From Octopus vulgaris (lineage: Eukaryota), in the NCBI GenBank assembly GCA_951406725.2, contig OX597814.1:210242001-210306000 (forward strand): a DNA stretch of 64,000 nucleotides, in the 5' to 3' direction. Numbering within the stretch: position 1 is the first letter of the stretch; each line of letters starts with the position of its first letter. Positions 1 to 64,000 of the stretch are shown in pieces. Below the pieces are notes generated by a model. That model was not told where the DNA came from, made no database searches, and worked only from the letters and a program-made list of their open reading frames with translations. A program made the position numbers and the translations under genes.

Positions 1-104
1 CTACAAACACGCATACATACATACATACACGCACATACGACTGGCTCGCAGTAGTCCCCTCACGCCTGAGTAACCTTCTTTACTAATTCCAACCGTTTGA
101 GCAT

Positions 105-332
105 GCCGTGACTTTGCATTAGACGCATTTATGTTCTCATGTTCCTATATATTTCTCTCGTGTTTTTATTCATTTAGAAGAGCGTATGCACGGAACGTGA
201 AAGTTTCTTCTAATTTCATTTATTTCCTGAGTTTATATATGTAGTATTTATATATAGAAGAATTAGTAGTTTTTGACTGCTATTTCTAAATTTTCGGTAT
301 GTGGTGAAGCAACTTTTTGCTAATCCCTTAAA
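105..332 (+). mobile_element. Degenerate PLE-pLTR-like short repeat (hammerhead remnant plus GACTGCTATTTC motif)
   Basis: tAGAAGAGCGTATGCACGGAACGTGAAAG (~176-203) resembles the hammerhead segment of the 32.0 kb and 44.1 kb elements. 275-330 (GACTGCTATTTCTAAATTTTCGGTATGTGGTGAAGCAA...TTGCTAATCCCT) aligns by eye with 43619-43672. Confidence 0.5.
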
Positions 333-1519
333 ATCAGTCAAAGCATAACGATAAATGTTCTTGACTTATGAACTCTATATCATGAGTTCAAATACTCAAA
401 TCAGTATCGCGTCGTGTCATGAAACAAAAATTTTTTAGCATTAGTTTCTCTCCATTAAGCTGTAATAGATAACACGATGGTTCTAGTAAAGTTTTTACGC
501 CACTCCAACATTAAAATCTTGGATGCTATACTGGATAAGATGAGGTGGAACGTGTGAGTATCTATGTCTCTTCGTGAATATATATACACTTAAAGCAAAT
601 AGCAGAAGTGTAGTACAAACAATTCTTGCTTATGAGTTAATTACTTATGAAAAAATTCTTGAAAGTTCATGGTCAGGATGTGGCAGGGCCTTGCACTGTT
701 GAAGCACGTCTCTGCATCTGCAATTTTTGGTATTTCCTACTCATGAAAATGACAACCTTGCACCACTCACACAACGACTCTTCAATCCAACCTTATTGTT
801 GCTTTTATGGATTATAATATGAAGAATTGCAAATCCTGCTTTAACCTCTTTGAGTCACCTTCTACGACACGTTTTGTTTGTCTGCATTCAGTTTTTGACA
901 TACTGAGTGCTCAAAAACGCACTCTTTCAAACACACGCATAAGTGCGCGTGCTCACGCACACACACACACGTTCATGTATACATGCATATGCACGTGCAC
1001 TTATATACATCCATTCATATCAATATGCCTGCATCAAATTTATTCTTTTCTGTGTATGTCTTTCAGTTAGTATGTCTGCCTGTCTCTGTATGTAAGTATT
1101 TATATATGGTTGCTATATATGTCTGTACTTATACATGAATAGGATTTCAACGAATAGCAGTGTATCTGAAATACAAAATTGTAAGCGTATCCATGAACCA
1201 TGGCCTTCTTAGAATGATAAGGATTATATTTTATAAATTCGCATTATAGAAAAGAATTCTAGTCATTACATTTGCTTCGTTAGTATTTGAATCTGAAATT
1301 TATGGAAACCTTACAATAGCGTATAATCTGAAAGATTCCCCCGGACACAGAGTATAGAACGCCGAAATATTTATCAGCTTCAATTGTTAGGAATAATTAG
1401 GTTCCGCTCTTGGAAAGTTACCCACACAAGACAAACAGACAGACATAGATTATATGTATATATTTGTGTTTGGTTTTACGTATGTGTTGTATATGCCCTT
1501 TACCAATGCTGCACAACAG

Positions 1520-1690
1520 CTTTTCGTTTGTGCACGTACCTGTGACTTAGCGGTTTGGCATAAAATGATAGAATAAATACCAGATTTAAGAAAGTGAAAA
1601 GTGGAGGCGATGTGTTCGACTAAGACGATCAAGGATTTACACCAGCATGGCCGGAGGCCAATGACTAATCTGACTGAAAGATAAAGATTA
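1520..1690 (+). mobile_element. Degenerate 3' part of SINE family B
   Basis: ACTTAGCGGTTTGGCA...GATAGAATAAATACCAG...TTCGACTAA...CCAGCATGGCC...GACTGAAA matches the reverse complement of 44861-45030. Confidence 0.5.
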
Positions 1691-3830
1691 TGTGTATATG
1701 TATACTTGTGTGTGGATGTATGTGTGTGAGTTTCTCTGTGTGTGTGTGTGTATGTGTGTGTGTATGTGTGTGCGTGCCTTTGTGCTTAAAAACTGGAATT
1801 TGAGCTCCCATAGAACTCACTGAAAACATTATATTTATCGAATTTATTTACAAATTTGTAGTTCATAGAGGCCATATTTTATTTGCATTCTGGCAGAAAT
1901 ACTTAGTGACTCCAGTCGAACAATTTTTAATCTCAAACATTCCCACTAAAACGGCTGTTTATATATAGAATGTTATTGTAAGTTGCAGCAGCACGAAAAT
2001 TTGTAAAATCCTGGCAGTTAAGCTAAACTTTTCATTCAATCTGATGTTATATTGATATACTCGATTGCTATTCTTATATCTGTTTAATTATGTTCAACAA
2101 ACGTTTTTCTTGAGTTTACGAAATAATTGTGTTCTCTTGTCTTCTTTATCGGATGCTGGACACAAATTGAAATCTCTTATTCAAACAAAATCACTCAATG
2201 AATACAGTTCCTTTCTTAACGGCACTTATTTTTGGAATAGATTCAATTCTAAGAACAAATATACGAGAAGATTGCTAGCGACTCCATTAAAAATACTGCC
2301 TCTGCTTCTATGTGTTATTTGATTTGAGTTTCTGACGTTCATTTATAAACTTTACAAACTCACAATAAAGATTAGTACAAATTGTAAATCTTCCATTATG
2401 GACGGCGCTGACAGAACATTCTACACGAAGTGAAATACAATTAAAAAAATAAAAATAATAAGCAAACAAAACAAAGTGAAACAGAACGGGAAATATCAGC
2501 TACATCCCACAGCGCGATTGCGTGAGTACATATAACATTTTCTCGATCATCTCCCTTTGAAAATACTTCTTTATAGACTAGAAAAACGAAAAAACGAAAT
2601 ACAAGAAATTAGCTCATACATATATATATATATGAATGTATGTGTATATGCATATGTATGTGTGTATGTATGTGTATAAATGTATATGCGTACAGTACGT
2701 ACACATATGCACATACACAAACACACACATACATACTTTTTATCGACTATAGAGCCAATTACATTTCACGAAATTCCTATTTTCTAGACCTTCAACAAAA
2801 TAACTTTTTATTTAACTTCTTTCGCAGTTACAGTAACGAAAAGACGACGCACAAATTGTTAATAACGAAAAGTTAATTACGAAGAATAATAAGAGAAGGT
2901 TACTTGCGAATGACAAATAAGATGGCGGTGTATTGACGTGAACGCGGGTTACCTTCTAGTCTATTTTGCAACGTTTCGAAAACCCTTTTGATGGGTTGCC
3001 AGCGCTTGATCTGACGTAGTAAAACAACTTATCCGATGCATTCTTAGTGATGGTATGTTACGTATACAGAAGATGAAGACAGTGGCGATAGCGCTAGTTT
3101 TCTAATAAATAACGAATCGTATACAATTGTACTCGAAGATATTGTGTGATTCCTCAGCTACAATTCATGTTAGAATTACACACTTGCTTTCAGAACACAT
3201 CCGATGCAGACTATGACCAGATTACAAAGTTAGAAAAGAGACCCGGTGTATAAAATGTACATATGATAAATGAAACGAAGCAGGGTAGCGACCCACCAGT
3301 CTTCCACTGTGTAATTGCCAGCGCAAGTTCCCACTATTTGTCTATTACAGATTGCAGCCGAATCTTCATTAATTCATATCCTTTTCAATAAGGAGAGCAT
3401 CCCGCGAATCCCCTAAATATATGGGGTGGCAACTACAATGTCTTCTGTAACAGGATTAGTTTGTGTTTTGCAAGTATATATATATGTATTTGTACACTTA
3501 TAGTTGTCCCCATAGATACATGATAGCAAAGTACTTTGAAAGATGCTTGACTATACAATTTTTTATTTTATTTCTACAGCCTCCTAAAGAGGCGCGAGCA
3601 GTTAGTTACAATGAGATGATGAAAAAGGACATGCATGTAATATACGTTTCTGAAATATCATTGAAAAATAAAGCAAAAGAGGATATAAAGTCTGAAGACA
3701 AAAATCACGGGAACCTCCAGGCGATTCTTGTGTGGCAAAATGTGAACTTTTACATTAGCAAACCTAGTTTCTTTGATGTGAAATGTGCTTCATACACTTA
3801 TCATGGGCCAGCATGTATATATACTCATGT

Positions 3831-4118
3831 GATCACGTGACCGACCAGACCATCAGATGTTTTTACACATCGCTGGTCACAATGCGTTCGCATTGTTTTA
3901 GCCTTCGAATGACGCCACCCCACTGGCTAAGCGAGCAGGCCAACAGAAGAAAGAGTAGTGAAAGAGTACAGCAGGGATCACCACCCCCTGCCGGAGCGTC
4001 GTGGAGTTTTAAGGTGTTTTCGCTCAATAAACACTCACAACGCCCGGTCTGGGAATCGAAACCGCGATCCTGCGACCGCGAGTCCGCTGCCCTAACCACT
4101 AGGCCATTGCGCCTCCAC
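3831..4118 (-). mobile_element. tRNA-derived SINE, family A with type-2 3' body
   Basis: Minus strand starts GTGGAGGCGCAATGGCCTAGTGGTTAGGGCAGCGGACTCGCGGTC with Pol III A box and B box (GTTTCGATTCCC). 12-bp TSD ATATACTCATGT at 3819-3830 and 4119-4130. Same body as 23101-23421. Confidence 0.9.
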
Positions 4119-5356
4119 ATATACTCATGTACGTATGCATATCTACCAGCACACAGATTACAAATTTAGAAAAGATAAAGGAAGAAAGTGTAAAAATTAT
4201 TGAATTCTCTGTTTTTTTTTCCCGAGTCATTATACTATATGTTGAAACTTATCTAGATTAAGTGAGTCTTTAGCAACCATGCTGGAATATTGAATAGACT
4301 TAGATTTCATTAAGCCCGAAATTCACATTTCAGCTGGCTGTAGACCATATATGTTTATTAAACATAGGATTGTAATTTCGTTTACTAACTAAATGTCTAT
4401 AACCCTGTGCGGATATTCACTTGCATCGTCAACTTTACATCAATATTTAGATCTGATCAGTAAGCAAATCCAGACAGGATGTTAAAAGTTCTCGAAACTG
4501 AATCTAATTTTCCCACGGTGGCTTTGTTCCCAGTAAGACTAAGTATGTGTTTACTCGACGTACTATTAGAACTGTGTTCAGAAATAAGAAAAGAAATAGT
4601 TGAGGTGGTGATCCATTTAATGCGTGTGTATTTTTGTATTTGTGTATAATATACACAAAGTAAGAAAACGGATAGATAGTATATTACATACACAGTTATG
4701 AAAACAGAAAAGGATTTTTCGCTGAATAACATTGCCCTGGTTTTCATTATTTACAAGCTTAGGTTTTTATCTCTACATATCATTTTGTTAATAGCCATAA
4801 CATGTGCTTAGATGAATATTTACTTGATGTGAGACTGTTGCTGGGCCATAAGAAACCACGTGAAATTTGCCTCACCAATCATGACCGGTCTCATCTGGTC
4901 TTTGATCATGTGTTCCTGTGTGTGTGTGTGTGGGTGAGTGAGTGTGTGTGTGTGTGTGAGTGAGTGTGTGTAGCACGTGTGTAGGCGCGCGCGTATGCGG
5001 ATATGTGTCAAAGTCGCTGTGAACTTAGATTTGACACTAAAATAACAACAAAAGCAAGAAGTGTAAAAAAATGATAAAATGGAATGACAAAGAAAACAAA
5101 AAGGAAAAAGAAAACAAAAAAAAGTAGCTTCAGATTGACGAGGAAAAAGAAAGAGACGACAGAAAGTTAACAATTTGGTGAGTGAACACAGAGAACTTCA
5201 CCAAAGAATCAACTGAGAGAAAAGAATAATAAAGAACATGTAAGATCAAAGTTTAATAGAAATTAGTAAATGGAAAAAGAATAAAATGCCATAAAAAGGA
5301 AGTGAAGCAGATGGGAGGGAAATGAACGTAAATTAACAACAGTGTATAATAAAGTA

Positions 5357-5403
<47 letters not shown>
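5357..5403. repeat. (ACT)n microsatellite
   Basis: Perfect trinucleotide run, seen directly. Confidence 0.95.
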
Positions 5404-6017
5404 AAAGCGTGCATTCTTTGTAAGTCACTTCTGTTTTTTGATCGCATTGAAGAGTCAACAAACGGAGAGGATTAGGCACTGAGTCAATACTGCTTACTTT
5501 GTTGATTGGTTTATGAAAAGTCAGAATATTGCAAGATACTAAAGGCTTATCTGCTAGGATTAGGTCAGAAGAGGAGAATCGATCGATTTAGTTTTATATT
5601 GTACCAGCCAATACAGGTTGAGATATTCACTACAAAGTCAGTCAACTGGAAAAAATTCCAAGAATAAACCTTTTAGTTCTTTTTCTTTTCTTTTTTTGAT
5701 CAACAAAAGTATTGATATTTTTGGTTTAATAAATGCTTTCTGTTGGCTGTTAAAGAAAGAAGGTACACGGAATTAAAGCAACCAAGAGATAAAAGATTGC
5801 TACGACTTAATATGTATGCATGTCGAGAAGTAGTTTGACCTTGCATGTTTCCAAGAACGAACTGCTGTGAAGGAATGATGGTAGTTGTGTCTCGTTATTA
5901 TCTCGGAAGGAGAAGTCAACTAACGTATTTTCTCAACAATTCTCGTCTATAATATTATATAAATATCAATAGCATACAATATATTCTTGAATGTGTTCAA
6001 TTATATATCGGTTTTGT

Positions 6018-6399
6018 GGAGGCGCAATGGCCCAGTGGTTAGGGCAGCGGACTCGCGGTCATAGGATCGCGGTTTCGATTCCCAGACCGGGCGTTGTGAG
6101 TGTTTATTGAGCAAAAACACCTAAAGCTCCACGAGGCTCCGGCAGGGGATGGTGGTGATCCCTGCTGTACTCTTTCACCACAACTTTCTCTCACTCTTAC
6201 TTCCTGTTTCTGTTGTACCTGTATTTCAAAGGGCCAGCCTTGTCACTCTCTGTGTCACGCTGAATATCCCTGAGAACTAATTTAAGGGTACACGTGTCTG
6301 TGGAGTGCTCAGCCACTTACACGTTAATTTCACGAGCAGGCTGTTCCGTTGATTCGGATCAACCGGAACTCTCATCGTCGTAACCGACGGAGTGCATCC
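6018..6399 (+). mobile_element. Full-length tRNA-derived SINE, family A with type-1 3' body
   Basis: A box TGGCCCAGTGG, B box GTTTCGATTCCC. 15-bp TSD ATATATCGGTTTTGT at 6003-6017 and 6400-6414. Near-identical to 27430-27820(-) and 36515-36906(+). Resembles the tRNA-Arg-related octopus OR-type SINEs (recalled, not searched). Confidence 0.93.
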
Positions 6400-7142
6400 A
6401 TATATCGGTTTTGTAAACTTCTTCACGTAACAAAATCTCAGATTGTGTCTTCATTTCTACTGCTTTGGTTATGTTCTAAGCCACATATCTTCAATAATGT
6501 GTCGAGAGGAAAACCCCAGGAGAGCTTTCTAAATAATTCATACACACTGTGCTCTCAACTATGCAATATAATGAAACTTGAAGCCTCTATTAACTGAGAT
6601 TTTCTATCAATTAGTTCACAAAAGTTCTTCGGGTGACGTTTCTAAATTACGAACAGCAAGCAAGGGAGTCAGATACAATGAAATCAATTAACTGGAATTT
6701 TTCGAATATACAGAAAATGCTGAATGTAAGTCAATATGATCCTTTAATACGATGGGAACAGAAACAGCAGTTATATTTATATATTGCGACGTTATTAGAC
6801 ATCGTGAGTGAAGCCATTACTGAATGTTGGAAAATATTTTGAGTATTATCAAACGGCTTATGCGCTCTGTCATGTATACACACAGTCACACAGTAGTCAA
6901 TAATAGTTTTGTAGTTAGATAGTGTCCGCATCAGAGTCAGAGAAAAGAAAACAGTGAGTGTACTTGTGTGTGAGTGTGTGTATGTGTGTGTGTACATGTA
7001 TGTCTCCCTCTCTCCCTCTTTCTCTCTGTCTATCTATCTAGCTATCTATCTGTCTGCCTGTCTGTCTCCCTCTTTCGCTATCTATCTGTCTATCAATCTA
7101 TCAATCTGTCTGTCTGTCTGTCTCTATCTCTCTCTCTCTCTC

Positions 7143-7310
7143 TATGGTTGCTATTTCTAGAAAGTTCAGTATTTGGCAAAGTAATTTATTTTATTAAGCC
7201 CTAATTATGTAATGTAATATTTTGAATACGCCTTAAATGGTCCTTTTACATACTGAACACTACTTGGTGAAATTGGTTAATAACTAATTAATTTTACCCT
7301 CAATTATTGA
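7143..7310 (+). mobile_element. PLE-pLTR-like 3' end and tail between (CT)n and (TA)n
   Basis: GGTTGCTATTTC...CCCTAATTAT...TGGTCC...TACTTGGTGAAATT...AATTAATTTTACCCT is collinear with 43619-43781. Confidence 0.6.
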
Positions 7311-8555
7311 TATATATATATATATATATATACACACAGATAGACACCTATGAAATTTGAAAGTGGTAAAACAGTTTTAGCTTCTACATTACAGTTTAGA
7401 AATAAAGGCGGGTAAAATTGGAAACAACGGTTTTATAATTTCTCTCTGATTATAGTAATCCCACTTTGAAATCCTCTATCGACAGAAAAGAACTAACGCT
7501 GCTCCAATCTACTGATGCATTTTAGGATAGCATATTAATTGAGACACATCAGCCAATTAGCGCTACAAAACTCACGTATGTCACTGATAGACAGATTTGA
7601 TATATCGTTAATCCTTAAATCTCAAATTTCTCTATCTCCATCTGTTGGCAGTTACAACGAATATTGTTATTGGTAACTACCCTTATAAACTGAGATTGAG
7701 CTGACATACGGTGTGTGTGTACTGTGTTTACAACTTACTTTGTATAAGCGTAGGGCGCTTAACAACTGCTAATGCTGTGCAGTTTACTTCGAACGTATGG
7801 GACAATGTCCACAGTCCAAATTGTCGAAAGCAGGTAAAGAGTATTATGGGATATTCAACAACGGCAACCACCTAGATTTCGATATGAAAAATCTTGTTCC
7901 CACAGTATATATTCTGTTCTCTCGTTTACTGTCACTTTTTATCTCCCTCAACTCCCCCAGTTACTGACAAAAATGTCACGGCCGAGTGAACTATTTATAC
8001 CACATAGAAGAAAGTTGAATGCTGGAGTCTATTTTTGTGCAACACTTTGAGGTCCTACCGAATACTGCCAAAGCCAACAGCGGAATTAAATGTTTCATGG
8101 AAAGTACAGATACAGCAAAACAGGAAATGGAAATGCTAACGATTAGAAACATATAAAAAAATATCTAATGGATAAAGGCTCTGCCCCAGGCTTTAATAGA
8201 TTCTGACTTAATAATCATCCCTTCAAGAATATTTGTCCCTAAGCAATAATATACGCTTTCTAATGCATTGAACTCTTAGTAATATTACGGGAATTAATCG
8301 ACTGATCGATGAGAACGGGTTGCATATTTACGTAATCTTCACTAAAAAATATGACCATCAGGGAATCTATACCCATAAGGAAAACCATGCTTCAATACTA
8401 GTTAAGTAAAACACCCACATTATGGGCATAAGGTAATAGGCATAATTTGGGAACCACAGAACATATATTAATGGGATTGGATCATAATAAAAGTTCTGGC
8501 AAAATAATTGTTTGAAACAAAGCAAAAGAAACTGTTTTAGGAACTATACGAGTAA

Positions 8556-9290
8556 ATGCACGAGTGGCTGAAGGAAATCCAAGATAGAATCAGAAGTATA
8601 GAAGTCCAAGAAGACATAGAGATAACTACAGAAATGATAACAGAGCATTTAAGAAAATTCCCAAATTGGAAGAGCCCAGGACCGGATGGGGTCCAAGGTT
8701 ATTGGACGAAGAATCTGGCAGGGTCCCATGAAAAGATAGCACAACAGCTAGATGAGTGCTTGCAGGAAGGTGCAGTACCCAGCTGGATGACAAAGGGAAA
8801 GACATTGTTATGCCCCCAAGGATCCTGAAAATGGATATGTTGCATCCAACATTAGACCAATAACATGCCTTCCGTTAATGTTATAACTAATGTCAGGAGC
8901 TTTGGCTGCTGAGCTGTACAGATACTTGGAGATGCTAACCATTGAACAGAAAGGGTGCTAAAAAGGGAAGCGGAGAACGAAGGATCAGCTGTTAATTGAT
9001 AATCTAATTATCAGGATCTGTAAGAGAAGACATAGAAACCTGAGCATGGCCTGGGTTGACTATCGCAAAACATAGATATGCTACAACACTCCTGGATAAT
9101 AAGAACAATGGATATGTATGGAGTACCAGAGAATATGGGAAACCTTATATAGAAGGACATGACATAGTGGAGAGCGGAATTGACAGCAGGGAAGCAAGTA
9201 CAATTAGAAGTGAAAATCGAGAAAGGAATCTTTCAGGTGACAGTGTGACCTCACTGATATTCGTGCTTGGAATGATCTCCTTGAAGGATT
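8556..9290 (+). pseudogene. R4/Dong-clade non-LTR retrotransposon reverse transcriptase fragment (frameshifted)
   Basis: LRKFPNWKSPGPDGVQGYW...WMTKGKTLLCP, then in shifted frames [37 protein letters not shown]. Multiple stops and frameshifts. Confidence 0.85.
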
Positions 9291-10734
9291 CTAACTGGGC
9301 CCCTCCTGCAATGTCATGCGCTGTTTATATTGATATGTGATCACCATGTCATGCACATATGCTTGTGATGCATATACCTGGTGTTCCCTTATCAGACGGG
9401 CATTCATGATTGGTACACTAGTTCGAATGTCTTACCCCTGTGTCTCTTTGATGGCATTCACAGCTCTCTCACTAAATCATTTTATTTACTTCCAGTGTAT
9501 GTAGGTCCCAACACAGTCGTATCTGTGAATATATTTGCTTTCTATATCCATAGCAACCACATTTCAAGTGATTCAAAGACAAAAGACCTATGGTAGACAT
9601 TTCCACATAACGATGAAAATATGAATATAAAATTACTAGCGACCAGGCAGCACATAATAACTCTATCATTAATTTTCGGTTGAAAAATGACAACTGTATA
9701 CTTATTTATTTTCATAGCGATACTAAATGAATTTAATGTGGTGCCTTAAAAGAGTACTGATATAACTTTTTATTGAAAATACGATATTTTTATAATTGGT
9801 AAAGGTGGAGTGATATACTTCAGTAAAGATCCAGTAAATAGTAGTAACAGTGGGATTTGTACATACTGATAACATACACAGAGTTGTTAAACATGAATAC
9901 CTGTTGAATATTTTTCGAGATATACTCAATTCTTGTTTTAAAATTGGAATACTTTGATGTACTTCGTAATCAACAACTAATAAGAGCATTAATAATAATA
10001 ATGATGTTTGTAGGAAAACTAGTATTCAGTCTGGTATTACTGGATTAAAATTATACCAGTTAAAAATGCGGTTATAAATCCAGCTGGTGTGGTGTAGAAA
10101 TATACCTTTGAAGATACACATTTTCATACCAGAAAATATCAGCATTTCTAAACATTTCGAATAAATAATCGCAAACGGTTTGTTAACATTGCGTATTTCG
10201 TGTATTTTTTAAGCTAGAACTTGTTTCCATCTTCACCTAACAATTTAATCTTTCGTTATTTACGAGTATGTACCTGGAATTTTGAAAAACCCCTTCAGTG
10301 TGTCCTGTTCCAAGCAAAGGAAACCCCCTTTGACTTAGTTAGCTATAAGCCTGATGCTATCACCTCTTGCCTCTCTAGAGTAAGCGAGGCAGTCACTAAA
10401 AGTGACATTTCAGATACCATAAATCTATCTCCGGTCATTTCTATCACTACTATAATGGCATATCTTCCTCGGTGCTTGCTGGGCTCGTGCCATCACCACT
10501 CATGCAGTCATATTCCACTTATTATTCTATTTCTCATCTACCTTGATGCATCCAAAACCCTTGTTCCATATTAACCAATATGCATGGCCTCTTCTGTCTA
10601 TTTGCATTAATCTTCATGTTATCACAAAAGCAGCCTTGCGTTCAGAGTAGAGACCATCATGTTGCATCGTCTAAAGTCACCTTTCCTCCAGTTCTTTAAT
10701 CGCACACTGAAAACAGTTCTTGTCCTCTGAGGCG

Positions 10735-11325
10735 AAGAACACCTTCACCGAATTGTCCACCTCCTCTTGGTGATGAAACCTTACGGACGCAGGAAGTGAG
10801 CCATCGATCGGGACGAGTAGTAATCCGATGGATGTATTTTCTCGCAATCCTAATGTGCATACGTAAGCAATGTTTAAGGAAGGGTCAGCTTTCGGAACAT
10901 TTCATCAGAATAACCTTTTTGAGCACAAGGTGATGCTCTTCATCTTGTAGGATTATGAGGGGACAGTTCACTTGAAGTTCGTTGCGGACTTTCGAATCAT
11001 CGATGGCAACCTGTACTCAGAAGAGCTGGAGCGGATGTATGCAATTGTGCAGCGAAAGTACCCGATATAGGTTAACAGGAAGCGAGTTTCTCTTGCACTT
11101 GTAATGCTTTCCCAACCAAGAGGAGGTGGAATTTCAGTGTAGTTCTTCGTTTCAAAGTACAAGAACTGGCATCAGCGTCGGATCGAAGAACTGGCAGAAA
11201 GGCGGCTTCAGACGGTGCAAGACGATGGCCTCTACTTTGAATGTTAGGATACTTGACGAATATTGCAAACTTTTGACTCAACACAGTATCTTCGTAATGC
11301 GGATAATTTTCTTTAAACTTGTAGT
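10735..11325 (+). pseudogene. mariner transposase relic
   Basis: From 10921 reads EHKVMLFIL*DYEGTVHLKF...IDGNLYSEELERMYAIVQRKYPI*VNRKRV. The C-terminus FFVSKYKNWHQRRIEELAERRLQTVQDDGLYFEC* is typical of mariner. Internally deleted. Confidence 0.75.
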
Positions 11326-13599
11326 AAATACTGGGGAATACTTGTAAGCACTGCTGGCAAGGAATGTTTTGCAGTGAGCCTTATTCTTAACCTTTGAAAA
11401 TTTTGTTAAATTTTGTTAACCATGTATATCGTTGTGAAATTCAAACTTGCTTTGAACATCTTTCAAAATGCACCCAATTCTTGTTCCAAGAGGGCAAACA
11501 CTTGATGTGTTCCACAAATTATAAACGATGAAGTTTATGATAGACATCTTGTGTATATGCTGAATTCTTTAGATTTTTAATGAAGTTTATGGTTTACTTT
11601 TATTAACAAATATCCAGTTATGTCACACATGAAAAGTTATTTAGCTTTTCAAATATGAAACAAAAGCTGATAAAATTATGTATATATAATAGCAAGGTGG
11701 AAATGTTTCCCGCTCCTAAAGACAAGAAACGATTGAAGTTGGGTGTGGAATCCAAAACAGAATTCGATGAGCTTAGAAAATCAATAACACAAATAAGAGA
11801 TAAGTACCGAATCTTGTGTTCAACTGCAATGTGAAGGGTCACTAATGCGTATTTGTATAGTAGTTACATGGATGGATATAATTTGTGTGGTTTAAAACAT
11901 GATAAGAAAAATAAATAAAAAAACGATAGTTTGATGCTAGAGACCATAGATAGTATCAGTTATCTGAACATATTGCTCTATGCTATTAACATAAACAAAA
12001 CCTTGTTCAAAAGAAGCATATATATAATATTATTTAACTTTATGCAGCTAAGAAATATTTGGATTTCTCCTTGGTATAGATCAAACAATCTGCATAGATT
12101 TCTACATCGGTAAGCAACCCGTTTATCTCCTTTATGTTCTCGAATTCACTGTTTTCCAATTCTGCATAGTAAATTATTAAACATCCATCAACCACCGAAG
12201 CAGATCAGCGCTTTATCAGAACGTTTGGGGATATTAATTTTTACTTGGAAAGCAGCCATACAGTAAGAATGCCCCACCGTATGCATGTGCTGTTTTGAAT
12301 ACAATTAGTCAATTATATAATATAAATTGATAAAATTACCATGTGTAATTTTCTTAGATATTAAATATAATTGATTTATCTTGTGTAAATGCTTATATAT
12401 TAATTGATATCTCATATTCTACTCAAGGCAGCATATTGTATTTAGTTTCACAGTGCTGAATAATATTCAGTTACAACGTATGCTTGACATTTCATAAATA
12501 TGTTATTATCAGTAATCACCACAAAAATTGATTAAAAGGCAGTGTTTTCATTTTAGCTGAATTTCGGAAGAAGATCTAATAAATTTTTAATGTGCTAAGA
12601 AAAGACTACTCATTTTCCATTTTTAAGTAGAAGTGTAATTAGATATTAAAATAGATTTTAAAATAACGAGTATAATTTTACGAGATTACTGAATTTATGT
12701 TTGATATGAAAGGAGTAAACTGTAAATTATTAGCTTTGTAAAAAGTGGTATTAATACCAGTAGTTTAGAGACAGAAATCGAAAGGAAAGGAAAACTTGAT
12801 GAAGTGAATACCTTTAATGAATAAAAACAGCAACTAAAATTTAGACGCAGGGAAATGCATATTCGGGTGGATGGAACTCATTAATATTTAGTACAGAATG
12901 GTGGAGTTAAATACAATGTATATTACCGGAAAATCAATAATGGATAGAACGATCGGATTTAATAGAGGTGCTATAATAGCCACAAAAGCTACAGAGAATG
13001 TAGATTTTAAAGTTATACTAATCTGTATGTGTTTCCCCCAAAGATCTTAACATAATTTTTAAGGATAAGGAAATGGTGTTTGTAGTGACTTATATCTGCA
13101 TATTTTATATAATGGCAAAAGGTTATGTCGTAAATTTCCATGAATAATATATGTATAGTCTCCATGAAGTAAAAATGGAGATAACTGATGTGCCGCGTTG
13201 GCTTGCAGTAGAGTGTAATATTTAGATGAAAAAAGAAACACAGAGCAACAGCGATTCCCGTAACTGAGGAACCCCCCTATACAATTGATGTTTCAACTTG
13301 AAATTCTTTTAACAGTGTTTTGCAGGGGGCATAAGAACAAGAAATTCATTTACCATAAATCTCCCAAATAAGGAAATTATGGGAAATATCTGAGGATGAG
13401 TGGTTTCAAAAGAAAATTTAGCGTGCGGCAGGTGTGTTTACCCAGGTGTGTTTACCCAGGTGTGTATAACGTTCTACGTTTGAAAGTAGAAGCCATTCCG
13501 TTATAACATTGCACGAGAAGTTTAGTAATGATAACAGAATTGTATGGTCGAACACGTTGTCATAGCTGGAAAGCATCGTACGATTTATTTGAAAGTGGA

Positions 13600-13690
13600 A
13601 GCAGCAACAGCAGCAGCAACTGCCGTGGCAACATCAGCAGCAACTGCCGCGGCAACAGCAGCAGTAGTAACAGCAGTAGCAGCAACAGTA
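13600..13690. repeat. Imperfect (CAG/CAA)n repeat
   Basis: AGCAGCAACAGCAGCAGCAAC... includes a duplicated 21-bp unit. Confidence 0.8.
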
Positions 13691-14159
13691 GGGTTGTAAA
13701 TATACAAACAATGCACCAATATAAGCCAAGCCTTGTGATCAAACACTTCGCTTCAAAGTCACGTGGTACTGGTTTGTATCTCACTTTGCTCGGGCATTAA
13801 TGACTTTTACTACATGGAGTTGACCAAACCACCGAGAGTAGAATTATGAAGTCATGTAGATTATCTTCTTCTAAGTACTATAATGTCTAAACATGATACT
13901 TCACAAAACTGAAATTGTAACCGATCTGAGTAAACAGATAGTTATAACATACATAGGTTTTCAAGCATCCAGGACGTTCTCCCACCCCCGCATGAATGGA
14001 AATAACGGACATTGCTTACCGACAGTTACTGTGTACTCAATTCTCAGCTAAAGCTGATTCAATTAAATAGAATGAAGTACCCGCATCGAAGTGACAACTC
14101 ATATGACATAGCTCACGTAAAATACAACATACTTTGAGTCTATTATATTAGTTTCAAAC

Positions 14160-14360
14160 TTTGACTCAAGTACAGCAAATTTGGCGGAGGGGCTTAGTCG
14201 ATTACATCGACCTTAGTGTATAACTGATACTTATGTTTTGACCCCAAAAGGATGAAAGAAAAATTTGAAGTGTGCGGAATTAGAACACAGAACGTATAGA
14301 CAGATCAAATGACTCTAAGCATTTTGCATGGCTTGCTAACGATTCTGCTAGCCCGCCTTC
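14160..14360 (-). mobile_element. SINE family C (Meta-domain-like), degenerate
   Basis: Reverse complement matches 26569-26735 (AGTCGATTACATCGACC...GACCCCAAAAGGATGAAAG...GCTAACGATTCTGCTAGCCCGCC). Confidence 0.7.
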
Positions 14361-14399
14361 CTTTTGAGTTTATTTATCTTACCCCTACAGTATTTCACC

Positions 14400-14552
14400 C
14401 ATCTTCTCGTTTTGAGTTCAGATTTCTCTGAGTTCGTCTTTGCCTTTCATCCTTTCGGGGTAGACGAAATAAGTACACGATGAGCAGAGGGGTCGATGTA
14501 ATCAACTTGCCCTTTCCTCGAAATTGCTGGACTTATGCTAAACCTTTAAATC
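14400..14552 (+). mobile_element. SINE family C (Meta-domain-like), partial
   Basis: CTTTGCCTTTCATCCTTTCGGGGTAGACGAAATAAGTAC...GGGGTCGATGTAATCAACTT matches 26665-26735. Confidence 0.75.
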
Positions 14553-15418
14553 AACATTATTTCTATTTAATAATACAATATGAACTATCATTGCTGTAGC
14601 CCTCTGGTTAAGAATATTTTATACACATATGATGGAATCATATTGGTACGTTTTTGTTTTAGATATGTCTGATATATAATTCACACGTCTACCATGCAAA
14701 AGATTATTTTGTAACTATTTTCTACAAGAACATCTTAATATTATTCATTTAATAGATTATTGTTTAATCATACATATCTAAAATGTGCATCGTATAAATG
14801 AAATACGAAACAGAATTTCTCATACTACTAGATAAACATGAATATAAAAACAGAATCAGTTTTATACAGCATCATGTGCATAGTAGTTTCGCATTAGATG
14901 TATGTGCTAAAGTCTCTTTTATCATTGTTCTTTTAAGATATTTCATCTTTATCTACACATATTCCGATAGTGAATTGAACGTCTGGGACTAATAAGCTTT
15001 TATAATATAAGCCAATATTTATAAAATGCAAGACATTTTCTTGCAATACCGACTGCGAATTAAGAAAGTAATGACGTTACAGAAGTATTTAATAAATCGC
15101 TCTTATTTTGTGATCTACTTTTATTATAGAGAAGAATTAGAATCAATCCGTTCTTCCACGTTTTATAGAAGCAGTGCATTTATTTAAATATATGTCGCTC
15201 AGCATGTAACTATCTGTAGTTTTCTTAGACTTAGGAATACGAAGGGCACAAAGAGATGTGTGTTTAGAAAAATGTGTTGCATTTCATTGATCCCACGTTG
15301 CATGCAAAGCGAAAGTTGCTTGATTTTCGAAACGGATCAATAGTGCATATTGTTATCGATTTCTGTGCGCATCAGTAAGAATGAATGGATAATAAAGGTT
15401 CTCAGAAAAACAAAACGA

Positions 15419-15428
15419 AATAAATGAA

Positions 15429-15467
<39 letters not shown>

Positions 15468-15478
15468 ATAGAAATAAA
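15419..15478. repeat. (AAAT)n microsatellite
   Basis: Seen directly. Confidence 0.9.
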
Positions 15479-16837
15479 TGATGACAGACTTACTTGATTA
15501 ATCCAGCAGTTAGTTGTTATAATCTGATCCTTTTCATCCTGAAGTAAAGAAAAGACGAAATATTTATAAAATTTTGATTATACGGCAAAAGTAAATATTA
15601 TAAAGGTAAGATCAATATTTTAGGGAATTATATGCAGTTTGAATTGACGAATAAAGAAAATAAAAGTAACTAAAATCTCGGAATAATAATAGGAGCAGAA
15701 ATATTAATAGAAACCGAAGTAATATAACGAAAACAAGAACAACAGCATTGCTAGTTTAGACTAATGGTATGGTATAGAGAAGTTTAAGGACCAGATAAAA
15801 TTATTTGTTCGCTTTGTTTGCATGTAGAGTAATATTGTAGATACATTTTTAATTTGTTTTCTTTTTCTCACCAAATTTTAGATGGTAGGTTACGTTGCTG
15901 CTGTGCTCCGTTTATATTTCTATTGCTGAAAATTATCTTGTCGATCGACGTCGTCTCGGCGTTGCTTAGTTTGAAGTTGAGTCTAAAATTCGTCGCATAC
16001 AAACTCCGTTTCTCATTATCGGTGAAAATTTTGCTGGCTCTCTCTGTCACACTTCACTAACACGTATTTTGTGTTTTTATCTATGGTTGCACTTTGGATC
16101 AATGGTATTTTATGCAGGAATTTAAGGTCAAATTATTTGTAGGTCAAATTATTTGCATGTTTCATTTGCATGGAGTGTAGGTTTAAGTAGGTTTTGATAA
16201 TTGTTCTCTTCTACTCATGAAATTTCGGATGATAAGTTATATTTCTATTTCTATTCCCGGGTTCATCAGCTTGTATATATATATATATTTATACATATAT
16301 GAGTGCGTGTGAGTGTGTTTCTGCCTCACCGGTTGACAGTCCATGTGTGTTTACGTCTGCGTAAATTAAGAAGTTCTTCAAAAGTGACGATGGAATAAGC
16401 TCCAGGTATGAAATAAAAATAAAGTTAAAAGATCAACTTAAACTTTGAAGGTCGTGCTCCCTCTTATACGTAGACTTGCATAAAAATATCGGCAAAAACG
16501 AAACAAAAACGTGACTGCTGATGCATCACACTGATGGTCAAAACCCAATGTGAGAAATAACACACACGGCCTATACATTCAGTTCAGATTTTTTAAAATT
16601 ATTTCTTTGAAGGCTTAAAAAACATCGAATATTGATTTCGGAACGTTACTGTTCCAGCCAAATTGTGAAACAGCTATTACGAAAAATTTTAAAAATCTAA
16701 AATGCAAAAGACGATGATTGAACCTAGTCGTGTATGTAAAGAAACGAGTATGAAATTTAAATAAAAATGTTCCTTGTATATACGTAAATATATGTACGTA
16801 TATACATGTATATATAAACATATACAAATATATGATT

Positions 16838-16889
<52 letters not shown>

Positions 16890-17109
16890 CACATATATAT
16901 ACGTACAAATTTGTATGTAAATATGTATATATGCATACACACACATATGTACAGGCATAAATGCATATATGCAAATTCAAACGCACTTGTACACTTACAA
17001 GCATACCTAAAATGTTAAAATATATTGTTAGTATGGTAATGTAAATTGCAAATATCTCATAGTTATATCAATAGAAATATATCGAAGAAGATTGTATTAT
17101 AAATGTATG

Positions 17110-17171
<62 letters not shown>

Positions 17172-17719
17172 ATAGGAACATATTTAATTGAAATATTAAA
17201 TTGCGCTAAACCTGACTCTCTGAATCAACTGTGCTAATGCTCGAGGTTTGATGGTATTTTAATAGAACATGAATAAATAAAATCAATTAATTCAATTTTG
17301 TTGAATAATTAATCCTTTTGTTGAATACTTATAGCAATTGACACCACCTACGGAATGTTAAAGGCTCTTTGCAAATATTCTGTAACTGTGAATTCTTGAT
17401 GAATGCCAAAGGAAAGTTGTTGGGTTATAGCATTTATTGACAGCATAATTAGTTAGCTCACAAAAGAAGTTATATATAAAATTAAATTTTCCTCTAGCTA
17501 TTGGGGGGTACATAAAAATGAAATGGAAAGTGTGTAGCTGAATAATTAAGTCAAAAATTAATTTCAAGTGTGTTATTTGTTACACATTCTACTTTTTATA
17601 ATTCAGTGTTGCTTTTCTATTATTTGGAATAGAAATAAATTGGATAAAAGCTCCAAAAATCAATGCCATCCATATGCTAACACCTATCAATAACGACAAT
17701 AATAAAAGTAGTCCATTCT

Positions 17720-17855
17720 ATAGAGAAGGGGGCTTGTCGGTTACATCGACCTCATTGCGCAACGGGTATTTATTTATCGTGCGGAATTTGAACTCAGAAA
17801 GTTAAGACAAACGAAATAACGCTAAACAATTTTCATGCGTGCTAACAAATGCGGT
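17720..17855 (-). mobile_element. SINE family C fragment
   Basis: GTCGGTTACATCGACC...GCGGAATTTGAACTCAGAA...CGTGCTAAC matches the reverse complement of the 26.6 kb copy. Confidence 0.6.
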
Positions 17856-17874
17856 AGCTCACCTCCATAATGTT

Positions 17875-18360
<486 letters not shown>

Positions 18361-21300
18361 ACACGTGATTGTCTTAACTGGTGCATCACATGTACTGAGA
18401 AGAGCATTGTTGCTATGATTTTTTTTTTCCTTTTTCTCTTTACTTTCTTTGTTTACATTTTAATTTTTTATTTTTTATTTTTTCCCTTTTTCTCTCTGTC
18501 TTTCTTCCTCTTTTTCTCTTTCACATGACTTTGTAAAGGAACAATTTGGTGTGTTTATTTTAATAGCCTACCAACGTATGCAGTGAGTTTCTTTGTTCCA
18601 GGTGTCAGGAAGACACTCGGCAAGAAATGGAAACAAAATTGAAAGAAGATAACAGCAACAACAAATCGGAGCTCACAGCCACATTTTCCCCCTGCCTTCA
18701 TTTCGTTTGGCGGTTCATTGTATTTTAAAGAAAGAAGTGTAAAGTAATTTTCACATAGGAGGTAATAGTTATATCTTCACCATTTTGAAAGTGAATTTAT
18801 TGTGCGAATTCCCTTTCAATTCGTTCCTTTCCAACTGCGTAGAATAACTGCCACTTCTGCCCGGTATTTCTTTATGTCTACTATTCATTGTCACAAAAAG
18901 ATTGCGTGACACTGGTGGTTATGACTGGAACTTATTACGATGCCTTCGGAAATGTACCTGTAAGTGCCATACGGGTAACGGCTTGCACCGCAAGCTTTTG
19001 CCGTTTCTTTTTTTTTTATTTCTCTTAGATTTTTCATCTCTTCGTGACACGAAACGTTGAAATGGAATATACTACTATGTGTGTAGCACATGGTAATATA
19101 TGTCAGAGCAGGAATTGTCTTGTGCTACATGCTTCAACGAATCAATTAAATCAGGAATACACGAGAGGGGGCAAAAATTATAGACGAAGTATAGCAAACA
19201 GTCACTTCCATGAAAGATTCATTAGGTAGGCGTCAAAGGTATTGTATCTCGATATTCCCTCTCAAAATGGAAGGTGTATTGATTTTAGTGCTAATCTTTA
19301 AAGTAAAGTTTATGCGGAACAAGTATCTTAAAACATTTACGGATAATTGTTTCTCTCTCTTCCATTAACAATTTTTAGAAATAAGGATTTTTCTGCGCTA
19401 ACAAATGTAAATGTTAAAGCATGGAAACATCTGGCCTTGTTTGATATATCGTACCACTGTACTGCGTTGAAGTACACTCGAAGAGTCCAGAAAATAGAAA
19501 GCAATTTTTGAAGTTTACTGAACGGTGTGTAGTAATTCTGATTATCGAACTGGCGAGATTGGTGAATACAGAAGACTGGAAATGATTGGCCGTAATTAGG
19601 CATTACTCTTCTAAGAACGAGGGTATGGTATCTTTCATTATTTGTTTCAATCGTGAAACTTGATGATCAGGAGTCAGCCATGTTTAGATATAGTTCCAAA
19701 GCCTCATTTTTGGCTGGCTGGCGAAATGATGGAAATGACTGTGAGTAATAATAATAGTAATAGTAATAACAGTAATCATTACCAAAAGGAAATATTTTAC
19801 ACGCTCATATTATAGAAACCAAAATAAGCTGTTGAGAATCCGAACAACGTTTCTCAACTTTTGAACAGGGTGATCTATAGTTTTCTTATAAAACTGAACC
19901 GTAGATATACAAGTTTGTTGTTTGTAGGCTACAAAATTGGTTTTGGTTTACTTACCAAGGAATCTATGTTTACGACACATTTAAATTTTCTGTCTAACAG
20001 ATCTACATTTGAGACCATTCCAAGACGCCGCTGCCTAAAAGCTATTAATTCAAAGCATTTATTTGCTTTTTGATGTAAAATGAGAATAAAAACTTGAAGA
20101 ACCATTGTGTCAATGAAGACAGTTCAAAATATAGATTAGGTGAAAATTGGAAAACTCTTATAAATTCAGCCTAAATAAAATTCATATTTATTAGCGAAAG
20201 AGTGAATAATATATAATTCTTTTACAAATACAATTTGAACTTATGAATTTTAATTATCACATTTGAGTTCATGTAACAATATTTTTCTAAAAATTCCTTT
20301 GTAGACAAGAGATTTGCTATGATGGTCTGAATCGGATAAAGCTATGAATGAGACAGTAAGGTACTGATATGTTTTAAAAGTATCGATAAAAATATCGAAT
20401 TTTTATAATCAATATAAGTGTATAAAAAGGAAATTAGAGGAAACAAGATGATTTCCACACAGCATAATTTCTGATTATTTATGGATCGTTGACTACAACA
20501 ATTATTGTTCTCGAAATTTATAAATAGCATAGGCTATTACCTTCACGCATATCGCCGTCGGTTCCACTCATTATCTCCTCCTTTTTAATCTGAATATATT
20601 AATCAAATGCACATACATACATACACCTGTATACATACATACATGCATACATACATACACACATATATACATACATAGAGGCGTACAAGCACATAAAAAC
20701 GTACGCACACACACACACACATGTATATATATATATATATATATGTAAGTATATGTATACATGCAGGCATGTATATTAGCATTTAAATGACTGAATACGC
20801 AGACGTACATACACGCAAAGACAAAAACATACAAACACAAACACATACACACATATACACGTACATACGTACATATACCCATACATAAAGAATGTCAGAG
20901 GGAATTAAATTTGAATAAAATTTAGATCATTGTTTATGCGCGTTAATAGAATTCCTTTAATTATCTATAAATATTCACAAACACTTTCAATTAAGTTAGA
21001 AACAATAACCACAAACCGCGAATTTTATACGTAACAATTATCAAAGTAGAGGGCAAAAATTATAGTTGGGTCATGATGATGAATTTTCCTTTTTCCTGTT
21101 TTTTTTAAAATTTATATATTGCAAAATACGATTTCGAGAAAATGGCTTTGAATATGATATTTAAAATATATTACTGTTGAAAGTCAGACATAATTGCTAT
21201 ATTTTACGTAGCCAGAAATAAGTTGCAGTTAACAGAACTATCTGAGAATCATTGAAGCACAGTGCAATAAGATAATTGATAATTTCTTAAAAGAAACGGA

Positions 21301-21679
21301 CGATACTGTGAAAAGACAAAAGATATGATGCGAAATATATTATGATATACATCAAACGATTCAGAAAGCAGAATAGTACTGAGGGAACAAAGCGTAGAGC
21401 GTGTAACCATATACATGAAGCAATTTACTTTACAACTTATCTTAAAGTGAGCCATAAATTATTGGAAGTGTGACAGAACCTTTCTTTATGTACGTTACAT
21501 CGTCTAAAACAAAATCCATGGACGATATTTCAGTTCAGTCGAATGAGGCAAATAGTGTTTCGGAGATGGAAAACATATGCAGGGTGACTCAAATCACATA
21601 GCTGTCGATCAGAGGCAGGCATCAGAAATTCTATTACATTCTCAACGAACCAACGCTGTTCTATCTATTGGGAAATGTG

Positions 21680-22145
<466 letters not shown>

Positions 22146-22499
22146 CGATATTATTGTTTACGATAATATTTATTGGTAAGCATGCGTAAAAGAATACCAT
22201 AAGGTAAAAAATTATTAGTTAACAGCACGCTAACAATAGCAGTCAGAAGACGACTACAACCACAAATTTTCATTGATACACATTAATTGAAATCGGAGGA
22301 ATGAGCAGAAATTCTAAGCCCATGTGCCAATAAGAAAAAGAAACGTAACTTGAATCGTAATATCCTGCGCGATTTGATGGCTAGAGTTTGTGCAAAGCCC
22401 TGTCATTCACACACACATACACACGCATGCACATATGCACACATACATATATGAATATGTATACATTTATATACATACACGCACTCATTTATGCATCTG

Positions 22500-22566
<67 letters not shown>

Positions 22567-23047
22567 GTCTGTATGTCTGTCTGTCTATCTATCTATCTAT
22601 CACATTTCTTGGCATTCTCTTTCTTTCTCCGCTTGATCTCCGCTCGCAGAACACCTCATGTTCTTGTCTCCTGACTATCATCTACACTTGTTGCCGTAAG
22701 GCTTCCACTTCACACTCCAGCTTAACTGAACTTGTCCCTTTAGTGGAAAAACCTGTTGCTTGTATTTGTAATTATGTAGCATTTTCTCAGTTTTCTTGTT
22801 TTTTTGTCCTTGTCGCACATATTCGACCGCTTTCTTCCAAAAATTTATCGTCCTTAGCTTAGATTTTTTGGGCTTACCAAGTTTGAACAGTCTCAAGTGT
22901 AACAGGCCGAAACTGCAGTGATAATTGGAAGCTTGACAGATAAACAGAAAGCCAGAAATGTTCCGTTTTAGTTTTCTTGTCCGTCCTTGTATCATCCATA
23001 TGTCCGTGTGTTTTCAGTGTCGTTTGTTACGTTCTTCTTTCAGTGTT

Positions 23048-23100
<53 letters not shown>

Positions 23101-23104
<4 letters not shown>

Positions 23105-23419
23105 CGTGATCACCGTGATCACCGTGACCGACCAGGTTATCAGATGTTGCTACACATCGCTGGTCACTATGCGCTACGCATTGTTTTAGCCTTCAAATGA
23201 CGCCACCCAGCTGGCTAAGCGAGCAGGCCAACAAAAGAAAGAGTGAGAGAAAGTTGTGGCGAAAGAGTACAACAGGGATCGCCACCACGCCATGCCGGAG
23301 ACTCGTGGAGCTTTAGGTGTTTTCGCTCAATAAACACTCACAATGCCCGATCTGGGAATCGAAACCGCGATCCTACGACCGCGAGTCCGCTGCCCTAACC
23401 ACTGGGCCATTGCGCCTCC

Positions 23420-23421
<2 letters not shown>
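23101..23421 (-). mobile_element. tRNA-derived SINE, family A with type-2 3' body
   Basis: Same head as 6018 and same body as 3831-4118. The tail is a 9-bp tandem (TCACCGTGA)x3. Lies between (TA)n and (CA)n. Confidence 0.9.
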
Positions 23422-23494
<73 letters not shown>

Positions 23495-24855
23495 GATTGA
23501 TTGATAGATACATGTATATAAATATAGACATATTTGAAAATTTAAAAAGTTATTTCCTATAAAAATAATGATAAAATGGCCAGCAAATATTATTCAAATA
23601 ATCAAAATACATTAAAACAAAATGCCAGGTTATATAGTAACTCTGGCTGACGATTTTTAAGTGTTGGCTCAACACAGAAAGCGAAATCAATTGATATCAG
23701 AATATCTAAGATTTTACTTGTATTTTACTATATGTATCTTAGAAGTGAGAGGACTGTTTCGAAGATATATATTTGCTATATTTTCCGTGCGTGTTTATAT
23801 ATAGTGAGAGATGCGTGGTTTTGAAGGGTTTTAGCTACTATTTCAAGCAAAGAGGTACTTATTGTGCCCTAACTTTTTATTACATGTATATATACAATAT
23901 ACATATATATGTGTGTGTGTGTGTGTTTTGTATATATTCATGCGTATGTATATATGCATGAGTGTCTTTATAATTTAACAATTCGGTAACGGGTATTCGA
24001 CACGAAGAAAATTCAGATCTTTTTAAAAAATATGTTAATCTTCGAAGCATGACTATCCGTCTTACTAGATTTAAACATCAGTCTGATCGTATCTGCTAAA
24101 TCAAAATTGGGAAATATCTGATGTAGTTAACCAAGTGCTATGCCAGAATGATAAAACATCAGCAAACTTGCAGATTCTCACTATGCAGTAAATCACACAG
24201 CTGAAAGAATCCTTCAGCCTACCATTCTATGACGTTTCATCTTTGTTTTAAACTAGAAACATTATTCCTTGAATTGGAATTACCGCCGTCTTGGATATCA
24301 TGGCAGCTATCCACTCAGATCAAATTTTTCAGCATATCCTAGTTTTGCCTTATTCAATTCTTATTCAGCAATAAATGTAGACTATGTGAAACCCAGGTAG
24401 GTGAGGAGGAGCCATCGCTGCTAGATTTTCCTCGATCAAGTCGACTTTACTAGCATGATTTTATTGACTAAATCCGTTGCAACTCTATTCCACCATAAAC
24501 ATAAAAACTAACCCTGACTAAAATATCTAAAGGAATACAAGGTAAAAAGCAGGTGTTTTCTTGATGTTTATTGCAAGGTGAAATGCAGCATAACCCAAGA
24601 CTCAGTAATGTGTGCGTGTCGTTTTTGTGTCAATAAATAGCAGCAGTGTCTACATAAATCACTTCTGTATAAAACCCATTTCAATGTCTATTCAGTTTAA
24701 AGTCTTCACCTGCTGTTCAAGAAATAAGGTGAGTGGAAGTATCACATTCTTGAAAGATCGTGTGACAAGTATAGCAAAGGATATTGAGAATATATTATGG
24801 TCTGAACTATCAAGTTATTCTCCGTTAGGTGAGTCCAGACCCAATATCTTATTTT

Positions 24856-25081
24856 TCTCTTTCTCTTTTCTCTTTTACTTGTTTCAGTCATATGACTGTG
24901 GCCCTTCAGGAGTAACGCCTTTTAGTCGACCAAATCGACCCTAGGACTTATTCATTGGAAGCCTAGTACTTATTCTATCGGTCTCTTTTGACGAAACGCT
25001 AAGTTACAGGGACGTAAACACACCAGCATCGGTTGTTAAGCGATATTGGGGGGAAAAACGCAGACACACAAACACACACAT

Positions 25082-25136
<55 letters not shown>

Positions 25137-25301
25137 TACGACGGGCTTCTTTCAGTTTCCGTCTACCGAATCCACTCACAAGGCTTTGGTCGGCCCGAGG
25201 CTATAGAAGAAGACACTTGCCCAAGGTACCACGCAGTGGGACTGAACCTGGAACCATGTGGTTGGTAAGCAAGCTACTTACCACACAGCCACTCTTGCGC
25301 C
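24856..25301 (-). mobile_element. tRNA-derived SINE family B with internal (CA)/(TA) microsatellite
   Basis: Minus strand starts GGCGCAAGAGTGGCTGTGTGGTAAG (A box)...GGTTCAGTCCC (B box)...CCTTGGGCAAGTGTCTT, and ends in an (AAAAGAG)-like tail. Matches the 44861 and 52952 copies. Confidence 0.9.
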
Positions 25302-26568
25302 TGGAGTAAATTCTTAAACACATTCACAGGTTTTTGGTGTACGACCCAACTACTCAAGAATATTCCACGATGCACCTTAGTTATCAATATAAAATACTTT
25401 TGTTAAGATAACAAAAGCCTTATATAGTCGTACCTTGTTCATTAGATTTCTCTCCATGTTTTTTTTTTCGCAAAGTTAATCATCTCCATATACACCCACA
25501 TGCATATACGTAGACATACATATGATCTCAATGCGCGGGCTATAAGAAGTCTTTCTTTGTTCTCCATGAAATAATACCAAATTATTCCAAGTAGACATGC
25601 ATGGAAGTTAGTCCTATTATTCTAGTATTTCGTTAATGCATAACCAACATGAAAATTAAATTATAGCAATATACAACAGACAGACTTCGAAATATTGTGT
25701 AAGTTTTTGTATTTTTACATTTAAAACATATCGTTTTCTTTTATTTTCGAAATTTGCACTGATGATGAAATATGTTGACTGTAGATTATGTGATAACATT
25801 TCAACAATATTGTCTTTAGTTTCGTTACTCCCTTTATCAGTAAACCTATTTATCACAATACATTTCCTTTGTATACAACAATCCGAAAGTATGGATATTC
25901 TACATCACAGTTAAAAAAAACAAATTTACAGTTAAAGAAACTGTAAATTTATTTTTCCTACTTGGAAATATTTCTAATGCACAAAGAAAAAAAACAAATT
26001 TGAATGTCATACTTCAAATCTATTATTGTTCAAAAAAAGAAGGCATCGAAATATTTTAGGAAAACAGGAAGAGAGAGAAAGAGGGGGAAATAGAGAAAGA
26101 AGAGTTACATTTTGAAATTCGACTCTATATTGCCGAAAATAATTACATTTAATAGAAAAATGTATTATTCCTCAAGAAATAATAAAAGCAAATTTATCCA
26201 AATATAGATGATATATTCTATAGAACCAAGGAATAACTACCACTAAAAACTTTCGCTAAGAGTTGTGCCAACCAGATAAATATATGAGTAAATTACGTGT
26301 ATTATACCTATTAGGAGGAATCTGCTGAATAGCAGTTGTTACTCTGTGATGGCTGCCACATGTATCGTCACAGCATTAAACTTGTGCACACATACACGCA
26401 CACATACACACACATACACATGCAAACATATACATTAACACAGATATAGCCACACAGATAATAATAGCAAAAATACACAGAAATAAATTCACCCTAACAA
26501 GCAAAATGTAGTCGTCGGATTCCTTCTACTTGCCCCATTAGGTGGATTTCCTCTTTCAAAATTAGTAA

Positions 26569-26799
26569 GGCGGTGAGCTGGCAGAAACGTTAGCACGCCG
26601 GGCGAAATGCATAGCCATATTTCGCCTGCCGTTACGTCCTGAGTCCAAATTCCGCAGAGGTCGACTTTGCCTTTCATCCTTTCGGGGTCGATAAATTAAG
26701 TACCAGTTACGCACTGGGGTCAATGTAATCGACTTAATCCGTTTGTCTGTCCTTGTTTGTCCCCTCTGTGTTTAGCCCCTTGTGGGTAGTAAAGAAATA
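26569..26799 (+). mobile_element. SINE family C, best-preserved copy (Meta-domain-like core)
   Basis: GGCGGTGAGCTGGCAGAAACGTTAG head. Core GACTTTGCCTTTCATCCTTTCGGGGTCGATAAATTAAGTACCAG resembles the MetaSINE central domain. At least 6 related fragments in the window. Confidence 0.85.
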
Positions 26800-27429
26800 T
26801 ATACTAAGCTTTTTTTAATAACTTTTAATTGTTTTGTAGAATTTCAAAATATGCATTGAATTGAATTCGCAGGGAAAACATCACATTTATGTTCTAATTT
26901 CTTAAGAAAACCTTACGTGGTTAACTTAGACCGTAACTTTGTTAAACCAAACCTATAGCCCACGCATGCTGGTTACGTAGCCTCAACGCATCACCCTGAC
27001 AATGGTGACTCTCACATTGAAGGTTGCTTAAGCTCAAAGCCCGCTGAACGTTGCCTGACCTACTGACTCACGCGAACAGCTTACCTTACGATGTGTGTGG
27101 GATCCAATACAAGGAACTGACATTTTTGATTATACTGTACCACTGTGTTAAAGTGGTGCTCGCATTCTGCCATTAGCCTTTCAGAACACTTGGGCCTAAA
27201 AACAACCGGTGTCGCTTTGATAGCATTAATACCATACTACCTGAGTTGATTAACAGGCATCTACTCTTAGAAGCTGTCTTGAATTTCTATCAAACCTTCC
27301 ACTCCCACTGGGATATCTGCTGAAATGTACATTTGCTAAAATATTCTAGTAAATGTGCTAGCGATTTCAATTTCTTATTAGGAAACGTTATTTAGCAATT
27401 TTAACGCTTTAAAATTAATTTTGTATAAA

Positions 27430-27820
27430 TGGGATGGAAGCACTCCGTCGGTTACGACGACGAGGGTTCCGGTTGATCCGAATCAACGGAACAGCCTGCT
27501 CGGGAAATTAACGTGTAAGTGGCTGAGCACTCCACAGACACGTGTACCCTTAACGTAGTTCTCGGGGATATTCAGCGTGACACAGAGAGTGACCAGGCCG
27601 GCCCCTTGAAATACAGGTACAACAGAAACAGGAAGAAAGAGTGAGAGAAAGTTGTGGTGAAAGAGTACAGCAGGGATCACCACCATCCCCTGCCGGAGCC
27701 TCGTGGAGCTCTTAGGTGTTTTCGCTCAATAAACACTCACAACGCCCGGTCTGGGAATCGAAACCGCGATCCTATGACCGCGAGTCCGCTGCCCTAACCA
27801 CTGGGCCATTGTGCCTCCAC
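27430..27820 (-). mobile_element. Full-length tRNA-derived SINE, family A type-1
   Basis: Reverse complement of 6018-6399. TSD TTTGTATAA at 27420-27428 and 27821-27829. Confidence 0.93.
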
Positions 27821-28940
27821 TTTGTATAATCTTATGCTTCAATAGGACATGCTAGAACTGCATTGAATTTTTTCTCTATTTTTATCAAGTCCTTTCATTT
27901 ATAAAAAGACTGAATATTTGGCTAATTTGATAAAGCTGGAAGTGGGACCCAGCAACAACAGCAGATGAAGTTTATGCTTGCAACTGTCATGCGTCCAGTT
28001 CCAAGTAGCTACTGTACTTTTTCCCTTGCCTATACACCACGTAAATATGGATGAGCTCTGACCTTCTGAGATTGTAGTCTCTTGGCAGTAGTATGAATAT
28101 TTTCCATCTATAAAAGTAAGATTACTCAAGACAAAGCCAATACAGTAGAAATAATATAGGTTTGGTATTAATTTTGACATATGCAGAATCAGTCTGTGAT
28201 TCATGCAATAGTAATTGGAGTTTCACTGACGTAAAGCATACAAGCGATCATTCTGATATTATATCTAAATACCTTCAATAGTTTAATATGAAATTAGAAA
28301 TTATCTGCTGTATGCTTGAACAATGCTATGCAATGTCTATAATTTCTGGTTCTATGACCCCATCCCGCTTCTCCCAAACAAAAAGAACAACATTACATTT
28401 ACGTAACAGTTTGCTGTTCGAACATTCCACAGTTCCTATACCACCCCCATTCGACTTCATCTCTTACTACTGGGATTCCATCCATGATTTTTCTGCCTTA
28501 TTAATCCGGCTGAATACCCACTTCTACACCAGCAGCGAAGTCTTCTTTTTATGCTTGGCTGCTGAACACTTGCAGGATGCGTGAACATACTGAAGCATTT
28601 CTTTGAATGTAGCTAAAAGATACATCGTGATAGTACTTGCTTTATCATTGCCAATTGCAATTATAAGAATATAATATACACAAATTATATGGAGTCAACG
28701 CATACGAAATAATTGATTTTATGATAACAGTTTCTCGAAATAATGTTAAACTTGTCAAATAAATGTTAGGCTGTAGGAGTGAATTTGATCTTCTACATTT
28801 TATATATCATTGTTTGATGTTTTCACGCCTCTGATTTCTCTTCAATTTTTACTTGATTTATGTTAGATTTGAACACAATGAAGAAAAATACATAAACATG
28901 CACGTGAAAATGCTCATACATATACATACATATATACACT

Positions 28941-28981
<41 letters not shown>

Positions 28982-29053
28982 GCACATACATATGCACATA
29001 TATTTTATATGTATATTTATATAAAGAATACATGTATTTTACATTATACATAT

Positions 29054-29084
<31 letters not shown>

Positions 29085-29113
29085 GCGTGTGTGTGTTAAT
29101 GTGTGTGTATGTA

Positions 29114-29156
<43 letters not shown>

Positions 29157-29305
29157 ACAGTTGTTATAACTAAGATTCATTCGTAAAAAATATGTATTGA
29201 TCAATGTATTTTAAAGTTTTCTTTTAGTGCAGAATATCTTTTTCTACATGCGTGTATGCCTATCTATTCTGCAAGGTTGCATGATATACACAGACACACA
29301 CGCAC

Positions 29306-29348
<43 letters not shown>

Positions 29349-29360
29349 CTCACTCTCTCA

Positions 29361-29398
<38 letters not shown>

Positions 29399-29836
29399 GA
29401 GTGTGTACCTTTGTGCATTTGTGCGTGTAAATGTACGTGTGTGTGTGTGTGTATGTGAATGTATTTGATGGACGTCAGTTTTTTGTTGGTTCCTGGTTTG
29501 ATTTTGCTGTTATCTAATCTTTTATTTCTCATCTTATACTGTTATGGGAAATTCGATATAAGACGGTATTATTATAGACTAGTTTTTTCTCTCTTTATGT
29601 TGGTAGCTTTTGCCCTGAATGAGAAGAGGAAATGTCTACATTTGTTTTTTAAGTGTTGGGTGGGTCTCATGATCTAATACGGTACTGTACATTATGAGAA
29701 CATTAATATTTGTGAGAGTGTTTCCTGAATCTGTATCCGAAATATTTCCATCCTAGCTTATTTCTTCTCGAATTTCCGCAGATTCAGGTATAAGCAAATA
29801 CTATATTTTTGCGGTGTAGATTTTTCTTCCTTCCCT

Positions 29837-30093
29837 CCTACCTACCTACCTACCTACCTACCTACCTACCTACCTACCTACCTACCTACCTACCTACCTA
29901 CCTACCTACCTACCTACCTACCTACCTACCTACCTACCTACCTACCTACCTACCTACCTACCTACCTACCTACCTACTTACCGACCTACCTATCTACCTA
30001 CCTGCCTACATAACTACCTACCTACATAGCTACCTACCTACCTACCTACCTACCTACCTACCTACCTATCCACCTTCTTACTTACCTACCTAC

Positions 30094-30146
<53 letters not shown>

Positions 30147-30223
30147 CATCCATCCATCTATCTATCTATCTATCTACCTATATATCTATCTATCGCTCTA
30201 TCTATCAATCTATCTATCTATCT
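29837..30223. repeat. (CTAC)n grading into (CTAT)n tetranucleotide array
   Basis: Seen directly. Confidence 0.95.
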
Positions 30224-30373
30224 CAGTCACGCACGACACCACCACAACACAAAGTTCATACACGTGACACAAAACACACACAACACACTCAAATCTCTCT
30301 CCCCGAATGTAGTAGGGAGATTTTAAAAGTACATATCGAAAAAAAATATACAAAAACCTTCTGAGAGAAGACT

Positions 30374-30860
30374 GTGAGGCGCAACAAAGCCACCATCAGC
30401 CCGAAAGGATGTGTGAGACCTTTCAACAGCAATTTGCCCGACTGTTCAAGACAACTGGTGGGTCAGAACGCAGGGTGGACTTTAGTGCCTACCTGCATGG
30501 CCTGCCACGACTCTCGGGGAGAGAGGCGGTGTGTTGTGACAGACCCATCACAGCGGCGGACGTACGGGATGCGATGGCAGGCTGCGCGAGAGACAAGTTG
30601 CCAGGCTTCGATGGTTTGCTCTACGAGTTCTATTATCATATTCCAGACTTGTTTGGAGGCGTCTTCGCAGCAGGCTACTGCAACTGGCAGCAAAACGGGA
30701 GTATCCCCAGTTTTGTGAAACGAGGAGCCGTGGCACTGCTAAAGAAAGATCCAAACAAGGGGAAAGTCATACATAACTTCAGGCTCATCACTCTGCTCAA
30801 CATAGATTTGAAGATTTTGGCCAAGGTGCTTGCCGAGAGGTTGGCGCTTGTCATCAAGAA
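30374..30860 (+). pseudogene. L1/Tx1-clade LINE ORF2 reverse transcriptase N-terminal fragment
   Basis: PITAADVRDAM...KLPGFDGLLYEFY...LLKKDPNK...NFRLITLLNIDLKILAKVLAERL, i.e. RT domains 0-2. GC-rich island, truncated on both sides. Confidence 0.88.
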
Positions 30861-31105
30861 AAAGGTAGTTTTCATTGTATAGGTGGCTATAGTGAAAGAA
30901 TGTCTGTGGTGGACTCGTGCGAAAAGTTTAGAGATAAACACTTTCCTATCCGGTCAATCGTTCACCAAATTTTTCAAGTACCACTTGAAAAAGGTGAGAA
31001 AAGTGAGGGAAATTTTGCCTCATAAAAGTTTCAATAAAAGGTGGGTGAATGTAACAAACATGGTACGCGTTAACGACGGAACCACTTTAAGCATTATCCT
31101 GTAAA

Positions 31106-31107
<2 letters not shown>

Positions 31108-31172
<65 letters not shown>
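31108..31172. repeat. (GA)n microsatellite
   Basis: Seen directly. Confidence 0.95.
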
Positions 31173-31177
<5 letters not shown>

Positions 31178-31319
31178 CGCATTGCTCTCCTCATTTACTT
31201 TCCCTGCCTGAGGTTACCGTGGTCTTTTCCGTAGGTGTTTCTTTCCACGGATAAGCCTCTTTTACATTTTTACGCCTTTTTTTTGCTGTTTACGAGTCAC
31301 AAACATTTTCGAACTCTTT

Positions 31320-31435
<116 letters not shown>

Positions 31436-31885
31436 TTATTTATCAGCCTGTTTATCTATCTGCTGAATGATTGATACATACATATATCTGCCTTTATGTA
31501 TGCATTGTATATATGCAAGCACAATCACACACGCACACACACACACACACACTCGCACACAAACACACACACAAACACACACACAGACAGACATTCACAT
31601 ACACGCATTAATCCTTAGGCAAGCTCTAATAATGTTTTTTGCTCTTTAGTTATTGGGTGGGCTAACTACCCAGGATCTGCTACTGTAAAGGGAGATTACA
31701 TTATGAGATATTCATTATCATTAGAAAACAGTCTTGTGAATCCATAGCAAAAATATTTCCAAAACAAGTATGTATCCTGTTGAATTTCTAGGATTTCATG
31801 TGATAAGCAAATAGTATATTAAAATTGTTTGCCCTTTCTGTTTGTATCTCTATTGAATTATCTAAGATACTTATATGCATGTACG

Positions 31886-31917
<32 letters not shown>

Positions 31918-31972
31918 TGTATGTATGTATGTATGTATGTATGTATGTATGTATGTTTCACTGTATACGTTG

Positions 31973-32003
<31 letters not shown>

Positions 32004-32006
<3 letters not shown>

Positions 32007-32220
32007 GTCATGATAGATCGTAAGCTCCTACACGCATTTTTTCTCTCCTTCTCTCTCCTTGTTTCTCTCCTTGTTTTTTTGTGTATCTTTCTGTCGAAGA
32101 TCGTAGGCTCCAAACGCAAAATACTTTTTCTATTTCTATTCCTGAGCGCTATACTAATACATTTGTTTGTTTGTACTCCACCTGCCTTCGTATTTTGTTT
32201 ATTTTCGTAAACTTTCCCGT
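32004..32220 (+). mobile_element. ~215-bp non-coding repeat in (TA)n with degenerate hammerhead motif
   Basis: Collinear with the reverse complement of 44063-44268. Flanked by (TA)n on both sides. Motif CTTT-CTGTCGA-A-GATCGTAGGCTC-CAAACGCA-AAAT at 32087-32122. Confidence 0.8.
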
Positions 32221-32270
<50 letters not shown>

Positions 32271-32271
<1 letters not shown>

Positions 32272-32538
32272 TTGTTGCCACTTCAACATAGCTGTTCCGA
32301 ACGGGACGGCGTCACTTCTATTTTTGAATCCCAACTGAACATTTTCTCCAGCTGGTTAACGACACATGTGTCCGATAAATTGTCAAATCGCTAGAAAATG
32401 GTAGGGGTTTGCTCCCGTGAGTTCGATATATTGAACACAGGTTGTGTCGGTATCAAACTGGAGAAAATGTTTTCCTGAGTTTCAAAAATCGTAGCAACGT
32501 CGTTCCGCACGGAACAGCCATGTTGAAGTGGCAACAAA
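32271..32538. mobile_element. MITE / fold-back DNA transposon derivative
   Basis: Terminal TTTGTTGCCACTTCAACATAGCTGTTCCG pairs with CGGAACAGCCATGTTGAAGTGGCAACAAA (28 of 29 bp). Pairing continues inward imperfectly (ATTTTTGAA/TTCAAAAAT, AACATTTTCTCCAG/CTGGAGAAAATGTT) for about 95 bp. Confidence 0.85.
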
Positions 32539-32776
32539 CATTACTTTCTACAGTATATTACTGCCTGCATCTCTTACAAGGATTTTAAAAGTAACTATTG
32601 TGTATATGTAACTACGTACACACACACAAACACACACACACACACATATATATACATGTATCTATGTATTTATGCATGTATTTATGTATATATATATATG
32701 TATTTGCACGTATGTATATATAAGTGCATAGACATACCATGTATATAGAATGAATGAAAGATGGATAAACTGAGGG

Positions 32777-32829
<53 letters not shown>

Positions 32830-33080
32830 TAGAAACTGGTAAGACAACAAAAGAAAGAAAGGGACCTCGATATTATGTAAATAGAGGAATTTATCTGTAA
32901 ATGTAATAAAACTCGGGGTTTTGTAATGGCTAACGAATAATTGTCACATATTACATTTACATATATATATATATATATATATCCTGTCAGTTTATCTATC
33001 TATCTGTCTTTCTTTCATTTTATCTCTATACATGTTATGTCTATACATATAAATACATACTTGTCTCCATGTATACATAC

Positions 33081-33120
<40 letters not shown>

Positions 33121-33162
33121 GTATACTTTATGTATGTATGTATGTATGTATGTATGTATTTT

Positions 33163-33201
<39 letters not shown>

Positions 33202-33209
33202 TTATATAT

Positions 33210-33882
33210 GAGGATAATATCGATATTTAAGTGTCGAAATTATCAAGTGGCCAGCATGAAAGAAATACCTTACAAAGGTAAACAAATTTTTAACAATTAA
33301 AAATGAGGGTGTCTAAAAGACACCAACATGCCGAAATAGCAGTCGAAACTCTGACTATAAAACCACGTTAAATGTTCATATCGCACCATGAGGTAAAGCG
33401 GAGGGGCAAAACATACAAGCAAAAATTATTGAATAATTCAAGATCCAAGGATTTCTGGTTCTGCTTTAGATAAATTATATATATAGATAAATCTCATATA
33501 TAAATTTATATAATTCGTTATTATATTCACTGCGGTGCTTATTTTAACCATATCGTACTTATGCGGTGATTTGGCGGGCGATTCAAGCTGGCTGTGTCCA
33601 TACGTGCATATGTATGTATGTGCGGCGCTCGTATATGTAAGTATATCGTTTGCTGTGCATATATATATCTGTATTTATGTACCCTTGATATATTCAATTG
33701 ATGACGGTAAAGCTTATCTAAAGCAGAACCAGAAATCCTTGGATCTTGAATTATTCAATAATTTTTGCTTGTATGTTTTGCCCCTCCGCTTTACCTCATG
33801 GTGCGATATGAACATTTAACGTGGTTTTATAGTCAGAGTTTCGACTGCTATTTCGGCATGTTGGTGTCTTTTAGACACCCTC

Positions 33883-33888
<6 letters not shown>
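33210..33888 (+). mobile_element. PLE-like fold-back insertion in (TA)n: 175-bp inverted repeats plus one-sided tail
   Basis: 33299-33473 is the reverse complement of 33714-33888 (no mismatch seen). An extra ~89-bp tail (33210-33298) lies only on the left. (TA)n on both flanks. Confidence 0.85.
33692..33751 (+). ncRNA. Type-I hammerhead ribozyme motif
   Basis: ATTCAA-TTGATGA-C-GGT...ACC-A-GAAA-TCC-TT-GGA-TC-TTGAAT. 6-bp helix I, core with U at position 3, near-palindromic helix III, AUC cleavage triplet. Confidence 0.65.
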
Positions 33889-33944
<56 letters not shown>

Positions 33945-34798
33945 TTCACATACAAAAATACATACATGTACTTGTCTATACGTGGAAGAGTGAATAAGTT
34001 TACGTTATTCAGTAATTTATCGCGTAATTTCTGGGAACATGGTTTTGTAATGATAAGTAACAACAGAACCTGGTAATGTAAAATATGGTGTTTTTACCAG
34101 AAACCATGAAATATAAACAAAAACCTTTCATATATATACTCTTACACGCAAATTCACAGATATAACATAACTTGTTTTTAAAAGGTATTAACTAGAGGTT
34201 CATAGTTTTATTTGATGCAGATGCTGTACTTCTTTATATATATAAAAAATAAGTTCTTATATACAAAGCAATGTGAAATACGATACTAACAATATACAAA
34301 TAAATCAAAGCAATTATAGAAAACTGAGAAAAATATTCTCTATAAAAACTGAATGTTCAAAACAAAATGGGAGCCAAGTACAGTAGATGATAAAAAAAAG
34401 AGCAGTAAAGGAACCATAGTATTAATGCAGATATTATTGAAAGTAATAAATTGTCTGGAGAGAATATTCTAACGAAAGAGAAAAAAATGTAAGGAAAACA
34501 TAAATTCGACAAGGCATGTATCTGGAAACATGAAAATGCGATAAATGAGTTTAATAAGGCAAGTGAAACTAGATAAAGATGGTTACATCGACTGCTTACA
34601 TGGAAAGGTAACGAAAAAAAAAAAACAGAACAGTAAAAAAGAAAAACAGGACAAAAAGAGCAACAAAACAAAACGAAAACAAGAGCAAAAAGACAAGAAC
34701 AACAACGAATGTACGATTAGAAAAAAATGAAGCAGGGGAGAATCCAATAAAATAAGGTGCAAATAAAACAGCTGCTTCGTATAGGGAAGAACAGAGAC

Positions 34799-34872
<74 letters not shown>

Positions 34873-34948
34873 ATGTTTGTATGTATATCTATGTATATAT
34901 GTAAGTATATAAATATGTATACATGTATGTATCTATCTATCTATCTAC

Positions 34949-35032
<84 letters not shown>

Positions 35033-35752
35033 ATATATATATATATAAGCATATATAAGCATGTATGGGTGTGTGTGTAGGATTTTATACAGATATAACA
35101 TCAAAATATACACGTACGTCTATAGAATTCCAAATATAGGAAGTAGGTGTACATGCATATAAGCATAAAATTACACCTAATTCCATAAACTTCCAACAGA
35201 GTTCATTCCATTTTATGTGTCCATACGCGCTACGACCATGTGCGTGTGTATAATTTCTTTCAAATCTGAAAAAGCATCATCTCTGCAGATAAATACACAC
35301 ATGTGTGTACTTTTAGGATATTCACGTAGAAACATGCTTACGTACGCCCATGCTCATATTTGCTTAAATATATACATGCACACAAACACGTAAACACATA
35401 TATGCATAAGGAAAAGATATAGAGAATAGTGAAGTGAGCGAGAAAGCGAATAAGATAAGTAAATCTTAATAACTTGGATATTTGTTCAACAGCTGCTGAC
35501 GATGTGAAGAATTAGATATCGGTTTCCATTGGCAAAAAACCCGAATCTTTATTGCTTACTTATATACGTAGAATGCAAGTAGTTCAATTAATATCGTTTA
35601 CAGTTTGTGAGCAGCATGCTTTATCGACAGGTGTGACAAACCACTATATATTTCTGTATACAGTGTCATCCACAAAATGTTTGAACTGTAACTACTTAGG
35701 GCACGTATCACTTCGTATACTAATGTGCGCTAGTTTTGTCAGCACATAACTG

Positions 35753-35877
<125 letters not shown>

Positions 35878-36062
35878 ATCTATCTATCTATCTATCTTTT
35901 TTTTATTTTTTGTTCTTTTTTTTTCCTTTTACGATCTTTTTTGATCGAAAACCTACGCCACCTTTTTTTTCTTTCTTTTTCTTTTTTTCATCCCCCAAAA
36001 GAAAAGCTCTACCTTGTAACTTGTCCCATCTGTGTGCAGCCCTGTGTGGCCAATAAAATAAC

Positions 36063-36157
<95 letters not shown>

Positions 36158-36514
36158 CCCACCTACTTGTCTATCTGTCTAGCTGTATGTCCGTCTCTCT
36201 GTTTATGTATCTATTTTTTATACCATCGAGCAATTTATTCCTATTTTTGAGAATATTATTGGTCAGAATGTTTACTTTTGCTGTTCGCTTATATATTCAC
36301 AAAAGCAATAGTATATTGTCTTAGGAGTTGTGTATAAAAGGAACCCTATTATTCGACCAAAAATATTTCCACGCCCTATTGGGAACTCTACTCTAACAAT
36401 GGCCTTTTATATGCCATAACTGACAAGCAGTTATACACTGCTTAGTGATATAGAAATATATAGGCTGGAAATCAATTCAGACAAACTTTACGTGACGCAC
36501 TATACGATTTAGAC

Positions 36515-36906
36515 GTGGAGGCGCAATGGCCCTATTGGTTAGGGCAGCGGACTCGCGGTCATAGGATCGCGGTTTCGATTCCCAGACCGGGCGTTGTGAG
36601 TGTTTATTAAGCGAAAACACCTAAAAGTTCCACGAGGCTCCGGCATGGAATGGTGGTGATCCCTGTTGTACTCTTTCACCACAACTTTCTCTCACTCTCA
36701 CTCTTACTTTCTGTTTCTGTTGTACCTGTATTTCAAAGGGCCGGCCTTGTCACTCTCTGTATCACGCTGAATATCCCCGAGAACTACGTTAAGGGTACAC
36801 GTGTCTGTGGAGTGCTCAGCCACTTACACGTTAATTTCACGATCAGGCTGTTCCGTTGATTCGGATCAACCGGAACCCTCGTCGTCGTAACCGACGGAGT
36901 GCTTCC
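36515..36906 (+). mobile_element. Full-length tRNA-derived SINE, family A type-1
   Basis: Matches 6018-6399. 13-bp TSD ATACGATTTAGAC at 36502-36514 and 36907-36919. Confidence 0.93.
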
Positions 36907-38104
36907 ATACGATTTAGACAGCAAGAAATGCACTTGGATATGAAACACTTTGCATGCAACAAAACTTTTTGGCATGGATATGTTTCCGTAAAACCTGAAG
37001 CGGATTCTCATGATAATATTAACAAGAGGAGTAGTCTGTCTATAACACATGACCGTAATATCATGTCATATCTAAAAGTCTATACTTTTTCAATGTAAGA
37101 GAAAGAGAGAGGTATGAAATATGTAATTAACAGCCGGTAGAGTATCATCCTTAAACTGCCATGATGAAGCCACAAATATCTGTTATGGCACACTTTTTTG
37201 AAGGACAATGCACATAATTAGCAAAGACCTGCATAATACATATTCGTACATAGACACACACATACAACACACTCGCGCACGCACTCCCTTATTTTTTCAA
37301 ACGGCCAAAACTGATTTGCTTTTCCTGCTAGAGCTGGAGTCTGTGTCCTTAGTTTTGCTCTGTCCTCGTGGTCTATGTCTCTACAAATAATATGAGACAC
37401 ATATTAAGGTGCATAACATTTCAAAATATAACATGTCGTAGGCACGGTACAGAACATTAGCTATCTGTGAGCTATAATACTAGAGACGATTGCATATTTG
37501 TACAAATCTATGTTTTGTCTTGTGCTCACAACATGAAATGCTTTGATCATGAAAATAGCTGTGCTTGATTCACCAAGGTGCTTTTGAAGCATTTTGTTTT
37601 CAGAGAGTAGCTTTCGGATCCTTAGAAAATATGCTCTTCAAATACGCTGTGAAGAACGCCAGTCGTTTTGAATTTCAAATACTTAATTAACAGATGTTGA
37701 GAAGTACTAAAGTCATTTTTGTATTCAAGAAAGCATTTTATAATCAGCGGCACACACGGACATACATACCCACAAAAGTATATATGCTAATACATACACG
37801 TGCATATGAGTATGTATATAAGTATGAGCGGAGCATATGGAAAACACGAGCTTTCATGATAACATTACTATAGCGGGAATAACCAGTTAGGCAGTTGGAC
37901 GTTTTTAACATTGAGTACATCCTTTGGATGTGACAACAGTTAATATTAACATTGACACCATTTACTGCAAATGCGACCCTCAGCTGGCTCAACATGAGGC
38001 GACATGCTTTGCGAAAAGCCACAACGTAAAGTCTGCCGCATATCGCGAAACCACGATCTTATATTCTGAGGCCAACTCCCAAGCAACTATATAGAACACC
38101 GTGA

Positions 38105-38141
<37 letters not shown>

Positions 38142-39744
38142 TTATGCATATGATATAGAAACAGGAAGTATAAGTGCTTAACATATAAAGTACCTTATAC
38201 GCACATTAAAAAAGTATAAACTGAGATTTTTCCTTCATTATAACCAGAATTCCTATGTAGTTTATACTTAAAGTTTGAGGATTCCTAAATTTGTAAACCC
38301 CAAATCCGTAAAGTATTGATAACATTTTAATAGAAATGGTTATATTTATGAGCTTTCATTATTCCTGCTACTTTGATGTTTAGATAGAAATTACTTGCAA
38401 ATCATTTCTTTTATTACAGGAATATAACAAGAACAACAAAAACAACAACAAATGTAATTATAATGACAATAATCAATGCTTCAAACTCCTGTTTAATTTG
38501 AAATATATTATGGTAAGCTCAAAACAAACATGTTATATTACCCCATGAATTTAAAATATAAGAATAGGATACTGAACGTGTGTTTCTTGTCTTTAATAAT
38601 GCAAAGTGAAGACTAATTTCATCTCCAATGTTTTATTATTTCTACAATGGTCTTTTTACCAAAATGTCTTGATATATCCTGTGCCTTTATTGCACGTTAT
38701 CCCGCGATAAGCGAGCAAACAACGGTTTCACTTTTAACCATCAGAAATGGGCATATAAAAAGAATATGAATTTCGTTTGATGTCTTTCAACCTTTTGTTA
38801 ATTTTTATATGGTGACTACTAATGCTTCGCATGCATGAACAGAAAAAAAAAACAATAGACAAAAATCAAACGCGAAACATCATCATTTTATGAAAGGAAA
38901 TAGATTTGCAAATGCTTCAATCTTAAAGATTTATGAGAAGCATAAAGAAACACCAACTTTAATTACACCTGTCAAATATCAATAACACTTTGAATATTTT
39001 CCGCAATCCCACTTGACATAACAATGGACTATTATAAGGTGGGAGTTAATATAAGCATATAGCCCTTATCGCCCATAACTATTGAAATTGACGGTAAACT
39101 AAAAATTGGAGATATTTGAAAGCTATTAAGCGAGTATAAACAATAAAGCATGAAAAATATTCAGAAAGGTTTTTGTTGAAATTCTTCATCGGCGCATCCA
39201 AAATCCTCAAGAAATGTGTGGGTGTGTGTGTGAGTATATACGTCGAAAACTTGCCTTCTGTAAACTAAATAGGAAGTCCGTACTTAACATATTAGTGTAA
39301 TCTTGTTTATCTGTACAGATTGTCGACTCAAAAGTCCATTGTTATTAAACTACAGGATTGATAAGAATCTAACATGAAAATAACACTCTTCTATGAAAAG
39401 CATTCTGCACATATCACTTAATATAAACTTCAAATAAGTCTTTCTAAATCAATTATTCCAACATACATCAACCCAATTTAGTTTGGAGAGCAAAGTAAAA
39501 AGAGAAGCTATGTTAACATGAAATACAAAATGACAATAACGCAAACCCTTAAGGAATATATAAATACACGATAATATTGTTGATACATCCAATATGTTTT
39601 CAGATTTTAAGTAAGGCTAATGTAAGTGTAAATTCAACAACCGTAAACTCGACTCGATGACAATAATAGTAAGTCAACACACCATTAAAAATATCGTCAT
39701 TAGTAGTAATAAATTACAACATATATATTTATGTGTATAAATAA

Positions 39745-39806
<62 letters not shown>

Positions 39807-40052
39807 TAAATAAAACACATGCATATATATATACATATATGTACGTACCTACCTCTACATGTATATGTACACGCATATAATGAGTACAGGACACTAAAAA
39901 AACGTCGACCGCAATGAGAAACGAAAACATAGACACAAACCCAAGGAACTGGACATTTTTCTTAAACAAAAAAAAAATAGAGTACAGGACAAATAACATA
40001 AGGAAAAAAAACCCTTCTTCAGTCGCCATGGTTTCATCTACTCTACGTGTCG

Positions 40053-40136
<84 letters not shown>

Positions 40137-40147
40137 TATATATATAT

Positions 40148-40184
<37 letters not shown>

Positions 40185-40230
40185 TATATATATATCTTTA
40201 TATATATATATAAAGATATATATATATATA

Positions 40231-40414
40231 AAGAAAGAAATAAGAGACAGTCAGAAATTTGGATAATTCTTTACTTTTAGCGCTTTCCTCCACTCAGAAC
40301 GATACTTGAAAAATCCCCAGGAATCAATGGAATCGTTAACAATAAAGACGTATCCAAATTTTGACTGCTACCTTTTTTTCTTAATATGCAATATCTGTAT
40401 ATCCCTTCAGACAC

Positions 40415-40418
<4 letters not shown>
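40231..40418. mobile_element. Small degenerate fold-back with tail in (TA)n
   Basis: 40231-40265 (AAGAAAGAAA...CAGTCAGAAATTTGGATA) is an imperfect inverse of 40351-40382 (TATCCAAATTTTGACTGCTA...TTTCTT). A 36-bp tail follows, then (TA)n. Confidence 0.55.
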
Positions 40419-40488
<70 letters not shown>

Positions 40489-40718
40489 TGCTCAGATAGG
40501 GATGTCAACACAAGCGTCGTGTTGGAAATGTATACCTTTCAAAGTGACACAGTGTAACTGATCTCATAAATAAAGGAATTCTTATTTCTAAATCTCCCAA
40601 CGAGAAACATTCAGTAACAGTATTCCAGAGTAAATATTATATTTGCCAACATAATGTGGGAGCCCTGATGAGGACGAGTTTTACTTTCATATGTATATAT
40701 AGATACACACACCCACAC

Positions 40719-40773
<55 letters not shown>

Positions 40774-40802
40774 TGTACATACATATGTATACACACACAA
40801 AC

Positions 40803-40835
<33 letters not shown>

Positions 40836-40861
40836 TGTACATACATATGTATACACACACA

Positions 40862-40896
<35 letters not shown>

Positions 40897-41450
40897 AATT
40901 TCTTAGGTTGGTCGTAACCTCGCTGTCTACAATACATTTACGCCAATGTATATATAGTTAACTGAAATATGGCCATTTCAATGGAGTTAGATGCTATTCT
41001 TCATTTGTCTTGTCATGGCCATTATTTTCATTATGCTAATGTTAATTAAATCTTCAGAGTAATTTGTCATTAAAATACCAAATAATTAAATATGCTATGG
41101 GATTCCTTGTAACTGACTCACATTCATCAATATCTCATCGCAGCGAAGTTGCTAGCGAGCAAAAGAGATATATTTACTTCCCAACTCCCATACAGTCAAT
41201 TGTCTAAAATAAATCACTTTCCTCCACCATGGTATTATTCAATATCTTCCTTCTCATTTCCATCTGTTATTTATTACACATGAAATACTATCAATGTAAT
41301 CAGCATTGCATAATTCAAAATACATAGATTACACCCACCCATACACACCCACACATATATATAGGAAAATGCTGATGTGCAAATTAGCACAATGCTAAAG
41401 CAGCTAGGGATTCATTTAGGATTTAGCCAAACCATCTAGTGATCGTGTAG

Positions 41451-41500
41451 TCACTACTGATGAAGTTGTATTTTCAAGTGAAACTACACTAGTAGAGTGG
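41451..41500 (+). ncRNA. Type-I hammerhead ribozyme motif
   Basis: TCACTA-CTGATGA-AGTTG-TATTTT-CAAGT-GAAA-CTA-CAC-TAG-TA-GAGTGG. Canonical core, 3-bp helix III, GUA triplet, one mismatch each in helices I and II. Confidence 0.7.
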
Positions 41501-41582
41501 TCTCGCTCGCTGTGGGGGCATTTATCTCCAAAGTCAGTATATGAAAACGTGCTTTCATGCGGCTCTAAGAATCGTTTAGCTT

Positions 41583-41726
<144 letters not shown>

Positions 41727-41732
41727 ATGTCT

Positions 41733-41960
41733 GTGGATGCACATGGCCAAGTGGCTAGAGCCGCGGACTCGCGGTCGAGGGATCGTGGGTTCGAATCTCA
41801 GACCGGGCGAATGTGTATGCTTATGAGCGAAACACCTAAGCTCCACGCGGCTCCGGCAGAAGGTAATTGCGAACTTCTGCTGACCTTTTTGTCACAACTT
41901 CCTCTCAATCTTTCCCCCTGCATCTTGCAGCTCACCTGCGACGGGATGGCTCGAGAAGGA
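41733..41960 (+). mobile_element. Diverged tRNA SINE (family A-like head) inside (TATC)n
   Basis: GTGGATGCACATGGCCAAGTGGCTAGAGCCGCGGACTCGCGGTC...GGTTCGAATCTCAGACCGGGCG head, followed by a third type of 3' body. Confidence 0.75.
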
Positions 41961-41961
41961 A

Positions 41962-42043
<82 letters not shown>

Positions 42044-42734
42044 GTCTGTCTGTCTGTCTGTGTATACACACGCACTTATATATGTATGTAAACGTGTGTG
42101 TGCGTGCGTGTGTATGTGTGAGTGAATATGCGTGGGCCCATATATGTGCGTAAGAAACTGGTAGTATTTTTAGAGCGTCCCGTATAATGCTTTTAGATAT
42201 TTGATCCGTTCCTACATTTTGATACGTATTGCTGTTGATATCAGCATTGCACTCCATTCCATTTCCTCAGACGACAAATTATGTATGAGGCAAAAACAAG
42301 GACTGACTCATCGCCCATTTTTCTCTCTAACCGTCTCGATAATACGATGTCGAGCTAGAAAGGTGTTAGAGGCCGACCGCCAAGTCTGTCATGAGATATA
42401 AAGAATAAAGTTGCTAAGGAATAGTAAATCCTTTCTTTGTAGAGAAACAAATATCCTGGATATGAAGCGTAGAGTTGAAGAGTAGAAAAGAACGGAAATA
42501 TTGAAAAGATGGTATCTGTGCATCTCTCTCTTGTTCCCAGATCTCTCACACTATGAATGTTTGTATATAGAACATGTGTTTTCTGTGGCTAAAGAGTGTA
42601 CGACTTTTATTTATAGCAATACCTGTGCTCCCTGCCCCGGTCACATTTTTGTAAAAATGATTATTTCCTTTTTGCTTTTAAATTCTGTCTAGCCACCTTA
42701 ATTATTATCATATATATATATATATAGTGAACTT

Positions 42735-43285
42735 TGTGGAGTAAGAGTTTGACTCTTTGGGGATGCATGAAAAGTGATGATACAAGATAGTTGGTTAAAA
42801 TTGACGATAACTTGAATAGTGCCAAATACATTCACTTGCTGAAAGACAATTTGATACCAGACTTGAAGGCGAACTTTTTCAGTATGAGGGTGCTCCATGC
42901 CACAAATCGCGTGCAGCACAAAGAAGTCTGTCTGATAAGGGTGTTAATGTATTGCAAGTTTGTCCAGCTCAGACCCCTGACTTAAATATCGAGTAAATGT
43001 GGACAGAACTAAAGGGACGTGTTCGTAAGAAGAATGCACGCAATTTTGAATAGATATGAGGGCTCAGCCACGGAGAATCGGAGCTGTGAAGATGGTGAAG
43101 TATTTGTACGCATATCTTCACAAGCGCGTTGACGTAATTATTCAAGCTAAAGGAGGCCACATGAAACATTAACTTCTTGAAATGAACGCTATGTAATAAA
43201 TTATCATTGTATACATTTTTGTTTTAAAACACAATATGTTGATTGGTTTATGTAAGGTGGCCGAAAACGTGTGCACGGCCATTTT
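42735..43285 (+). pseudogene. Tc1-like transposase C-terminal relic
   Basis: RLVKIDDNLNSAKYIHLLKDNLIP...QYEGAPCHKS...PAQTPDLNIE*MWTELKGRVRK...IQAKGGH across frameshifts, i.e. DDE region motifs QDNAPCH and SPDLNPIE. Confidence 0.8.
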
Positions 43286-43332
43286 TTGTGATCGTCTCAT
43301 GGTAATATATATATATATATATATATATACAG

Positions 43333-43781
43333 TATATAATTAGGGTTCAGCAACGATTTGCGTCACCACACACCGAAGTTTAGATATAGCAGTCAAAAAA
43401 TCTTAGCTATTCCTTCTACTTGAAAGGGAGTTCCCAGAAAAGTCAAAGCACTTGAAAACAAACCACGCGGGCAAAAAGGAAAAAAATGACGAAAATCATT
43501 CTATAATAGGTTAATGATTTTCGTCATTTTTTTCCCTTTTTGTCCGCGTGGTTTGTTTTCAAGTGCTTTGGTTTTTCTGTGAACTCCCTTTAAAGTAGAA
43601 GGAATAGCTAAGATTTTTGACTGTTATTTCTAAGCTTTGGTGTGTGGCGAAGCAAATCGTTGCTGAACCCTAATTATATAGTATTACTTAAACTTACCAT
43701 GAATTGGTCCTTTGCATGCCGAATTCTACTTGGTGAAATTACTGATTACTTCTTAATTAATTAATTTCACCCTTTGTTATT
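43333..43781 (+). mobile_element. PLE-like palindrome in (TA)n: 168-bp arms, 12-nt loop, ~100-bp tail
   Basis: 43333-43500 versus 43513-43680 inverted, about 13 differences by hand count. Tail 43681-43781 is shared with 7205-7310. Confidence 0.85.
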
Positions 43782-43810
43782 ATATATATATATGTATGTA
43801 TATATGTATA

Positions 43811-44045
43811 CAGAGTGGCCCAAATGTAGGTTTACAGTTTTCATGTAGGCGTTTTGAAATTCTTTTAGAACATATTATTACATTTAAAATTCTATGTTAC
43901 AAACTAAAAAAGGAGCTTGTCACAATTAACTAAATTAACATTCAATAATGATTTCATATTTTCTGATAATTAAGATCTAAACTGTTAATATTTGAATGCG
44001 AAGGAGATAGTTGAATAACTGTAAACCTACTTTTGGGCCACTCTA
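43811..44045. mobile_element. Tc1/mariner-type MITE
   Basis: 29-bp TIRs CAGAGTGGCCCAAATGTAGGTTTACAGTT / AACTGTAAACCTACTTTTGGGCCACTCTA, flanked by TA. Confidence 0.9.
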
Positions 44046-44062
44046 TATATATATATATATAT

Positions 44063-44268
44063 AGGGAATGTTTACGAAAACGAAAAAAACGAAAGACGAA
44101 GGCGGGGTGTACAAAACAAACAGATGTATTAGTATAACGCTTAGGAATAGAAAAAGTCTTTTACGTTTCGAGGCTACGCTCTTCTACAGAAAGGGACACA
44201 GAAAAAACAAGGAGAGAAGCAAGGAGAGAAAAAAACATGTGTGTAGTGGCTAACGATCTATCATGGCG
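44063..44268 (-). mobile_element. ~205-bp non-coding repeat in TA runs with minimal hammerhead-like motif
   Basis: Second copy of the 32004-32220 family. Minus strand 44158-44193 reads CTTT-CTGTAGA-A-GAG-CGTAGC-CTC-GAAA-CG-TA-AAAG. Confidence 0.8.
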
Positions 44269-44860
44269 ATATATATTACATATATATATATATGCATGCA
44301 TATATCGTTGATATAATATGCATCTGAGCTGTGACAGTGCATTGGACGTCCTTTATTTTACTTTACAGTGATTTAGTTTGGAATATTTCGTAGTTGTTAT
44401 AATAACGTATTTGCATAGCAACACAACGTATATTTCTTTGTTTTGTAATTGGTATTTCTGAATACCCGAAATATATTTTTACAAAGTTCTTATAAACCAT
44501 GTCTACTATTTGTATGGTGAAAGGTCTAGGCGTCTGGCGTGATTTTCCTAATGATTTAGCCCACTTCGTTTGAGACATGTTAAACCGTAAGGCAGTAATA
44601 GATGTCTATGGATATTAGTATTCATTTCCAAGTTAAATGACTAGCATAATACAAACGTATGCACCGTTTATATTTAAGATAATGCACGCATGTTTCCCCA
44701 AACGCTGGGGTAGTGTTTATTCCCATTGTCCCCTTGAAACTGAATACGTAAAAGTTATTATTTCGGGGTAGGTTTATTACAAGATAAGAGAGGAAAATGT
44801 ATTATGTTAAAGATGCTAAAAGTTCTAAAACTGAAATTTTAAATTAGGAAGTCATATATA

Positions 44861-45273
44861 CTCTTTTACTCTTTTACTTGTTTCAGTCATTTGATTGCGG
44901 CCATGCTGGAGCACCACCTTTAGTCGAGCAACTAACCCCGAGACTTATTCTTTGTAAGCCCAGTACTTATTCTATCGGTCTCTTTTTGTCAAACCGCTAA
45001 GTAACGGGGACGTAAACACACCAGCATTGGTTGTCAAGCGATGGTGGGGGGACAAACACAGACACACAAACATACACACACACACACACATATATATATA
45101 GACATATATACGACAGGCTTCTTTCAGTTTCCGTCTACCAAATCCACTCACAAGGCATTGGTCAGCCCGAGGCTATAGCAGAAGACACTTACCCAAGATG
45201 CCACGCAGTGGGACTGAACCCGGAACCATGTGGCTGGTAAGCAAGCTACTTACCACACAGCCACTCCTGCGCC
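44861..45273 (-). mobile_element. tRNA-derived SINE family B
   Basis: Matches 24856-25301. TSD-like CATATATACT at 44853-44862 and 45274-45283. Confidence 0.9.
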
Positions 45274-46974
45274 CATATATACTTTATACAAAATTCGAGC
45301 GAAAGCATTACAAATAGCTTTATACAGGCATAAACAATGCTACATATAATAAGAGACAAGGATAGCCTCGGAAATGGACAAAGGAACATCCAGATCAAAT
45401 AGAAATAAGGTAGATAGTGAAAAAGTAAATTTTAGGTCTGTGTATACCTATTCATAATTTCCGCGATATAAGATATGAATAATGAAGTCTTACCCGTATA
45501 TGCATACACACACATATATATTTAACAAATCGATGCACATTGATATTTGTGCTACCTGGAAATTGTTGCTGTACTTTAAGTTGGAAATGACGACCATTTC
45601 CAACACCATCAAATTTAAACTGCACCTTTTATATAATCACTAACATCATGTAAATCTACTAACGTTTTTAACTTTTAACTACATAAATTTATGGAAACAA
45701 TCACTTATCGATTAATTTTCTTTTATGCGTGCAATTTTCGCTGTCATTTGTCTCTTACTTTATATTTATATAAAATATTTACCAATATATATGCGCAATC
45801 TCATTTAGTTGCATTTAATTGCAGCGGTTGGGTAATGATAATTTACATAGACACAGGAAGAATAATTGCTTTTAATTTCAAGAGACAAGATAAACCAAAC
45901 AGTTGTTCAGAATGAAAAATGAGCAAGAGATAGTAAACAAAAAGTTTAAAACGAAAACAAAATGATCATTAGGACATTAGTAATAAAATAAAGCAAAAAA
46001 ATAAAGTAATAGCAATCATACAAGCAAACGGACCGACAAGTTAACCAAACATATATATATATGTCTTAACGTAAATGTAACGAAGAAAAGAAAATAATAG
46101 TAAAAGAAAAAAAAAACTTCTCTTATATAAATGAGATTATCCAAACACTGCTGGAGCCATTATTTCCACCAGACTTTAATTAACTGGGGAGGAATGGCTT
46201 GTAAAATTTATGGAGAAAAATTTCGCCAACAGAGCGGCGAGGACGCATACATATTCTTAGTAACTATATCAAAGATTAACTTTCAAGTAACATCCGTAAA
46301 TATCAGTTGCAGGAAAAACAAGCAAAAAGCTCCTCGATAAAAGGTATAATTCTTTCATGTGTATACATCTATGTATTGGTACGGGATATAAGTATCATGG
46401 TGTAGTTTGCATTATTTATTAATACTTAGAAAGCATACACTTTTTATATGCAAACTGAAGTATGCATTGACAGATGTATTTAAACGAATACGTCAACAAT
46501 AGGTTAGAACATAAGATGTTTTTTTCTTAAGGACTTATTTACAGGAGAAACGACACCAATGTTCGTCTTAGATATAAGATAACAAATAGGCAATTATTTA
46601 GATACTTCAGGTATTTTCTTCTGTGTTCCATATATTTTCATTGTAAACCCCATCAGCGTTAGCTTGTATTTCAACTCTTCGGTATTTAATACTGAATAAA
46701 AATGAATCAATGTTATCAACGCATCCACCATTTGTAGCTATCACATTCACATATATATGCATAGTTCTGTTTCAGCATACATTGTTCAAGTTACATTCAT
46801 GAGAGAGTTAGTCTAACCCTTTTAGTTATTGTATATAATATGGATTCTTGTATTATTTAACCGATACTTTAGAAAATACCGATCAGAATATTAAGGAATC
46901 TATGCCTAATAGAAATGTTGCACTCTAGTTCTCATATATTATATTGTATGAATCTATATCGTCTTTATAAAATC

Positions 46975-47045
46975 CGGCGAGCTGGTCAATCGTTAGCGAG
47001 CAGGGCAAAATGCTTAGCGGCGTTTCGTGCGCCTTTACGCACGAA
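46975..47045 (+). mobile_element. SINE family C 5' fragment
   Basis: GGCGAGCTGGTCAATCGTTAGCGAGCAGGGCAAAATGCTTAGC matches 26572-26640. Confidence 0.55.
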
Positions 47046-49639
47046 GTTGTTTCTTTGATTTTATGAAACAATCTTGTTAAATAAATTTTATAATCAATTT
47101 ACCGAGTAACACGGGGGCAGTAGTTAAAAAATATGTACAAGGAAATTTACTTCGCTACTATCTAGCGTTTCCAAATTTTAATATGGAATAGGCATGTTAA
47201 ATGAACACAAAACTGTTAGCAATAGATACTAATGTTATGATTAGAGAAGTTTTCTATGAAATGACAGCCTATATAACGCTTGTAAATGATGTATGCATTG
47301 AGATGGTACACCGAGTTTAAAACCATCAATAAGAAAATAATACTAAGGCATTAATTAAAGATATAGTATTTTATTTCGAACAAACAGAAGAGGTAAGACG
47401 CATCTCAAGACACGCAAATGCATTATCACGTGAAAAATGTAATTCTGAAATAACATGTTCGTTAAGACGGATACACAACCCGTATGTTAGATAATGTATT
47501 CTGGGACAAATCATTAATGAATAAGTGTGAGAAGGCCACGATTAGACATTCATTGCAACATTGCTCGACAAGAGATCTGGGGCTAAAATGATGACAACCT
47601 TTACGAAAAATGATTGATAATAATATTAATATGATCACATAGTCATATCAAAACCGAGAAGCACAAAGAAGTCAAGTTGTTAAACAACACCCTATTTACT
47701 TTTACTGTTATTCATGTATTGAGTGTGTTTATTTCGGAGCGATTCTATTCCAAATCAAAGTAAAATTGCTTTAATCATTTGATATAAAAAAGTGACATGA
47801 TTTCACAAAGTGACAAATAAAAATTAATCAGACTAACGATAACATACTTTACATAAGCCTTTTAAACAAATTTATATTGAAGAGTATTTTTATAATAGGA
47901 GTACTTGTTTGGTTTTAATAAAAAAATGTTTTACAGTAAGAATTTTTATTAGGATACTATAAAATATTTCGGCTGAAACATTTTTAGAATTACATCAAAG
48001 TAAGTTAAAGATGATTTGCAAATTTTTAGCATTAACCGTTATGACTGATGCCTTTCTCATGAAGTCATATACGGTATGATTACTAGGTGATATGTCTAAA
48101 TGAGACAGAACAATATACATATTTTGGACTGATCGCAAGAGTACTGAAAAGCCTATTACAAGCAAAACCGTTGCAAGTGATCACAGGAAAACCAAAATAA
48201 CTTATAGTCAATAGAGTATTGATATTTTGATTCGTGAGTGCTGAATCATGAAATTGTAGTCATCAATCCTGGAGTCGACAGTATTTGGCACCAAACATGC
48301 AAACATGTTGCATTAAATACATTAACTGCAACACTTATGAGTAATTTGTTAAGATACACTATACACTTAGAAAAAGAATGTTCTCCCGCAAGTTCTTTCA
48401 TAAACATGTGGCCAATAGACTTAATTACCAAGTGATAATAAATTGGCACCGACATGAACTGCCGCATAACTTCTAAGTGTTAATAGTTTATACACACATA
48501 TATAGACATCTGTTTATCAGTTATTACTGTAAATATCTCCAATAATGCCCTTAGACCATGCATTATCTTTGAAGTTATAAGTATCATAATTAACGTGAAA
48601 GTATTGATAAGCCAAGTTTAGAGAAACCTGGTTGCGATATTACTGCTTAGAATATACACTAGTTCACATCTAAGTGACAATTATGATCATTGAAAAGATA
48701 TCAATCATATGGGATTAAATGAACTGTTATGCACATAATCAAGATAAGTATATGTTGTATTAGATCTTGCATGTTGATACCTGCATATGATAATGTTAAC
48801 TTTTGCGTATATGGAGTATATATTGGCTAAATATGACAATAATTATTTCTGCCTGAAAAAGTTTTGCACACGCCAGTAAATATGTTTCAATGTTTACATA
48901 TACGGCCTGCAGTTTTTAGAGTGCTATGTATGAGTGATACTATATGCAGCTGATGTTGCATAAAAACACAGAAACATGTGTCTATACTCCAATGAAGGCA
49001 TCTATAGGCTAGCACGTTGTATTTTCATACATTGTCCAGAATAATTACACTTTCCGGACTGCCACCACAGTGAAGGTCTTTCCACATTTAAGAGTACACG
49101 AACGGGGAAATATATAAATGTTCAAAGCTTCAGTATATTTATCACTGATTAGTGTGTCTTTAATTAATAAATTCCAGCTTGACAAGGCTGTACATGTGCC
49201 AGTAAATTTATTATTTGCTTTTCATATACAAGTACGGCAATTCTTAATGTGCTTTGAACTACGGATTTGATCACTCTGGTGAGTAATGCGAAACAGCTCA
49301 GAATTACGATGCCTACGTGTCTGATGACATCGTTTACGATATAAGTAGTTTAATTTGATACTACCTCGGTTTCGCATACTGGACTTTCGCTCATTCGAGT
49401 GGCTACTCAAAATACCAGTGTATGACTTAATTCTCTATTTCTTATATCGGGGCTGAGAAATTTTCGTCCAAGTTAAGTGTGAATATGTGACAGTTAGAAG
49501 GCACATACATGGTGAAATACAGCTAATGTTCTCGCTACCTGCTGCTAGGATAAATTGTCGTCTATTCCCGATATCATCATCATTGTTCGACCGTGATCGA
49601 GACAATGGAATTTACTATGTTACGCCAGACTTCACGGTC

Positions 49640-50072
49640 CATCATAGCATTACGGAGGTCCTGTTGCTGGATGCCTGTATCCCCGGAGATTACATCAGGG
49701 TAGGAGAGTGTGCGCCCTCTGGTATTGCGAGTAGATGGCTTCCAGAGGAGAAGAGTAGAAATTCTTTTTCAGCTCTACAACAATGTCCAGCAACCTGGAC
49801 TCTCCTACCTTTCACAAGAGATGACACAGGTGGTAATTTCCCATATATTTGCATTTTGGTTGGATGGCGCTTCCACGAGATTTTGAGCTCTCATAAGGAG
49901 GCGAGTGTAGGTTCCATCCAACCGCCTCTCAAGCTTCTTTGATAACGTCCAGGTTTCTGAGCCACATAGTAGAATTGGTTCGACTGTGGCTTTGAATATT
50001 TCAAGTTTGAAGTCTCTACTTAGATTTGATGACCAGATCTTATGCATGTCATTACAGGCTGACCAGGCCATT
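49640..50072 (-). pseudogene. RTE-clade LINE ORF C-terminal fragment
   Basis: AWSACNDMHKIWSSNLSRDFKLEIFKATVEPILLCGSETWTLSKKLERRLDGTYTRLLMRAQN, the post-RT LLYGSETW motif. Frameshifted downstream. Confidence 0.82.
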
Positions 50073-50840
50073 CCCGATATAGTTACTAGCCTATAGAAGG
50101 TGTATACATTAGGAGCGTTACATGTATAGCTACTGTGATTTAACACTCCATTGATTGCGTATACCGGTGATGCAATCATTTTATTATCCTTCGAGATAAA
50201 AGAAAAATTACTAGTAAACACATGTATAACTATTAGTATATTAGCAAATACAATGAAAAGCAAGTGAGGTAAGTCGCTTTACACTGAATATTAAATACAT
50301 TTAATACAAAAAAAATGTACATGTGAATGGATAGAAAATAGTCCGACTTGCAGAATATAAATGATATCAGGAGTTACGTGGGTAGACGTTTGAGTTCAAC
50401 AGCTGTTTCTGGGGGCTCGGTGGTACGGAATAACGACAGTTACTTGGATCCATTATCAGATAACACCGCCTCCGTCTTCAGGGGAGTATCTTACATGAGA
50501 TAATTTTATATTCGAGGTGTTGACAGAATGGAGTTTAAAGATAGAATGGTTTTATGGAGAGCTGAGTGTGCAAGGAATGGTGGTTGGAGACGTTTAGATA
50601 GAAGAAATAGTTTACAGTGTTAGGATTAATAATGAAACTAGTGACAGTAGTGGTGGAACGTGGAAAGAGTGTATTCTGTATAGAGAACACCTGTCTCTAA
50701 CGTATAAGGTATAAATATATGTATGCGTACATTTTCATTCATACATACATAGATCACATACACATACACATAAATATATCATTTAATATTTTACTATTTC
50801 CTGTCGGTTTGGTAGCAAGAATACGTATTTATGGATACAT

Positions 50841-50970
50841 GTATTGTAAATGTTTGATATCTGTTAATGAATATGTTGAGATATTACATTTTATATAACA
50901 TATTTACGTATTGTAAATGTTTGATATCTGTTAATGAATATGTTGAGATATCACATTTTATATAACATAT
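50841..50970. repeat. Tandem duplication, 63-bp unit with 67-bp period
   Basis: 50841-50903 and 50908-50970 differ at one base. Confidence 0.9.
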
Positions 50971-51274
50971 GTGTAATTGGATTCATAAAACACATATCCA
51001 GTTATCAAACACAGGAGATTTCACTACTATATGCATAAATAATATAAGCGTCTACAGGAAAAAGTTTCTGTATTTAGGAATTCAATATAAGTTTTAGGAA
51101 TAATGTCCGACATATATATGAAATATGTTATGGCAACATAGCAACATATTTAATGATAAGTACAATGGAAGTCACAATCACGCAAGCATCTTGAATGTAT
51201 ACATATATGTACATACATACACACGCACACACACACATATATATATATATATATAAGATATACATATATATAAC

Positions 51275-51329
<55 letters not shown>

Positions 51330-51461
51330 AAAATAGTAAAGTGTGAAAAAACGACAGAAGGCTTAAATGTTAAAAAATATATATATTTGTGTCAAAATGT
51401 CTGGAGAACATTGGAAAAATTTTTTTCCTTTCCTTAAAATGACATAATTTTAAAATTTTTA

Positions 51462-51501
51462 AAGAAATTACCGGTTTCGCGTGTAGCTTTTCAAATTTCT
51501 T
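51462..51501 (-). ncRNA. Minimal type-I hammerhead motif (U3-A8 core variant)
   Basis: Minus strand AAGAAAT-TTGAAAA-GC-TACAC-GC-GAAA-CCGG-TA-ATTTCTT. 7-bp helix I, palindromic ACCGGT helix III, located in the PLE 3' region. Confidence 0.7.
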
Positions 51502-51637
51502 GTGACGTTATGTTTATATTGCATGGAGTTATCGTTGTGTTTATTAACAGGAGATTTCTAAATAAGGGGAGGTAGTGAGTGATTTCTTCCGGTGTAAGGG
51601 AGATAATCGCTTAAAAATTTTTTTTCCCTTTTCCTTG

Positions 51638-52372
51638 TTAAATTCTCTGTGTCAGTATGTTCGGATGGTTGAGTCTGGGTTTGTACTTTTCAATGAAGAA
51701 TGTTTCCTTTTTCAGTCTCATTTGTGTTGATGATCCGAAAGCACATTGGTAAAATGGGAAGATTAAAAATTGTGGCAGTATTTGCTTTGCGCATTTCTCA
51801 ATGTGCTCACTAAAAGGTATCATTCTATATTCTGGGAATGCAATCTGTTGTCGATGCAGTGTGCATCTACGCCTGAGTGATAGTCCCGTTGAACCCACGT
51901 AGTCTTGGTGGCAGCCCGAGCATTTAATAACATAAATTATGTTTTCAGAGGCACAAGTAAAGTTAGATTTGATCTTGAATTTCTGTCCCTCTTTAAAGAA
52001 GAATTCTGATCCTTCCAATAGGTTAGGACATGTTGCACAGTTCGATCTACCACATTTTTTTACTTTTGCATCCGTAATTTTAGAAGACAATTTTGCCTTT
52101 GTGAGAATCTTTTTAAGTGATTTAGGCTGTTTGTAGCTTTTAATGATTTGGTGTATGTTTAGAATTTCCTTTAATTTTGGGTTTTTATGAAGTATTGGTA
52201 AATTCTGGGTGATGATGGTGAAGGCTTCTTTGTTTCTGGGGTTGTATGTAGATATGTAAGGTAGTATTTTCGGGGAAGGTGTGTTGTTGTGTTGAACTTT
52301 TCTTAAAGTTTCTATGTTGATTTCTGTTGCACGTCTGATCCCATCCTCTATGAGTTGAGCTGGGTAATTTCT
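51638..52372 (-). CDS. PLE ORF C-terminal part (RT thumb/linker plus GIY-YIG endonuclease), 5'-truncated but open
   Basis: The frame extends upstream of the listed ORF without stops: RNYPAQLIEDGIRRA...LPYISTYNP...KQPKSLKKILTKAKL...CGRSNCATC...NIIYVIKCSGCHQDYVGSTG..LRRR..LHR...ETFFIEKYKPRLN. The Cys-rich linker is Neptune-like. Confidence 0.88.
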   Translation of the reverse strand, partial: RNYPAQLIEDGIRRATEINIETLRKVQHNNTPSPKILPYISTYNPRNKEAFTIITQNLPILHKNPKLKEILNIHQIIKSYKQPKSLKKILTKAKLSSKITDAKVKKCGRSNCATCPNLLEGSEFFFKEGQKFKIKSNFTCASENIIYVIKCSGCHQDYVGSTGLSLRRRCTLHRQQIAFPEYRMIPFSEHIEKCAKQILPQFLIFPFYQCAFGSSTQMRLKKETFFIEKYKPRLNHPNILTQRI

Positions 52373-52569
52373 TTAAAAATTTAAAAATTATGTCATTTTA
52401 AGGAAAGGAAAAAAAAATTTCCAATATTCTCCAGACATTTTGACACAAATATATATATTTTTTAACATTTAAGCCTTCTGTCGTTTTTTCACACTTTACT
52501 ATTTTCTTATATATTCACCCACGTGCTTTACCAAACAAACTTTCTTATCTATATATATATATATATATA

Positions 52570-52817
52570 AATGTTTAAGTAGTTGAATGAATTATCCTAG
52601 TATGGATAATTCGGTTAACCGATACCCGGGTAGCAAATTTACGTCAGAAAGCACGGTTGAAGCTACATGCCAAGGCCAGAAATCACGTGCTTTCGTGTGG
52701 AAATTTGTGTGTTTTTTTACTAGAGATAAATGAAAGAATGGAGTCGAACGACGATTTAACAAAATTGGTATGTCCTTAAGGGATGCGTTAAATCGTCGTT
52801 CGACTCCATTCTTCCAT

Positions 52818-52825
<8 letters not shown>
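52570..52825. mobile_element. Short fold-back (39-bp arms) with a structured flank between TA and TC runs
   Basis: 52722-52760 versus 52787-52825 inverted, 1 mismatch. The upstream 150 bp contains hairpins GAATTATCC/GGATAATTC and GAAAGCACG/CGTGCTTTC. Confidence 0.65.
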
Positions 52826-52893
<68 letters not shown>

Positions 52894-52951
52894 AATCCCC
52901 TAAAAGGTCAAACTTAAAAAAACAACTCCAGGACATGGTACATATATATAG

Positions 52952-53178
52952 TCTTTTATTCTCTTATTTATTTCAGTTACTTGACTGCGGCATTTAGTCG
53001 AGCAAATCAACCAGAGGACTTATTTTTGTAAGTCTAGTACTTATTCTATGGAGCACTTTTGCCGTTAAGTTACGAGTATGTAAACACACCAGCATGAGTT
53101 GCCAATCAATGTTGGGGGACAAACACAATCAGACACACACATATATGCATGCATGCATACATACGCACACACACACAC

Positions 53179-53230
<52 letters not shown>

Positions 53231-53366
53231 GACGGGCTTCTTTCAGTCGCCGTCTACCAAATCTACACACAAGGTTTTAGTCGGCCCGAGGTGCCACGCA
53301 GTGGGACTGAACCCGGGACCATGTGGTTGGTAAGCAAACAACTTACCACACAGCCACTCGTGCGCC
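52952..53366 (-). mobile_element. tRNA-derived SINE family B (internally deleted)
   Basis: Matches 24856-25301 with deletions and an expanded internal microsatellite. Confidence 0.85.
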
Positions 53367-53620
53367 TATATATATGTTTTTAAAAGTGATGTACAGATTT
53401 TGCGTATCAAGAAAAAGGGAGGAAGAGGGGGAGGAGGAGAGAAGGTGTAGATAGGGAGGATAGAGAAAGAAAGCAGGAACAAAGAATGTATTTTGGGATG
53501 CTTTGTATAAGAAGCGACGAAATTTAACAGAAAATTTATTCCGTGTACCCACGAATGGACGAATGCTCTAAATAAGTAATTATCACGAATACATATATGT
53601 ATGTGTATATATATATATAT

Positions 53621-54169
53621 AAATTAATAATAAATATTAGGGAATAAATCCAAACTTACAGGGAAAAATCAGATTTAGGATTGAATCCAATTTTATAGTA
53701 AAATATTATATTATATTAAATTAGAGACAAAGCCACTATTAGGCAAATCATACAATGAAAAACTTAAGCCAATACATACGATTATTTAATTTATATTATT
53801 TAAATATATAACAAAATTATTAAAAAATATAATTAATATATCACTACGATCGTTTCATGGCTGTTAATTTCTTTAAATTTTCAAGTCACAGTCATTCATT
53901 AGGTGGTTTAAATATTTATCTTGGCGAGGTTCATTGTTTAAACCTCGCCAAGATAAATATTTAAACCACCTGATGAATGACTATGACTTGAAAATTTAAA
54001 GAAATTAACAGCCATGAAACGATCGTAGTGATATATTAATTATATTTTTTAATAATTTTGTTATATATTTAAATAATATAAATTAAATAATCGTATGTAT
54101 TGGCTTAAGTTTTTCATTGTATGATTTGCCTAATAGTGGTTTTGTCTCTAATTTAATATAATATAATAT
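53621..54169. mobile_element. PLE-like palindrome in (TA)n: 229-bp arms, 9-nt loop, ~82-bp tail
   Basis: 53703-53931 versus 53941-54169 inverted, 3 transitions by hand count. Tail at 53621-53702. (TA)n flanks. Confidence 0.9.
53967..54030 (+). ncRNA. Minimal type-I hammerhead ribozyme motif
   Basis: CAC-CTGATGA-ATGACT...AGCCAT-GAAA-C-GATC-G-TA-GTG. Canonical core, palindromic GATC loop III, GUA triplet. The mirror copy at 53842-53905(-) has CTAATGA. Confidence 0.75.
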
Positions 54170-57100
54170 ATATATATACTTGTGTGTGTGAGTGTGCATC
54201 CGTGTGTGTGTTTGTGTACACATCGACGAAACGAAAGAAACGGATACTCAACAGATTTGGTAGCAGTTACATGCATATATGTAGTTTCGTAAGCTCGTCA
54301 CAGGAAACTTTTTTTGCGAGTAAACCATCCTGCCGTTTTGTCAGAATGCTCTATGACTTTCCAAACCCAATTTTTCTTGAAAACGATATATAATATAACT
54401 GCTTCACATGGAAATGCACTGTAACATTTGTGAAGTAAATAGATTCTTTTTTTATTACCAGCTACGTTGATATGAAAATGGGATTTTATAATTAAATATG
54501 AAGCTAGTAATTATTCCCATTTTCAGTTATGGAAAGCACATGGGTTTTTATTATCAGATACGTTCATAGGAAATCGGGTTTTTACATTTAAATATAAAGA
54601 TAGTATTTATTCATACTTTAAATTATATAAAGGTTCTATTCCTATCTGATTAAGTGAGTAATTTTCTCGCAATAATTATATATTTGAAATAGATTATAAT
54701 TTTTTTTTTCTGTGACAATATCGCGGAAGAATGTAAGATTTTATACATGCATTGTTTTGTAGATTTAATTATATGACGATATAATAATGTTGGTTATGTA
54801 CGCGGTTAATTACTGTGTTATTTGGCGAACAACAAAAAATACTTAAGTCTAAACACTGATAACGCTTCTTGTACAATGAATAGTGTCTGCTTGCAAAGTA
54901 TTTGTCATATCTAGAGGTACATAAATTTTTGTACTGTTAACCGGTTATATTCTGCACTCTGTATGCTATCATTGACTTCGACCTCAGATAGTTTATTTTC
55001 AAACTAAGAGTAATAATGTTCTGATCAATTATGCCAGTGATGCATGCACACTTAATGTTATAAATATATGTTATTTAAATATATCCTTTCGTAAATTAGT
55101 CATACTCAGCTGATAAAAGAATTGGGTTAACTGACTGCGTTATCAGCAAGTATTATATGAGGTGGTTCATTGATTTTCCAAGTTTCAAGTGTTCTCTATA
55201 TATTATAGTAATTACCTTTCTTAGTTATATAGGATTCCCATTTTTACATTATACATATTCATTCATTCTTCAATTACGTTTCTTCAATCAATATGGAATT
55301 TCCATGTTTCACAGAGTTCTCTTTAGAGGTCTTCAAGTATTTCGTTCATAGACCTTTTATAAATACAAGTAATATTAAAGGTTCACATCTTATATTCTAT
55401 TAATTCATACATAGTTTTTGGACGTAGTGTCTGCGCTTGTTTGCTTACCTTTCATGAAATTTCCAATACCACTTGTATTGCAGATTCTTTGAAGTGTTTC
55501 AAATAAGACCCTACAGTAAAGCAGAATCTATATGCTGTTTACCTTATCATATACTTTATCTTACAGTGCGAATATGATCCTTACATGACATGTTCAATAA
55601 TTATTAATAGAAAAGTGATAAATTCTTTTGTATAAGGCATTGCATTGCTGTAATTTTTAACTTCATGTAAGTTTTTTCCTTTCTTAATAGTGCATGGATG
55701 GTGTAAATCATACAAAAGTCTAGCGGTTGTGGAATCCGATAATTTGATGTATTGACAAATAGTTATATTTTGGCAACAGTACCTCAAGCTTCACTAATGT
55801 GTGTCCAACTACCTAACCGGTTTTGATGTACTTATAGAGAACTTGGATCTACGAAGTGGCCATATCTTCGAGATTCATTGTTGTATTGTGAAAAGCTAAA
55901 TTTGAGAAGTACTCTAGGTAGATACTATGCATAAGCCTGATGGTGATGGTGCAGCCACAAAATTCATTTGAATCGTTGTTGATATTTTACATTTTTAGTC
56001 TGGTACTGTTATCTTCCAATGTCAGACCCTTTAGAATCCATTATAAGAAGACTAACCTCATCTCGGTTTAATTTTTGGAAATAAGCATCGACATTTTCTA
56101 AATTTCTATACAATGTGTGCCCTTCTATATGGCATTCTTATATCTTGCAGAATGAGATATTATTCAGGAAAAGGTTTGGTTGACAGCTAACCGAGTTTAT
56201 ATAACTGACAATTATGCAATGCCATATGTATGCATGTTTAATGCAGCTATACGTATGAGGCAGTTTGCTATGTTGTGGTGTAAGTTCTCAGTATTTCTAA
56301 GATAATTCTTCTTCTTAAAAATCGGGCACGACTTTGAAAATTTATAAGAAAAGATGTGATTTATCTTGAACAAAAACAGTGAAGCAACGAACAGGCACGC
56401 CGTTAGGAAATGATAAATTGTTTGCATGTTTTACTTCACAATTTTGTTCCTCACATCCACTCGCGTGGCGCGCACTCATGCACGCACAACAAACACATAC
56501 ACACAGACACACACTTACATACACACGCACAAGCAAGGACAAATACACACAAACTTACGATTATATACATGCATAATGACTACCTCTTATATACAAAGAC
56601 ACACTTTATTTAACATCTAAAGAATGATTTGCTATGTATTTCCATGCTGTAAATTAGTTGTGTGTTGTACTGTGGTATTTATGGAAATGCATCAGATTCA
56701 TATTGTTATGTAGTTTCTATCGAAGCTCGAAGTTTCCATTCGATTATGTATGTTAACGAATGGTACGGATTCGATTGAATGGACCATTTACTACACCAGG
56801 GTATACATATATTCATATAACTATGTATATAGCTCTATAATGTTTTCTCTAGAGAATCTATAGTAATGCATGTCAAAGACATCTCCCCATACATACATAA
56901 TAAAGAAATGAATGCACGTTGATGCATAGAGACAAGAAGAAATTATACCGAATGAGGCGTAGAGTAGTATAATCTTATGAGCGAAATCATTGTACATACC
57001 CAACAGTATGACGGATTGATGCAATGCAAAAATAATAATTTAGAATACATAAAATTAGAAGACAAAGAAATTGCAACTGGTATAATTATATAACTGCTGT

Positions 57101-57309
57101 TTTGAAATTTTAGCTCTACAAAAACCTTCTCAGACATTGTGATTAATCAAACCTGCAAAATATATGCTAAGTATCTTTTCAGAAACATGTTAGTTAAAAT
57201 TATTAACAAAATTCACAGCACTTCTACTTTCCAAACATAGGTAACAATATGTCAGTTACATATGGTTCAGTAAAAAATTTATAATCTTTCTACGATAAGT
57301 ACAGGGACA

Positions 57310-57480
57310 GAAATTTGGTGGGATCCTAGTGTTCAACTGTTAATTATTTTATCGGCTCCGGAATGATGAAGGGCATTGTCGACTTCTGTGGAATTTGAAC
57401 TCAGAGCGTAAAGCCGGAAGAAATGCCACAAAGTATATTATCCAGCGTGCTTGCTGACGATTCTGTTAGCTCGCTGGCTT
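57310..57480 (-). mobile_element. SINE family C fragment
   Basis: TTTTATCGGCTCCGGAATGATGAAGGGCATTGTCGACTTCTGTGGAATTTGAACTCAG...GATTCTGTTAGCTCGC matches the reverse complement of the 26.6 kb copy. Confidence 0.7.
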
Positions 57481-59249
57481 ATTAATATGTATAATAATAA
57501 GCAACATATACTTCGATATCATATAAATTGCAATTACTAAACATTGCTACAAGTGCTATCAACTTTCGTCGGCGTCTACACCCTTATTACTCATCAGAAG
57601 TTAAAACAATGATGGATTTAAGAAATTCCATATACTTCAACAGCAAAGAACCCTAGAAACAAAAGGCTAACGATTCGTCGATCCCAGCGTAGGAGCAAAT
57701 GATTTGGCAGAAATAAGTTTCATTAATCTAGCATAAAATGGTAACATGGTACACACTATAATAGAATATGTAGGTTATTGAGCTGTGGTTTTAATATTAC
57801 GTTGTATAACGTAAAAACTAATGAGGTTTTCGAAATCCTCGCTAAAATAATTCTCGTTAAAATTTTGATGCAGATTTACATCATAATGTTTCTTGTAAAT
57901 ACTTCAGTACATCAATAGGAACGTCTCACAAGATATAAGTGCTTTATTATCTGCGATGTAGTTTTCCAACGTCGAATAGTTTTAACTAAACACAACTGGC
58001 GCAACGACGAAAAATTCCACAGGGAACGAGGACCAACCAAAGGCATACTACTCTGGTATAGTCTTTTTTTAATCAAGACATAAATGCATCGCTGCACGAT
58101 ATCTAAATTTAGATACATACATTGCCATGATCTTAAATATCATACAATTTTAAACTAAAACATGATTAACATAAACTCCTTCACTGTCAGTATCTTAGCA
58201 GCATTTTACTTGACACTTTTTTAACAACAGAACATTAAGTATTTCCAATATCATCCACTAACCAGTTCCATAAATCATGTCTTATGTCAAATTACCGATG
58301 TCTATTGGGTAGATGCTACACCACGAAACGTACAAATAATTACATTGATATCAAAACTTGTGCGATTGCCTTCGAATAATAATTTAAGGGCAATTACACA
58401 TGTTTTCATACCAAATAAATCATTCAAAATACAGCAAAAGTTACAACAAATTCTCGGATTCTGTGTAACGTATCTCCAATAAGAAACAACAAACATGATT
58501 CATCTGGGAACATACTGAATTGTAATTCTTAACTCGTATATTTTCAGGGAAAATTTCATATTTATTCAAGACTTACACAATTGCACAGCAATTAAAGTTG
58601 GCTCACATTATACTCTATTAATGCAGTGCACAGTTTTTACAGATAAAATACACTTAATGTACTCCCCTTTGCTCTGGATACAAGAGGATCAATGCTTATA
58701 TGTACATACATGCCTAACATACTGTATTCTGTTTATATCTATTCGCATTACTCGTTTTCTATCCCTACGTTCTACTAAGCATTCTTACCGTTTTCACTTC
58801 CGACAACAGCTCCCTTTCAATCGTTTCCCAATCCCATCTACAACCTATTATCCTCTTTTTCAGAACGAGAGCAATTACAGCCGATCAAACCTAGCATTTG
58901 TTCTTAAATAATACAATTCAGAAGAAATTAATTGAAACATTTTAAAATGTCTTGCGGCCACATGGATAGTCTATTGTAAGTCGCATTAACTGAAGTGTCA
59001 AAAGACAAAAGGCAGGCACGTGCTGAAGATGTTTCTGATCACACACACACACACACATATGTGTGCATAGCCACACTGTTGAAGTTCATACATATATATC
59101 ATATACATTCATATATACATACATACATACATACATACATACACATTCATATATACATACATACATACATACATACATACATACATACATACACGCGTAC
59201 ATACATACATACATACATACATGTATATATAAGTGTGTGTATGTGTGAA

Positions 59250-59590
59250 GGCGCATGGCTTAGTGGTTAGAGCGTCGAGCTTACGATCATGAGGTTGTGA
59301 GTTCGATTCCCGGACGGGGCTGCGTGTTGTCTTCTTGAGCAAGACACTTTATTTCACATTGCTCCTGTTAACTCAGCTGTAGAAATGAGTTGCGACATCA
59401 CTGATGGCAAGCTCTATCGGCCTTTGCCTTTCCCTCGGATAACATCAGTGGTGTGGAGAGGGGATGCTGGTATGCATGGGCGACTGCTGGCCTTCCAGAA
59501 ACAACTTTGCCCGGACTTGAACTTGTGCCACGGAGGGTAACTTTCTAGGTGCAATCCCATGGTCATTCGTGGCCGATGGGGGCTCCGGCT
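59250..59590 (+). mobile_element. tRNA-derived SINE family D (CORE/V-like central domain)
   Basis: GGCGCATGGCTTAGTGGTTAGAGCG (A box), GAGTTCGATTCCC (B box), then TTGAGCAAGACACTTT...ACTCAGCTGTAGAAATGAG. Confidence 0.8.
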
Positions 59591-59597
59591 ATATATA

Positions 59598-59785
59598 TGT
59601 CTCACCACTTCATCCTACGTGGATATTCACACCGCTCTTGCCAGAGCACATTCCGTGGACCGTGCATCTGCTCTCTCCTCCGCACTCGCCCCACCGTCAC
59701 CCGTCTCCCGTTTCCCCTCACCTACCACTTCCTCACCCTACCTCTCCAACGCACCATTCTCCGACACACCATTCTCCGAAAAGCT
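59598..59785 (+). pseudogene. Second PLE RT-thumb/linker fragment
   Basis: Across frameshifts: HFILRGY..TALARAHSVDRASAL...RLPFPLTYH...LQRTILRH. This matches the PLE RGYP...RA...R..LL...P..LTYHP pattern, the same region as 52372-52240. Starts after a short TA run. Confidence 0.6.
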
Positions 59786-59849
59786 ACGGAAGCCAACCAC
59801 AAAGTGTAAGAGAGAACAATCAATATATGGTTTTATAGAATTTTAAAGT

Positions 59850-60195
59850 ACAGACTGATAGTGAAATACATGCCAGGCGATCGGATATTATGGTTAATAG
59901 GGGAAACGTGTGCACTGTCATCGACTTGACTATGGCTGTGGGCATGAATGCAACAGTCAAAGAACAGGAGAAAACAGGAAAATAACAGGATTCGACTAGG
60001 TATATATGACGATAATAGAGAAATTATAGAAAAGCAATCCTAGTTGTTATAGGCGCCCTAGTTACCCTTGCATTGGTTCAGAAATCTGCTTTGTAGGGAA
60101 CAGCAATTATTATAAGAAAAGATAACTAAGTTAACTAGTTGTGACCCGGTATGAAGGATATTGACTCAGAATGTAAAACGTTCGTGTACACCATG
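59850..60195 (+). pseudogene. Degenerate R4/Dong-like endonuclease 3' end
   Basis: RRSDIMV...CTVID, VKEQEK, LVVIGAL, VQKSAL*GTAIIIRK, followed by an (AAC/AAT)n tail. Confidence 0.65.
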
Positions 60196-60259
60196 AACAA
60201 CAACAACAACAATAACAATAACAATACTTTCGTTTATAGCCACAATCACTGATAGTTGG

Positions 60260-60400
60260 TGGTGGTGGGGAGGATATGGTCGATTACAGCCACCCCACTG
60301 TTCAACTAGGACTTATTTTATCGACTCAAAAAAAAATGGAATTTGGGGCGGAATTTGAATTCAGAAGGTAAGGACATGCCAATGATACTGCCAGCTCGTC
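60260..60400 (-). mobile_element. SINE family C fragment
   Basis: GGTCGATTACAGCCACCCC...ACTTATTTTATCGACTC...GGCGGAATTTGAATTCAGAA...CTGCCAGCTCG. Confidence 0.55.
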
Positions 60401-60430
60401 ACCTTCATAGTACTGAAGGTGCTTCTGCTT

Positions 60431-60630
<200 letters not shown>

Positions 60631-61489
60631 ACTATATCAAAACCAGTAACATCATATCTCATATTCAACATGCAGGAAATAAAAACTAGCAAAGCATATA
60701 ATAAAGAGCGACATGTGAACTGCAAGAAAATTATGTGTATAATATACTTATGTAACAAATGCAATATTACATGTTCGGAAAGGCATAAGAAGTATACAGG
60801 CATTTTATTCTACTTCCTTTTTCTACGCAAATAATGAATATTTATGTAAATGGCTGATTCCATTACTCTCTTGCAGAGGCAAATAATGAACATTTATGAA
60901 CATGGTGGAACCCATAGAACTAATATCTCAAGGGAAATCTGGGCAATGAAAAAAATGGCAAATAACATCGATATATATAGGGAGGTCGATGAAAATAACC
61001 TGTCACTTCGACATAATTCATAGTTATTATAGGGAACTCCTTGTCAAATTACACGGCAACGTGCGAAGCCTTTAAGGGTTAGGAAATTATCATTTGACTT
61101 GTTGCATCAATTTCAATATCTTTAAGGACAGTATAACAGTCGTATTATCTCGACATCACCGACACACGTTTGGTATATATATATATATAATATAATATAA
61201 TATAATATAATATCCGTTCTACCTGTGTGTGTGTGACTTCTAGGATCTCGGGCATCCTCCATCCGATTGCGCTAAAATTTGATATATAGATACCGGCAGT
61301 TTCAGGGCGTGTATAAGTCTTGAAAACAAATTACAAAAATCGATTCCAGATGAGAATGCGATCGATAAAACCGTGGGAACGTGCATTTGTATGCGCAAGT
61401 ACATCAGCTGTTGCGATCGATACTAAGCGTTCGCGAGAAAGATGCACGTGCAGTTTGCGCAAAAGAGCCGACTGGCTTGAAATAATGCC

Positions 61490-62105
61490 AGAAAATGCAG
61501 TATATTTAGGCGGCGTTGTGTTGCTTCTCTTGGGTGACTTTCGGCAAACTCCCCCAATAGTCCCTAAAAGTCATCCGGGTGATGAAGTAGAGACTTGCAT
61601 CAAACATTCTTATCTTTGGCGTTTTGTCTACACAAGAAGATTGAGCACTAATATGCGCTCTATGATTCACGGTCCAGAGGGCGCTGAAGACTTTGCTGCT
61701 AAGCTATTGGATATTGGTAATGGCAACCTCCCGACAGATGCAAACGGGTTGACTGACCTCACTTCTATCGGTAACTACGTGTCTGGGTCCGATGAATTTG
61801 TCAAACAGTTTACCCCGGTCTATCTTCTAATTTCGCTGACCATCAATGGTTGTGTGAAAGACCCATTTTAGCGCCAACCAATGCCAACGTCAATAAGCTT
61901 AACACTCGCTTCCTTCGTCAACTGCCAACCGAAGAACGAACCTACACATCCGTCAATTCAATTACTGACCCAGAGCAAGCCATGGTGTACCCGATCGAAT
62001 TTCTTAACTCACAAGAACCATCGGGTTTGCTACCCCATAAACTCTGCCTCAAGGTTGGAAGTTCCATTATTCTCCTCCATCCACTGGACGGGAGCGCGTT
62101 TTGCT
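61490..62105 (+). pseudogene. Helitron Rep/Hel Pif1-like helicase fragment
   Basis: LGGVVLLLLGDFRQTPPIV...LW...LSTNMR...FAAKLLDIGNG; after a frameshift, ERPILAPTNANVNKLN...YPIEFLNSQEPSGLLPHKLCLKVGSSIILL. Truncated by (TA)n. Confidence 0.9.
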
Positions 62106-62106
62106 C

Positions 62107-62183
<77 letters not shown>

Positions 62184-64000
62184 GTGTGTATGTGCGTGTG
62201 TGTTTGTGTGTGTGTGTAATGAATAGGTTCGTATGTACAGGGTCAACAAAAAGTGTACTCCATCTAACGAGAGTAAATATTGTTGTATTTTTTTAACAAA
62301 TTTACTCAATTTGATATTGTAGATTTCTACCCCTCAATATCCAGAACACTACTAGACACAGCAATTGAATTTGCTTAATCGCATGTCATTATTGAGCCCA
62401 TGGATTGAGAACTCGTTAGACACGCGATGAAAATATTACTATTCACTAAAGAGGCAGCTTGGATAAAAAAAGTCGAGTAGTAATGGACTATTCGATGTTT
62501 GTATGGGAGCATACGATAGCGCAGTCATGCGATCTAGTGGGCTTATATATATTAGCTGCACTACATTATAATTACCCATCTCATGATGTGGGACTATACT
62601 GAGATGACGGTTTGATTGTCTCCCACGGGTGTGGCGGTCGAGCAATAGATAAATTTAGAAAGCAGTTAATTTCTACTTTAGTCATTTGGGACTAAAAATA
62701 TAACTACTAAAAATGTAACTACTAATCTTTCTGTAGTTGATTATTTAGATGTGTCATACGACCTACATTCTTCCTCTTACAAGCCGATTCATAAAATTAA
62801 GGAAAAAGTAACATACATACATAAGTAGTCATGCCACCTAGGAACTTAATAGAGAATATTATCAACAGTGTGTCAACTCTTTCGTCCTCTTATGAATTTT
62901 TTGATAAGGTCGTACCATATTATAATAAAGCTTTGGCAATTGGCGGATTTAGTAAAAAAATGATAGTCTAAGTATCAATAATGAAAAAACAAAGCGTAGG
63001 CATAGGTCTAGAAATATTATTTGGTTTGCTACATGTTTTGGAATACGGATTATAAAGAAAATATAAACTTACTGGTCCTAACTTTTATGGTCATACAATA
63101 AGTGCTACTATATGCAGCAATTATAAATATATTATCATCAATGAAATATATATTCGAGCGATACAGTAATAAGTCTCGGTAAATTTTGCTAACAAACAAT
63201 TCAATGCTAAGAAAGATTATACACAGAAAACTGCAACGTTGCGTTTACTTTGAGATAAGATATCTTTGACATTTTCGCTTATTGTCTCCGTTATCTTCTA
63301 AGGAACAAGAATAAATTAATGCAGTAGCAAAGAACAATAAAAAGATAAGTGTTCTTTTACGGGAACAAGAAGAATAAACGTAATACGGCGATATCACTTA
63401 AAATTGAATGAAGTGGACAAATTTAAATGTCGCCAAATGTTAATTAATATTTAACAGAGGTTGAATCATGTGTGCACGTTTGTTTGCATTTTACAAGCTC
63501 TCATTCATATTGAAATGGAAACACATTAAAAAGACTGGATATCTTGATATTTCGTGTTCCAAGTCTAAAATTATATAATCTAAAGCTTCATATTTATGTT
63601 CCCCTCAAAAGTTGGCTCCTTTTATCTTTTACTGGTTTCAATCATTGAACTGCGGCTATGCTAATGCACTACCTTGAAAAGTTTAGTCCAAGAAACCCAC
63701 CCCGGTACTTAACACATTATACTTATTCTATATGTACAATGCCTGATATTTGAGGCAGGAGGTGTTCGAGGATCTTCCCAGGGACAAAGCGAGAAATGCA
63801 AGCGCCAGTCTCTGAAAGCATCTAGAGGCTAAGTGCGGCTTCTTTGGGTAAACTTATCGGCAAGTCAAAATTTATTTGATATTTTTTGAGCTATTAAAAT
63901 GCTTGTATTGGGGAATGGGATATTGTGTTTCCTTTTCCTTTTATGCAAACTGTCAACTCTGACCCGAACTGTTTATATATCTGTGGGTGTCTCTACTATC

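Follow-up and report, generated by a model that had tools for sequence, protein, structure and literature searches.

The 64,000-nucleotide stretch of Octopus vulgaris DNA analyzed here (the window) carries a Penelope-like element (PLE) that meets a second, inverted copy of its 3' end head to head, and the joint overlaps the predicted cleavage site of the element's hammerhead motif. This raises the question of whether a ribozyme-defined RNA or cDNA end annealed to an internal site and thereby joined two oppositely oriented cDNAs, as a preliminary description of the locus had proposed, or whether the joint and the cut overlap by chance.

A truncated element joined to an inverted copy of its 3' end

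The element runs from 52372 to 51328 on the minus strand and is truncated at its 5' end. Its reading frame (51638..52372, minus strand) comprises 244 codons, opens with R-N-Y-P in translation, and specifies the last part of the RT thumb, followed by a linker and by a GIY-YIG endonuclease that has the CCHH residues. The product was 72% identical to the C-terminal part of P0002, a 659-aa PLE protein with an RT domain, and could also be aligned with six further RT-domain proteins. The Pfam match to GIY-YIG was weak (E 0.0032, below the curated cut-off); in the endonuclease alignment, the C, H, R, E, and N columns were invariant, with two cysteines located within the GIY-YIG core. The linker, CGRSNCATC, reads CX4CxxC and fits the CX2-5CxxC definition, and four cysteines were invariant across the alignment. 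A CCHH-bearing GIY-YIG domain and a CX2-5CxxC linker are the Neptune/Nematis-type motif definitions given in PMC8557442 and, having both features, the octopus element is by these definitions an endonuclease-bearing PLE of the Neptune/Nematis type. With the Neptune/Nematis elements, as excerpts of PMC8557442 describe them, it has in common the C-terminal endonuclease and linker, a pseudo-LTR (pLTR) containing a hammerhead, 5' truncation, an adjoining inverted truncated copy, and a (TA)n target, whereas the octopus copy has no RT core and no discernible tail or target-site duplication. The RT core is gone from this truncated copy, while family contigs and the protein P0009 extend upstream into the thumb. 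Scans with a single protein gave no match among metagenome contigs and none among viral contigs.

The 3' pLTR of the long arm spans 310 bases (51328..51637, minus strand) and was covered by family contigs. On the plus strand, 52363..52507 is the reverse complement of 51328-51472, 97% alike with three differing places. The core of the hammerhead is not part of this inverted arm, which stops at the element position where the long arm also stops and is followed by a few TA bases up to about 52513. The insert is thus bounded on either side by the element's 3' end, and the truncated 5' ends face each other head to head. On the side of the long arm, the pLTR adjoins a (TA)n microsatellite (51277..51327), from which a target-site duplication would be indistinguishable. 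Linker-bearing PLEs have a (TA)n insertion bias (PMC8557442), and a direct or inverted pLTR beside a 5'-truncated body is the usual layout of the class in the accounts of PMC8557442 and PMC3846280. At 51409, it is the short arm that agrees with the family, the base of the long arm being private, which fits later drift and does not discriminate between joining routes. No private change was common to both arms in the arm comparison and the family contigs, so that the joining of two cDNAs and the folding back of one look alike in a single copy.

The hammerhead motif of the pseudo-LTR

A minimal type I hammerhead motif was found at 51462..51501 on the minus strand, with the predicted cut between 51469 and 51468. 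Stem I measures 7 bp and stem II 2 bp, stem III is palindromic, and the core is of the U3:A8 form (51494-51488). A relaxed motif scan gave three matches in the 64-kb window and none in each of 20 shuffles. Of 64 related loci fetched, two weak bacterial ones (L063 and L064) were removed before counting, and the same minimal motif was present in 23 of the remaining 62, at 101 to 573 bases behind the endonuclease match. Among the related loci, the letters of stem I varied yet still paired, and the U3:A8 core occurred in five. Furthermore, two family contigs spanned the core with all their differences elsewhere, and the core is therefore not a private mutation. Rfam gave no matches at gathering, the 116 matches obtained within 33000-55000 at up to E 10 included no hammerhead, and the monomer fold was no better than that of shuffles (-4.6 kcal/mol, z 0.33). 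On grounds of homology, the hammerhead is genuine, with a cleavage site that is predicted.

The motif shares several properties with the minimal metazoan PLE hammerheads in the parts of PMC4209133 drawn on here: type I, a palindromic stem III for dimer folding, the U3-A8 core variant, and a location in the pLTR. It differs from them in a stem II of just 2 bp and in having no extra base after position 9. In the same source, minimal forms show low cleavage in vitro, PLE hammerheads are proposed to serve in precursor self-cleavage, and inverted pairs often have a whole hammerhead in both arms.

Variation around the motif was also seen in the contigs. At 51470, nine contigs of run X2 differed from the pLTR immediately 3' of the cut by altered letters and a small deletion, suggesting a subfamily with a different stem I, of which no partner strand was seen. 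Contigs in two runs returned from 51604 or 51619 to 51415, giving a unit of ~190 to 205 bases that includes the hammerhead (51415-51619); this may be a retrozyme-like tandem derivative, or perhaps only a short A/T-run repeat present at both places. Some related loci had unusual arrangements of their own. Two long overlapping frames (L003:71-1372 and L003:1294-3645) lie in an element assembled as a 3699-base tandem unit, the first of them opening at the hammerhead, and L022 and L037 each have a separate long frame beside the RT frame, although such elements are usually described with one ORF. In L038:2306-2489, two different pLTR hammerheads stand tail to tail with their cuts 130 bases apart. 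The 2.4-kb contig L062, assigned to a bacterial metagenome-assembled genome, carries a Penelope-type ORF and a U3:A8 hammerhead and is probably animal DNA.

The microhomology at the joint

The sequence GGTAATTTCT at 52363-52372 forms the first 10 bases of the inverted copy (52363-52507) and is at the same time the antisense of the opening codons of the frame; its position had been given correctly in the preliminary description. Family contigs from 4 of 24 runs were aligned to the window, the aligned stretch ending at 52400. In three of the four runs (X2, with eight contigs, X6, and X7), contigs diverged from the window exactly behind 52372, and their loose letters there continued the native frame, encoding what stands before the motif in P0009. 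For run X1, there was no such divergence among the loose ends listed (19 of 400). The exact departure behind 52372 argues that the overlap zone truly ends there and, since the pLTR identity on the other side stops at 52363, the zone is 52363..52372 (plus strand).

The preliminary description had read these bases as codons for R-N-Y-P within a conserved xYP thumb motif. The conservation is borne out, as Y and P were each conserved in 155 of 160 relatives, while x is variable (K 48, G 47, N 25, and H 11 of the 160). The frame in the window does open with R-N-Y-P, but P0009, a family protein 98% identical to it, has D-R-H-Y-P at this place, and the closest other relatives have R-H-Y-P (P0002 and P0010) or R-Q-Y-P (P0129). 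In addition, two long contigs, record 24 of X6 and record 32 of X7, each have one unplaced difference compatible with 52369; as differences close to the end of an alignment seem to go unplaced, we infer that these fall in the sole end zone that the records have in common, 52363-52372. No second close family protein confirming the His was present among shorter proteins, cluster members, or the best 150 representatives. Judging from the protein and the unplaced differences, the native ORF is very probably mismatched at 52369.

A His codon needs another base at 52369, and the overlap would then consist of six perfect bases, a mismatch, and three more. The proposed 10-nt microhomology hence corresponds to a genuine overlap zone in which most likely 9 of 10 bases are common; an ORF natively identical over all 10 bases, on which the proposal depended, is not what the family appears to have, the His of P0009 implying a difference at one of them. 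The perfect core lies at 52363..52368 (plus strand), with the crossover in it or at its edges and the equivalent of the cut at 52366|52367. The base at 52369 (plus strand) was probably inherited from the pLTR arm, changing the family His codon to Asn, and the Asn codon in the window was probably made by the joint itself.

We compared the overlap with 200,000 random joints between the antisense of the visible ORF and the pLTR. At least six perfectly common bases were found at only 0.28% of them, and ten at none of the 200,000, which is fair evidence for joining by microhomology. The arms were thus likely joined through microhomology, as far as one joint chosen after the fact can indicate. Of the annealing mechanism proposed earlier, it is this part that gained support, while a ribozyme-defined end is possible but doubtful. 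Both microhomology joining and the inverted architecture are already described behavior: inverted pLTR joints of Adineta have a 15-bp overlap and palindromes, interpreted as self-priming (PMC3846280), and microhomology is present at L1 inversion joints (PMC11702581).

The predicted cut and the origin of the joint

The crossover could have occurred at any of seven points, from 52362|63 to 52368|69, and the predicted cut is one of them. The preliminary description had let the inverted copy start at the cut; the cut does lie within the crossover interval, but the pLTR identity begins four bases upstream of it. These four bases bear on the proposed annealing, since cDNA made from cut RNA would not contain them. 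Such a cDNA could pair over five of six bases only, and the effective pairing comes to 8 for a cDNA from uncut RNA versus 4 for an end at the cut. As worded, the idea that a cut end annealed here is for this reason partly self-cancelling. Moreover, the visible ORF contains 19 sites, that of the junction included, that pair at least as well with a cut-defined end, the best scoring 7, and GGTA, the tetranucleotide upstream of the cut, is present at 4 of 724 ORF positions. Among perfect matches of at least six bases between ORF antisense and pLTR, 6 of 74 touched the cut (~8%), and of 15 ten-base windows with nine matches, one did, at ORF position 52197, a second partner of the cut site. The match between the xYP codons and the cut site reached 2 to 5 of 10 bases in 22 related loci (L037 had no aligned YP), and on this count we rejected the idea that the YP codons pair with the cut site over a long range under selection.

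Two other hammerhead-bearing inverted elements lie in the window, both of other families, and neither starts at its cut. Relative to the respective predicted cuts, the inverted arm of element B (33298-33889) starts 32 bases upstream and the part common to the arms of element E (53694-54178) 87 bases upstream. Among the 23 hammerhead-bearing related loci, none had an inverted arm over the cut, and three had short inverted matches elsewhere. The contigs of the four runs gave nine listed joints, all skips and none strand-changing, and no place where many molecules start or stop; no loose end behind 51468-51472 was found among those listed (19 of 400). Contigs show presence, not absence, and these observations are given no weight as evidence. 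Contig depth, which is not a measure of copy number, did not rise 3' of the cut.

These and further repeats in the window have features of their own. Element E is a Penelope-type remnant of another family, with two 238-base arms head to head around a 9-base spacer and a whole hammerhead in each arm (cores at 53970, plus strand, and 53902, minus strand), the left one being mutated in the core. Element B stands beside (TA)n and has 176-base inverted arms, 100% identical, with a 240-base spacer; its hammerhead-like motif (33698-33745) has a 6-bp stem I, a U3:G8 core, an imperfect stem II, and a non-palindromic stem III. Two more inverted-arm elements adjoin microsatellites, at 43327-43684 (element C; arms ~172 bases, spacer 12) and at 52722-52825 (arms ~39 bases, spacer 26). 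No hammerhead was seen in these two, which are possibly short Penelope-type inversions. A dispersed repeat whose head resembles a tRNA is present in five copies (3829-4119, 6016-6402, 23115-23422, 27422-27820, and 36515-36920) that are 87-96% alike and probably represent a SINE family.

A toy likelihood was used to set a free end against an end fixed at the cut, with joints weighted as base^(paired bases) for bases from 1.5 to 5; it is crude and covers just one third of the element. With 52369 mismatched, the ratio favoring the cut was 27, 12, 2.3, 1.0, and 0.7 when the arm could end anywhere in the pLTR, and 92, 39, 7, 3, and 2 when it could end anywhere in the visible element. Weak weighting of microhomology thus gave ratios of 12-27 (pLTR) or 39-92 (element), and strong weighting 0.7-3. 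An earlier estimate, by which the four upstream matches alone disfavor a cut end ~200-fold, was withdrawn, the conditioned ratio being near 1 or in favor of the cut. Under this model, the joint is no argument against the cut and perhaps leans in its favor. Given likelihood ratios from 0.7 to 92, a single joint cannot decide on a ribozyme link; the prior for a cut-defined end, taken from the controls and the literature, was near 10%.

The reading we favor, to which we give an even chance, is that two cDNAs of uncut RNA on opposite target strands annealed by a short match and that the overlap with the cut is a coincidence. The endonuclease would nick and prime both strands of the (TA)n target, and reverse transcription would be initiated twice at one internal site. 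One cDNA would extend for ~1045 bases, passing the hammerhead, which was intact, while its counterpart would halt after ~145. The 3' parts of the two would then pair at the microhomology, over six perfect and likely 9 of 10 bases, and repair would trim the flap while retaining the pLTR base at 52369. In its favor, the long arm reads straight through the hammerhead, and at least one template was therefore uncut or re-joined; likewise, the four matching bases upstream of the cut are usable by a cDNA from uncut RNA. Hitting the cut is not rare, given the 6 of 74 matches that touch it and the second 9-of-10 partner at 52197, and the overlap of the match with the predicted cut is likely due to chance. 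What counts against a chance overlap is that a crossover interval including the cut is an ~8% event under this very model, and that the weakly weighted toy ratios favor the cut. The reading is also weakened by the controls within the window, two elements of other families, and by the base at 52369, which is deduced from one protein and unplaced differences.

Several steps of the joining of two uncut-RNA cDNAs are borrowed from the in vitro behavior of the Anolis Poseidon element PAc (PMC11167929), whose protein nicks and extends both strands of an AT-rich target and initiates internally, with the cut not needed. PAc belongs to another clade, and inverted joints are not addressed in the parts of that paper used here. 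The L1 5'-inversions attributed to twin priming (PMC11702581) similarly involve opposite cDNAs joined with microhomology, by end joining, but L1 inverts an upstream part of one RNA, whereas the octopus element has its 3' end twice, and either two initiations or a fold-back are therefore needed, unlike in L1. In Adineta vaga (Pen2a, Pen2, and Pen3a; PMC3846280), the inverted pLTR is also shorter than the direct one and overlaps its neighbor at the joint (by 15 bp in Pen2a), microhomology is described at a 5' junction, and self-priming was proposed. There, the joint lies at the 5' end of the pLTR and often takes the form of a palindrome, while that of the octopus element lies inside the ORF; hammerheads are mentioned zero times in PMC3846280.

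Alternatively, the short cDNA may have had an end defined by the cut, a reading we hold to be doubtful though worth pursuing. RNA with a 5' end at the cut would be reverse-transcribed from an internal start ~141 bases downstream, the short cDNA would run off at the cut, and this strong-stop-like product would anneal to the long cDNA over five of six bases, the four upstream matches being coincidental. The predicted cut is among the seven possible crossover points, the ribozyme shows conservation, its compensatory U3:A8 core recurring in family contigs, and the likelihood ratio over a free end is 0.7-27 (pLTR) or 2-92 (element). Internal initiation downstream of the ribozyme has been published (PMC11167929), and precursor self-cleavage is the function proposed for these motifs (PMC4209133). 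Our search, made without most subscription journals and the early Penelope structure papers, found no published test of inverted-arm starts against the cut, and inverted joints are not treated in the sections consulted of PMC9977147 or bioRxiv 10.64898/2026.07.22.740005. Against a cut-defined end, only two perfect terminal pairs would form if the native base at 52369 is as deduced, and the 19 equally good or better sites, the four GGTA positions, and the two control elements speak in the same direction. Ribozyme mutants insert normally in vitro and the main text of PMC11167929 reports no Anolis RNA-seq reads beginning or ending at the cut; minimal hammerheads, as noted above, cleave poorly in vitro, and inverted arms often both keep the motif (PMC4209133). 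Naiads, although they have no ribozyme, show the same inversions (PMC8557442).

Fold-back self-priming, which we consider unlikely, would leave the ribozyme irrelevant: the 3' end of the long cDNA would pair with its own complement 890 bases back, and extension on itself would copy the pLTR end in reverse. Six perfect bases suffice for this, the pLTR base at 52369 would be produced directly, and palindromes at inverted joints have been interpreted in print as antisense-strand self-priming (PMC3846280). Elements C and E, moreover, are near-perfect hairpins with 12- and 9-base spacers. Six bases over an 890-base loop are a weak anchor, however, and the toy model makes fold-back less likely than priming from the end of a short cDNA. 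The copy would also have to stop at the insertion point and then join the other target end, and the arms have no private change in common.

It is improbable, in our judgment, that reverse transcription stalled at a folded uncut hammerhead (or a dimerized or protein-bound one) and that a cDNA that stopped a few bases beyond the cut then found its 9-of-10 partner. This would explain both the position of the joint and the use of all matching bases; the inverted arm begins within the palindromic stem III, and that of element B likewise begins within its hammerhead-like motif, in loop II. On the other hand, the monomer fold is as weak as stated above, and the arms of element E run through their hammerheads. 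An assembly or library artefact in the form of a fold-back chimera is very unlikely, for although none of the nine listed contig joints of the four runs changes strand (contigs again showing presence, not absence), the arms differ at three places and have their own flank each, the layout is textbook for these elements (PMC8557442, PMC3846280), and one run has slight depth over 52376-52400, though perhaps from a misplaced pLTR contig.

The octopus locus adds one more copy to an element type already known, with a joint that is also of a known type, and, as the architecture and the microhomology have been described previously, a single joint is an anecdote. The origin of tandem and inverted PLE pLTRs and the in vivo role of the hammerhead are named as open questions in PMC8557442 and PMC11167929. 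Tentatively, the hammerhead cut might set the 5' end of Penelope RNA, and a run-off cDNA that does not make the jump to the RNA's 3' end would anneal to an oppositely made cDNA and give an inverted pLTR with its start at the cut; if this were true, the ribozyme's activity in vivo would have left its footprint in the genome at this joint. Were the inverted arms of this young, abundant family to pile up at the cut, a shaping of the template by the ribozyme would have evidence from in vivo.
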